Assembly (NCBI GenBank): GCA_016839745.1
Contig: JAEOTS010000075.1
Span: forward strand, 1 to 47,139
DNA from: Promethearchaeota archaeon
Lineage (GTDB): Archaea > Asgardarchaeota > Lokiarchaeia > Sigyniarchaeales > SOKP01
Direction of reading: 5' to 3'
Length of the DNA stretch: 47,139 nucleotides
The notes beneath the pieces are model-generated. The model made no database searches. It saw only the letters and a list, made by a program, of their open reading frames with translations, and was not told the DNA's origin. Every line of letters begins with the position of its first letter. The first letter of the stretch is position 1. The translations under genes were made by a program, and so were the position numbers. Positions 1 to 47,139 of the stretch are shown here, one piece after another.

Positions 1-138
1 AATTTTTAATAACCGAATTCTCTTTATCCCTTATTTAAGAATTTCTTAACATAGGAAACATTGAATGTTAATAAAGTTAAAAATATTTAATTAATAAGCA
101 AATATTATCGATATACCAATATAAGAGTATTCTAAGTC

Positions 139-774
139 ATGACAGCCAAACCTTCTTTGCTAATAATCGGAAATTCAAATGTAGGAAAAAGCTCGATAAC
201 AAGACTATTACTACCAAGTCCAAAAAAGTTTAAGGGCAAAGTAGGTAAACAACCGGGAAGCACACTCATGATAAAATCTATTGAATTTCCTCAAATGCCT
301 TACAAAATCGTAGATTTACCCGGGTTTGGGTATATGAATAGTTCCAGTCGCCGAAGAGAAGAACACATAAAGAAACAATTAGTCATCCATATCGAAAAAC
401 ACCATGATGAATATTTTTTTAGTTTAGTAGTATTGAATTTCTTAAGGATAGAAGATGAGTTAAAAAAATATCACTTAGAAAGCGATACCACAATTCCTCT
501 AACTTTTGAATTAATAAAATTTCTAAAGGAATTTGAAATACCTCTTCTTGTTATTTTAAATAAAATAGATAAAGTTTCAGTTTTCGATAAGAAAAGAATA
601 ATATCATTATTGATTAATTCTGCTATGGATTATGGATTAAATTTAGTTCAATTATTTGATAAAAAAGTTAGGAATTATGAGGAAATACCTTATTTAGAGT
701 TCTCTGCAATAAAAAGAACAAATTTAGATAAATTAAAACGAGCAATTAATTTGTCCTTTCAAAAAGTAGGGTAA
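139..774 (+). CDS. engB: EngB/YihA-family GTP-binding protein
   Basis: G1 GNSNVGKS, G2 region PGST, G3 DLPGFG, G4 NKID, G5 FSA. Confidence 0.85.
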   Translation: MTAKPSLLIIGNSNVGKSSITRLLLPSPKKFKGKVGKQPGSTLMIKSIEFPQMPYKIVDLPGFGYMNSSSRRREEHIKKQLVIHIEKHHDEYFFSLVVLNFLRIEDELKKYHLESDTTIPLTFELIKFLKEFEIPLLVILNKIDKVSVFDKKRIISLLINSAMDYGLNLVQLFDKKVRNYEEIPYLEFSAIKRTNLDKLKRAINLSFQKVG

Positions 775-792
775 AAAACTCCTTTTAAGGAA

Positions 793-2115
793 TTACGGTT
801 TTGTAATAACAGGATCTTTTTTCTTTTCCCAATTTATTGCAAACAAGAAATCCCTACTCGCCTTATTTTTATAAATTAAAGGAAAATTTCCTATTTCTTC
901 GAATTTGAGAGCTAAAGATTCTAATTCTTCGTATGTAGGGAAATAATATTGAATAGGTTTGTCACTTTTTAATCTTTCCTGTATGTTTAGTGCTCTCGCT
1001 TGAAGTGTAAAACCTTTAATTTCAAAAAAATTAGGATTTACCTTCTCAACTATTTTTACATAATCCTCCATAAATTTATCGGATAGGTTCAGATTTTTTA
1101 CAGCCGTTAATCTTACTACAGTTCTACAAGATAAGCTTTCAACTAAATCTAAAGAGTCTGATATTTTACTCCACCCCTTTTTAATCATAGGGCGGCAAAT
1201 TTTTTTATATAGCGTCTCGTTTGGTGCAGGTAAGGTTATATAGAGTTGGGATGGCAATGAGTTTAAACTTTCAATTCTTTTTGGTAATGTGCCGTTAGTT
1301 ACAATAAAGGAAGTCATATCTCGATTACGAAACTCACTTACTAATCCATCTAATTTTGGATATAAAAATGGTTCACCATCGAGAGATATTGCTGCGTGAT
1401 TAGGATTCATAGCTTCACTATGAGTTTGCATAATCTCGTCTGGAGTTGTTAAAGACAAATTGATTAACTTGACAATTTCATCTCTGGAGTCTATGCAGCA
1501 CGAGATTTCATCATCAAGTTTAAAAAACTTTAATGAGTTATCTGTTGGTATGAGAAACTCTTGATTTTTTAATAAATTAAAAGCCCGCTCAATTTTATTT
1601 TTACTAACATGAAGTCCTTTTGAAAGAGTATTTATACTTTGATTTTCCCTATTTTCTAACATAAAATTAAGAAGATCAACCATAATATCGTAATTTTCAA
1701 GATATCTCCTCAAAGGTAAATGGTTTTTTATAATATCTTGATGGTGACGAATCATTTCGTTAACTAAATCGTTAGGTTCATCTGGTTCTACGCTAAATTC
1801 GCTACTTAAATTCCCGAGTTCAATATCTCTCCAGCAAAAGACACACTGCTGATTACAGAATGGCATCGAAGGAGTATTTTGTAAGCATCTGTGGCTTTGA
1901 ACACCAAAAACACCTTTATAGCAATTTCTATTATCTCTCCCAGTCATTAATTTTTGTTCTAACCAATGACATGGTTTAATCGAAGTATGTTTATTTTTCC
2001 CTATTATTCGATATGTTGTTTTAGAATAGTTTTCAACAAACTTATTTGTTATTTTGTTATCAGTAATATATGGATTTGTCATTACAGAGAACCGCGTTTT
2101 TTTATTCGTATCCAT
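793..2115 (-). CDS. taw1: 4-demethylwyosine synthase Taw1/TYW1 (radical SAM) with inserted winged-helix domain
   Basis: KPCHW, CYK (Schiff-base Lys), SHRC auxiliary-cluster motifs; CNQQCVFCWR SAM cluster; HAAISLDGEP; VTNGT; EIKGF. Confidence 0.92.
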   Translation of the reverse strand: MDTNKKTRFSVMTNPYITDNKITNKFVENYSKTTYRIIGKNKHTSIKPCHWLEQKLMTGRDNRNCYKGVFGVQSHRCLQNTPSMPFCNQQCVFCWRDIELGNLSSEFSVEPDEPNDLVNEMIRHHQDIIKNHLPLRRYLENYDIMVDLLNFMLENRENQSINTLSKGLHVSKNKIERAFNLLKNQEFLIPTDNSLKFFKLDDEISCCIDSRDEIVKLINLSLTTPDEIMQTHSEAMNPNHAAISLDGEPFLYPKLDGLVSEFRNRDMTSFIVTNGTLPKRIESLNSLPSQLYITLPAPNETLYKKICRPMIKKGWSKISDSLDLVESLSCRTVVRLTAVKNLNLSDKFMEDYVKIVEKVNPNFFEIKGFTLQARALNIQERLKSDKPIQYYFPTYEELESLALKFEEIGNFPLIYKNKASRDFLFAINWEKKKDPVITKP

Positions 2116-2250
2116 GTAGTTTATAATTATAGTTTAATGTATCTACTAGATATTAAAAATTATTATTTAGAATTATAAGTATATTAGTAATTAGGAACTA
2201 ACTTATAAAATATAATTAGTATAACATATCAAATTCTTTAGGAAAAAAAA

Positions 2251-3126
2251 ATGTTGAATAAAATTAAAAGTCAAATACTCAATTTGGGTTTGAAATTTAT
2301 TAGTGTAGACGAAAAAATAGTCAGGATGATTTTGGAAACTAAACCTTCGAATATTAATGAAATAGTTCTTTTACCCGCAGTAAAGTTAGTTATGAAAAAG
2401 ATTGTAAATAAATTACATAACAAAATAGTATATGGAAGAGTATACAATGGAATTTTAAATGGAATTAGTGTGAGTGTTATTCGATCTCAAGTAGGATGTC
2501 CCAACGCGGCACTTACATTAGAATGTTTGAAGAGATCCAAGGCAAAAATAGTTGTAAGGGTAGATTTTTGCGGTGGAATTTATGGAGAGAATAATCCGAT
2601 AAATATTGGCGATATTGTGATACCAAAATCGGCTTATTGTGGTGATGGAACGAGTTCTGAATACTTAAGAGCCAATCCAACCTTGTTAAACAGTTTAGAT
2701 TCAATTCAAAATCCATTATCAATTATTCAAAATTTAATCGCTGGTCCTCAAACCATTTTTATCTCTAAACCAAATGAAATCTTAAGAGAGTTATTAGTCA
2801 ACGAAACTCGAGGGTACAATCCTAGTAAACTAAGAGAATCAAACCTTTGGACCACAGACGCATTATTTTGCGAAACTTTTGAATTTATCAGAGGTCTTAA
2901 AGCTGTTAATGTCGAAGCAATTGATATGGAAAGCTCAATTCTGTTTTTATTAGCGAGGTTATATAACATGAAAGTTGCCTCAATACTTTCCGTATCAGAT
3001 TTACCCGGACACCCTCAGTATGACTTATTAAATTCAAACGAAATCCATCCAGATATGGAAACTGGGATAGATAACGCTATTAAAATATTAATTAACGCAC
3101 TCCCAAAAATACAACACACGCTCTAA
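2251..3126 (+). CDS. Purine/uridine nucleoside phosphorylase (PNP_UDP_1) family protein, divergent phosphate site
   Basis: VGCPNAA, RVDFCGG, IGDIVIP, TTDALF, AIDMESS, SVSD motifs. Confidence 0.8.
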   Translation: MLNKIKSQILNLGLKFISVDEKIVRMILETKPSNINEIVLLPAVKLVMKKIVNKLHNKIVYGRVYNGILNGISVSVIRSQVGCPNAALTLECLKRSKAKIVVRVDFCGGIYGENNPINIGDIVIPKSAYCGDGTSSEYLRANPTLLNSLDSIQNPLSIIQNLIAGPQTIFISKPNEILRELLVNETRGYNPSKLRESNLWTTDALFCETFEFIRGLKAVNVEAIDMESSILFLLARLYNMKVASILSVSDLPGHPQYDLLNSNEIHPDMETGIDNAIKILINALPKIQHTL

Positions 3127-3137
3127 ATTAAATAAAA

Positions 3138-4040
3138 TTATAAACCTTTTAATAACTCAGAAAAATCTGGTTCATCAAAAAACTCGTTAAATTTGGTAAG
3201 TAATTCGACATTGACGACATGTATCTTTTGTTCTTTTTGAGTTTTGACGGATTTGATAAGATCCAAATCTTTTAATTTTTTCATGTGATATTGAATCGTC
3301 CCAGAATAAACGTCAAGGATTTCTCCTATCTTTGAAATTGCTATTCCTTCGTTTTTAAAAATTTCTTCTATTATTTTTGGAATTAAAGGATTTGAGAAAA
3401 TCACTTTATATTTGTCGTATTCTTCTGGAACATCTGCTAAGAAATAATGTAGAGATTTTCCTAATTTTTTCGATCTGATAAGTTTAAATCGTTCTAATGT
3501 CATTATGTGTTTTAAGAACGGGGTTCTCGTTATTTCTAATTCTTCTTCGATCTTTTCGTTCCTGGCATGAATCCCCGGATTCTTTTCTATGAATTTCAGG
3601 ATTTTAACTAGTTTTTCATTATTTAGAATTTCTAGTTTTGTTCTTCGTTCATTAGTTACGATCCAATTCTTTTCTTCTAAACTTCTAATAGTTAAAAATA
3701 TTTCTTCTTTGCTATAACCCTTCCTATATGCGAGTTTCGCTATGCTCTTAGCATACAACTTTTCAATAATTGGAAACTTCTGCAATTCTGCTTCAGAAGA
3801 AACATCAATATCAAAATCAGCGTCATAACGTTTTAGTTTCAAAATTTCTTGAGCAATACTCAAAACATCTTTTTCGATAACAGTTAATTCTGTGACTGTC
3901 GTATCTTGGTCTTTTACCTGCTCTTTTTTCTTAACTTCAAAACCTTGTAAAGGAGTAAAATCTAATCGCCTAAATGAACTTCCTTCTAGTTCTTTTTCTA
4001 CTCTATTTTCCTTCGTTTCTCTTCTTCTTTCTAACGACAT
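3138..4040 (-). CDS. Multi-winged-helix transcriptional regulator (COG3398-like)
   Basis: ILKFIEKNPGIH...HIMTLERFKLI and IFKNEGIAISKIGEILDVYSGTIQYHMKKL wHTH units; probable third unit at SKEEIFLTIRSLEEKNWI. Confidence 0.75.
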   Translation of the reverse strand: MSLERRRETKENRVEKELEGSSFRRLDFTPLQGFEVKKKEQVKDQDTTVTELTVIEKDVLSIAQEILKLKRYDADFDIDVSSEAELQKFPIIEKLYAKSIAKLAYRKGYSKEEIFLTIRSLEEKNWIVTNERRTKLEILNNEKLVKILKFIEKNPGIHARNEKIEEELEITRTPFLKHIMTLERFKLIRSKKLGKSLHYFLADVPEEYDKYKVIFSNPLIPKIIEEIFKNEGIAISKIGEILDVYSGTIQYHMKKLKDLDLIKSVKTQKEQKIHVVNVELLTKFNEFFDEPDFSELLKGL

Positions 4041-4067
4041 TTTTTCAATGAAGGTTCTTCTTATAAA

Positions 4068-5660
4068 TTAGGCGTGTTTTTCTAAAAATTGTAAAAATTC
4101 AATTTGCTGTTCTTTATCCATATATTTCAATTCTTCTACGATTTTATCGTAATATTCTGGTTTAACATTAGGAAGCTTGCGTATTCTCGCAATTAGTTTT
4201 TTTGGAATTTCTTCGTATAGATCTCTCAATACTTCAATATAATTCAGTTGTTCTTCTTCAGCCAAGAACGCTAATTCCCTTAATAATTTCTTTCGCTCTT
4301 TTTTAGGAATATCAATTTCCGAAATCTGCTTTCTTATATCTTTAGAAACGATATTAAAAATTTTAGAGAAATACTCTTTAACAACTTTCCTATCCTTCTC
4401 GTTTTTAACTGGTAAAAGCGATTCGTGAAGCCTTAATTTAATAACTTCTTCTTCTTTATCTTTTTCTTTTAATTGGGTAGGGTCCTCTTCGGTTATTCTT
4501 TTTTCATAATCTTCTTCAACAGTTATAACTTCTTCTATTTCTTCTTCTGGAGGTTTTTCTTCAGATTTAATTACTTGAACTTTCGGTTCTGGTGTTATAA
4601 ATTCAGATTGTTCAGATGGTATTTCTTCCTTTATTATTTGTTCTTCTTTTGGTCCCTCTAGTAATTCTTTTTGAACTGGAACCATTTTAGTTTCGGGTTT
4701 TTTTATCAGGAGTCTTCCGTTTAAATCAATTGGCTTTCCCACAAAAAGTACAAGTAATAAAATAGATTTTAACAAGATGAATATCCCTAAGTTTAAGAAA
4801 ACTGTACCTAGTACTCCTAAAATGAATGTTCGAACTACATCAACTCCAGTAAACTCAATTTTATTGTATATCTTCTTCCTTAATTTTAAATCTATAATCA
4901 AAACAATAAGCGATATTAAAATAAAAGATGTGAGGATTAAAGCCAGGATATAATCATTAAAAAATGATGTGATAATAGTAATAGCGCTTATTTCAAAACC
5001 ACTAAAGTATACCCCATTTAACACAAGTAATAGGATTACAAAACCAGCTTTAGCAGAGAAATTATTGATAGAATTTTTTAATTTAAGACCAAATCGATAT
5101 AACTTGTAATCCCCCCTTTCAGAGTCCGTGGTAGAGTAAATAAATATTAAAATTCCCTTTATTAAGATGATTACACCTGTACCATAGATAATACAACCCA
5201 ATATACCGTAACAAATTGCATCAAGTGTTATTTCATCGTAACTATTAGAATTAATTCGTGGGGATATAAACCGAGAGTTGTATATAATTATTAATAAACT
5301 GCTAACTACAAGTAGATACGGACTTATAATTAGCAAAATTCCCCCAGGAGTATAGAAATTGGGTAAGCTTAATATTAAAGTAATGATAGAAAAAAATATA
5401 ATAGGAATATAATCAAACTTATTTAAACTCTTTATTGCTTTGTCAAGGTTAGATTTTTCTTTATCAACAATCCCATATTTGGTATGTTTATGAATCGCTA
5501 CTCTTGACCCTCTTACAGAAGCTTGTTTAAAACTTACACCTGATAACGAAAAAGGGGTTCCACACATTTCACAGTAAACTTGAACCTTAGATTCTATAAG
5601 TTTTGATAATTCCTTTGGAAAAACATATTGGCAATTGCGACAAATATAAAGTTTATCCAT
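4068..5660 (-). CDS. Membrane protein: N-terminal Zn ribbon, duplicated TM module, acidic linker, C-terminal helical repeats
   Basis: CRNC...CEMC; multiple hydrophobic segments; Glu-rich linker; GAGGT SD-like motif before ATG. Confidence 0.7.
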   Translation of the reverse strand: MDKLYICRNCQYVFPKELSKLIESKVQVYCEMCGTPFSLSGVSFKQASVRGSRVAIHKHTKYGIVDKEKSNLDKAIKSLNKFDYIPIIFFSIITLILSLPNFYTPGGILLIISPYLLVVSSLLIIIYNSRFISPRINSNSYDEITLDAICYGILGCIIYGTGVIILIKGILIFIYSTTDSERGDYKLYRFGLKLKNSINNFSAKAGFVILLLVLNGVYFSGFEISAITIITSFFNDYILALILTSFILISLIVLIIDLKLRKKIYNKIEFTGVDVVRTFILGVLGTVFLNLGIFILLKSILLLVLFVGKPIDLNGRLLIKKPETKMVPVQKELLEGPKEEQIIKEEIPSEQSEFITPEPKVQVIKSEEKPPEEEIEEVITVEEDYEKRITEEDPTQLKEKDKEEEVIKLRLHESLLPVKNEKDRKVVKEYFSKIFNIVSKDIRKQISEIDIPKKERKKLLRELAFLAEEEQLNYIEVLRDLYEEIPKKLIARIRKLPNVKPEYYDKIVEELKYMDKEQQIEFLQFLEKHA

Positions 5661-5974
5661 TTAAACCTCACACTTATATATTAATAATTTTATTTAATTT
5701 TTTTAATTTTGGAATAATTATCAATTATCTTTTGCATTTTTCCGAAGAATTATATTTCTTGAATTCGAAGAACTCTTGAAGAAAGCGAAGAACATCCAAT
5801 TATTATTAAAAATCATTTCTCAAGTATCTGTAATTTTAAAACATAACTCTATTAGCAAAATAAAATATTAATTAAAAGAAGTAGGAATGTGAATATAAAA
5901 ATAATGGGGTCCAATTTTTAAAAAAATCTTTTAAAATTTAGATAAATTCTATTGGGCTAATCCTTTTTTAGTAA

Positions 5975-6475
5975 TTACGTAGTTAAATCTATCCAATTTA
6001 ACTTTTCCACTGTTTGATTAAGATTATGATCATCTTCCGTTGCGTTAAATTCAAGATTAGTAAATAATCTGTAAGCTTGTTCTCGAGATGGTTTGAATTT
6101 CGCTATCTCATCATATTTACCGTGAAATACTATTACTGGTATATTGATTGGAGAATGATTATCCCATTTCAATAATGTAGTCGCTAAATAAGGTGCTAAT
6201 AATATTAACCGTTTAACTCTTTTTGGATTTTGGAGACAATATAGTACACCCATTAGTCCTCCAAAACTTGAGCCTATTATTACCCATAAATTTCTTTCAC
6301 TTAATATTGTGTTTAATTGAGCCATTCTTGCGTTAAGAAGGTCATCAAGCGTTCTTTTTGGGTCAAATTTTACGAAATCAGGAGTAAGAATTTCTGGAAT
6401 CATCTTTTTTAAATATAATCCTTTAAAGCCTTTACCCGAACTTTCGAGACCGTGAATAAAAATAATATTTTTCAT
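5975..6475 (-). CDS. Small alpha/beta hydrolase (YqiA/YcfP-like esterase)
   Basis: FIHGLES, nucleophile elbow GSSFGG, HGKYD, DDH triad residues. Confidence 0.85.
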   Translation of the reverse strand: MKNIIFIHGLESSGKGFKGLYLKKMIPEILTPDFVKFDPKRTLDDLLNARMAQLNTILSERNLWVIIGSSFGGLMGVLYCLQNPKRVKRLILLAPYLATTLLKWDNHSPINIPVIVFHGKYDEIAKFKPSREQAYRLFTNLEFNATEDDHNLNQTVEKLNWIDLTT

Positions 6476-6506
6476 ATTAACTACTTAAGTAATTAATTTT
6501 TAAGTA

Positions 6507-7571
6507 CTATCCAAAATCAAGCTCTTCAGTAGGTTCTTGGGTTAATTCCTTATTCAATTCCCTCATCAATTTTTTCTGACCTAAAAAAATTAAGATGATA
6601 AGTATACTAAAATAGAACGTAACAATAATTAATGTAAGGAAATAATATTCTCCCGTATATGAAATGAAATGGGCAGCAACTCCGATAATAAATCCTGTAA
6701 ACAATCGAGATTCTGTAGTACTAGTCCTAAATAGAAGTTTCTGAGTACCCCAATCGATTAATCCAGGTATTGGAAAAACAATTATTATAAATAAAGCTAA
6801 TTCAGGACTAAATTGAGTTCCAAGTATTTGCTGAACTAAATAAGTAAAAAAAACAGACATTATTATTCCAATTATCATACCTGAACATCTAGAGCATAAA
6901 TAAACCTTTGTTCTTCCAAATTGAAAATAGAATGTATGGTCACTCGCAGATACGGGGTGATGAGTTAGAAGTAGGTAGTAGAGATGGCGTTCTTTTAGGG
7001 CTAGTGCTTTATCGTAAATGATTAAAAGAAGGGGTACTATAAAAGTAACGGATAGAAGTGCTTCTAAGAAAAATTTGAAGCCAAAATTAATAAATATAGT
7101 TGTAAATTGTAGTGTAGTTGAAAAAAATAAAATTTGCCAGGAAATTATAAAAAACATTACAGCAAAAGAATCAATAATTATAACGAAAAAAGTAAAAAGA
7201 ACATTTTTAATGTTTTGATATTTTAAAGGTTTATATTTGTAAATTCCCGCAACAAAACCGAATATAGCAATAATAAAACACCAATCTAAATAAACTCTAG
7301 TGTAGAATGCTAGTTGGAATAAAAGTTCACCAAAAAATCCCGCCATAAACGCTTGAATAGGACCTGATAATATTGAGAAAAAAGCAAATACTAATAAACT
7401 AACTCCAAATACTAATGAAAACTCGTTATTTTCAATAAAAGGGGTAGAAATTGAACCAAATGCTTCAGAAATGTAAATATAACTCATAATAATAAAAAGT
7501 ATAACGAGGATATTCACAAAAATGAATCGTAAGCTCGTTTTTGGTTTTGTGTCAAATGAGTTATCACTCAT
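6507..7571 (-). CDS. ECF S-component-like membrane domain fused to DUF2085-like domain
   Basis: SILSGPIQAFMAGFFG S-component-like motif; C-terminal THH...H...LCSRCSG, IDWGTQ, RLFTG typical of DUF2085. Confidence 0.65.
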   Translation of the reverse strand: MSDNSFDTKPKTSLRFIFVNILVILFIIMSYIYISEAFGSISTPFIENNEFSLVFGVSLLVFAFFSILSGPIQAFMAGFFGELLFQLAFYTRVYLDWCFIIAIFGFVAGIYKYKPLKYQNIKNVLFTFFVIIIDSFAVMFFIISWQILFFSTTLQFTTIFINFGFKFFLEALLSVTFIVPLLLIIYDKALALKERHLYYLLLTHHPVSASDHTFYFQFGRTKVYLCSRCSGMIIGIIMSVFFTYLVQQILGTQFSPELALFIIIVFPIPGLIDWGTQKLLFRTSTTESRLFTGFIIGVAAHFISYTGEYYFLTLIIVTFYFSILIILIFLGQKKLMRELNKELTQEPTEELDFG

Positions 7572-7618
7572 ACTAATCGCATTTAAATATAACTGACAAT
7601 AGATAAAAAAACTTAAGA

Positions 7619-8281
7619 TTAATTGATAAAAATGAAATCAAGTTCTTCTATTAAGCTCTTCTTCGTTTTTTCGAAGCCCTTGCGAAGAACGGAAATTATA
7701 ATATTTTTACCCGCGGGAACATTTAGAATGCTATCATCTTCCTCCACTATTGCTATACCATCTTCATTATAATCTAATTGTCTCTTTAAAGCTTCGTAAG
7801 CTTTTTCTTTTGTCTTAAAGGCAGCTCTTGATAATTCGTCGTAATTTTTTACCTCTTCTTTTATATTCAAAAATAGGATACATTCTTCTACTTGGGAAAT
7901 AAAAGACTTTTTAGTAATTTCTTTCAATTCTTTATAGCGTTCATGATCTTTTTTACACTGTTTATCAGTTTGGTCATTTTCTAAATAACTAGGAAAGTTT
8001 TTATTAATCTCATCATCAAATCTTTCTTTTGTAATCTCCCCATTTTCAAGTAGCCTTTTAGCAGAATCTAACGCGATTTTAATTTGTTTTAACGTCCCAA
8101 CACGAGCGTTATTATCGCTCCAGAGCTTATAGAAAGCTTTCACTATTGGTTTCACAACAAAATTAAATGCTCCGGTATCTAACTCCGTATCAATTAAATC
8201 TCTACCATAGCCTAGTGACAAGTCAGTTGTTGAAATCATCTTTTCTTCAACGATTTTATAGTTTCTTGGTATATGACTCAT
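7619..8281 (-). CDS. Hypothetical all-helical protein, paralogue of 8375..9031
   Basis: End-to-end colinear similarity to neighbour (LIDTELD, GTLKQI, AFKTKE, LRKGFE). Confidence 0.8.
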   Translation of the reverse strand: MSHIPRNYKIVEEKMISTTDLSLGYGRDLIDTELDTGAFNFVVKPIVKAFYKLWSDNNARVGTLKQIKIALDSAKRLLENGEITKERFDDEINKNFPSYLENDQTDKQCKKDHERYKELKEITKKSFISQVEECILFLNIKEEVKNYDELSRAAFKTKEKAYEALKRQLDYNEDGIAIVEEDDSILNVPAGKNIIISVLRKGFEKTKKSLIEELDFIFIN

Positions 8282-8374
8282 TATTACTTCTCCCTTGATT
8301 GTTAAATCTCGTTTTTTGTATCTTTTTCTATTATTTTAATGATAATGTCTCATAATTTAATGTTTTAACTATTA

Positions 8375-9031
8375 TTAATCATAGGTATCGTCTATAGCTT
8401 CTAAAAATTCGTTTTTGGTCTCTTCGAATCCTTTTCTTAGCGATTTGATAATTATCTTCTTACCTACAGGTAAAGATAGAATAGATGGATCCTCTTCAAT
8501 TATTTTGATTCCCCTCTCTGTGAACTCTAATTGCTTCATTAAATTCATAGTGGCTATTTCTTTAGTTTTGAATGCAAACTTAGCAAGATCTGCGTATTCA
8601 GTTATATCTTCTTCAACACTAAGAAAAGTTCTTACTTCTTCGAGATAATTTATAAATGTTTCCTTTGCATTTTCTTTTAGCTTATCGTAGTTTTTATGGT
8701 GTTTACTACATTGATATGTGACTTGATCACCTTTTAGATATTTTGGGAAATATTCTTCTATGATACTGTTAAAACCCTCCTCAGAATTACCATTTAACAA
8801 TAATTTCCTTCCAGCATCAAGTGTCACATCTATTTGCTTCAAGGTTCCCTTCCTTGCGTCATGCATGGCCCAAAAATCGTAAAAAGCTTTAACAACTGGT
8901 CTTACTACGAAGTTTAAAAATCCCGCATCTAGTTCCGTATCTATAAGTTTTCGACCTTTTTTAAGAGATTGTTCCATTTGCTGAATCATCCTTTCTTTAA
9001 TAATATTACAATTTCTATCAACATGCTCCAC
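8375..9031 (-). CDS. Hypothetical all-helical protein, paralogue of 7619..8281
   Basis: Same shared blocks; GTG start preceded by GGGGA. Confidence 0.8.
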   Translation of the reverse strand: MEHVDRNCNIIKERMIQQMEQSLKKGRKLIDTELDAGFLNFVVRPVVKAFYDFWAMHDARKGTLKQIDVTLDAGRKLLLNGNSEEGFNSIIEEYFPKYLKGDQVTYQCSKHHKNYDKLKENAKETFINYLEEVRTFLSVEEDITEYADLAKFAFKTKEIATMNLMKQLEFTERGIKIIEEDPSILSLPVGKKIIIKSLRKGFEETKNEFLEAIDDTYD

Positions 9032-9239
9032 AGAAGATCCCCAGTAAATTGCTTTTTTTTTTAAATACTTTTTTTATTAAAATATTCGGTGAACTAAGAA
9101 AAGAAAATTTTGAAAATTTTTTAACTTTTTTATAATTCTTTTAGTCTTCCCATTGAAACGAAAAAAGTATATAATATGGAATAATGTTTTATTATAATAT
9201 TAGGTTTGAATTATAAAATAACTAAGTTAAGTTAATTTT

Positions 9240-12200
9240 ATGCGCTATATTTTCAAAATTCTATTACTTGGGTTAGATGGAGAAGCAATTTCTTTTTACG
9301 CTCTTAGAGCGCTCGGAGAAGAAGGCGAAAACAAAGGAGCTTATTTAGAATGGTATAAGGAAGTAAACGCATTCGATGATATATGCGATTTGGAAATAAA
9401 TGCTATAACCGATATTACTAACACTGAATCTGATTTTGATGAAATGCTAAAGACCGCAGATGGGGTCATATATTTTATAAATCCGCTAAATAAAGAAGAA
9501 ATAGAAATTTTCGATTCTATTTTTCACGATATTAGATCAGTTAAAAGAAACATTCCAATCATTTTAATGTACTACGATCTACAAGGAATCCTCCCCTTAT
9601 CTGTAAACAAACTACTAGAAGACACATGGTTCGAGTATTTTGATATAGAGGCATTTGTTAATCTTCAACCTAGAGAATTTTACCAAGCTTTACAATGTTT
9701 GTGTTTAGCAATGATCAATGGAACAGCCCCTCTTCACCTTGAAAACGCTTGGATGCGATTTCCGATATATATTCAACTCGCAAACATATTCTTTAAAAAA
9801 GCTAATAAAGAAGAAAAACCCGAGCTTTATTTTTTTGCAGCTCAAGCTATCAAAAAAGCTGCATTGATTGCTGATATATTCAATAAAGAGGAATATTACA
9901 TTATTTGCGAACAAGCTGCCTTTCTTTATTCAAAAGTCAATCTGTATTTGGAAGCTTCACAAATTCTGGAAAGTGTAGATCAAAAAAAATCGGATAATTT
10001 CAAAAGATTATACGCTGAATCTATGGTTTTAGAAGGTAATAAATTGTTTAACAAGCGTAAATTTGTTCAAGCCGCAAAACAATATCTAGCCGCAGCTCAA
10101 TGGTCCGCAATAGAAATTAGAGACAGCACCTTAATGGGCGAGTCTTTTAAGTTAGCGATTAACTCTTATATATCTGCTTGCAGAGTTGAAAACGCTTTCA
10201 ATATTCTCAATAATCTCCCTCACGATCAAGCGCTTCTTATCCTACGAGGAGTAACGGCAAAAATTATTGCTGCTGCAGATTTTTTAATTAAAGAAGATAA
10301 TTTTATACTTGCTCGAGATCAATTGTACCGAGCGATCTCCACATATCAACAAGAAGGTTTGTTTGATGATTTGGAACATTTTGCTAACAAACAAATCAAA
10401 GTGTTAGTAAGCCTATTGAAAATCTATATTAAAGAGGAGCAACAGATTCGTGCCAAACAAACTTACGACGAGATTAAAAATATCTGGGAAACATACAACA
10501 TTAAAATGCCAAATCTTGATTCTCATCTTGAAAGCTTAATTACACAATTCATAAATAAACTCGATTTTGGTAATGCCGACATACTAATCAATAGTCTAAA
10601 TACCTTAAAATTAAAGAAAAAATTAACTGATCTGCGTTATAAAGTTGAGAAAGAAAATAAAGAATTAATTAAAAAACAAATCGAAGAAAACATCGAAAAA
10701 GGTGTAGATGTTCTAAATAGTTTCATAGAATATGAGTTAAACATCTTTAAAGAAATTAATACACAGATTATTAAAGAAGCTAATCAATTTATTGAGGAAA
10801 ATAATTATTCTAAAGCCGCTAAGCATGTGAAAGTTCAGGTAGAATTTTTGAAAAGAGTTGGAAGGGAAGAAATCCATAATGAAATGATAAAGAAAGCTTT
10901 AGATATCCTATTAATCGGAAAGCAATTCGACCAGTTTTTTAAAATGTATTATGATTTATCAAAGAAAGCAAAAAAAATTTATCTTAGGAATAAGCTACGA
11001 ATTATTTTAGAAAAACTGAATGATATTATTAAAGAACGCGATTTTAAAATAAGTGAAGATGTACTAATAAATTTCATTTCTGTTTTTAGAGAACAATTAC
11101 TTTATGAACAATCTAAGGAAGTTAGCGAGAAATTTATTGATTCGGTTAAATCTGAGGCAATGAAAATAGTTAATAATAACAATACCAAAAACGCTATAGA
11201 TGCCGCTTTAAAGTTGATTAATAAAGCAGAAGAAATTTCATTAATGTATTTAGATAATCGCAAATTAAACTTCGATAAGATATATGAGAGAATAACAGAA
11301 ATTTATACCGAACTTGATGAGCTATCTTTAGCTCATGCTATCTCCGATATGATTGAGAGTAAATTTCTTAAGACAGAACTTAACAGAAAAATAGAAAAAC
11401 TCGATGCTGTAAAAAGCGCTACTGAGGCTAAGAAGGCTGAGGAAACTTCCAGAGGAGAAATTTCGAAAGAAAGGCTTTCGATTATTCAGAATAAAGCAAG
11501 AGAAGCTCGCCAAGATAGAGATAGATTATTAAAACTAAGAAAAGCACTGAGAGCTTATCTTAATGATGCTCTAATGTATTTGGATAAAAAAGATTATGAT
11601 AAGGCTATTAACAGTTATAAAGAAAGCGTAACTCGTTTGATTGACAGAAATAACCTTGACTTAGCGGGAGTGTCCTTAGCAATAATCCTACTAATGCATA
11701 TAAAACAAAACCAGATTGTAAAGTTTCACAAAATTCTTATCTTTATAAAACTTAAATTAGGAAGCCTAGAAAAATCATTATCAGAAACTTTTTCGGTGTC
11801 TTTGGTTGAATACATTTTAGATATTGAAAAATTGGGTGATCCTATTAGGCTTCAAGAATCAATTGATTTTATGGAAATTTTACCACTGTTTGACGAAGAA
11901 GTCAATCTTCTTTATGAAACCTTAGGTAAATCACTTAAAACTCTCGAACCTGAAGATATGGAAAGGGAAATTGCTGAAACTGAATATAAAAAAGAAAATA
12001 TTATTGAACTTGCGAAAAATATCCCGAAAGAAAAGAAGGAAATTGCTAAAAGAAAATTGATGAAAAATCAATACTGGAAATTAGCTTTAGAAGATTTATC
12101 TAACCAAAAAAATGAGGTAGCTGCTAGCGACTATAAAGATACAATTCCTAGGTTGATAGAAAAAAAATTCTATAGGCAAGCAGCATTAGGCTTGATATTA

Positions 12201-12995
12201 AGCATATTCATAATAATCAAAATTAAAGATGTTTTTACAGCTAAAACACAATTAAATGCTATACTAACAAAATATAAAGAATTTAAAGCTGATTTTGAAG
12301 ATTTACCCGAGATAAAAATCTTAAAAGAATTGCTTCTCGCTTTAGAAAGTGATAATTTGCTAATAATTAATATATGTGTTGACCTTCTAATCGAAAAATT
12401 AGTTCTTTATGATCCTGAAATTTCATTGTTAGAATCTATTAGATCAGAAGAACAAAAAAGCGACTTAATAGAGGATAAATTGTCAAGAGAAGAAGTAGGG
12501 GAAATGCAAAAGTTTGCTATCTTAGTAGACCAAAAATATAGCAAACTACTACAAAAAATGGGGGATGTTAGGAGAGAAAGACCAGAATTCCTAAAACAAC
12601 GAAACCCCATGAAAAAAAGGTATTATAAAGATGTAATTCCCTTACTTGAAATAAAGTCTTATAAGGAAGTTGGGCTAGAATACTTAAGGTTAGCTCAAAG
12701 TATATCTAAGAGAAGAGACTTTAGGACTAGTTCGTTAATGATTCTATTACACGGATTAGCCCTCATAAAAGCCAATGAGTCACCAATGAAAATAAGATCA
12801 GATATTAGAAAGTTCCTTGATTTGTTGGGTCTTAATAAGAAACTTGTGGAAGATACCTACTACATCCTTTGTGTAGATTTTATCCTTGATGTAATTTCAT
12901 ATAAAATAAACAAATATCTTACGAAAATATACGATTTATTAGAGATTTTGCCTTTATTTGAAGAAGAGAAAGAGTTAATTGAAATTACACTATAA
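9240..12995 (+). CDS. Large protein: degenerate small-GTPase-like N-domain, TPR/SNAP-like alpha-solenoid, three C-terminal repeats
   Basis: FKILLLGLDG, ADGVIYF, NIPIIL strands without GKT/DxxG/NKxD; helical repeats such as GNKLFNKRKFVQAAKQYLAAAQW. Confidence 0.65.
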   Translation: MRYIFKILLLGLDGEAISFYALRALGEEGENKGAYLEWYKEVNAFDDICDLEINAITDITNTESDFDEMLKTADGVIYFINPLNKEEIEIFDSIFHDIRSVKRNIPIILMYYDLQGILPLSVNKLLEDTWFEYFDIEAFVNLQPREFYQALQCLCLAMINGTAPLHLENAWMRFPIYIQLANIFFKKANKEEKPELYFFAAQAIKKAALIADIFNKEEYYIICEQAAFLYSKVNLYLEASQILESVDQKKSDNFKRLYAESMVLEGNKLFNKRKFVQAAKQYLAAAQWSAIEIRDSTLMGESFKLAINSYISACRVENAFNILNNLPHDQALLILRGVTAKIIAAADFLIKEDNFILARDQLYRAISTYQQEGLFDDLEHFANKQIKVLVSLLKIYIKEEQQIRAKQTYDEIKNIWETYNIKMPNLDSHLESLITQFINKLDFGNADILINSLNTLKLKKKLTDLRYKVEKENKELIKKQIEENIEKGVDVLNSFIEYELNIFKEINTQIIKEANQFIEENNYSKAAKHVKVQVEFLKRVGREEIHNEMIKKALDILLIGKQFDQFFKMYYDLSKKAKKIYLRNKLRIILEKLNDIIKERDFKISEDVLINFISVFREQLLYEQSKEVSEKFIDSVKSEAMKIVNNNNTKNAIDAALKLINKAEEISLMYLDNRKLNFDKIYERITEIYTELDELSLAHAISDMIESKFLKTELNRKIEKLDAVKSATEAKKAEETSRGEISKERLSIIQNKAREARQDRDRLLKLRKALRAYLNDALMYLDKKDYDKAINSYKESVTRLIDRNNLDLAGVSLAIILLMHIKQNQIVKFHKILIFIKLKLGSLEKSLSETFSVSLVEYILDIEKLGDPIRLQESIDFMEILPLFDEEVNLLYETLGKSLKTLEPEDMEREIAETEYKKENIIELAKNIPKEKKEIAKRKLMKNQYWKLALEDLSNQKNEVAASDYKDTIPRLIEKKFYRQAALGLILSIFIIIKIKDVFTAKTQLNAILTKYKEFKADFEDLPEIKILKELLLALESDNLLIINICVDLLIEKLVLYDPEISLLESIRSEEQKSDLIEDKLSREEVGEMQKFAILVDQKYSKLLQKMGDVRRERPEFLKQRNPMKKRYYKDVIPLLEIKSYKEVGLEYLRLAQSISKRRDFRTSSLMILLHGLALIKANESPMKIRSDIRKFLDLLGLNKKLVEDTYYILCVDFILDVISYKINKYLTKIYDLLEILPLFEEEKELIEITL

Positions 12996-13002
12996 CAAGC
13001 TG

Positions 13003-13917
13003 TTATACCATATTAGCATATTTCATAAGGTCTTTTACTCGCATTCTCAGGGTGACTTCAGTAACACGTGCTAATTTACTAATTTCTTTTTGAGTGCGGT
13101 TTTCGCTACACATTTTGGAGCCTATATAAATAGCTGCCGCGGCAATTCCTTTAGGGTCTTTTCCTGCAGAATTAAAACCACTGTCTTGAGCCTTTTCTAT
13201 TATTTTAACAGCAGTATTTCTACATTGCATTGAAAGTTTTAGTTCGTCGTTAAATTTATCCACATAGCGAATTGGTCCGAAATGTTGGACTTTTAAATTT
13301 AATTTTGGTAAAACTTCCATTAATATTAATCGATAACTCTTAATTACTTTCTTTTTTGGAATTTGAGCAACTTTCGTAATTTCTTCTACCGTTCTTGGAA
13401 TCCCATGAACTCTAAGTGCACAAAAAATGGAAGCTGAGAGGAGAGTATCGATACTCCTTCCCATTGTTAGCTTCTTTTTGACCGTTTGAGTATATATTCT
13501 TAGAGCGTCCTCAGCAACTGTGTCAGGAATGCCTAGTCTTTTTTGTAAACGCTGTAAATTTGGTAAGGCAATCCACAGGTTTCGCTCGAAAGAAGTAGTT
13601 AAGGATCTATGAATTTTTGCAAGTCTATTAAATTTAGATTTATATTTTGGGCTTAATAAAGTCCCTCGTGCATCTCTACTACCTCTAATAATCGTCCGTG
13701 GACCAATAGGACTATAAACCCTTTCGTTACTTTTTCTTTTTTGGATTTCTTCTTGTGTAAAAGCTCTACGCGGTGAATCGTCTAGAATTCTTCCATAGAC
13801 TGAACCGCAATTTAAACATACGTAGAATCCATCTTCCTCACTGATTTTAGGCGAGTCACAACAAGATTCTTCTTCCTTCTCGTCAAAAAATCCATTATCT
13901 TCAAAACTTGACGGCAT
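13003..13917 (-). CDS. tfb: Transcription initiation factor IIB (TFB) paralogue
   Basis: CC...VCLNCG Zn ribbon; ERNL; two cyclin repeats (GRSID...IPRT; GKDPKGIAAAAIY...RTQKEIS..ARVTEVTLR). Confidence 0.93.
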   Translation of the reverse strand: MPSSFEDNGFFDEKEEESCCDSPKISEEDGFYVCLNCGSVYGRILDDSPRRAFTQEEIQKRKSNERVYSPIGPRTIIRGSRDARGTLLSPKYKSKFNRLAKIHRSLTTSFERNLWIALPNLQRLQKRLGIPDTVAEDALRIYTQTVKKKLTMGRSIDTLLSASIFCALRVHGIPRTVEEITKVAQIPKKKVIKSYRLILMEVLPKLNLKVQHFGPIRYVDKFNDELKLSMQCRNTAVKIIEKAQDSGFNSAGKDPKGIAAAAIYIGSKMCSENRTQKEISKLARVTEVTLRMRVKDLMKYANMV

Positions 13918-14138
13918 ATCTACTGTTTAACTTAAATGCAAATATTGGGATTATTCAATTTCAGTATTATATTTAAAATAAACTATATATTTAAATCTTA
14001 ATCAATTTAATTTAATAGCTGTAGTGAAGATTTAAATCTTAGTCTATTTAACTATTATCTTAAAAGATTCGTAAATAATGATTATTTTATTTAAAACTCT
14101 AAAATAATAAATACAAATTAATAAAAATTGTTACCATA

Positions 14139-15389
14139 ATGTCGTCCGATATCGCAAATATTATAAGTATTTTTTCAAAATTTCTCGATCCAAAAGTAAC
14201 CAAAGCAGATAAATTTAAAACCGTTGAGGAAATAAAAAAATTACCCGTTCACTCTTATAAATTTATTTCTAAAAACGATGCTAAAATTTTAAAAGACCTT
14301 CTAAAAATATCCAAAATTGAAGAAATTTCCAAATTGAATAGGGAAAATCCATTCAAAAATTTAAAAATTTTCGGAGAAACAAAGGATCCTCTCGAAGTTA
14401 CCGAATTACAAGAAGAATATGATAGAAAAGTCACTGCCCTTAAAGCAGAGAATCCAGAACTTGAAAAATCCGTAAAGAAAGCAATTTTTATTAGCTCAAT
14501 CATTACCAATATGGTAGACGAGGGAGAGATTCTCCAAAAATCAGCTCAAAAAGTAATCGTAATAGGATTAGATAATGCGGGAAAAACAGCAATTTTGAGC
14601 AAGTTTGGAGGACGGTTAGGTATTAACGATTTAGCAAATTTGACGCCAACTAAGGGGGTAGATCGTCGGCATATCGAAACGGAAAGCTCTGATATAGATC
14701 TTTATATATGGGATTTTGGTGGACAAGCTCAGTATCGAAGCAAATATTTTGATAAACCAGAACAATATTTTCTACAAACTGATTTATTGATCTATGTAAT
14801 TGATGTTCAAGATCCTGAGAGATACGCCGAATCATTTGAGTATTTTGAACAAATACTAGAAATCTTATCGACATTAGAAGAGGAACCATTTGTATTAATA
14901 TATATACATAAATGCGATCCCGATTTAAAACGCGACCCCGAAACCTTATTGAATATCGAACTCCTAAAAGATAACCTCAATCAATTATTAACTACATATG
15001 ACTGCGATTACGAGGCTTATTTGACTTCAATTTTTTCCCTAATAACTAACGAACCTGAGTTTTCGAAATACATTAAGGAAGTTATGAGATCTACTGATTC
15101 TCTAACAAGCCCAACTTTGAGAAAAGTTGAGGGTTTAGGAAAGACTTTAGAGGAAACCATGAATGCTGTTATACGGTTATCAGAAAGCCTTTCTAAACAA
15201 TTATCTGAACTAGATAATAGATTGCGGGCAATTGAAAGTGGTGCATTTCAGATGGCTCAAAGTGGAGTACCAATAAGCTTAGCTCCACCAAACGATCCGT
15301 CAACACCGGGAGGACCTGGTGATTCTAGGACAACTGTTCTAAATGAGTTAAAACAACTATTCGAAAAGAAGCGAAAGCTGAACTTATAA
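14139..15389 (+). CDS. Arf/Rag-like small GTPase with N-terminal helical domain and C-terminal coiled coil/Pro-rich tail
   Basis: G1 GLDNAGKT, G2 PTKG, G3 WDFGGQ, G4 HKCD, G5 TSI. Confidence 0.9.
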   Translation: MSSDIANIISIFSKFLDPKVTKADKFKTVEEIKKLPVHSYKFISKNDAKILKDLLKISKIEEISKLNRENPFKNLKIFGETKDPLEVTELQEEYDRKVTALKAENPELEKSVKKAIFISSIITNMVDEGEILQKSAQKVIVIGLDNAGKTAILSKFGGRLGINDLANLTPTKGVDRRHIETESSDIDLYIWDFGGQAQYRSKYFDKPEQYFLQTDLLIYVIDVQDPERYAESFEYFEQILEILSTLEEEPFVLIYIHKCDPDLKRDPETLLNIELLKDNLNQLLTTYDCDYEAYLTSIFSLITNEPEFSKYIKEVMRSTDSLTSPTLRKVEGLGKTLEETMNAVIRLSESLSKQLSELDNRLRAIESGAFQMAQSGVPISLAPPNDPSTPGGPGDSRTTVLNELKQLFEKKRKLNL

Positions 15390-15399
15390 CTGCTTTTTA

Positions 15400-16116
15400 C
15401 TACTTTTCTTGCTTTCCAATAGCTTCTTGAATCCTTTTGTGAATTGCAAGAACAACTATTACAATTATTAATCCTAGCACTAGAAGTGTATAAAAGATAT
15501 TTTTTAAAAGCAATGGATTAATAATCTGATAATGAATTTGACTCCCAATGATAAGCTCAAAAAATAAGATTACTCTCATCAATAAAGGCGCAACAAAGGT
15601 TATAGCTAAAATAAATCCAAAAAATCCGATGAAAAATCCAAATATGACATCACTCGGGTAATGAACTCCTAATTGAATTCTGGAAAATGATACTATCGCG
15701 GCAAAAATTAAAACTGTAATTGCTATTAACAATGAGTTTAATAAATATGCCAATAACAATCCTTGAGAAACGACATTATATGCGTGCCAAGAAGGAAAAC
15801 TCCTCGATGTTGGTTTTCGCTCGAGAACCTTAATATCTTTTAGTGATTCAAAAGGTCTGTCTCGATTCATACATTTTTTTATTGGAGCAATTATTACGAC
15901 TCCAAGTAAAAATATTGAAGTAATGTGCGAGAATAACAACGGATCATAAAATATAAATAAGTAAAAAACCATTAACAACATCCAAATTGTTTCTCTACCA
16001 AAAAAAGATAGTATTTTTAAAATTATAGTAAATGGTTTTCCTCCAAAACCGTTATATTTTAAAATGACTTTCTGATCCCAAGTATCAAGGTTGTTAAAGA
16101 TTTTTTTGGTTTCCAT
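15400..16116 (-). CDS. PAP2-family membrane phosphatase
   Basis: KKCMNRDRP, SFPSWH, SRIQLGVHYPSDV motifs. Confidence 0.92.
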   Translation of the reverse strand: METKKIFNNLDTWDQKVILKYNGFGGKPFTIILKILSFFGRETIWMLLMVFYLFIFYDPLLFSHITSIFLLGVVIIAPIKKCMNRDRPFESLKDIKVLERKPTSRSFPSWHAYNVVSQGLLLAYLLNSLLIAITVLIFAAIVSFSRIQLGVHYPSDVIFGFFIGFFGFILAITFVAPLLMRVILFFELIIGSQIHYQIINPLLLKNIFYTLLVLGLIIVIVVLAIHKRIQEAIGKQEK

Positions 16117-16130
16117 GTTTTTTGCGCCCT

Positions 16131-16925
16131 TTAATTAATCAACCCTAAAAATTCATAAGCTTGTTTTACTTTGGGAATTGTTTCTTCAAAAAATTCGAGC
16201 GAATGTGAATCGGAGCCAATGAAGAATTTCGCACGTTCTGATTTTAATTGCTTTACAACTTCCTTAGAAGGGAAGGAGCGATTGATAGGAAATCTTATTC
16301 CAGACAAATTATATTCTATGCGAACTTTATTTTTGATGCATAATCTACCAAGATTTAGAACTCTCTCTTCTGTAGTATCACAATCATCCGAAGGTTTTAG
16401 GTCATTTTCGTTAATATAGCGGTAAATTGTATCTAGATGACATACATTCTTAAAGATTTTTGATTCAATCATCATTTTATACACCTTAAAGTAATCGTCT
16501 ATCACCTGCTTCATTTGTATCTTTTCTAATAATTCTACTAATTTTGCTCTACTTGTTATAGGGTAATTGAAAATCCATTCATGAACTGTCCCTCCTATAA
16601 AGTCCAAATCTTTTTCATAATCGTCCATGAACTCCCTCAGTTCAGTTTCCCTGTCCTGGTAATATTCAACTTCAAGTCCACCAAGGATACCATTATAATT
16701 CTCTTTTAATTGGTCAATTTCTTCTAGATAATCATCTATTTTACTATTATAAAACGGATTTGTCTTATCTCGTTCAATGTAGTATAATTCATAATGTTCA
16801 AGAAAACAGATATTAATTCTATTTTTTTCAGCAATTTCTAAATAATCGTTGAAGACCGGACCATTTTCTTGAATATCTGCGCTCCATTTGGTATGGACGT
16901 GATAATCTGTATATTTAAAATTCAT
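16131..16925 (-). CDS. PHP-domain phosphatase (histidinol-phosphatase HisK-like)
   Basis: DYHVHT, LEH, GLEVEY, GTVH, HLD, GSDSH. Confidence 0.85.
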   Translation of the reverse strand: MNFKYTDYHVHTKWSADIQENGPVFNDYLEIAEKNRINICFLEHYELYYIERDKTNPFYNSKIDDYLEEIDQLKENYNGILGGLEVEYYQDRETELREFMDDYEKDLDFIGGTVHEWIFNYPITSRAKLVELLEKIQMKQVIDDYFKVYKMMIESKIFKNVCHLDTIYRYINENDLKPSDDCDTTEERVLNLGRLCIKNKVRIEYNLSGIRFPINRSFPSKEVVKQLKSERAKFFIGSDSHSLEFFEETIPKVKQAYEFLGLIN

Positions 16926-16974
16926 AAGATAGTAGTTTTTATAATGAAAAGAATAAGTTAAAAATTTTGATTAT

Positions 16975-18873
16975 TTATTCCATCGAATTTTCCTTGTCGA
17001 AAAATACTTCGTAAAAAAGTTCCTTTTCTCCCGCTTCTGGAGGTTTAATCTTAGTATAACCCCCTTTTCTGATGATCTGTACTGTGCTTTTATTTTGAAT
17101 GTGAATATTGCCATAGAAGCCTTTTATTCCCTTTTCTTTCGCTATAATGATTAAATGTTGATATAAAAAAGAACCCAAGCCTTTTCCGCGATAATCTTCC
17201 CTTACTAAAAAACTATACTCCGCCATATTGAGTTGAAGATTAAGGTAATAGGTAGCGTTCCCGATCATTTCTTCACTCCCAATTTCACCAAGAAAAGCTC
17301 CAATTGAAAACACATTGTTATAGTCGATATTTACTTCACTTTGCGTCTTAGAATGGGTAAATTCTTTTCTTACTTCGAAAAATCTTAAGTATCTGTCTGT
17401 TTCATTCAAAGAATAATACATTTCTTTTAATAATGGTTCGTCAGTAGGCTTAACCGGGCGAATTTTAACCTTCTCTCCTCCCCGTAGAGTCGATATAGTC
17501 TCATATTCTGAAGGATATCTACATATTCTTCCTTCATCGTCACACGGTAATATTTGATCTGAATAAATATAATTCAGTTTCTTTGCTTCATCCAATAGCC
17601 ATTTTCTAAAATTTGGATGAGCAACACAGATAAGTTCAAGAACTCGCTCTCGAATGGTTTTTCCATGGAGATATGCTATACCCCATTCAGTTATTATATA
17701 GTGCACGTCTCCTCGAGACAACATTACTCCCGCACCTTCATCTAAATGTGGTAAAATCCTAGATTTCTTGCCATCACGAGATGTGGAAGGCATAATTATG
17801 ATTGGTTTCCCTCCTTTAGAAAAAGCAGCTCCTCTCATGAAATCTATAGTCTCTCCAATTCCAGAATAAAATCCATAACCCTCTGTTGCTGCATTAATCT
17901 GCCCAGTTAGATCTATTTGTCGAGCGGAATTAATTGAGACCATTTTCTTGTTCTTTCCTATATATATTGGATTACATACATAATCTGATGGATAAAATTC
18001 AATATAGGGATTATTATTAACAAAATCATACAACTTTTTGGAGCCTAGTGCAAAACTTGTGATAATTTTTTCGGGGTGAAAATTCTTTTTTCGACTAGTT
18101 AAGACTCCTTTTTCTATAAGTGGGATGATGTTGTCAGTGACATAATGTGAATGCATCCCTAAACTCTTTTTATTTCCTAAATATTTTAATACTGCATTTG
18201 GTAAGTCCCCAAATCCTACATGAATGGTGGATTTATTTTCTACTATGTTTGCGAGATTCTTGCCTATTCTCTCAGCAATTTCATCAGGTTCATCAAAGTG
18301 AAATTCTAATAAAGGAACATCGTTCAAAACAAAATAATCAATTTCTTTCATATGGATAAAGCTATTACCTAAAGTTCTTGGCATTTGAGGATTTATCTCC
18401 ACTATAGTTAAATAAGCCGATTGGGCTAATGGTTTAGCGATATCAACATTAATACCAAGAGAGCAAAAACCATTAGAATCTGGAGGTGTTACTTGTATAA
18501 GTGCAACATCAATATGCTTTTTACCAGTTAAAAAAAGCTCTGGGATCTCACTGGCATAAATTGGTGTGTAATCTGCTTGTCCCTTATTTATTTCCTCGCG
18601 AAGTGTCTTTCCGATGAATAGGGCATTATGCCTAAAAAGGTCTTCAGCCTTATCTGTGAAATACTTCTCAGGACCAATAGTTAAAAAGTGGAGTATTTCG
18701 GTATCAATTAACTTTTCTGATTGCTTTATTAATTCTGATGTAAGTAATTGTGGTTCCGAGCATCCAGAGCCTATGAAAACTCTATTACCTGGAATAATTT
18801 TATTAATTGCATTTTCGGCGGTGATTTCTTTATCCTTCCATTTTTTACTCCATTCTCCATTTAGATAATCCAA
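16975..18873 (-). CDS. Acetyl-CoA hydrolase/4-hydroxybutyrate CoA-transferase-fold domain fused to C-terminal Pat-type GNAT acetyltransferase
   Basis: DVALIQVTPPD..GFCSLG, NPQMPRT, IDLTGQ, DFMRGA, TEWGIA; GNAT IRP..P.D, YLRFF, IDY, AEYS, YRGKGLG; GAGGTG before TTG. Confidence 0.9.
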   Translation of the reverse strand: MDYLNGEWSKKWKDKEITAENAINKIIPGNRVFIGSGCSEPQLLTSELIKQSEKLIDTEILHFLTIGPEKYFTDKAEDLFRHNALFIGKTLREEINKGQADYTPIYASEIPELFLTGKKHIDVALIQVTPPDSNGFCSLGINVDIAKPLAQSAYLTIVEINPQMPRTLGNSFIHMKEIDYFVLNDVPLLEFHFDEPDEIAERIGKNLANIVENKSTIHVGFGDLPNAVLKYLGNKKSLGMHSHYVTDNIIPLIEKGVLTSRKKNFHPEKIITSFALGSKKLYDFVNNNPYIEFYPSDYVCNPIYIGKNKKMVSINSARQIDLTGQINAATEGYGFYSGIGETIDFMRGAAFSKGGKPIIIMPSTSRDGKKSRILPHLDEGAGVMLSRGDVHYIITEWGIAYLHGKTIRERVLELICVAHPNFRKWLLDEAKKLNYIYSDQILPCDDEGRICRYPSEYETISTLRGGEKVKIRPVKPTDEPLLKEMYYSLNETDRYLRFFEVRKEFTHSKTQSEVNIDYNNVFSIGAFLGEIGSEEMIGNATYYLNLQLNMAEYSFLVREDYRGKGLGSFLYQHLIIIAKEKGIKGFYGNIHIQNKSTVQIIRKGGYTKIKPPEAGEKELFYEVFFDKENSME

Positions 18874-18966
18874 TTAAGCCACCTCGCGATTCTTGTTTTA
18901 TTCTATTATTTCCTTTATTCCCAAAAAATAGTTAATTCGTATATCTTTAATATTTTTACTTTAATT

Positions 18967-18984
18967 ATTTGAAATTTTTCAAAT
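18967..18984. promoter_or_regulatory. Inverted repeat ATTTGAAA-TT-TTTCAAAT in the divergent GNAT/acs intergenic region
   Basis: Perfect 8-bp arms; AT-rich so may be chance. Confidence 0.25.
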
Positions 18985-19176
18985 TATAAAATCTTCTCAA
19001 ATAAAACTAATCTCTATATTTTAGAAATAAATATGTTAAAGGTGTTGGAAAAAAAACCTACATCTCCCATTTCTTAATAAATTAAATATAAAATGTTTAA
19101 ATTAAATTCGATATATTTCCTAATCAAGAAACTATTACATTACAAATAAAGAAGAAATTCAAATTAGTGAAATATT

Positions 19177-21159
19177 ATGTCAGAAAAAGACAAAAAAATG
19201 GAAAGCGTATTAACTGAAACTCGGATATTCGATCCAGTAGAAATCAGTCCCGACTATGCTAAGACTGGAATGTCAATGGATGAATACAAAAAGTTATACA
19301 AACAATCTATTGAGGATATGGAAGGATTCTGGGGTGAACAAGCTAAATCGCTCGATTGGTTCAAACCCTATGATAAAGTTTGGGAAAAAACCGACCTGTT
19401 CCCCGGGAAGTGGTTTGTCGGTGGAAAACTCAATGTTGCTTACAATTGTATTGATAGGCATGTAAATGCAGGAAATGGAGACCGTGTTGCTATTATATGG
19501 GAAGCAGATGAACCCGGCCAGGTCAGAAAATTTACTTACAACGAACTTTTAAAAGAAGTAAGTAAAGTTGCCAATGCTATGAGAAGTAAAGGACTTAAAA
19601 AAGGTGATCGCGTTACAATTTGGTTACCTATGATTCCTGAATTGGCTATTATTATGCTGGCTTGCGCTCGAATTGGTGTTATCCACTCAATCGTCTTCGG
19701 TGGTTTCTCAAAAGAAGCTGTGAAAGACAGAATTGAAGACTCAGATTCACGTCTATTATTTACGAGCGACGAAACTTTAAGAGGGGGCAAAACTTATCCT
19801 AAAATGGCTGATGTTCTTCAAATAATAGATAAAGTGCCAACGATTGAACATGTTATAGTCGTTAAGCGATCGGGTAACGAGGTTCCTCACACGGATAAGG
19901 ATATCTGGTATCACGATTTTATCGATGGTATGAGTGAAGAGTGTGAACCTGAACAAATGGATTCGGAAGATACGTTATTTATACTCTATACAAGCGGAAC
20001 CACCGGAAAACCTAAGGGTGTTAAACATACGACAGCAGGTTATATCCTATATACATCATTCACTCACAGAACCGTATTCAACTACAAAGAAGGCGAAGTT
20101 TGGTATTGTACCGCAGACATAGGATGGATTACCGGACATAGTTATATCGTTTATGGACCATTAGCAAATGGAGCGACAACTTTAATGTTTGAAAGCGTAC
20201 CAACTTATCCCGATGTAGATCGATTTTGGGATATTGTAGAACGCCATAAGGTAAACCAATTTTATACAGCTCCAACCGCTATACGTGCTCTTATGAGACA
20301 CGGCGATGAACCAGTAAATAGACACGATTTAAGCTCTTTGAAAGTATTAGGCACTGTTGGAGAACCAATAAATCCCGAAGCCTGGACATGGTATCACCGT
20401 GTTGTCGGAAAAGAACGATGTCCTATCGTAGATACATATTGGCAAACTGAAACGGGTGGATTTATTATGACACCAATCGCAACGGCCACCCCTACTAAAC
20501 CAGGATCCTGTTGCATGCCCTTTCTCGGCATCAAACCAGTTATTTTTGATTTAGAAGGTGACGAAATCACCGAAGCAAACGAAGGTGGATATTTTGCAAT
20601 GGGACAACCCTGGCCTGGTATGCTACGCGATGTTTGGGGTGATACTGAGCGTTTTAAATCAACTTATCTCGAAAAATATGCCGGACATTATTACACTGGT
20701 GATGGAGCAAGACGTGATGAAGATGGTTATTACTGGATTCTTGGACGATTAGATGATGTTATTAAAGTTTCAGGGCATCGTATAGGTACAATGGAAGTGG
20801 AATCTGCAATTGTTAGTCATCCTAAGGTAGCAGAAGCTGCTGTAGCACCTTTTCCACACAAAATAAAGGGACAAGCTATTTGGGCGTTCGTGACATTAAT
20901 GGGTGGCGTTGAAAAATCGGCGAAATTATCGAAGGAGCTCCGAATGCATGTTAGACAAGAGATTGGGCCAGTGTTTCAGCCAGATGTAATACAGTTTGCT
21001 GATGCATTACCTAAAACGCGAAGTGGTAAGATTATGCGCAGAATTCTTAAAGCCATAGCCTCAGGAACAGAAATAGGCAATGTTACGACCTTAGCCGATC
21101 CTTCAGTAGTCGATGTATTACTTGAAGATCGTAAGAAAATAGATGTCGAAGTAGGTTAA
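19177..21159 (+). CDS. acs: AMP-forming acetyl-CoA synthetase
   Basis: YTSGTTGKPKG, ADIGWITGHSY, DTYWQTETGG, GRLDDVIKVSGHR, LPKTRSGKIMRR. Confidence 0.97.
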   Translation: MSEKDKKMESVLTETRIFDPVEISPDYAKTGMSMDEYKKLYKQSIEDMEGFWGEQAKSLDWFKPYDKVWEKTDLFPGKWFVGGKLNVAYNCIDRHVNAGNGDRVAIIWEADEPGQVRKFTYNELLKEVSKVANAMRSKGLKKGDRVTIWLPMIPELAIIMLACARIGVIHSIVFGGFSKEAVKDRIEDSDSRLLFTSDETLRGGKTYPKMADVLQIIDKVPTIEHVIVVKRSGNEVPHTDKDIWYHDFIDGMSEECEPEQMDSEDTLFILYTSGTTGKPKGVKHTTAGYILYTSFTHRTVFNYKEGEVWYCTADIGWITGHSYIVYGPLANGATTLMFESVPTYPDVDRFWDIVERHKVNQFYTAPTAIRALMRHGDEPVNRHDLSSLKVLGTVGEPINPEAWTWYHRVVGKERCPIVDTYWQTETGGFIMTPIATATPTKPGSCCMPFLGIKPVIFDLEGDEITEANEGGYFAMGQPWPGMLRDVWGDTERFKSTYLEKYAGHYYTGDGARRDEDGYYWILGRLDDVIKVSGHRIGTMEVESAIVSHPKVAEAAVAPFPHKIKGQAIWAFVTLMGGVEKSAKLSKELRMHVRQEIGPVFQPDVIQFADALPKTRSGKIMRRILKAIASGTEIGNVTTLADPSVVDVLLEDRKKIDVEVG

Positions 21160-21186
21160 ATCTTTTTTTTATTTCTTTTTATTTTA
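21160..21186 (+). terminator. Oligo-U archaeal terminator downstream of acs
   Basis: TCTTTTTTTTATTTCTTTTTATTTT right after the stop codon. Confidence 0.5.
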
Positions 21187-21232
21187 ATGATTTCAAGTTT
21201 AACATTTACTTTTAGGTACGGAGGAAAATCAA

Positions 21233-22765
21233 TTATCCGAGTTTATCTAAAAAAGTTACCAAAAATTCCCAAATATTAAGAACACTACTGACTTTCAAAC
21301 GCTCGTCTGTAGAATGAGCCCCTAAAATAGTTGGTCCGATGGCTATTAATTCTAATTTGGGGTTATGTCTTTTAAAATCCGCACACTCTAAGCCTCCATG
21401 AATAGCTTTTATATTTATATCCTCTCCAAAGAGTTCTTTATACGTATTTTTAGCGAGATTTGATATCCTAGAATTAAACTCTGGATCCCACTCTGGACCC
21501 TCTATAAAATTGTAAAATTTATATCTCATACCCGAAAGTTCGAGTAATGATGTCAGTTTTTCATTAATTTCATGTAATCCATATTGACTGAAACTTCTGT
21601 AACATAAATCAAATTCAATCCTGGACCTCATCGATCGAATGGGCCCTATATTGTTTGATGTATGTACTAGATTTCGTTTTTTTGAGTGAAAACTATATGG
21701 TCCATACGGCATCAAATATAAAATATTTAAGAGTTTATTTTGGTTATCCTCGGAAAAATAAGTATAATCTGTGAAATCTTTTAATTTTTCCATGGAAATT
21801 TCTATTTTTTCTTCGATTCCATCAAAATGATGTTGGATATTACTGCAAAACCCTAAAAGAAAATCTTCAACCTCAGAATAATTATTATTACTAATAAATA
21901 CGGTAGCTTCTGAATTTTTTGAAATAGCTGTTACCCATGTTCCACCTTTTAGTGAATTTAGATGAATTTTAAATTTTCTATTTAATTTCCATAGAAGTTG
22001 AGAAAGAATTTTAATTGCATTGGGCCTACCTCTATGGATATCAACCCCCGAGTGGCCACCAATTAATCCCTTTACAGTAATTTTTATTGGCATTAAAAAT
22101 TGTCTTTCTACAGCGAAAGAGATTCTTTTCATTTTTATTCCAACTCTGTAAAGAAGCATGGCAGCGCTCCCTATTGTAAATACATCTTCGTTTTCAGAAT
22201 CGAGATTGATTAAATAGTCTCCTTCTAAAAGGTCTTTATTTATGAAAGCAGCACCATCACCGCCTAATTCTTCGCACACGGTAAATAATAATGTGATATC
22301 AGTATCATCATAATTCAGCTCATTTTCACGGATCTTTTTCATTAAAGCTAACTGGATTGCCATACCAGCTCCATTATCTGCTCCTAATGATGTTCCTTCA
22401 GCTGTAATCCATTTTTCGTTATCAATCTCATATAATTGAAATTTTATAGGATCCTTGGTAAAATCGTGTTCTATATTATCGTCTTTTATACAGACCATAT
22501 CCATATGACTCTGTATAATTATCTTAGTACGTTTATTCTGAGAATTATTCGTAGAAGGTAGTATAACAGCGATGTTTTTTATCTCATCAATTTTCGTTTG
22601 AAATCCAAAATTTTCAGCTTCCTCTTTAATAAATTCTCTAATTTGATCTTCTCTAGCCGTTCCTCGAGGAATTTTACATATTTTGGAAAAATAATCCCAA
22701 ATTTCTGCTGGTTCACCTAGTTCTTTTAAATTTTGCACATTTCTCATCCTCATGTATGATTTCAT
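21233..22765 (-). CDS. pepD: Aminoacyl-histidine dipeptidase PepD (M20C)
   Basis: QSHMDMV, LGADNG, CEELG, NLDSE, GGHSG, HGGLEC, GAHSTDER. Confidence 0.9.
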   Translation of the reverse strand: MKSYMRMRNVQNLKELGEPAEIWDYFSKICKIPRGTAREDQIREFIKEEAENFGFQTKIDEIKNIAVILPSTNNSQNKRTKIIIQSHMDMVCIKDDNIEHDFTKDPIKFQLYEIDNEKWITAEGTSLGADNGAGMAIQLALMKKIRENELNYDDTDITLLFTVCEELGGDGAAFINKDLLEGDYLINLDSENEDVFTIGSAAMLLYRVGIKMKRISFAVERQFLMPIKITVKGLIGGHSGVDIHRGRPNAIKILSQLLWKLNRKFKIHLNSLKGGTWVTAISKNSEATVFISNNNYSEVEDFLLGFCSNIQHHFDGIEEKIEISMEKLKDFTDYTYFSEDNQNKLLNILYLMPYGPYSFHSKKRNLVHTSNNIGPIRSMRSRIEFDLCYRSFSQYGLHEINEKLTSLLELSGMRYKFYNFIEGPEWDPEFNSRISNLAKNTYKELFGEDINIKAIHGGLECADFKRHNPKLELIAIGPTILGAHSTDERLKVSSVLNIWEFLVTFLDKLG

Positions 22766-22891
22766 TTTTATTAATTATATTAAAGATACTGCTAGATAAA
22801 AAAAGTTTAACTTAATTTGGATCAAAGGGTAATAATATAATTATTAGATAATTTAAATCAAATAAATTTAGAAAATTAAGGTGTATTATCA

Positions 22892-23803
22892 ATGATGGAA
22901 ATTGTCGAAAATGTTTATGTAGTTAAACCTCATAATCCTACTGAGCCAGGTTGTTGTGTTTATATAGTTGATACTAAAAGTAAAGATGGGTTAGTGTTAA
23001 TTGATGTTGGGCTTTACATTGAACCTATTCAAGTTATTGAGAAAGAGGGATTTAATCTAAAAGATATTAAACATTGCCTAATAACTCACGGGCACATAGA
23101 TCATTTTGGTGCGTGTCATGAACTTAAAAAATATAATGCGGATATTAAATTTTATGCTCATGAACAAGATGCTGACAAAATTGAACAAAAAAGACCAAAT
23201 CAATCTTTAAATCCATTTTTCGCAAATTATGAATATGAACCTATCAAATTAGCAAGAAAATTTAAGGCTGATAATGAAATTTTAAAAATTGGACAACTGG
23301 AGTTTAAATGTTTACATATTCCTGGACATACCTCAGGATCTGTAGCATATCTTTTAGAAACGGGGAATAAAAGGCTTCTTTTTGCCGGAGATCTTCCTGG
23401 AATTGCTATAAATATTAGCGACGGCAATTTAGATGACTATCTTAAATCAATGCAGAAATTAACTGCTATAGAAATCGATATTCTTTGTGAAGGGCATGAA
23501 GATATAATCAAACCAGCAGAAAAAGTAAACAAATTTATTAAAGGTTATATGAAATTTAACGAAAATCTTAACCATATTGTATTGGAAAACCCATATCATA
23601 CAAAAATTTTACTTGATTTAGCGCTAATATCATATGAGCTCGAATTTTTTGAAACTGCATTAGATTTCTGTAATTACTTATTAGAACTTGATCCTGATAA
23701 TTCAAGTGGTAGTCAATTACTTAAGAAGATTAAAGAACACGATCCTCCTAAATTTGAGTTCGTTAAAAGACTTATTAAAGAAAATTTTAGTAAAGAAAAG
23801 TAA
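22892..23803 (+). CDS. Metallo-beta-lactamase-fold hydrolase with C-terminal TPR-like helix pair
   Basis: THGHIDH, PGHTSGS, AGD, EGH; LALISYELEFFETALDFCNYLLELDPDN. Confidence 0.88.
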   Translation: MMEIVENVYVVKPHNPTEPGCCVYIVDTKSKDGLVLIDVGLYIEPIQVIEKEGFNLKDIKHCLITHGHIDHFGACHELKKYNADIKFYAHEQDADKIEQKRPNQSLNPFFANYEYEPIKLARKFKADNEILKIGQLEFKCLHIPGHTSGSVAYLLETGNKRLLFAGDLPGIAINISDGNLDDYLKSMQKLTAIEIDILCEGHEDIIKPAEKVNKFIKGYMKFNENLNHIVLENPYHTKILLDLALISYELEFFETALDFCNYLLELDPDNSSGSQLLKKIKEHDPPKFEFVKRLIKENFSKEK

Positions 23804-23900
23804 TTTTAATAGGAAGAAGGATCTCTAATTTTTAAGAACCCTCTTTGTAAAATCAGATAAGAAATAAAATTATATACTAGTTTTTCTCTATTAATTAACT

Positions 23901-24143
23901 ATGGTCAATTGTCTTTTTTGCCATCAACCAGTGACAGAGAATCAAGTTTTATGTTTAAATTGTGGATCGCAAATTAAACCCCTCGAAGTAAAGTTTAGAT
24001 TCTTTTGGAAAAAACACAATATGTTTTTATCTAATCAACAAGTTTCTTTATTTGAAAGTAAATTTATTGAGGTGAAAACAAGTGAAATTAAGAGAAGACT
24101 TAGAAGCCCGCAAGGAAATACGACATTAGATCGATGGTTATAA
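23901..24143 (+). CDS. Small zinc-ribbon protein
   Basis: CLFC...CLNCG at N-terminus. Confidence 0.6.
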   Translation: MVNCLFCHQPVTENQVLCLNCGSQIKPLEVKFRFFWKKHNMFLSNQQVSLFESKFIEVKTSEIKRRLRSPQGNTTLDRWL

Positions 24144-24191
24144 TATATTATTCAGAGATAACTTAAACTTAGCTTTGATCGATTTAATAAC

Positions 24192-25646
24192 TCAATAGAA
24201 AAATTTCCACTCATTTCTGTCCAAACTGTCAATCAAATTTAAGATAATTTTAGCTAAATCAGCATCCTTCTTCATTATATCCTTCAATTCTAACATAAGA
24301 TTTTCTTCTCCGAACTTAAGAATAGAAAAAGCCGTAAGTCTTATTAGATTTTTATCCTTTAAGGTATGGAGATTTTCTAAAGAGATCTTTATTAATTCTT
24401 CGATTTGTAAATCTATAATAAGCTTAAGGATCATCTCTTTCTTTTTTAGAAGTGTCTTTACTTTACCTGAGGTTTTCGCTGGAGTAAGTTTTAAAATTTT
24501 TATGAATTCATTTTTAACATCTTGCCATTGTTCAAGCATTTCTGGGTTATCTATAAGAGATTCTCGAATGAATTCCAATGACCAGTTATCCCCATTATTA
24601 AGTAAATTCAGGATCAGATCCTGGTTGATGAGATTAGATTCTTGCATGTATTTGATGAGATTTGCATCAACGATCTGATAATTTCTAACATTTTTAATAA
24701 TTATTTCTTCCCAATTCTCAATCTTTTCTTTTAATACCAAAATTGCCTTTAGAATTTCTGATATGAGGTTAGGATTTTCACTTTCCTCCAATTTTCTCAA
24801 GATTATCGAAATCAATTTGTCGTTATCATGATATCTCCTTGCAATAAGAAATAATGAATTATATGGATATCTTAAAGACTTCACAAATTCGAGAGTTTCT
24901 TCCTCGAGCGATAGTCCTAGTATCGCACCAACCCTGAAAATACTTTCTTGAAGAGATTTTACATTTTTTAAGAATTCTTCGTCTGTAATCTTCTCCTCAT
25001 TTATTTGAGTTAAATAAGATTTGAAGAGATTTGTAACTTCATTTAATTTAATAACATCTCCTTCTAGAGAAAGATTTTCGAATGATTTAACCATTTGATT
25101 CTTGAGATGAAAGTCTCTTATGCTTATATTATTAGCGAGTCTTAAAATTAACGATTCTACATTTTGATTAGTAGTTTTAGAAACCACATTTTCAATTAGA
25201 TCAGAAACTACACTATCTGTCACTTTATCAAAAGATAAACAATACTCAAAAGCGGGTTTGAAGCTTAATTTTCCATTTAATTCGCAAATTCTTCTAACGT
25301 GGTGTTCCCGTAGCGAAGTTCGGAGTTCAGCTGAATCACCATGATAGCTAATTTCTCTACTATCATTTAAAATTTCTACTATGATCTCCTGAATTTTCAT
25401 TATTCTCTCATCTTCATAAACAGAGATCTCCTCTAAAACATGATGCAAACCTAGAAAACTCCACGCCCTCAATACAGTTTCGTTAGTATCAAAAAGCTCG
25501 AACAAGAGATTGAAATCTTTTCTATTAACTAAAGGTTTAAATACATTTTTATAAGTCGATGTTAAATTTGCTTTTGGACTTTGTTCTATTGGTGCATATC
25601 CCTTTCTCAATTTATCAATGATTTTTTGGTTGAATGAACTACTCAT
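24192..25646 (-). CDS. Hypothetical HEAT/ARM-like helical protein
   Basis: Long Leu/Ile/Glu/Lys-rich helical ORF; DTNETVLRAWSFLGL HEAT-like motif. Confidence 0.55.
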   Translation of the reverse strand: MSSSFNQKIIDKLRKGYAPIEQSPKANLTSTYKNVFKPLVNRKDFNLLFELFDTNETVLRAWSFLGLHHVLEEISVYEDERIMKIQEIIVEILNDSREISYHGDSAELRTSLREHHVRRICELNGKLSFKPAFEYCLSFDKVTDSVVSDLIENVVSKTTNQNVESLILRLANNISIRDFHLKNQMVKSFENLSLEGDVIKLNEVTNLFKSYLTQINEEKITDEEFLKNVKSLQESIFRVGAILGLSLEEETLEFVKSLRYPYNSLFLIARRYHDNDKLISIILRKLEESENPNLISEILKAILVLKEKIENWEEIIIKNVRNYQIVDANLIKYMQESNLINQDLILNLLNNGDNWSLEFIRESLIDNPEMLEQWQDVKNEFIKILKLTPAKTSGKVKTLLKKKEMILKLIIDLQIEELIKISLENLHTLKDKNLIRLTAFSILKFGEENLMLELKDIMKKDADLAKIILNLIDSLDRNEWKFFY

Positions 25647-25722
25647 ATAGCTTCAATATATGGTATTTACATTTGTTTTTCAATTTTTCAATAAATTTTC
25701 TTCTCAAATTAAATGATTTAAT

Positions 25723-27762
25723 TTATAAAGAGATATGAGTGGCGAGTAAATCTTCATTTTTTGAAGAAGATCCAATGTAAATAGTATATTCGATACTTTC
25801 GACTTCCCAAGCTCTATTATCAGGATTATACCATGCTAAATCTTTTTTCTTCACATCAATAGATACTGTCTTTGTTTCTTTTGGTTTTAAGGCAACTCTC
25901 TTAAATCCCCGTAACAGTTTTAGAGGGCGATCAACGCTAGAATACTCAAATCCTATGTATAATTGTACAATTTCTTCACCGGCAACATCTCCAATATTCG
26001 AAACATCTATACTTACACTAATTTTCTTTTCAGTTGATTCTACTCGGATATTTTTATATGAATACTCAGTATAACTCAACCCAAATCCAAAAGGGAATGC
26101 GGGTTCAATTTTTTCCTTTTCCATCAAAGTATATCCATGATAATAACCGTATTCAATCTCGTCAACATATATATCGAAATAGGGTAAATGAGCAGGATCT
26201 TTCGGAATTGTTAATGGTAATTTTCCGCTTGGATTAACTTTACCAAAAAGAATATTTGCCAATGCGTTCCCTCCTTCCATCCCAGAATACCAAGCCATTA
26301 GTATTGAAGGAACTTTTTCTTTCCACTCTTCCATAAGGATCGCACTTCCTCCAACCAACACAACTACGCATTTTTTGTTTACTTTTGAAACGGCATCGAT
26401 TAGTTTAATGTCATCCTCTTTTAATCCGAGATTAGTTCGGTCTCCTAACCCTTTTGAAATGTGAGGAATATATTCGCCCTCATCTTTAAACGTGTATCCA
26501 ACAACTAGTACAACAGAATCCACGCTTTGTGCAATTTGTTGAGCAACATCAATATCCTTACCTTCATTATGAATTACTTTTATTTTATTCCCAATACTTT
26601 TTTTTATCCCTTGCAAAGGAGTAATAATATTTCTCTGGCGAACATGACTACTTCCATGATCACCTGTATTTTTTTTATCAGATAAAGGTCCTAACACTGC
26701 TAAAGAATTAATCTCATCAGTATTGAATGGTAAAAGTTTGTTTTGATTTTTGAGTAGAACCATGCTCTTTTCAGCAACTTCGCGAGCTAAGAGTATGTGA
26801 TCATTGCAACCAATTAAGTCTGCGTCATAATTTTGAGGATCTTCTTTTGTGGTGAACTTTAATACCGTACGCAGTATTCTTCTTACGGAATCGTCAACGG
26901 AGTTTAGAGAAACTTTTCCTAACTTTACTGCTTTTACTAACCTTCTTCCATAATATTTAGCACGGGGCATTTCAACATCTAAACCCCCCAAGATCCCCTT
27001 AGTAGTATCTCTAAGACCGTTCATCCAATCTGAGTGGACGAAACCATCAAATCCCCATTCGCTCTTTAGTATATCTCTTAATAAGTATGAGTTATGACCA
27101 CAATATTCACCACGTATTTTGTTATAAGCCGACATAACAGTTGCACACCCATCTTCAACACAACGCTTGAAATGAGGTAAATATACTTCTCTTAATGTTC
27201 TTTCACTTATCTGAACATTGATTTTAAAACGTGAATATTCTATGCTATTAGCGGCAAAATGTTTAACAGTAGCCATTACATTGTGTTTTTGAACTCCACG
27301 TACTATCGCAACTCCAAATTCGCCAATGTGAAATGGATCTTCTCCGAAAGTTTCTTGAGCTCTTCCCCATGCGGGATGGCGTAAAAGGTTAATACAAACG
27401 CCTCCAAAAAGGTTGGCTCCTTGGGCACGGGCTTCCTTCCCAATAGCTTCACCTAATTTTTCTTCAAGCGGTATATCCCAAGTTGCACCTCGAGCCATCG
27501 GTACTGGAAAACATGTAGATCCTGGAATACTTACTCCCTTTGGCCCATCAGTAAATAAAAATGGAGGAATATTTAAATGTTCCACGCCTCCACCAGGATA
27601 AGCACGTACTCCGAACTTATGATCTTTTAAAAGGAGCAAAAAAAAATTGTTTCCTGTCATTGTTGCAACTTTTTCTTTTAGTGTCATCAAAACTAATGCT
27701 TTATTAACAATATCATCAATTTCCTCATCCGTCATTCCTTCTCTAATATTAAATTTATCCAA
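25723..27762 (-). CDS. GH3 beta-glucosidase (BglX-like) with C-terminal Fn3-like domain
   Basis: TDGPKG, GRAQETFGEDP, KHFAAN, MSAYN, HSDW nucleophile, SMVLLKN, PFGFGLSYT. Confidence 0.95.
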   Translation of the reverse strand: MDKFNIREGMTDEEIDDIVNKALVLMTLKEKVATMTGNNFFLLLLKDHKFGVRAYPGGGVEHLNIPPFLFTDGPKGVSIPGSTCFPVPMARGATWDIPLEEKLGEAIGKEARAQGANLFGGVCINLLRHPAWGRAQETFGEDPFHIGEFGVAIVRGVQKHNVMATVKHFAANSIEYSRFKINVQISERTLREVYLPHFKRCVEDGCATVMSAYNKIRGEYCGHNSYLLRDILKSEWGFDGFVHSDWMNGLRDTTKGILGGLDVEMPRAKYYGRRLVKAVKLGKVSLNSVDDSVRRILRTVLKFTTKEDPQNYDADLIGCNDHILLAREVAEKSMVLLKNQNKLLPFNTDEINSLAVLGPLSDKKNTGDHGSSHVRQRNIITPLQGIKKSIGNKIKVIHNEGKDIDVAQQIAQSVDSVVLVVGYTFKDEGEYIPHISKGLGDRTNLGLKEDDIKLIDAVSKVNKKCVVVLVGGSAILMEEWKEKVPSILMAWYSGMEGGNALANILFGKVNPSGKLPLTIPKDPAHLPYFDIYVDEIEYGYYHGYTLMEKEKIEPAFPFGFGLSYTEYSYKNIRVESTEKKISVSIDVSNIGDVAGEEIVQLYIGFEYSSVDRPLKLLRGFKRVALKPKETKTVSIDVKKKDLAWYNPDNRAWEVESIEYTIYIGSSSKNEDLLATHISL

Positions 27763-27871
27763 AATAATACCCCTAAAAATTCAAATGATTATAACTTTAA
27801 TATTTAACATAGCGAATTTTTATTTAACATTGTGATTTTTGACTAATTACTAATGGTTTAAACACAAAATT

Positions 27872-29131
27872 GTGAAAAAAATGTCTGATAATAATTACAT
27901 GTATAAATTTATTGAAGATATCTGCAATGAAATTGGTCCTCGGGAATCCGGGACAGAACAGGAAATATTAGCTGGTAACCTAGTAGAATCAGAGTTGAAA
28001 AAGTTTTGCGATGAAACACACCAAGAGTCATACACCAGTAGCCCTCATGCTTTTTTAGGAGGAATAAGGTATGGTGCCCTGCTGGTATTAATTGCTGGGA
28101 TATTTTTTTGGTTATCGTTGTTAACTGATCTAAGTATCATAACTCTAAATCCTATTATTAATCTCCTTTTCTTAATTTTAGCGATCGTTCTTATTGTAGT
28201 TACGATTAACTATTTTATTCTAGAAGTTATGAAATACCATGAAATCTTCGATTTTCTCTTTCCCAAACGCGAATCAAATAACATAATTGGAACTATCGAT
28301 CCAAAAAATAGGATTAAAAAAACTGTAATCTTCTCTGCTCATCACGATTCAGCCTTTGAGTTTAATACTTTTTACTATTTGAAGCGATTTGGGCAAATAA
28401 TAATTAATGTAGGATATTTAGGGGTTGCCATAATGTTTATAGCTATACTACTTAAATTGATCTTCTTCCTTTTATCGATTGAACAAATTCTTCTATTTTT
28501 AGTCTTTGGTATTATCTTTATATTTTTCATACCAATCATTTTAGTTTATATCTTTTTTCATAGCTATAAACCAGTTCTTGGTGCGTTCGATAACCTATCT
28601 GGAGTCGCTGTCCTATTAGGAATCGCAAAGTACCTATCTGAGAGTAAAAACGATAACGAATTCTTCCCTCAACACACCAGAGTTCACTTAATTTCTTTCG
28701 CAGGTGAGGAAGCTGGTTTAAGAGGTGCTAAACGATATGTGGAAACTCATTACAACGAATTGGTATCAAATCAGACTACTGTTGTTAATATGGATAGCAT
28801 TGCTAAAAAAGATTTTATCGTAATCCACAATAAAGAATCGGGGATAGGAGCTAAGCACGATCCAATTGTGTTCGAACCCCTCTTAGATATAGCTGAGAAC
28901 TTGAACCTTAATGCTACATTATTACCGCTCCCATTTGGCGCGACTGATGGAGCTGTCTTTAGTAAAAATAATATTCCTGCTGCCTCTATAGGTGGTTTGA
29001 ATTTAAAAGAAGAACTAGTACCATATTATCACACTAGAAATGATACTCCTGCTGTAATTGAAAAAGAAGCTTTAAGTCAATTTGTCCAAGTATGCTTAGA
29101 GTACTTAAAATTAGTGGATAATCAAAGTTAG
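27872..29131 (+). CDS. Membrane-embedded M28 family peptidase
   Basis: SAHHDS, GAFDNLSG, GEEAGLRG, NMD, TDG, YHT; about four TM segments; start may be ATG 27881. Confidence 0.88.
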   Translation: MKKMSDNNYMYKFIEDICNEIGPRESGTEQEILAGNLVESELKKFCDETHQESYTSSPHAFLGGIRYGALLVLIAGIFFWLSLLTDLSIITLNPIINLLFLILAIVLIVVTINYFILEVMKYHEIFDFLFPKRESNNIIGTIDPKNRIKKTVIFSAHHDSAFEFNTFYYLKRFGQIIINVGYLGVAIMFIAILLKLIFFLLSIEQILLFLVFGIIFIFFIPIILVYIFFHSYKPVLGAFDNLSGVAVLLGIAKYLSESKNDNEFFPQHTRVHLISFAGEEAGLRGAKRYVETHYNELVSNQTTVVNMDSIAKKDFIVIHNKESGIGAKHDPIVFEPLLDIAENLNLNATLLPLPFGATDGAVFSKNNIPAASIGGLNLKEELVPYYHTRNDTPAVIEKEALSQFVQVCLEYLKLVDNQS

Positions 29132-29172
29132 TTCATCCTTTATTCTTTTTTTTCTATTTCATTAGTTCTTTT

Positions 29173-29571
29173 TTAGTAGAGGAAAATCAATTTACGAATA
29201 TAATCTTCCATTTTTTCTAAGATTACATCAAAATTAGATTCGTAATTTAAATCTAAGACTAAGAAAGTTTTCTCGTCACATTCAGTAATTACAATAGTCT
29301 GAGTTCCTAACTCTGCGATTATTCTAGCTGCTTTTCTATCTCCCATTGTATGGCTTAGGCCTATAGCACTTTCTAAGACCGATGCACACATGGATGTGAA
29401 GTTATCAAAATCAATTTTTTCTTTAAAATTTTCCGCAATAAGACCTCCGTCGCGATATGCGTATAAAACACCTAATAAATTTCCGTTTTTTTTAATTAGG
29501 TTCATAATTCGAGCTAATTTTTTAACCTTTTCAGTTTTTGGAAGTTCTAACTCATCCATTTTTAATTTCAT
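29173..29571 (-). CDS. Roadblock/LC7 (MglB-like) domain protein, divergent
   Basis: GVLYAYRDGGLIA...FTSMCASVL pattern and size. Confidence 0.75.
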   Translation of the reverse strand: MKLKMDELELPKTEKVKKLARIMNLIKKNGNLLGVLYAYRDGGLIAENFKEKIDFDNFTSMCASVLESAIGLSHTMGDRKAARIIAELGTQTIVITECDEKTFLVLDLNYESNFDVILEKMEDYIRKLIFLY

Positions 29572-29599
29572 ACTCAGTTATCAATAGATAATTTAATTA

Positions 29600-31039
29600 A
29601 TGACACTTAAAATTTTAATATATATGAATGAAGAAAGCTCTTCTAGCGCTAAAAATGATTTAAAGGAATTAATCCGTAGTACCAATGATAAGTTTATTGA
29701 AGAAGATTTGATTAATTTTTTGAAAATTCCAAGCTATACTACAAATAAAGAATCAGTTTTAGAAGCTAAAGAATTCATTACATCTTACATTTCTAATTTT
29801 TGCAAAAAAGTTATAGAAATCGAAGGGGAAATGAACCCATTACTGCTAGCCGAAGTTGATGGAGATGTCAAAGATAGGATATTAGTCTACATGATGTACG
29901 ATACTCAACCTGTAAATAATGAGAAAGATTGGATAGGGTATCCTTTCGGAGCAGAAATCACGGATTTACCGAAGCCACTAGATAAATTAGACAAAGTCAT
30001 AATTGCTAGGGGAGCATACAATTCAAAAACTCCTTTACTATGCTTCTTAAATGTGGTGAAACTTTTAAAAGAGGAAGACCAGCTTCCCATATCATTATTG
30101 TTTTTAATAGATGGGGAAGAAGAACTAGGTTCACCTACTCTATCAAAAACTTTTAAAATTAAAAAGCATATGCTTAATTCGTGCATTGATGCATATTTCC
30201 CTTCAATAAAACAAGATTTAAACGGAATTTCGGTTCTAAAGCTTGGTTATAAAGGCATTTTATCTTTAAATATTAAAGCTTCATCATCCAATGCCGAATC
30301 TCACTCTTCGTTCAGTTCGATGATACCTAATCCTGCTCAAGATTTGATATTCGTTCTTAATGGAATTTATTCTGAAAATAAGTTTAAAATTAAATCATTA
30401 AGCACTCCTTACAATATGACAAAAAGGGAGAAAGAAATTATGAAGGATTTAATGAAAAGCATTGATTTAGAAATAATAAAAGAAAAAGCGGGAATTAGGC
30501 AAACTCTCATTGATGATCCTAAGCAAAATTTTACTGATTATTTGTTTAATCCAACTTTCAATATCTCTACTTTAAAATCTGGTTTTCTGGAAAATGGAGT
30601 AAAAAATATGGTAGCTAACAAAGCTGAGTGTAATATTGACATTAGATTTGCTCACGATATATCAGCAAATTTAATATTGGACGAAATTAAACAGAAAGTT
30701 AAAGAACTAACGAGAAATTTAAAATCCAGCTTTGAAATTATTCAAAACATGGGCTACGACCGATCAAAAGTTAGAGAAGATACAATTTTAGTAAAAAGTC
30801 TTGTAGATAGTTTTAAAGAACTGGGATTTTCTACCCAAATTTGGCCGATTAGCGCAGCAGCAGCTCCATTAAGTCAAATCCAAAGCCAATTGGGACTTAA
30901 CTTTATAGTTGGCGGATTAGGTATTGGAGGTTATGCGCACGCACCAAACGAATTCGTTCAAGTAAATTCGATTCAAAATACGAGACTTTCAAATTATCTC
31001 TTTCTAAAAAATTACAGTGATCTATATAGTGAGGTATAA
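29600..31039 (+). CDS. M20/M25/M40 metallohydrolase (dipeptidase/deacylase-like)
   Basis: YMMYDTQP, ARGAYNSK, DGEEELGS, LGYKG, AHAPNE. Confidence 0.85.
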   Translation: MTLKILIYMNEESSSSAKNDLKELIRSTNDKFIEEDLINFLKIPSYTTNKESVLEAKEFITSYISNFCKKVIEIEGEMNPLLLAEVDGDVKDRILVYMMYDTQPVNNEKDWIGYPFGAEITDLPKPLDKLDKVIIARGAYNSKTPLLCFLNVVKLLKEEDQLPISLLFLIDGEEELGSPTLSKTFKIKKHMLNSCIDAYFPSIKQDLNGISVLKLGYKGILSLNIKASSSNAESHSSFSSMIPNPAQDLIFVLNGIYSENKFKIKSLSTPYNMTKREKEIMKDLMKSIDLEIIKEKAGIRQTLIDDPKQNFTDYLFNPTFNISTLKSGFLENGVKNMVANKAECNIDIRFAHDISANLILDEIKQKVKELTRNLKSSFEIIQNMGYDRSKVREDTILVKSLVDSFKELGFSTQIWPISAAAAPLSQIQSQLGLNFIVGGLGIGGYAHAPNEFVQVNSIQNTRLSNYLFLKNYSDLYSEV

Positions 31040-31064
31040 TTTAGTACGAATGAAAAAATCCACC

Positions 31065-31090
31065 AAATCCTCGTAATTGAGGTTTTTTTA
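31065..31090 (+). terminator. Hairpin plus U-tract downstream of the M20 gene
   Basis: AAATCCTC-GTAATT-GAGGTTTTTTT. Confidence 0.4.
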
Positions 31091-31228
31091 CACTTTTGGA
31101 AGAATCATTAATATGTCTTTTGGAAACCATTAATCTTTTAATTAGAAACTTTTATTATAGATATAATTATACTTTTAAAATACTTTAATCACATAATCAG
31201 ATGGTAAATCGATTTCAGATATAAAGAA

Positions 31229-31801
31229 ATGAAAAATAATAACGACCAGAACCCCAAAGACGAGACAGAACTCGATGCAATGTTTAAAATCTGTTTTTTT
31301 GGGGATGGAGGCGTTGGAAAAACAACACTGATTGGAAGATACATCACGGGAATATTTAAATCTAATCAATCACTCACTATCGGAGTCGATTTCCATGTTA
31401 AAAAGATAAAAGTTAACGATAAATTAGTTTCACTACAAATTTGGGATTTTGCTGGAGAAAGTCGCTTCAGATTTCTTTTACCAAGTTATGTTATTGGTGC
31501 GTCTGGAGGAATTTTTATGTATGACATGACGCGATTTTCTAGCTTGAAAAATTTCCCTGAGTGGATCGAAATTTTCAAAAAAGGCTTTGTTGGGGCTCCA
31601 GATAAACAACTACCAGTAATAATGGTTGGAAGCAAGCTAGATTTAAGTTATAAGCGAGCAGTTTCAAGCAAAGAAGCATTCGATCTTGCAAAAGAACAAA
31701 ATCTATATGGGTATATCGAATGTTCATCTAAGGATGGGAGAAATATAGAAGATGTATTCACTGAAATTGCAAAATTAATGTTAACTAGAGCTGGACTTTA
31801 A
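31229..31801 (+). CDS. Rab-like small GTPase
   Basis: GDGGVGKT, TIGVDF, LQIWDFAGE, RFR, SKLD, ECSSK. Confidence 0.93.
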   Translation: MKNNNDQNPKDETELDAMFKICFFGDGGVGKTTLIGRYITGIFKSNQSLTIGVDFHVKKIKVNDKLVSLQIWDFAGESRFRFLLPSYVIGASGGIFMYDMTRFSSLKNFPEWIEIFKKGFVGAPDKQLPVIMVGSKLDLSYKRAVSSKEAFDLAKEQNLYGYIECSSKDGRNIEDVFTEIAKLMLTRAGL

Positions 31802-31805
31802 ACAC

Positions 31806-32651
31806 TTATCTTACAAATATATTTTCTAATGAATTAATAATTAGATCTGGATTCAAATCTTTATCAATATCTGGAAAACGAATAAATTCTTCTCGAGTTT
31901 TCATAACATCAGATTTCTTTGTGACTCCCGTTAATACAAGAACCGTATAAATTTTAGCCCGATTCCCTGCTAAAATATCAGTATTTAATCGATCTCCAAA
32001 AATTACAGCTTTATTGGGGGGCGTATCAGTATCTTTTAGTATTGCAATAATCCCAAACGGATTGGGTTTACCAAAAATCTTTACTGGTTTCTGGTTAGTA
32101 CAGGTTTGAACTGCATTTACCATTACTCCTGCTCCAGGTAATAAACCACCGGCAACGGGTAATGTGCTATCTACATTAGTAGCGTAAAACTGTGCATTTC
32201 CTTGTAAAATACAGTTTTGAGCGAACATTAGTTTTTCATAGTTAAAGTTGCTGTCCAAACCAACTATCACAAAATCAACTTTACTACAATCAGTATCTAC
32301 ATTGACAATTGTATGCCCTCTCATTTCTAATTCTTCCATTAATCCGATTTCACCAATGACGAATATCGTTGCACTTTTCTTTAAATTAGTAATTTCTCCT
32401 GCTGCAATTGATGCGCTAGTATAAAAATCAGATATTTCACTTTTAATGTTAAAATTTCTCAATCGATCAACGTACATTTGTCTGGTAGCTGTAGAATTGT
32501 TGGAATTGTATACAATTTTAACAGAATTTTCTTTTAAATCTTTAATCACATTATCACTGTTATGGATTAAGGAATTACCTCTGTATATAACTCCATCTAA
32601 GTCGAAAATCGCTAATTTTATATCTTTAAGTTCGTTAATTAATTCCCGCAT
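31806..32651 (-). CDS. HAD-IIA (NagD-like) phosphatase
   Basis: FDLDGVIY, SNNS, ATNVD, PGAG, GKP, GDRLNTDI. Confidence 0.92.
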   Translation of the reverse strand: MRELINELKDIKLAIFDLDGVIYRGNSLIHNSDNVIKDLKENSVKIVYNSNNSTATRQMYVDRLRNFNIKSEISDFYTSASIAAGEITNLKKSATIFVIGEIGLMEELEMRGHTIVNVDTDCSKVDFVIVGLDSNFNYEKLMFAQNCILQGNAQFYATNVDSTLPVAGGLLPGAGVMVNAVQTCTNQKPVKIFGKPNPFGIIAILKDTDTPPNKAVIFGDRLNTDILAGNRAKIYTVLVLTGVTKKSDVMKTREEFIRFPDIDKDLNPDLIINSLENIFVR

Positions 32652-32693
32652 CGTAATTTATGCATCTAAATTGTAAAATAATGTTTTAATTTT

Positions 32694-33860
32694 CTAAAAC
32701 CAACCTATCGGTAATCCCAATAGAATTACCATCAGTTGGATACCAATTGGTATGAATATTGGATTTAATATATTATCTGCGGTAACTGATGGTAAATAAT
32801 CCGTAAGAAAGAAAATAAGAGCGCCCATTATAGCATAAATTGGTCCTACAAATACGAGACCAATAATATATGCAACTGATACACCAGCGATAAACCCTTC
32901 AATAGATTTTACTTCTTTATTTCTAAGAATTACCTTGCGCTTTCCAAATCTTCTCCCAATCAATGCAGCAGACGCGTCTGCGAGACATGCTATGAGGATT
33001 CCCGCAAAAAAAACGCGAACATCGGGGATGATATTTGCCATAAAAAGCATGTAAGAGAAAATAAATCCCGTTATAATATAGATTTGTGGTCCTGCAGCGT
33101 TTTTTTCCTTTTCTCTTAACATAGATTTTGTTAAAAAATTGAAAAAAGAATACTCTGGACCCCAAACTATGCGAATTATGTCAGATATAATTACGAATAC
33201 TAAAGTTGCAATTAAGGCAAACATAGTAATTTCTACAACGGCTTGAAAATCCTCCAATCCAAAAGGATAATTAGATAAATTACCCCATATAAAGTTATAT
33301 GAAGGTTCAATCTGTTGGAGCGCTATTATAAGAGTATCATTTACCAGAGAAGCAATGGGAGGTATCGTAAAAAATCCTGCGTAAGCAATTAATACCAAGA
33401 ATCCTGATAAGTGAAAACTTTTTCTAATTATTTCCATTTTAAATGGAATTTCTTCCCTATAGGGATTTTCTTTAGTCATTCGCCTAATATACCGTCTTAA
33501 AACTGATTTTTCTCTCGCATTTTCTTCTCTCATAGTTCCATTTTTCACTTCTCTCTTCATTTTTTTAATGTCCATTCTAATAATTGTCGTAAAAATGAGA
33601 TTAAGAATAAGTATCATACCGATCCACCACACTAAAAATCCCATCCACGGATATGTGAAAAAACCAATAACAGAGTTGTAATATCCAAAAATTAGGAAGC
33701 TTATCCCGCATAAAATTGAAGAGATACCTCCATACCTATTTTTTGCTCTATACCCCTTGACGCCAATATAATACATCAAACTCATTAAAACAAAAAAGCA
33801 CAAAGATAAAGTTGTGTTGTATAGACTTTCTACAAAGACCCAGTATTCCATAATAAGCAC
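32694..33860 (-). CDS. CTP-dependent dolichol/phytol/diacylglycerol kinase-family membrane protein with extra N-terminal TM domain
   Basis: EIIRKSFHL, REKE, LADASAALIGRRFGK, KSIEG, DNIL. Confidence 0.82.
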   Translation of the reverse strand: MLIMEYWVFVESLYNTTLSLCFFVLMSLMYYIGVKGYRAKNRYGGISSILCGISFLIFGYYNSVIGFFTYPWMGFLVWWIGMILILNLIFTTIIRMDIKKMKREVKNGTMREENAREKSVLRRYIRRMTKENPYREEIPFKMEIIRKSFHLSGFLVLIAYAGFFTIPPIASLVNDTLIIALQQIEPSYNFIWGNLSNYPFGLEDFQAVVEITMFALIATLVFVIISDIIRIVWGPEYSFFNFLTKSMLREKEKNAAGPQIYIITGFIFSYMLFMANIIPDVRVFFAGILIACLADASAALIGRRFGKRKVILRNKEVKSIEGFIAGVSVAYIIGLVFVGPIYAIMGALIFFLTDYLPSVTADNILNPIFIPIGIQLMVILLGLPIGWF

Positions 33861-34161
33861 TTTAACTCGTATAGTTATTTATATTTATAATTAATCATCA
33901 ATTAATTATTCTTTTATTTGCTCCCATAATTAAGATGTATTTCAACTAATCCTGTAGCCAGATTTAAAACTTTATCCACATATTATACACTTTAATAAAG
34001 ATATAATAAACAAGATTTTTATAATATAACGAATAAAAAAAAATAAATAAATAGTACCAATCTATTTAAATTATAAGTGAAAATATATCTTAATTGTCTT
34101 CTATTAAATTATATTTATCTAATAAAAATAGTTAATTACTGCGAAGGAGAAAATATCAGTA

Positions 34162-34527
34162 ATGGAGTCAGTCGAAACCTTAGATGACCTTTTGAAAAAA
34201 TTACTCGGAGCAATTCCAGAAGTGAAATCTGCTGCTATCGTGTCTGCTGAAGGACTTCCTATTGCATCTGCGCTTCCGCAAGGTGTCGATGAAACTAGAA
34301 TCGCAGCAATGACTGCCGCTTTACTCTCCTTATCCGAAAGGGCAATTATAGAGATGGGAAAAGGGGATTTCGACCAGTTATATATAAAGGGGAGCGAAGG
34401 CTACCTTTTAGTTATGCAAGCTGGCCCTAACGCGGTTTTGACAGTATCTACTACGAAAGATGTTAGACTCGGGTTAATTCTGTTAGATTGCAGAAGAACA
34501 TGCGAAAAAATAGCGCAATTGATCTAA
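34162..34527 (+). CDS. Roadblock/LC7 (MglB-like) protein
   Basis: AAIVSAEGLPIAS, RIAAMTAALL, IKG..GY, LGLI; AAGGAG upstream. Confidence 0.93.
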   Translation: MESVETLDDLLKKLLGAIPEVKSAAIVSAEGLPIASALPQGVDETRIAAMTAALLSLSERAIIEMGKGDFDQLYIKGSEGYLLVMQAGPNAVLTVSTTKDVRLGLILLDCRRTCEKIAQLI

Positions 34528-34669
34528 TTTCACTAATTATATCCAAAATCCTATAAGTTTAATGCGTTATTTGTTAAAAACCACAAATTATTAATTTTAT
34601 GCTTAATTTTGTGTATCAATACTTACTATTATCATCGATAGTATTAATAAAAATAACCGGTGTATTGAA

Positions 34670-35272
34670 ATCTTTAAAATATTCTCTCTTTCGACTAAAG
34701 TTGAGATTCCACCATTCTTATTCTCTCAACCCAAAACCGTCAGTGCTCGAATTATTCTTAGCGAAGAATATGAAGGAATAATTACAAGGGATTATGGTTT
34801 CATTGTTGCTATAGTTGATGTACTTGATGTAGGTCCAGGGATCATTATTCCCGGAAATGCCAATACGTTTCATCAAGTTGAATTCACCGTTCTATCCTTC
34901 AAACCAAATCTCGGAGAGGTAGTGGAGGGGGATATTGTTGAGTTAGTAGATTTTGGAGCTTTCTGCCGACTAGGACCGTTGGATGGTTTGGTGCATGTCT
35001 CCCAAATTTGCGATGATTATATCTCATACGAACAAGTCGGTAATCGCTTTATTGGCAAAGAAACTGGGAAAATACTTGAAGTGAATAATGAGGTAAGGGC
35101 TAAAGTGATAGCAGTTTCATTAGGCACTGGACGGAGCGGTAAGTTAGGGTTATCAATGCGTCAAAAATTTTTAGGTAAATATGAATGGATTGAAGCTGAT
35201 GTCGAGGAAGAATACGCTAGTAAAGAAGCGAAAAAATCTAAGGCGACAGATGAAGAAGAGATTGAGGAATAA
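34670..35272 (+). CDS. rpo7: DNA-directed RNA polymerase subunit Rpo7 (E'); probable non-canonical ATC (or ATT 34664) start
   Basis: Frame of ORF 34922..35272 stays open upstream and reads (I)FKIFSLSTKVEIPP...EEYEGII...GPGIIIPG...EVVEG, then the S1 domain DFGAF..LGPLDGLVHVSQI; GGTG at 34659-34662. Confidence 0.88.
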   Translation: MFKIFSLSTKVEIPPFLFSQPKTVSARIILSEEYEGIITRDYGFIVAIVDVLDVGPGIIIPGNANTFHQVEFTVLSFKPNLGEVVEGDIVELVDFGAFCRLGPLDGLVHVSQICDDYISYEQVGNRFIGKETGKILEVNNEVRAKVIAVSLGTGRSGKLGLSMRQKFLGKYEWIEADVEEEYASKEAKKSKATDEEEIEE

Positions 35273-35298
35273 ATTTAATTATTTGGTGAAAATTATCA

Positions 35299-35493
35299 TT
35301 GAAAAAAATCGAAAAAGCTTGTAAAAATTGTCATATAATAACAAAGAGTCAAACTGTTTGTCCAAAATGTAAAACTCATAGTCTTAGTGATGATTATACT
35401 GGCGAAGTTATAATAATTGATCCAAAAAACTCAGAAATGGCGAATTATTTAAAAATTCATTTTCCAGGAAAGTATGCTCTAAGAGTGCGCTAA
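35299..35493 (+). CDS. spt4: Transcription elongation factor Spt4 (RpoE'')
   Basis: ACKNC...CPKC, IIDP..SE.A, PGKYALRVR; follows rpo7. Confidence 0.95.
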   Translation: MKKIEKACKNCHIITKSQTVCPKCKTHSLSDDYTGEVIIIDPKNSEMANYLKIHFPGKYALRVR

Positions 35494-35527
35494 TCTGAAG
35501 GAAGTTTGTGAAGATATAGCATAATTT

Positions 35528-36109
35528 TCATTTCATCATTTCTACAAATCTTTTTACTGCTTTTTGTATACCTTTTTCGACATCCACCATAACGATACCT
35601 TCAGGAATTGTTTTCTTTGAGTCCGTTATTGGGGGTTGACCATAAAACACTAAATTTTTTGTTTTTTCGCTGAGAGGTATGCTTAGGACTAATGGTAAAA
35701 CGAGTAAGTCTTCTTCACCTTCTATTATTTTGAGGAGAGTTCTTTTATCAGCGCTCACAATATTGTTTAAAAGAGTAAAACTCTCTTTCTGAATTCCTCC
35801 CTGAGGATTTTCAAATTCAATAATATCTTCGAAAAAATCTTCAGTTTCTATCTTAATTTGATTTCTTTGAGTTTTTTCGTCAATGATGCAGAGTTTAATA
35901 AAATCTTTTAGAAAGTTATTTGCTAAGAAGTCTTGAGTTACAATATCTCCTACTAAATAAACTCTAATAGAAAATTTGGCTTCCATTAAAGTCTTTACTG
36001 CCTTTTCAACTTCACTTATAGTTTCTTTTCGAGTTCCAGAATATAATTTCCCAAGAGGTTGAGAGAATTTATGTCTCTCATCTTCAGGAATTTTTAAATT
36101 ATCATCCAT
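35528..36109 (-). CDS. GTP-dependent dephospho-CoA kinase (DUF359)
   Basis: PLG, VGDIVT, IIDEKTQR, NPQG.I, GEEDLLVLP, YGQP, EGIV. Confidence 0.92.
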   Translation of the reverse strand: MDDNLKIPEDERHKFSQPLGKLYSGTRKETISEVEKAVKTLMEAKFSIRVYLVGDIVTQDFLANNFLKDFIKLCIIDEKTQRNQIKIETEDFFEDIIEFENPQGGIQKESFTLLNNIVSADKRTLLKIIEGEEDLLVLPLVLSIPLSEKTKNLVFYGQPPITDSKKTIPEGIVMVDVEKGIQKAVKRFVEMMK

Positions 36110-36115
36110 CTTATA

Positions 36116-36331
36116 TCAATCCATTATCCTTTTTTTTGCTTTATAATAAAGAATAACCGTTAGAATAAACAGGATTACCCATATAAAAATGCTTGCAATA
36201 TACAATATCAAATACATTCCTACTACAATATTTTCTAAAACTACGAAGATAATAAATGTGAAAGCAATTAACACTATTTCAATAATCATCATAATTCTTG
36301 CTTTCAGAATATAATTTTTAAAATCAGACAT
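36116..36331 (-). CDS. Small two-TM membrane protein
   Basis: Two hydrophobic segments, basic C-terminus, 6 nt upstream of the DUF359 gene. Confidence 0.55.
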   Translation of the reverse strand: MSDFKNYILKARIMMIIEIVLIAFTFIIFVVLENIVVGMYLILYIASIFIWVILFILTVILYYKAKKRIMD

Positions 36332-36448
36332 TTTTTCCTATTAAAAAAACCAAAATTTTATTTTTCACTGTTCTTTAATCTTTTATAACTCAGAATTATC
36401 TTTAAATTAACTGATTGACTGAGAAAAATCGTTGTAAAAAGGTTCGAT

Positions 36449-36805
36449 ATGTCGTTTACTATTGAAATTTTGGAAGAAAAGAAAAACCCAATAATCGATC
36501 GAATGGAAATAAAATTTAGAATCGATCATTTTAACGCAAGCACGCCAAATAGGTTAGAAGTAAAGAAGAAAATTGCAGCAATAAAGAATGCTAACGAAAA
36601 ATTTACTATCATTCGCAACATTCAAACTCATTTTGGGGGTGCTTACGATGTAGGTTTAGCAAATATTTACGAGGAGGCTAAAGAGCTTCAATTCTACGAG
36701 CCTTTTCACATTCAAGTAAGGAACTTACCCAAAGATACACGATCAGAAGTTTACAAACTAAAAAAAAGAAAAGAACCTTATGGGCACTTATTTGATTACG
36801 AGTAA
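36449..36805 (+). CDS. rps24e: 30S ribosomal protein eS24
   Basis: NPIIDRMEI, STPNR, THFG, ANIY; conserved synteny. Confidence 0.93.
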   Translation: MSFTIEILEEKKNPIIDRMEIKFRIDHFNASTPNRLEVKKKIAAIKNANEKFTIIRNIQTHFGGAYDVGLANIYEEAKELQFYEPFHIQVRNLPKDTRSEVYKLKKRKEPYGHLFDYE

Positions 36806-36840
36806 ATAAGTATAATAATTAATAAAAAAAATGAAAATCA

Positions 36841-37062
36841 ATGACCGACGCATCTAAATATTATAAGATTGAAGATGGAAAATTAGAAAGAACCCATAGA
36901 GCATGTCCTAAGTGTGGACCCTCGTTTTTTCTCGCTGATCACTATGATAGATCATCATGCGGGAAATGTGGATATACAGTATTTAAGAGAAAAGGTAAAA
37001 AGGGAGCTGCCACAGTTGCCCGAAGTAGAAGGACACCTCGAAAGCGTACGAAATCAGCATAG
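36841..37062 (+). CDS. rps27ae: 30S ribosomal protein eS31 (S27ae)
   Basis: YYKI, CPKCGP..FLA.H.DR..CGKCGYT. Confidence 0.95.
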
Positions 37063-37137
37063 ATTTAATAAACCATCTCACTCTTTTTCACCGTTTTCTT
37101 TTAACTCAACATGTTAACAATGCTATATGCATTTTAG

Positions 37138-38169
37138 GTGAAATTTATGAGTTTAAAAAACAAACTTGCCCTTGGTATAGAATCCACGGCACATACATGG
37201 AGTGTAGGTATCATTGATTTTAGTGGGAATGTAATAAGCCTAGTAAACGATATGTTTATCCCAGAAAAGGGAGGACTCCATCCTGTATTAGTGAGAGAAC
37301 AACACCTCAACAATTTTATGAGCGTAATAAATAGGGCTTTATCAGAAGCTTCAATTTCAATTAGAGATATTGATTTGATTGCGTTCAGTAAAAGTCCCGG
37401 TTTAGGTCCCATATTAAAAATTGGTGCTCAAGTTTCGAGATTGCTAAGTCAATTATTAGAGATTCCCATAGTAGCTGTTAATCACTGTATTGCTCACATA
37501 GAAATCGGGAGACTAATGTGCGAAATTGAAGACCCGCTCACTTTATATGTGTCAGGGGGAAATACGATAATTAGTGCGTACGAGTCTGGACGGTATCAAA
37601 TTTTCGGAGAAACGCTAGACATCCCTATTGGTAATTTAATTGATTCATTTGCGCGAGATGTTGGAATCCCTCATCCTGGGGGGCCAAAAATAGAAAAACT
37701 AGCTCTTGATTCAACCAAATATTTATCCTTGCCGTATATTGTGAAGGGTATGGATTTATCATTTTCGGGTCTCTATACAGCAACTAAAAGGTTAGTAGAA
37801 TCTAAAGATTATGGGAAAAAATATGATTTGAGCGATGTGGCTAATTCACTACAGGAAACTGCTTTTGCTATGCTCACTGAAGTTACAGAGAGAGCTTTAG
37901 CTCACACGGGTAAAAAGGAGGTATTATTAACGGGAGGCGTAGCTGCTAATAAAAAATTACAGGAAATGATCAAATACATTAGTAAAGAACATGATGCTAG
38001 GTTTGAGGCCGTTCCCTTAAAATACGCAGGAGATAATGGCGCAATGATTGGATGGACTGGAATATTAAGATATGAGGCTACAGGTGGGAATATCATATCA
38101 GATACAAAAATTAAGCCCAAAGAAAGAATGGATCAAATAACTATTCCTTGGAGAAATACGGGTGTTTGA
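37138..38169 (+). CDS. kae1: KEOPS t6A synthase Kae1
   Basis: GIESTAHT, PGLGP, NHCIAHIE, VSGGNT, GETLD, GGVAAN, DNGAMI. Confidence 0.97.
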   Translation: MKFMSLKNKLALGIESTAHTWSVGIIDFSGNVISLVNDMFIPEKGGLHPVLVREQHLNNFMSVINRALSEASISIRDIDLIAFSKSPGLGPILKIGAQVSRLLSQLLEIPIVAVNHCIAHIEIGRLMCEIEDPLTLYVSGGNTIISAYESGRYQIFGETLDIPIGNLIDSFARDVGIPHPGGPKIEKLALDSTKYLSLPYIVKGMDLSFSGLYTATKRLVESKDYGKKYDLSDVANSLQETAFAMLTEVTERALAHTGKKEVLLTGGVAANKKLQEMIKYISKEHDARFEAVPLKYAGDNGAMIGWTGILRYEATGGNIISDTKIKPKERMDQITIPWRNTGV

Positions 38170-38848
38170 AATAGTGACTAATGAAATTGTTATGGAAAAA
38201 ATTATTCATAAAGGAGCTGAAGCCAGCCTTATTTACGGTCATTGGTTTGGAAAAGAAGTTATATTTAAGCACCGCATCCCCAAAGGATATCGTACAGAAC
38301 AAATTGATAAAAAGCTAAGGGTTAATAGAACTCTTAATGAAGCTAAAGCTTTGATTAGAGTTAAAAATTATGGTGTAAAGGTTCCTCAAGTTTATGAAAT
38401 TGATACTAAAAACTCAATGATCGTAATGAAGTATATTAAAGGCAAAAAGTTAAAGGAAGCTTTAAACTCAATAGTCAACGAGAAAAAGGTGCTATATTTA
38501 AAAGAAGTCGGCAAGAATATTGCTATCTTACATAAAAATGGGCATGTTCACGGGGATATCACTACAAGCAATGTTATCATAACAGAAACTCAAGATATTT
38601 TCATTATTGATTTTGGTCTTCACGATTATTCTGATTATATCGAAGATAAAAGTACTGATTTGCATTTGTTTAAAAGAGTATTAATATCATCCCATGGTAA
38701 TGATTTTACTATATGTTTTGAAGCCTTTTTAGAAGGATATCGAGAAGGATATGGACCAGAAAAGATAAAGGAGTGTAAGGAAATTATAAAAAATATTACA
38801 TTAATCGAAACAAGGGGTCGCTATGTTAAAAAAGAAGATAGACTATAA
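38162..38848 (+). CDS. bud32: KEOPS kinase Bud32
   Basis: KGAEA, K.RIPKGYR, HGDITTSN, IDFGL, RGRY; start may be ATG 38192. Confidence 0.95.
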   Translation: MFEIVTNEIVMEKIIHKGAEASLIYGHWFGKEVIFKHRIPKGYRTEQIDKKLRVNRTLNEAKALIRVKNYGVKVPQVYEIDTKNSMIVMKYIKGKKLKEALNSIVNEKKVLYLKEVGKNIAILHKNGHVHGDITTSNVIITETQDIFIIDFGLHDYSDYIEDKSTDLHLFKRVLISSHGNDFTICFEAFLEGYREGYGPEKIKECKEIIKNITLIETRGRYVKKEDRL

Positions 38849-39102
38849 AGTAAAATTTTTTCAATTGACCTTAAATTTATAACATTAATTGTTCATTTCA
38901 CTGATAAAAACATCAAAATTATTTACATCTGACTTAGAACTCTTTAAATACTTCTATAATCAGAGAGATAATTTTATATACAAGTTTAACTTATAATTTA
39001 TTATCTAAAAGTTGGATTTAGTTAAGGGTTAAACATATTAGATCGGTTGTACTATTACTTGATCCATCTTTCTGAACCTATATTTGAAAATTAATAATTT
39101 TA

Positions 39103-39315
39103 GTGAAATTTAAATTGTCGAATCCTAAAAAAGAGAAGAAACCAGCAATGCAAAATATTACTATTAACATTCCTGATATATATGATGTAAACATTCAAAA
39201 ACTCATCAAAATGAAAGTTGTTCCTAGTCGTTCAGAGGCAATTAGAACCGCTCTAAGAGAATTTTTTCACAGTGAATATGAAAATTTGCAATTATTAGGA
39301 TTTTTTGACGAGTAG
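39103..39315 (+). CDS. Ribbon-helix-helix (CopG/Arc/MetJ) protein
   Basis: MQNITINIP...IQKLI...PSRSEAIRTALR. Confidence 0.85.
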   Translation: MKFKLSNPKKEKKPAMQNITINIPDIYDVNIQKLIKMKVVPSRSEAIRTALREFFHSEYENLQLLGFFDE

Positions 39316-39337
39316 AACCAAAAAAGAATTAAAATTA

Positions 39338-39574
39338 TTATCTTCGTTTTCGAATTTTTCTTGCTTCTCTTTCTACTTCTCTTAAGATAACAATATCATT
39401 AACTTGTATGGGACCCTTAACATTTCTTGTTAAAATTCGGTTTCTATCCGGGCCTTCAAGGATTCTCACTTTAATTTGACTAATCTCACCTGTTAAACCA
39501 GTTCTACCAACGATCTGAATTACTTCAGCAGGAATTGAATAATCCTGTGAGTCTTTCCCTTTTGATTTATCCAT
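39338..39574 (-). CDS. rps28e: 30S ribosomal protein eS28
   Basis: [20 protein letters not shown]...DI..LRE.EREA. Confidence 0.96.
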
Positions 39575-39597
39575 TTTTGCTAAGATTTTTCACCGTA

Positions 39598-39969
39598 TTA
39601 TTTTTTTAATGCTTCTAGCTTCTTTATAATATCTTCTAATTCTCGATCGTTACCAGTACCTACATTTTCAATTGCAATTGCAGAAGAAGCAACATTAATG
39701 CGAGCTGAATTCCCTAATTCCTTCTTTGTTGAAACATAACAAAAGGGAATACTTTTTTCTTCGCAAAGTAATGGAATGTGAAATAAAATCTCTGGTGGGG
39801 TAACGTCTTCCGCCATAATAACTAGCTTTGCTAAGCTTCTTTCAATTGACTTTGTAACCTCGTTCATCCCTTTTCTAATTTTAGAATCGCGAGTCCCAGC
39901 TATTTTATTCAATGACTCCTTAATGCCGTTTTTCAGATCGTCAGGAACTTTAAATTTTACATAACTCAT
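39598..39969 (-). CDS. rpl7ae: 50S ribosomal protein eL8 (L7Ae)
   Basis: MSYVKF, IRKGMNEVTK.IER, AEDV.PPEI..H.PLLCEEK; ATG 39969 preferred over TTG 39984. Confidence 0.96.
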   Translation of the reverse strand: MSYVKFKVPDDLKNGIKESLNKIAGTRDSKIRKGMNEVTKSIERSLAKLVIMAEDVTPPEILFHIPLLCEEKSIPFCYVSTKKELGNSARINVASSAIAIENVGTGNDRELEDIIKKLEALKK

Positions 39970-40124
39970 TTTTTCTCTTTCCAATATATTTGTTTTAATA
40001 TATTATCATAAATCATCGATTTTTAATGTATTAATTAATTTTGGATATAAAATAAAATTTTTGATTTAAAGGTTTAGCCTATAATAGTAAAATTTTTTTA
40101 GAATACTTCTTTTAGTTATTTATA

Positions 40125-40325
40125 ATGATTATTCCGATAAGATGCTTTTCGTGCGGTAAACTAATTGCTCATATTTATAAACCTTATTTAGAGCTATTGG
40201 AAAAAGGTGAGAGATCAGAAGACGCTTTTAAACAATTAGGTCTTGAAAGATTTTGCTGCCAACGCATGATAGTCGGCCATGTAGATTTGATAGACGATCT
40301 TTTAAAGTTCTCAAGATTGCAGTAG
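40125..40325 (+). CDS. rpo10: DNA-directed RNA polymerase subunit Rpo10 (N)
   Basis: MIIPIRCFSCGK, LGLERFCCQRM, HVDLID. Confidence 0.96.
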   Translation: MIIPIRCFSCGKLIAHIYKPYLELLEKGERSEDAFKQLGLERFCCQRMIVGHVDLIDDLLKFSRLQ

Positions 40326-40375
40326 TCTTAAAAAAAAGAATAGATTTTAGATTTATTAGCTTTTAAAGATTTATT

Positions 40376-40849
40376 TTACATTTTCTTAGCCAAATTAATT
40401 CCGTATTCTTTACATTTTGATACGTCTTCTTCTACAATTGGACCTTTCATTCCACCAACTTTTATTGATAACCCAGGAAGAGCCATGGTTGAATTTGGAA
40501 CTTTCTCATTTACTTGTTTTTCCATCTTCTTAACAGCTTTTTCAAAGTCTTTTCCCATGTAGGTGTCAAAAACAGCAAATGAATTGGCTTTTACGGCAGT
40601 ACTGGAAAGATTACTTATAAATTTCTTAATACTCTTTATATGGCTTCCCATATGATTTGGAGATCCAATTACTATTAAATCGTAAGTCTTATCATCGTTA
40701 AGATCAACATCTTTTACATTCTTAACTTCCGTTATGTTGCTCTCAACTGAGTTAATTCCATCAGCAATATCTTCTGCACACTGTTGAGTATTTCCATGTT
40801 TTGTATCATAAACAACTAAAACTTTCATTATATTTTTTACCTTTTTCAA
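40376..40849 (-). CDS. Flavodoxin-like protein
   Basis: VVYDTKHGNT, DLIVIGSP, AVFDTY. Confidence 0.88.
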   Translation of the reverse strand: MKKVKNIMKVLVVYDTKHGNTQQCAEDIADGINSVESNITEVKNVKDVDLNDDKTYDLIVIGSPNHMGSHIKSIKKFISNLSSTAVKANSFAVFDTYMGKDFEKAVKKMEKQVNEKVPNSTMALPGLSIKVGGMKGPIVEEDVSKCKEYGINLAKKM

Positions 40850-40911
40850 AATTGAATTATAGTTTAATTTAGAGTAATGTAAAATAAATAATTAGGTTTT
40901 TTAAAAAATCC

Positions 40912-41094
40912 TTACTCTTTTCCATATAAGCTAGTCCATCTCACATGTCTGGGGTTACGTTTCTGAACCAGCATAGCAGTTCGACATTTATGTGTACAGA
41001 AATTAAATATAGTTCCGTCTTTTTTAATGTACATGTGTCCTTTTCCGATGGGAATGTCATATCCACAAAAAGAACATCGCTTTACTTTAACCAT
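40912..41094 (-). CDS. rpl24e: 50S ribosomal protein eL24
   Basis: CSFCG..I..GKG.MY...DG...FC..KC, NPR.VRWT. Confidence 0.96.
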   Translation of the reverse strand: MVKVKRCSFCGYDIPIGKGHMYIKKDGTIFNFCTHKCRTAMLVQKRNPRHVRWTSLYGKE

Positions 41095-41132
41095 GGAATT
41101 TTCATCTCAATTTGCTAATAAGCTCAATCCTA

Positions 41133-41534
41133 TTATTCTTTCGATTTAAAAAGTTCGGTCTCTCCATATTTTAATATTTTAAGGTTAATAAGCGTCATAT
41201 CGAACGTAATTTCGTTGCCCCTAACTGTTTTTCTTCTTTTTTCCCCTTTTCTTCTTGGTTTGTAACCGATTGCTCTTTTGGAAACTAAAATTCTCTTTTT
41301 TACGGGGCCATGAACGTCTTTTCTCATAGGAAATCCGCTAGCATCAGAACCACCTGTGATCTCGAAATCGTAGTTAGGAAAACCAATAAGACCTCCATTG
41401 ATAGTATCCCCTATCTTCATACCTTCAAAGCGAAATTTCTTCTCGTCTATCTCAATTAATTTAGATAATCCTTTACCTGGTCCTGAGGTCCCACCGGATA
41501 TATTTAACTTATATACTCTCTTATCTGAGCTCAT
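41133..41534 (-). CDS. rps6e: 30S ribosomal protein eS6
   Basis: GMKIGD, ITGGSD.SGFPMR, GE.RRKTVRGN. Confidence 0.96.
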   Translation of the reverse strand: MSSDKRVYKLNISGGTSGPGKGLSKLIEIDEKKFRFEGMKIGDTINGGLIGFPNYDFEITGGSDASGFPMRKDVHGPVKKRILVSKRAIGYKPRRKGEKRRKTVRGNEITFDMTLINLKILKYGETELFKSKE

Positions 41535-41705
41535 TATTATCGAACTAACAAAAAGGAAATTACTAAGATAAATATCTTAAAATTTAAAAATTTTATTGAT
41601 TTTGTGTTCTAAAGAAATTTTCTGAGAATATTATGAAAAAAAATACAATTTATTTTAAAGATCACCTCCTATTAAAAATATAGAACTAAGTTGGGATTTA
41701 ATTAA

Positions 41706-42479
41706 ATGGTACAGATTTTTGAAGCTCTTGAAGTGAGAGAAGACCCTTTTTTTCTTACCGTAGAAGTTGAGGAAGGAGAAAAAGTTGCGGATGTACTTAA
41801 TAATATGAATAGTCATAAAGTCTATTTGCTAGTAGATCACGATACTAAGAGAATTTGGACTTATAATGGCCAGAATAGCCCCCTAAAACTTCAATTTTAC
41901 GGTGGAACCCTAGCTGGAATGTTGCGTAAGCAGATAGGAATATTCTATAGAGTTTTCCCGTTAAATAAATATGCTATGGAAGATCCCGAATATCAAGAAG
42001 TAATGGATAAACCTATTGGACCTGGAAAAGCGAAGACAATAGAAAAAAAAGATTTTTCTAAATCAGCAACGCAGAGCGCATTAAGAGATATAATTATTCA
42101 TAATCCAAGATTAAGTAAAGCTTTGGAAAATATAAATTCTTTTTCTATACCAGAGGATTTTAGAAGAATATTCTTGATTGTGGCAGGTACAATTTATTCT
42201 GGCGAAGAAACTCCGAAATCGGTTCTATCTGAGGAAGAAAGTTCTGAATCCTTAGTAAAAATGGGTAGATTAAACAATGGTTTTACCTTCTTCGATGACC
42301 GTAATTATTCTACTAGAGTAGTAGTAAAGAATAGATCCATCCAAGGGATTGAATTATTTGTGCACGATTACGATAAAATGCCTGTTGTTCAAATTAAATC
42401 TCCCATTATTCATGAAGAAAAAATTAGCAAAAAGGGGGATATGGATAAACTAATTGATGCTTTTCAATTTCCAAAATAG
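41706..42479 (+). CDS. Gelsolin-like domain protein with uncharacterised C-terminal domain
   Basis: MNSHKVYLLVDHDTKRIWTYNGQNSP...GTLAGMLR matches the gelsolin repeat core LNS.DVFILD....IY.W.G..S. Confidence 0.6.
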   Translation: MVQIFEALEVREDPFFLTVEVEEGEKVADVLNNMNSHKVYLLVDHDTKRIWTYNGQNSPLKLQFYGGTLAGMLRKQIGIFYRVFPLNKYAMEDPEYQEVMDKPIGPGKAKTIEKKDFSKSATQSALRDIIIHNPRLSKALENINSFSIPEDFRRIFLIVAGTIYSGEETPKSVLSEEESSESLVKMGRLNNGFTFFDDRNYSTRVVVKNRSIQGIELFVHDYDKMPVVQIKSPIIHEEKISKKGDMDKLIDAFQFPK

Positions 42480-42579
42480 CTACCTGATGTCGAAATTGAC
42501 AATAAAGAGATAAGAGAAGGGGAAAGCTGAAGCTATAACCAATGCGAGAAAGGCAATAACTGTACAGATTATAATTATA

Positions 42580-43911
42580 ATGATTCTTTTAATAAACCCA
42601 AAAACCACTAAACCTACAGAATTTCAAACTGACTTTTTTAGAGAACCTAACCTAGGAATTTTATATTTAGCAGCTATTTTAGACCACAAGAACATTCCCG
42701 TAGAAATTTTAGATTTAGAACAGTATTATGATTTAGAAAATGATGTTATAACAAAAATTATTATAGAGAAAATTAAGCTACACGATATAATTGGAATTAC
42801 TTCACTTACTAATACATTTCATATAACAATTTGGATAGCTAAAATAATAAAAAATTATAGTAGAAAGAAGATTATTGTTCTGGGAGGTCCTCATGTGTCT
42901 TTTAAATACGAGGAAATTCTAAACAAAGAAGATACAATCGATTTTATATGCGTTAAAGAATCGGAAAATTCCTTTCCGCAATTGGTTGATCTCATTATAG
43001 ATGTTTTAAATAAAAATGGACTTATTCACGATTACGAAAGAGAATTGGACAAGATTAATGGAATAGCATATAAGAATTTAAAAGGTGAGATTGTACATAC
43101 AGATTTTCCCAAACCAGTTGATGTAGACAATTTACCCTTGCCTGCAAGATATCTTTTATCCCAGGAAAACTTCTACTATAGAGTAGCGAGTGTTATAATT
43201 AATAGGGGGTGTCCAAATCAATGTTCATTTTGTTCTAGGCAAAAAATGTCTCCAGTCGTCCGAATAAGGAGTCTCGATTCAATTTTATCTGAAATTCGAG
43301 ATATCGCAACATATCAAACGTACGACTATATCAACTTTTACGACAATATAAATATTAATAGGAAATTCTTCCACGGCTTTTGTAGATTATTTATTGACAA
43401 TAAGATTACCATTCCTTGGGGTTGTGAACTACGGGTTGATACTATAACCTCAAAAGATGCAATTCTGTTAAAAGAAGCAGGTTGTCGGTTAGTTGCAACT
43501 GGAATAGAATCCGCAAGTCTCGAAGTTCTTAAAAACAATTTAAAATATCAAGATCCTAATCAAGTAGTGATTGGTATAAAACATTTAAAAGCAGTTAAAA
43601 TTCCTATTCAAGCGTACTTTGTATTAGGTTTACCCGGGGAAACTGAGCGTAGTTTTTATAAAACTGTTGAATTCATCAAAAGTTTACCGTTTAATCGAGA
43701 GGATAGGATTAATTATTTTGCAGCCACACCTTATCCTGGTTCACGCTTATGGGATGAGAGGGATTCATTTAAACTAAAGATTGTAGAACAAGATTTTACT
43801 AAATATGATTGTCAACATCTAATCTTTGAAACTCAAGATTTAGACTTAAAGAAATTGCACAATTTACTTCGTATCGCTAAAGAGACAGAAAAATTGTTTT
43901 CTCAACCTTAA
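42580..43911 (+). CDS. B12-binding radical SAM protein
   Basis: PNLGILYLAA, GGPH, RGCPNQCSFC, GIES, GLPGET, PYPGS. Confidence 0.92.
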   Translation: MILLINPKTTKPTEFQTDFFREPNLGILYLAAILDHKNIPVEILDLEQYYDLENDVITKIIIEKIKLHDIIGITSLTNTFHITIWIAKIIKNYSRKKIIVLGGPHVSFKYEEILNKEDTIDFICVKESENSFPQLVDLIIDVLNKNGLIHDYERELDKINGIAYKNLKGEIVHTDFPKPVDVDNLPLPARYLLSQENFYYRVASVIINRGCPNQCSFCSRQKMSPVVRIRSLDSILSEIRDIATYQTYDYINFYDNININRKFFHGFCRLFIDNKITIPWGCELRVDTITSKDAILLKEAGCRLVATGIESASLEVLKNNLKYQDPNQVVIGIKHLKAVKIPIQAYFVLGLPGETERSFYKTVEFIKSLPFNREDRINYFAATPYPGSRLWDERDSFKLKIVEQDFTKYDCQHLIFETQDLDLKKLHNLLRIAKETEKLFSQP

Positions 43912-44207
43912 AATATTGATCTATGCGGTACACAATGAGGAAATGTTCGTGTAAAATGAGTAAAAGCAGTTTTTTCTTGACCCTTTGCAAGTAATGTCTT
44001 AATTTCTTCCAAATTTTCTTTTTGTATTTTATAGATATCCGGGTTTATGCCTTTTGTTTCTAAGACAGTAATTAAGGTGCTAAGGTACTCTGATAACACA
44101 GTTCCATCTCTTTCCTTAAATTTTCTAAAATCTTCTCGACAGGTAGTTAAAACTGTTGTTATATCGGGTTGTCTAGGATATCTTCCTTCAGATAATGCGT
44201 TTGACAT
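43908..44207 (-). CDS. Hypothetical protein
   Basis: 99-aa ORF filling the gap, convergent with 4-nt stop overlap. Confidence 0.55.
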   Translation of the reverse strand: MSNALSEGRYPRQPDITTVLTTCREDFRKFKERDGTVLSEYLSTLITVLETKGINPDIYKIQKENLEEIKTLLAKGQEKTAFTHFTRTFPHCVPHRSIF

Positions 44208-44424
44208 TTTTTAATTTCACACATCTACAGAAAAATACAATTCTGTATTCTTTAAAGAACATATCAATTTTGATATTTATAATTATCTACAATCTATTTT
44301 TTTATAAATAGGGGAAGGATAATTTAAATAATGAGAAATAACTCTAATTTAATGTAGTTAAGAATTATTTTATAATATCTAAAACATATAAAAAAATAAA
44401 TAAGAATTAGGTACTGTACTTATT

Positions 44425-45708
44425 ATGGCTAAAAGTGACTACTTTATAGGGGAAGCCCTTTTAGGTGCTGAAGAAAACTTAGCACATATAGATTTAATAA
44501 TTGGTTCAAAAGATGGGCCTGTTGGTGTATCGTTTGCAAATGCACTTAGTTCTCCTTCAATAGGTCATGGAGGGCTTTTGGCATGTATAAGGCCAAATCT
44601 TCTTACAAAACCAGTTAGCCTTGTTATACCCAAGGTAACTGTTTCAAAAATGGAAGAGGCCAACAAGATTTTTGGACCCGCTCAAGCTGCCGTTGCTAAA
44701 GCAATAGCCGATGCAGTAGAAGAGAATATAATTCCAATGAATAAACTGGATGAATGGGTACTCATTATAAGCGTCTTTATTCACCCCGATGCAAAGGATT
44801 ATAGGAAAATATATCAATATAATTATAGCGCGACAAAATTAGCGATTAAAAGAGCTTTAATAAATTACCCTCCAATTGACAAAATTTTCTACGATAAAGA
44901 TCGAGCAAAGCACCCTGTTGCTGGAATGAAAGTACCAAGGCTTTGGAGACCTCCATATATCCAAGTAGCTTTGGATCATCCAAACATAGAACATCATATG
45001 AAAGTAGTAAAACAACTACCCAAGAGTGACAGGATTATCTTAGAAATTGGAACACCTTTCCTCAAAAAGTACGGAATGGAAGCGATCAAAAAAATTCGAG
45101 AACTTGCACCTCAAAAATTCATCGTAGCCGATTTAAAAACTCTAGATGTAGGGAAATTAGAAGTCGATTTTGTCTTTGACGCAACTGCAGATGCTGCTGT
45201 TGCAAGTGGTTTAGCGGCCTCCTCCTCCATAGATAAATTCCTTTTAGAAACTAATCGTATGGGAATTTATGGTTTTGTTGATACAATGGAAGTAGATGAT
45301 CCTGTAGCAAAATTGAGCAAGCTAAAACAAGTCCCTGATGTTGTCATTCTACATCGAGCAATTGACGTGGAACAAGCTACTGGTTCAGAATCCTCAAATG
45401 CAGCTCAAAAAGCAAGATGGGCAGCAATTCCTAAGATTAAGGAATTATATAAGGATCAGAAATTAGCATCCGGTCGAGACCGCGTTTTAGTTGCTGTTGC
45501 TGGAGGAATTGATCCAACTACCGCCAGTAGTGCATTAGAGATGGGAGCTGATATTTTAATAGTAGGCAGGTTCGTTACCTCATCTAAAGACATTGAAAAT
45601 TCGATGAGAAGACTTCTTAATCTCATACCAGGTTACTCTGATATTGACTTAAAGAGAATTCACACGGAAGATGACGATAGTTCCGTAAAGAAGCCTAAAT
45701 GGGATTAA
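44425..45708 (+). CDS. fae-hps: Bifunctional formaldehyde-activating enzyme / 3-hexulose-6-phosphate synthase
   Basis: Fae: IGEAL, AHIDL.IG, PKVT, FGPAQAAVAKA, VFIHP, YNY.ATKLA; Hps: QVALD, EIGTP, DLKTLD, VAGG, VGR. Confidence 0.95.
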   Translation: MAKSDYFIGEALLGAEENLAHIDLIIGSKDGPVGVSFANALSSPSIGHGGLLACIRPNLLTKPVSLVIPKVTVSKMEEANKIFGPAQAAVAKAIADAVEENIIPMNKLDEWVLIISVFIHPDAKDYRKIYQYNYSATKLAIKRALINYPPIDKIFYDKDRAKHPVAGMKVPRLWRPPYIQVALDHPNIEHHMKVVKQLPKSDRIILEIGTPFLKKYGMEAIKKIRELAPQKFIVADLKTLDVGKLEVDFVFDATADAAVASGLAASSSIDKFLLETNRMGIYGFVDTMEVDDPVAKLSKLKQVPDVVILHRAIDVEQATGSESSNAAQKARWAAIPKIKELYKDQKLASGRDRVLVAVAGGIDPTTASSALEMGADILIVGRFVTSSKDIENSMRRLLNLIPGYSDIDLKRIHTEDDDSSVKKPKWD

Positions 45709-45727
45709 TTTTTCATTTAATTTTTCA

Positions 45728-46027
45728 TTAAATTATTTTTTGGCTAGTAATATAAGCATCATGAAATAGTTCAAAAAATTTAAAAAAATTAAAAACTTGA
45801 TATGTTTTTGGCGTTTTAGATCCATATCTCTTCAAGATTCCAGTTTTTTCGAGAGCTTGCAAGCTTCTCCAATAAAAATTAATTTTAGAACTGTCTCTTG
45901 CCTTAATGTTATATAAATTTCTTATTTTTTTTACAGTTATTAGCGATGTATATTTATATCTGATTATATTCCATATGGCAAATATGGTTTCATCCATAAA
46001 TTTCTCATGGACATTCATTAGTCCCAT
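45728..46027 (-). CDS. Small winged-helix-like protein
   Basis: ITVKKIR...RSLQALEKTGILKR...PKTY pattern. Confidence 0.55.
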   Translation of the reverse strand: MGLMNVHEKFMDETIFAIWNIIRYKYTSLITVKKIRNLYNIKARDSSKINFYWRSLQALEKTGILKRYGSKTPKTYQVFNFFKFFELFHDAYITSQKII

Positions 46028-46192
46028 TCACCATTCAACATAAATATACTTTTAACTTTTTAATTTTTCGCTTTATCATGCCTAGTAAAAACCAATTCTA
46101 TGTAATTCAATAAAATCTAAAGAGGTAACAATTTCTCTACAAAAAGGTTTAAATACAAAAATAGAGAAATTATTTAATGAATTCAATTAGAT

Positions 46193-46855
46193 TTGGGTAA
46201 AATGAATGCTAATAAAATAATAGCATGTGAAAAATGCGGAACTGAAATCTCTGGATCCCAAAAGAAAGTTTTTTTTGGGTTATGTTCAAATTGTTTTCAA
46301 TTAGAAAACAAATCATTGAAACACAGTAATGTACTCGTTCTTTTGTTTGGTTTATTTATTCTCTTAATAGGAGTTCTAGGGGTATCGAGCTCTGCTGGTC
46401 TTTTGATTTTAGAAGTAATGTCTTCACCAGACATATTATACAGTATTTTTGTTATTATTTTTTTTGGGTTTTTCATTTTTGCCAGCTTTGCATTAACCAT
46501 GGGCGGATATTCCCTGCTTAAGAGATGGTTCTCTTTAAGGAAATTTATCAGAGAACCCATTACTAAAGTAGATGAATTTTCTCTTGTACTTACCGACAAG
46601 GAGAAGAAAGATGACTTAACGCGTATATCCTCCATATCTTTACTGAGCACTTTTTTTATAGCTAGCTTTTTGGGTCTATTTTTCGGAGGGGTAATAGGGA
46701 CAATTATTGAACTAGCTATGAATCCCCAGAGTGAAATAACTGGATACGAAGGAGGTTTTCAAGGTGCGATCGTGGGTGCAATATTGTTTGCTATTATTGG
46801 ACCGTTAATACAAGTTCTCATCAAATCAATCAATGACAACAAACTTACTGCATAG
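46193..46855 (+). CDS. Membrane protein with N-terminal zinc finger
   Basis: CEKCG...CSNC followed by about four TM segments. Confidence 0.65.
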   Translation: MGKMNANKIIACEKCGTEISGSQKKVFFGLCSNCFQLENKSLKHSNVLVLLFGLFILLIGVLGVSSSAGLLILEVMSSPDILYSIFVIIFFGFFIFASFALTMGGYSLLKRWFSLRKFIREPITKVDEFSLVLTDKEKKDDLTRISSISLLSTFFIASFLGLFFGGVIGTIIELAMNPQSEITGYEGGFQGAIVGAILFAIIGPLIQVLIKSINDNKLTA

Positions 46856-46948
46856 ACAGGTAAATTATATAAAATATTGTAAACAATTAAAGGTAATATT
46901 TTTAATAGATTATTTTAAGGTTATTATATTAATTGAGGAAGAATTTTC

Positions 46949-47139
46949 ATGAAGCATAAAACAGGAATTATTTTGTTAATCATTGGCGGAATATGCATGC
47001 TAATTAGTTCTGTAACTGGAGGTATTCAAATATTTGAGACTATTTATTTGATAGTTGCGAATCAATGGCCAGAATACGAACCAATTTTCAATGTAATTGT
47101 TAATGTAATTTTTAGATGGATTGCGGATTTAGGAGGCGC
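46949..47139 (+). CDS. Membrane protein, truncated by the window end
   Basis: ATG after GAGGA; MKHKTGIILLIIGGICMLISSVTGG... open to the window end. Confidence 0.6.
   Translation, partial: MKHKTGIILLIIGGICMLISSVTGGIQIFETIYLIVANQWPEYEPIFNVIVNVIFRWIADLGG

Follow-up and report, generated by a model that had tools for sequence, protein, structure and literature searches.

A putative pseudoGTPase domain joined to a long helical-repeat body in a single-copy protein family of Loki-type Asgard archaea

The window analyzed in this study is a stretch of 47,139 nucleotides (contig JAEOTS010000075.1) from the Promethearchaeota archaeon assembly GCA_016839745.1. ORF calling and translation identified an open reading frame at positions 9240-12995 of the forward strand, encoding 1251 amino acids with no internal stops. 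Because intact full-length orthologues with 24-82% identity were found in about 150 genomes, the reading frame is more than a chance one and the gene is considered real. The gene, its predicted parts and two neighbouring features were listed as follows.

7619-9031, reverse strand: two paralogous genes (7619-8281 and 8375-9031) for 220-aa orphan proteins, divergent from the 9240-12995 gene; context only
9240-12995, forward strand: whole gene, 1251 codons plus stop, defined by ORF call, translation and full-length orthologues
9240-9734, forward strand: putative pseudoGTPase domain (psGD), aa 1-165, net charge -17
9735-9812, forward strand: junction helix, aa 166-191 (ENAWMRFPIYIQLANIFF), which opens the solenoid model and overlaps the best-conserved 30-residue window
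9735-10604, forward strand: first TPR-like array, aa 166-455, weakly SNAP-like
10605-10796, forward strand: long helix 1, aa 456-519 (model helix 297-360), 41% charged residues
10797-11360, forward strand: middle helical-repeat region, aa 520-707, from the AlphaFold2 model
11361-11546, forward strand: long basic helix 2, aa 708-769, net charge +8, continuing into module 1
11472-11939, forward strand: C-terminal module 1, aa 745-900, ending in LPLFDEE and containing the sole Pfam TPR match (aa 771-797)
12012-12449, forward strand: C-terminal module 2, aa 925-1070, ending in LVLYDPE, absent from variants of about 1,085 aa
12537-12992, forward strand: C-terminal module 3, aa 1100-1251, ending in LPLFEEE, net charge +7
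14139-15389, forward strand: active Arf/Rag-like GTPase (Pfam Gtr1_RagA and Arf; best PDB match 8yl2, LokiRagO); context only

The family is restricted to one order of Loki-type Asgard archaea. Of 153 genomes from families f1-f4, 144 carry it, among them assemblies closed at 4.4 and 6.0 Mb; none of seven genomes from sister families does. It is present as a single copy per genome, and literature searches found no description of it. The upstream neighbourhood is also conserved: a cluster comprising a 142-aa orphan, an ArsR-type regulator, the 220-aa orphan family and DUF2085 is kept at distant orthologues. The two 220-aa paralogues of the window share 50% identity; their family occurs class-wide and has a homologue near the orthologue in six of seven distant loci. 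They are thus conserved neighbours of the 9240-12995 gene, and only candidates for partnership with its product. An obligate partnership with the 142-aa family was not supported here, and no member was found in this genome (assembly 89% complete).

The N-terminal domain, hereafter the head, had been described in the initial annotation as keeping the strand pattern of a Rab/Arf G-domain. The strings on which that description relied, YIFKILLLGLDG (aa 3-14), CDLEI (49-53), ADGVIYF (73-79) and NIPIILM (104-110), lie at the places given and fall on strands b1, b3, b4 and b5, respectively, of an AlphaFold2 model of aa 1-190 (pLDDT 80.1, pTM 0.81). The model predicts, with good confidence, a G-domain fold with a six-stranded sheet, an antiparallel b2 and five helices, arranged as b1-a1-b2-b3-a2-b4-a3-b5-a4-b6-a5. 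Structure prediction followed by structural search, which the annotation had proposed for this domain, pointed the same way, and the 50 structural matches listed are canonical GTPases. The predicted fold and strand order are common to Ras-superfamily small GTPases (Rab23, DiRas1, Rab3C, Sec4, Ypt32 and Asgard Rab/Arf/Rag-like proteins), whereas the head lacks all five nucleotide-binding motifs.

The loss of GKT, DxxG and NKxD, also noted in the annotation, was borne out at the G1, G3 and G4 positions. The P-loop position reads GLDGEAIS, with neither the lysine nor the second glycine; A-I-T-D stands at the end of b3 in place of the G3 DxxG, Y-D-L-Q follows b5 where the G4 NKxD is expected, and F-V-N follows b6 where the G5 SAK is expected. 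The head contains one literal DxxG (D113-L-Q-G116), which lies at the G4 position after b5 and not at the end of b3. These motifs are gone family-wide: the Walker A pattern GxxxxGK[ST] was found within the first 200 residues of none of 142 members, the P-loop lysine and serine/threonine are missing throughout, the loop is one residue shorter in many members, and five stray [NT]KxD strings among relatives all lie away from the G4 position. The family conserves a YDxxG following b5 and an asparagine, N141, following b6, and the P-loop position of the head carries two acidic residues, D13 and E15. Since the lysine and serine/threonine are missing and the domain has a net charge of -17, the head would not be expected to bind or hydrolyze GTP or GDP.

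Pfam Ras, Arf and Roc models gave no match to the head at E<=0.1; the genome's 67 Arf-model matches do not include it, and NCBIfam also gave no match. Profiles built on the head, on the body and on the first array were searched against PDB sequences and gave no meaningful match. Profile comparison supports a remote homology of the head to GTPases: hhalign aligned the family profile with 75 GTPases of the same genome across a2-b4-a3-b5 (92%, P 5.5e-7), and GTPases made up 8 of the top 30 matches in a sub-threshold hmmsearch (p=5e-8).

The roughly 1000 aa of helical repeats that had been expected after the head were recovered as about 1,080 residues. AlphaFold2 predicts residues ~170-1247 to be all-helical (mean pLDDT 85.5), in stacked helix-turn-helix repeats that form a superhelix and match TPR proteins structurally; the global arrangement of the model is uncertain (pTM 0.36). 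Pfam TPR_1 at aa 771-797 scored 17.8 bits, below its curated cut-off of 27.8, and TPR_2 matched 18 of 37 relatives (best E 1.7e-5). The three C-terminal modules are mutually related (hhalign 99.4-99.8%), and the middle region (aa 520-707) showed no internal-repeat relation to them. Single frames of about 1,090 aa align with aa 1 to ~910 plus 1061-1248, and module 2 is thus missing in these short variants. Conservation is highest in the head and first array, with the best 30-residue window at aa 151-180; 37 members, with identities down to 24%, show little or no variation at the junction residues W171, P175 and N182. Searching its own genome with the solenoid profile retrieved nothing besides the 9240-12995 protein. 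A GTPase-plus-solenoid paralogue in that genome was likewise rejected, as the long GTPase ORFs resemble, by sequence, FeoB, IF2 and a Rab-like protein whose tail is rich in proline.

The top Foldseek matches of the body are long TPR scaffolds, among them Ski3, Ctr9 and IFT-A. Like the body, Ski3/TTC37, Ctr9, IFT139/IFT-A subunits and LGN form very long TPR-like superhelices, which organize multi-protein complexes, but they have no G-domain head, and since TM-scores were 0.15 or lower only the repeat type is held in common. The head shares a Ras-like fold and the loss of G motifs with class-i pseudoGTPases (the AAGAB psGD, CENP-M, p190RhoGAP pG1/pG2 and dynein light intermediate chain, LIC), domains which serve as constitutive protein-binding modules within a larger scaffold or next to one (PMC12490416; PMC5593906); in AAGAB, CENP-M and dynein LIC the binding modules are nucleotide-free G domains (PMC12490416). 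No sequence relation of the head to AAGAB, CENP-M, p190RhoGAP or dynein LIC was found, and CENP-M, AAGAB and LIC are not among the 50 structural matches listed. Unlike these eukaryotic proteins, the 9240-12995 protein comes from an archaeon, and some 1,080 residues of TPR-like repeats are fused to its head.

Taken together, the 9240-12995 protein is probably a cytosolic, non-enzymatic scaffold with a class-i-type pseudoGTPase head. As the initial annotation had suggested, a nucleotide-free pseudoGTPase scaffold is the best reading, because a predicted G fold, motifs lost in every relative and about 1,080 helical residues are combined in one protein. The head would be a former small-GTPase domain, no longer able to bind nucleotide, that now serves as a fixed module for protein binding or for structure. 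The invariant ENAWMRFP junction probably locks it against the first TPR helices; this docking is deduced from conservation, the head and body having been folded separately. The body would offer several binding surfaces, namely the TPR array of about 290 residues and two or three modules of about 150 residues, with long charged helices between them, and therefore a single molecule could accommodate more than one partner, or multiple copies of the same partner.

To our knowledge, Asgard archaea possess dozens of small GTPases, almost none of them with an identified partner, and the pseudoGTPase scaffolds characterized to date are mostly eukaryotic. The family would thus represent, within archaea, a G domain that apparently became a structural module devoid of nucleotide and was joined to a modular solenoid, a design otherwise represented by TRAPPIII Trs85, AAGAB and CENP-M/CENP-I. 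Partners of the protein, once found, would offer a concrete way into Lokiarchaeal cell organization.

Several alternatives to a non-enzymatic scaffold were considered. By analogy, the protein might be an assembly chaperone or co-chaperone-like factor, which we regard as unlikely; as in AAGAB, a dead G domain would be combined with TPR clamps gripping unassembled subunits or acidic C-terminal peptides. That the protein is truly related, or functionally equivalent, to eukaryotic trafficking factors, as a tether subunit of Trs85/TRAPPC8 type or an adaptor of SNAP type, is decidedly unlikely. The closest eukaryotic architecture is that of Trs85/TRAPPC8, with the same order of parts: Trs85 of TRAPPIII consists of a nucleotide-free GTPase-like fold followed by an alpha-solenoid (PMC8204860), so the likeness to eukaryotic tether or coat components drawn in the annotation stands at the level of architecture. 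The 25 families shown by hmmscan of the protein and 36 relatives against Pfam (E<=1) include no TRAPP family. Trs85 differs in having large insertions in its G-like fold and a solenoid of only five helix pairs. The Trs85 model PF12739 matched nothing in this genome at E<=10, a search without a positive control since the control genomes hold no member, and PF04051, likewise without a positive control, revealed no Bet3-type TRAPP core subunit in the 89%-complete genome. No amphipathic membrane helix was identified in the protein. As for SNAP, superposition with Sec17 and alpha- and gamma-SNAP gave an rmsd of 8.7-14 A and scores equal to those of generic TPR proteins. The SNAP profile PF14938 matched neither the protein nor its 36 relatives at E<=1, and in the genome at E<=10 it matched other TPR proteins and not this one; neither SNAP nor Trs85 is among the 50 matches listed in the representative-wide VIA search of the body. 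A trafficking factor of this kind would act on membranes with Asgard GTPases or SNARE-like proteins. An archaeal counterpart of a eukaryotic membrane-trafficking scaffold, with a Trs85/TRAPPC8-like pseudoGTPase-solenoid head and SNAP-like modules organizing a subset of the ~70 small GTPases, or further proteins of trafficking type, on Lokiarchaeales membranes, is just as improbable; if it existed, the "dead GTPase plus solenoid" tether design would be present, or would have arisen independently, among the cultured organisms most closely related to eukaryotes.

It is very unlikely that the N-domain binds a nucleotide or another anionic ligand non-canonically and that the protein is a switch after all. 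Some pseudoGTPases do retain nucleotide binding without hydrolysis (classification summarized in PMC12490416), and the conserved YDxxG and N141 would fit such a site, but the loss of the P-loop lysine and serine/threonine in all members, the shortened loop in many, the acidic D13 and E15 and the strongly negative domain argue against it. Least credible is a role as effector, GAP/GEF platform or heterodimer partner of the GTPase at 14139-15389, a partnership raised in the annotation. The two genes are 1.1 kb apart, and the arrangement is stable in 30 loci; TPR proteins can serve as GTPase effectors. However, these 30 loci are collinear over the entire 20 kb, so the adjacency carries no specific signal, and a GTPase stands next to the orthologue at none of the seven distant orthologous loci. 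The Asgard synteny check suggested in the annotation thus went against the pairing, adjacency being confined to collinear genomes. Furthermore, an oppositely oriented TFIIB gene separates the pair, and small GTPases number 67-75 in the genome, a density of roughly one every 50 kb.

The only Roadblock gene of the window lies 21 kb from the 9240-12995 gene. An Atlas feature search starting from homologue P0006 returned clusters of its own family and, as a weak lead, a cluster of 646-aa Arf-type GTPases (score 0.77).

The window has a G+C content of about 30% and contains archaeal genes for TFIIB and the ribosomal proteins eS24, eS6 and eL8/L7Ae, together with many genes of Asgard type. The gene of interest, referred to here as the scaffold gene, is located as follows:

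9240-12995, plus strand: scaffold open reading frame, 1251 residues

This gene is real, and the short strings quoted for it in the initial annotation were located at residues 3-14, 49-53, 73-79 and 104-110 of its translation. Searched by word index, a set of 5.8 billion proteins yielded 189 relatives, nearly all of them unnamed, 1,235-1,256 residues in length and derived from Lokiarchaeota/Promethearchaeota MAGs. When a profile of the N-terminal head alone was searched exhaustively against 1.84 billion representatives, just 48 clusters were obtained, almost all being members or fragments of the scaffold family, and no canonical GTPase was among them at E<=0.001. Among 400 genomes of the phylum, the scaffold was found in four families of the window's order (125/134 genomes of the window's own family f1, 1/1 of f2, 14/14 of f3, among them closed genomes of 4.4 and 6.0 Mb, and 4/4 of f4) and was found in none of the seven genomes of the sister families f5-f7, the family profile included; elsewhere a single marginal match was obtained. 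The genome carrying the window has one copy. No description of this family was found in the literature searched, and it is taken to be undescribed so far.

The head (residues 1-190) was modelled with AlphaFold2 from a 24-sequence alignment (pLDDT 80, pTM 0.81). The order of its elements, b1-a1-b2-b3-a2-b4-a3-b5-a4-b6-a5, is that of Ras-like G domains, and Foldseek returned at least 500 matches in the PDB at E<=0.001, those listed being exclusively Ras, Rab, Ral and Rap GTPases (about 3e-8 to 2e-7). The G-domain fold proposed for this domain is supported by the model. By sequence, the head was not detected in Pfam, NCBIfam or PDB-sequence searches. An hhalign comparison of the scaffold-family profile with an alignment of 75 GTPases from the same genome gave a probability of 92% (P 5.5e-7) over a2-b4-a3-b5 and placed Y-D-L-Q of the scaffold family onto N-K-x-D of the GTPases, and GTPases made up 8 of the 30 best sub-threshold hmmsearch matches among the 3,891 ORFs of that genome (hypergeometric p=5e-8). 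Judged from these comparisons, the head has sequence similarity to GTPases, though below the detection of Pfam, NCBIfam and PDB searches. None of the five G motifs is left, in agreement with the loss reported initially: the P-loop octet reads GLDGEAIS in the protein of the window, relatives vary freely there, many with a one-residue deletion, and GxxxxGK[ST] occurs in 0 of 142 family members. Because of its fold, remote GTPase similarity, loss of G motifs and net charge of -17, the head is read as a GTPase-derived domain that has presumably lost nucleotide binding.

The body (residues 160-1251) was modelled with AlphaFold2 from 47 sequences (mean pLDDT 85.5, pTM 0.36); in this model the local structure is trustworthy and the overall shape is not. 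It is predicted to be helical throughout, as had been claimed for the roughly 1000 residues behind the head, and includes three very long helices (residues 456-519, 708-769 and 1083-1128) with 41-48% charged residues. Foldseek matched the body to long TPR scaffolds, namely Ski3, Ctr9, IFT-A subunits and Syf1-type HAT proteins, with TM-scores <=0.15, all within the range where helical repeats match through shape alone. The match of the first TPR-like array spans the whole length of SNAP, with a score in the same range. The SNAP Pfam model did not match the scaffold protein even at E<=10, while matching other TPR proteins of the genome, and a profile of residues 160-440 retrieved no SNAP among PDB sequences.

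The best conserved parts of the scaffold are the head, the junction helix and the first array, the junction helix (ENAWMRFP...) being its most conserved 30 residues. Since conservation is concentrated there, the head, which was folded separately from the body, would be fixed onto the first TPR helices. Profile-profile comparison also revealed a tandem of three C-terminal modules, each about 150 residues long, which are related to one another with 98-99.8% probability; no fourth such module was detected upstream of the first:

residues 745-900: module 1, ending in LPLF(D/E)EE
residues 925-1070: module 2, ending in LVLYDPE
residues 1100-1251: module 3, ending in LPLF(D/E)EE

Each module is preceded by a basic lead-in, and P1238 (the proline of the third end motif) and the glutamates that close the first and the third motif (E887 and E1243) are invariant across the family. 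Many genomes of genus g12 (G179-G228) encode a form of about 1,085 residues that misses module 2 (e.g. G227:C4:6249-9524), so that the number of modules varies between two and three. The charge of the head (9240-9734) is -17, versus +8, +6 and +7 for the module 1 lead-in helix (11361-11546), the module 3 lead-in helix and module 3 (12486-12992), respectively; an electrostatic head-to-tail contact, intra- or intermolecular, is possible.

Nucleotide-free G domains serve as binding modules in the eukaryotic class-i pseudoGTPases AAGAB, CENP-M, the pG domains of p190RhoGAP and dynein LIC (PMC12490416, PMC5593906), and we infer that the scaffold is a variant of the pseudoGTPase scaffold. The closest whole architecture is that of Trs85 of TRAPPIII, in which a GTPase-like fold unable to bind nucleotide is followed by an alpha-solenoid docking on the TRAPP core (PMC8204860). 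Profile tests did not find membership of the Trs85 or SNAP families, and a Bet3-type TRAPP core subunit was not found in the genome (89% complete), so the likeness appears to be one of shared design, with no descent implied. The suggested resemblance to eukaryotic tether or coat components is supported at the level of architecture.

A partnership with the active GTPase located downstream had also been proposed. The GTPase and Roadblock genes of the window are:

14139-15389, plus strand: active small GTPase, 416 residues, with intact GLDNAGKT and matches to Gtr1/RagA and Arf models
31229-31801: second small GTPase
34162-34527, plus strand: Roadblock/LC7 gene, the sole one in the window (E 5e-21)

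The first GTPase has an N-terminal extension of about 130 residues and a coiled-coil-like C-terminal tail, and among solved structures the tetrameric RagA-like protein of Lokiarchaea, 8yl2, is nearest to it (E 2.7e-25). In 30 loci from species genomes, the scaffold gene adjoins TFIIB and this Arf/Rag-like GTPase without specific meaning, because their collinearity with the window extends across about 20 kb. At seven loci of distant orthologues (L031-L037, 24-29% identity), neither a GTPase nor TFIIB lies beside the scaffold gene (0/7), and the downstream flank differs in each. In the 3.5-Mb genome the Pfam Arf model matches 67 times and a GTPase profile iterated within that genome 75 times, so that small GTPases occur about once every 50 kb. 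The Roadblock/LC7 gene, 21 kb from the scaffold gene, is no neighbour in any useful sense. A scaffolding function is putative, and the proposed partnership with the GTPase nearby is not supported. Among the contigs compared, L023 (DATKTW010000124.1), labelled 'Candidatus Nanopelagicaceae bacterium', is fully collinear with the Lokiarchaeal region, with a TFIIB 96% identical, which probably reflects an error of binning or labelling; several further contigs collinear with the window are labelled Hod-, Hermod-, Odin-, Thor- or Heimdallarchaeota.

The head is statistically linked to the GTPases of its genome, and the conserved neighbourhood, which lies upstream, carries a co-distributed family of about 142 residues. 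The genes are exemplified by:

L035:7352-7777 and 6635-7324: orphan of about 142 residues and ArsR-type double winged-helix protein at a distant locus
G135:C1:4168864-4169274: further member of the 142-residue family
7619-8281 and 8375-9031 of the window, both minus strand: paralogous orphans of about 220 residues, 50% identical
6507-7571 of the window, minus strand: membrane protein in which DUF2085 is joined to a half resembling the S-component of an ECF-type riboflavin transporter

At all seven distant loci, the 142-residue orphan (motif TG.C.....C.WEG.F) and then the ArsR-type protein lie divergently, head-to-head, from the scaffold gene. Homologues of the 218/220-residue orphans occur at six of the seven and the DUF2085 protein at four, two of the remaining loci being short contigs that end before its position. 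In the window's family, the 142-residue gene and the regulator are absent from the divergent position, which is occupied by a second copy of the 220-residue gene. The 142-residue family shares the order-limited range of the scaffold (117/134 in f1, there as weaker, unlinked paralogues only; 19/19 in f2-f4; 0/7 in f5-f7) and was not found in the 89% complete genome of the window. Neither orphan family matched Pfam, NCBIfam or PDB sequences, and these neighbours are regarded as candidate regulators or partners, nothing more. The 220-residue family (D102, H112 and Y146 invariant, C108 nearly so) is class-wide and present in f5-f7, where the scaffold is absent, with two copies in the genus of the window and one other genus; most of the remaining genera in the window's family carry a single copy. 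A DUF2085 gene adjoins the 220-residue family at four distant loci as well as in the window and the loci collinear with it.

Follow-up and report, generated by a model that had tools for sequence, protein, structure and literature searches.

Candidate Pat-like lysine acetyltransferase with a predicted pseudo-CoA-transferase domain, encoded divergently from acs in an Asgard archaeon

Known Acs acetyltransferases and the archaeal locus

In bacteria, the reversible acetylation of acetyl-CoA synthetase (Acs) is the textbook example of how lysine acylation controls metabolism. For archaea, to our knowledge, little has been learned about this modification, and for Asgard archaea nothing. The closest described systems include the type I/II acetyltransferases S. 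enterica Pat, E. coli PatZ/YfiQ (9IT0, 9ISQ) and S. lividans PatA (4NXY, 4U5Y), together with the CobB sirtuin, and the type III Pat enzymes (mycobacterial cAMP-GNAT, 4ORF/4AVA; ACT-GNAT; NADP-Rossmann MxKat), which carry a regulatory domain of 300-400 aa at the N-terminus and a Pat-type GNAT at the C-terminus and for which Acs is a known substrate. A review of the bacterial lysine acetyltransferases counts inactive NDP-forming synthetase, cAMP, NADP and ACT modules as regulatory domains, a CoA-transferase being absent from that set (PMC8556138). In the Bacillus AcuA-AcuB-AcuC system, the acetyltransferase gene is divergent from acsA and its product works with a deacetylase (PMC11255334, PMC13121692).

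The DNA analyzed here, hereafter the window, is a stretch of 47,139 nucleotides from a Promethearchaeota archaeon (assembly GCA_016839745.1, contig JAEOTS010000075.1, positions 1-47,139), with the focus on positions 16,975-21,159. A gene on the minus strand (16975..18873) starts with TTG and encodes 632 aa followed by a stop codon, an extent supported by orthologues of 628-640 aa that span query residues 1-632 end to end. It comprises a CoA-transferase-like domain (residues 1-440; 17554..18873, minus strand) and a GNAT domain (residues 469-632; 16978..17469, minus strand). An AT-rich intergenic region of 303 bp (18874..19176) separates this fusion gene from acs (19177..21159, plus strand), which lies head-to-head with it, encodes an AMP-forming acetyl-CoA synthetase of 660 aa and is the sole orthologue detected in the genome, which is 89% complete and contains about 12 further AMP-forming ligase genes. 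On the other side, about 50 bp downstream of the fusion gene and on the same strand, lies a gene for a PHP-domain protein resembling HisJ-family histidinol-phosphatases (16131..16925, minus strand). No deacetylase gene was found within the window; the genome codes for three sirtuins and two HDAC-type deacetylases, and one Sir2 gene adjoins AMP-forming ligase genes on contig C82.

With Pat, PatZ and PatA the archaeal system shares Acs as presumed target, a genome that contains sirtuin genes and a homologous GNAT, whose likeness extends to the pre-core segment, the acetyl-CoA loop and the general-base Glu. Unlike these enzymes, the archaeal protein carries a CoA-transferase fold instead of an NDP-forming synthetase, is shorter (632 vs about 886 aa), is encoded head-to-head with acs and belongs to an Asgard host. 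The sensors of the type III enzymes have other folds and truly bind small ligands, whereas the module described here is a predicted pseudoenzyme with no known ligand; AcuA, in turn, differs from the fusion in being a stand-alone GNAT of another subtype with its regulators in trans.

Domain composition and active-site residues

Pfam assigned AcetylCoA_hydro to residues 7-188, AcetylCoA_hyd_C to residues 277-430 and a GNAT to residues 469-606, the first two (PF02550 and PF13336; E 1e-29 and 6e-59) composing the two-domain alpha/beta fold. In phmmer/HMMER searches of the PDB the protein matched the solved 4-hydroxybutyrate CoA-transferases 9vag, 3eh7 and 3d3u (E 6e-117 to 3e-101), and the AF2 model of residues 1-440 (pLDDT 87.6, falling to 65 around residues 331-340) was superimposed by Foldseek on 2oas (TM 0.94, rmsd 1.7 A) and 3gk7 (TM 0.93). 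Within the family of AbfT (3GK7), 2OAS and RipA (3QLI) the fold match is TM 0.93-0.94 at 36-41% identity. The score against the butyryl-CoA:acetate CoA-transferase equivalog TIGR03948 (247 bits) stayed below its cut-off of 674.8.

The first-pass annotation had proposed that this domain lost its catalytic Glu, reading LGMHSHY in place of the family motif, SGIGET for SGxGGQ and IHVGFG for LQxGIG. All three motifs are present (residues 238-244, 337-342 and 217-222, respectively), and in HMMER alignments with 4-hydroxybutyrate CoA-transferases His243 (codon CAT, 18145..18147, minus strand) falls under the nucleophile Glu of LG[IV]HTEM. Glu341 (17851..17853, minus strand) replaces the second Gly of GGQ, with GET aligned under GGQ and Thr342 in place of the Gln, and His218 (18220..18222, minus strand) replaces the Gln of LQxGIG. 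Phe221 (18211..18213, minus strand), placed at the tip of the G-x-G gate loop by the correspondence of query residue 217 to AarC 266 in the PDB alignment, stands where active enzymes have Ile or Val (AarC Val270, RipA Val227). Cys300 (17974..17976, minus strand) replaces a family Asn which, judging from alignment offsets, is probably the equivalent of Asn347 in the internal oxyanion hole of AarC. How the Glu, the Gly, the Asn and the gate residue take part in catalysis has been described (PMC4876117, PMC3180442), and the external oxyanion hole's Gly is described as strictly conserved throughout class I CoA-transferases (PMC4876117).

Of 63 positions conserved in active enzymes, 55 are kept and eight are changed (E243H, G341E, Q342T, N300C, Q218H, D213N, G214K and V374L); D213N and G214K sit just upstream of Q218H in the same motif, and only V374L lies outside the four active-site elements. 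With nucleophile, gate residue and the two oxyanion-hole elements all replaced, the glutamyl-CoA ping-pong reaction should be impossible. The alignments therefore support the view of residues 1-440 as a pseudoenzyme devoid of the canonical catalytic apparatus, the predicted loss being wider than that of the Glu alone. In these alterations, and in being joined to a GNAT, the protein departs from AbfT, 2OAS and RipA.

The fused GNAT was said to keep the motifs of Pat enzymes, and each could be located: YLRFF (495-499), NIDY, MAEYSF (550-555) and RGKGLG (562-567). Residues 445-607 match E. coli PatZ (9it0) with E 2e-17, the Pat-type matches as a whole ranging from E 2e-17 to 1e-14, and the best solved relatives also include S. 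lividans PatA (4nxy/4u5y) and MsPat (4orf). The general-base Glu552 of MAEYSF aligns to AEF, AEV and MAEVAF of PatZ, PatA and MsPat, and the acetyl-CoA loop RGKGLG to KGLGLG of PatZ and QGRGV of PatA, the motif A loop of GNATs being defined as R/Q-x-x-G-x-G/A (PMC8556138). Foldseek placed the model with TM 0.92 on 4u5y_A, which is the GNAT of PatA from a crystal that also contains the C-terminal domain of an Acs. With 48 bits against a cut-off of 460 for the mycobacterial Pat equivalog NF058543, the protein is a relative and not a member of that group, and no acyl-CoA synthetase domain of the NDP-forming type was found in it by the Pfam and PDB searches, in which the N-terminal part is a CoA-transferase fold. 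Assignment of the GNAT to the Pat type is supported by these sequence comparisons.

The putative partner scored 960 bits against TIGR02188 (cut-off 725) and contains the Lys of the A10 motif; its C-terminal domain matches chain D of 4U5Y with E 2e-45. As had been pointed out from the DNA, the acetylatable Lys is present in PKTRSGK (residues 612-618): by alignment and 1PG3/2P2F numbering, Lys618 (codon 21028..21030, plus strand) corresponds to the acetylated Lys609 of Salmonella Acs. The Leu of TLADP (residues 638-642), noted alongside it, is also present and invariant; however, this residue, Leu639, aligns to Salmonella Leu632, and the equivalent of Leu641 is Leu648 in VDVLLED (codon 21118..21120, plus strand). 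Both leucines are invariant in 39 Acs orthologues.

Conservation of the pairing and of the altered pocket

Upstream sequence of at least 2.5 kb was available for 48 orthologous loci, all of them from one GTDB family and thus kin that represent few independent events; acs lies within 5 kb of the fusion gene in 43 and is divergent in 41, so that the linkage is conserved within the clade. The spacing is mostly 147-404 bp and reaches 2.8 kb where unrelated genes are inserted, and the pairing endures despite such insertions and differing genes beyond acs. On the other hand, the PHP gene, for which no functional link to the fusion is known, is downstream in 68 of 73 orthologous loci, indicating that local synteny is generally high and tempering the weight of the acs linkage. 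In the family, 96 genomes contain both fusion and acs, 17 the fusion alone, six acs alone and 16 neither; this co-occurrence was discounted as evidence since the genes are adjacent and a missing contig removes both. Several of the exceptions are contig ends (G164, G234). The joint loss of fusion and acs in one genome (G147) was considered as a functional hint and rejected, being a single 3.6-kb deletion in which a peroxiredoxin gene was lost too.

The same genome encodes another fused protein, a paralogue whose catalytic site is intact, located 33 bp downstream of a Sir2 gene other than that on C82 and not beside acs. Its linkage to Sir2 does not extend beyond one genus (10 loci, at least 86% identity), and acs was found within 5 kb of this paralogue in none of 44 loci. 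Taken over 76 fused cluster representatives, both Glu and GGQ are kept in 19 (vs 42 of 68 unfused ones) and Asp occupies the nucleophile position in 14. Loss of the Glu could have been expected to go with acs adjacency as a general rule, which is contradicted by four other fused clades with altered sites that are not next to acs: three are devoid of the Glu, and P0130 keeps it and has GGE for GGQ. No acs adjacency was found for the fused groups P0123, P0128, P0282, P0149 and P0130; P0123, a sister fused protein without the Glu, shares His218 and Asp341.

The fusion also occurs in anaerobic bacteria, as the first-pass annotation had stated, and was found in groups such as Desulfobacterales, Planctomycetes, Myxococcales and Syntrophobacteraceae. 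Among 17 bacterial and other distant loci (16 of them fused), an Acs orthologue lies 650 bp downstream in one, from Desulfobacteraceae (L182), and AMP-ligase paralogues are nearby in three; in three planctomycete loci acs was not found within 5 kb. The linkage with acs characterizes a single Asgard family. A literature search for the pseudo-CoA-transferase-GNAT architecture found no paper, its coverage being incomplete and hence no proof of absence.

A natural counterpart devoid of the N-terminal domain is offered by a sister genus (g2), in which a stand-alone GNAT of 193 aa is encoded divergently from acs at about 205 bp in all three acs-bearing genomes, in a different neighbourhood. This GNAT is 56% identical to residues 453-628 of the fusion (vs 42% to the paralogue) and in the GNAT tree is sister to the clade with the His-type site, the outgroup being a fused protein. 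The CoA-transferase domain has been lost in this genus while its GNAT is still paired with acs, indicating that the linkage belongs to the GNAT and that the inactive domain is an accessory, dispensable for the linkage, which weakens the claim that this domain is the key sensor. In two metagenomic GNAT-only loci acs was not found within 5 kb. A 177-aa ORF upstream of the GNAT-only genes was examined as a possible CoA-transferase remnant and rejected.

The altered pocket itself is nearly fixed: His218 occurs in 71 of 72 orthologues, His243 in 68, Cys300 in 71 and an acidic residue (Glu or Asp) at position 341 in all 72. Mean pairwise identity is 0.807 for the inactive domain, 0.826 for the domain of the intact paralogue and 0.788 for the protein's own GNAT. 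The inactive domain is under selection, with a constraint like that of its live counterpart (81% vs 83% pairwise identity).

Proposed function and alternative readings

Based on the available evidence, it seems somewhat probable that the product of the fusion gene (632 aa) acetylates lysines in the manner of Pat and bears a regulatory domain without catalytic function, the divergently encoded Acs being its probable target. The C-terminal GNAT would acetylate the active-site Lys618 of Acs using acetyl-CoA, and by analogy with bacterial Pat/Acs this mark would block adenylate formation and might be reversed by one of the three sirtuins or two HDAC-type deacetylases. That Acs is the substrate, that a ligand binds and that control is allosteric are all features that we infer. 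The N-terminal 440 residues would constitute an accessory regulatory module, which may be a ligand sensor, an oligomerisation scaffold or the seat of new chemistry; that it senses an acyl-CoA or carboxylate, as first proposed, is conjecture.

It is unlikely that the GNAT mainly targets other proteins or a small molecule and that adjacency to acs is inherited synteny without regulatory meaning. The PHP gene is as syntenic as acs, which is not nearby in other fused clades and in the two metagenomic GNAT-only loci, and the dozen or so additional AMP-forming ligases are possible targets. Moreover, pat function needs no adjacency to acs, judging from the E. coli pat gene, which is not known to adjoin acs. 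However, the divergent pairing outlasts domain loss and relocation in the GNAT-only genus as well as unrelated insertions, it is never seen with the Glu-intact paralogue, and the GNAT and Acs resemble both chains of the PatA-GNAT/Acs complex 4U5Y. There is a similarly small chance that the inactive domain binds no metabolite and acts as a dimerisation or oligomerisation scaffold presenting at least two GNATs. This would be in line with the dimeric or tetrameric state of 4-hydroxybutyrate CoA-transferases and RipA (PMC3180442), with the reliance of Pat activity on oligomerisation through the N-terminal domain (PMC8556138) and with the dispensability of the domain in the GNAT-only lineage, but a scaffold alone leaves the near-invariance of the remodelled pocket and the 55 kept positions unexplained.

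The fixation of His218, His241, His243, Cys300 and Glu/Asp341 makes a new active or metal site conceivable instead of a passive pocket, and the domain may have been re-tooled, for instance into a deacylase, a thioesterase acting on acyl-CoA or a site for Zn or Fe, making the protein bifunctional or metal/redox-responsive; we consider this quite improbable. The pocket replacements are not random, two of them are shared by the sister protein P0123, and the domain is as constrained as that of the intact paralogue. A Glu-to-Asp change converts glutaconate CoA-transferase into a hydrolase, and Asp at the nucleophile position recurs among the fused representatives. Nevertheless, no precedent is known to us for a His in place of the nucleophile, AF2 confidence drops around residues 331-340, and the strictly conserved external oxyanion Gly (PMC4876117) carries a side chain in the fusion. 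If the remodelled pocket were a metal site or hydrolyzed acyl-CoA or acyl-lysine, for which we see little likelihood, the protein would control Acs and at the same time combine two chemistries or respond to metal or redox state, and the active site of a CoA-transferase would have turned into a centre of a kind so far undescribed.

Under the favoured reading, as a Pat-like acetyltransferase with an accessory domain, the protein carries a regulatory module of a kind that the classification into five types does not contain (PMC8556138). Natural controls are at hand in the Glu-intact fused paralogue by the sirtuin gene and in the GNAT-only orthologue still paired with acs, and comparing the three proteins would reveal what the pseudo-CoA-transferase adds to the acetyltransferase. 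The locus represents a directly testable candidate pair of writer and substrate in those prokaryotes that are most closely related to eukaryotes.

Active site of the CoA-transferase-like domain

The fusion gene (16975-18873, reverse strand), located in an Asgard genome that is 89% complete, encodes a 632-aa protein with the Pfam domains AcetylCoA_hydro (residues 7-188), AcetylCoA_hyd_C (277-430) and GNAT (469-606). It is divergent from acs (19177-21159, forward strand; TIGR02188, 960 bits vs a cut-off of 725), the two genes being separated by an AT-rich spacer of 303 bases. No second Acs was found by tblastn over the whole 89%-complete genome, and the same search detected about 12 AMP-forming ligase genes besides acs at 21-32% identity.

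Five 4-hydroxybutyrate CoA-transferases matched the fusion protein in a phmmer search against PDB sequences (E 6e-117 to 9e-95). In the printed alignments His243 is placed opposite the Glu of LG[IV]HTEM, GET opposite GGQ and HVGFG opposite Q[ML]GIG, in agreement with the first-pass annotation, which had read the catalytic Glu as replaced by His. The AlphaFold2 model (47 sequences; mean pLDDT 87.6, pTM 0.80) superposes on 2OAS (TM 0.94, rmsd 1.7 A) and 3GK7 (TM 0.93). Among 45 unfused, Glu-bearing cluster representatives, 63 positions are conserved in at least 85%; the fusion protein retains 55 of these and differs at eight (D213N, G214K, Q218H, E243H, N300C, G341E, Q342T and V374L), which, judged from the alignments, cluster in the catalytic centre. 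In the class I enzyme AarC the nucleophile is Glu294, Val270 is the gate, Asn347 forms the internal oxyanion hole and the N of Gly388, called strictly conserved in the superfamily, the external one (PMC4876117); RipA has the same nucleophile (Glu249) and a Gly-Val227-Gly gate loop (PMC3180442). Alignment offsets place Phe221 at the AarC Val270 position and, outside the printed alignments, are consistent with Cys300 corresponding to Asn347 and Glu341 to Gly388.

These replacements recur in 72 full-length orthologues, with His218 and Cys300 in 71 each, Glu or Asp at position 341 in all 72 and His243 in 68 (Tyr or Leu in the remainder). For the domain, pairwise identity averages 0.807 in these His-type proteins and 0.826 in the clade of a Glu-intact paralogue, the His-type GNAT reaching 0.788. 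The active-site replacements are thus fixed, with no sign of decay in the sequences. Since they are near-invariant and identity resembles that of the paralogue, the domain is best described as a pseudoenzyme for CoA transfer that is yet under strong purifying selection; that CoA transfer has been abolished is considered very probable.

The fused family and the Glu-intact paralogue

Close relatives of the fusion protein are plentiful in Asgard assemblies (74-93% identity), and a search of 400 genomes from the phylum gave matches to a fused family member in 269 (E of 1e-20 or lower). A second fused gene in the genome of the window (contig C93, 18004-19899) encodes a protein with 50% identity to the first that has canonical IQMGIG, LGVHSEV and SGIGGQ motifs. 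A Sir2 gene lies 33 bp upstream of it and an ACT-domain gene downstream, all three being co-directional (G000 C93:17408-20687, equal to 9408-12687 of the fetched locus L036), and this cluster is a candidate writer-eraser operon. Sir2 accompanies the paralogue in only 10 loci, all from the same genus. As candidate erasers of the acetyl mark the genome encodes three Sir2 genes (contigs C35, C82 and C93) and two HDAC-type genes; the Sir2 gene on C82 adjoins two AMP-forming acyl-CoA ligase paralogues (G000 C82:4066-8222).

In a FastTree phylogeny of transferase domains the window protein groups with the cluster representative P0123 (Phe at 243, Asp at 341), followed outward by P0130/P0144, which keep the Glu and have a GGE loop, and then by the Glu-intact paralogue clade, the whole forming an Asgard-centred group with a support of 97. 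Because of this nesting among fused proteins, the Glu must have been lost within a pre-existing fusion. Both Glu and GGQ are kept in 19 of 76 fused vs 42 of 68 unfused cluster representatives, a sample biased by having been picked by similarity to the window protein. A well-supported unfused clade (P0223-P0228, P0245-P0249, P0255 and P0267) has Gly or a gap for the catalytic Glu (LG[IV]HSG[MSI]) and keeps GGQ, and the fused P0127, P0134 (~960 aa), P0162, P0173 and P0207 (955-1013 aa) carry an extra N- or C-terminal domain of ~340 aa.

The GNAT domain and its association with acs

Residues 445-607 align to Escherichia coli PatZ (9IT0/9ISQ, E 2e-17), Streptomyces lividans PatA (4NXY/4U5Y, E 1e-14) and mycobacterial Pat (4ORF, E 2e-8), whose general-base Glu corresponds to Glu552 and whose acetyl-CoA loop corresponds to RGKGLG. 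The model matches chain A of 4U5Y, the PatA GNAT crystallised with the Acs C-terminal domain, with a TM of 0.92, and the C-terminus of the Acs in the window matches chain D (E 2e-45). Lys618 of this Acs aligns with Salmonella Lys609; the counterpart of Salmonella Leu641 is Leu648 and not the Leu of TLADP, which the first-pass annotation had pointed to.

Linkage was assessed in 154 loci of species-representative genomes scanned by tblastn. Of 48 His-type loci with at least 2.5 kb upstream, 43 carry acs at a distance of no more than 5 kb, in 41 cases in divergent orientation. A PHP gene is located 3' of the His-type gene at 68 of 73 loci; local synteny is thus high in general and the His-type loci are kin. 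The proposed linkage holds within the His-type clade and does not extend outside the host family: acs was not found beside P0123 (next to malic enzyme), the Heimdall-labelled P0128 (YjeF), P0149 (citrate synthase) or P0130 (DnaK), and a Desulfobacterales member had no relevant neighbour gene. By tblastn acs was beside the Glu-intact paralogue clade in none of 44 loci. In one Desulfobacteraceae locus Acs is encoded 650 bp downstream. The gap between acs and the fusion gene ranges from 147 to 2834 bp in His-type loci, the larger ones being filled by unrelated genes. In the closest relatives this spacer, apparently a hot spot for insertions, contains genes for a 787-aa TPR-TIR protein and for a protein resembling CAAX proteases (L037:1986-4349 and L038:3339-4115).

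An Arf/Rag-like GTPase gene is among the neighbours in the window, and the block that it forms with TFIIB (window 13003-16116; loci L001-L004, L217 and L218) adjoins the acetyltransferase gene whether fused or GNAT-only; in fused loci a PAP2 gene also intervenes.

Evidence from natural loss of the domain was provided by a sister genus in the same family (g2), which has acs (73% identity) and in which the His-type fusion was not found. Three genomes of this genus (G149, G145 and G146) have a gene for a 193-aa GNAT divergent from acs at a distance of ~205 bp. This GNAT shares 56% identity with residues 453-628 of the window protein (E 1e-70), C-terminal tail included, and only 42% with the Glu-intact paralogue. 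The surroundings of the pair differ: genes for DnaJ, DnaK and OsmC flank it on one side, those for peroxiredoxin, desulfoferrodoxin and rubrerythrin on the opposite one. When GNAT domains were analysed with IQ-TREE, the GNAT-only proteins formed a group (support 99) whose sister was the His-type clade (92), the fused P0123 falling outside both (99); therefore, the short form is most simply explained by loss of the transferase domain. Two metagenomic GNAT-only loci occupy the ancestral place, by Arf-like GTPase and TFIIB genes, and acs is absent within 5 kb of them. In genome G147 a single ~3.6-kb deletion removed acs entirely, together with the peroxiredoxin gene and the 5' portion of the GNAT gene (L221, contig C51, compared with L214, contig C2 of G149), and a 40-codon GNAT relic is left between OsmC and desulfoferrodoxin. 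As the GNAT-only genes of g2 are still paired with acs, it is the GNAT that is linked to acs, and the pseudo-transferase is an accessory.

The acs orthologues of related genomes carry inserts, 30-60 nt long, which introduce stop codons or shift the frame, the acs of the window having none. Inserts of 30 nt follow codon 423 in loci L087, L090, L105, L110 and L097/L169; further ones were located in L110 (32 nt at codon 314, 60 nt at 346 and 30 nt at 400), L071 (33 nt at codon 348 and 32 nt at 506) and L105 (30 nt at codon 398). Their removal restores the conserved Acs sequence exactly (e.g., YWQ|TETGG), and the codon-423 inserts of five genomes differ in sequence, each with its own hairpin maintained by compensatory changes. 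Rather than marking pseudogenes, the inserts resemble archaeal mini-introns of the bulge-helix-bulge type, here within a protein-coding gene; for Asgard archaea a literature search turned up only studies of tRNA introns.

Possible role of the fused domain

Five types are distinguished in a review of bacterial acetyltransferases (PMC8556138), and a CoA-transferase domain is part of none of them; our literature searches found no paper on the CoA-transferase-GNAT architecture. A functional tie between the GNAT and Acs is probable. That the CoA-transferase-like domain senses an acyl-CoA, as initially proposed, is a more tentative suggestion, held at somewhat under even chances, and the domain may alternatively act as a scaffold or represent a re-tooled site. 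Altogether, the best-supported reading takes the fusion protein to be a Pat-like acetyltransferase that has Acs as its target and carries a non-catalytic regulatory domain of CoA-transferase fold.
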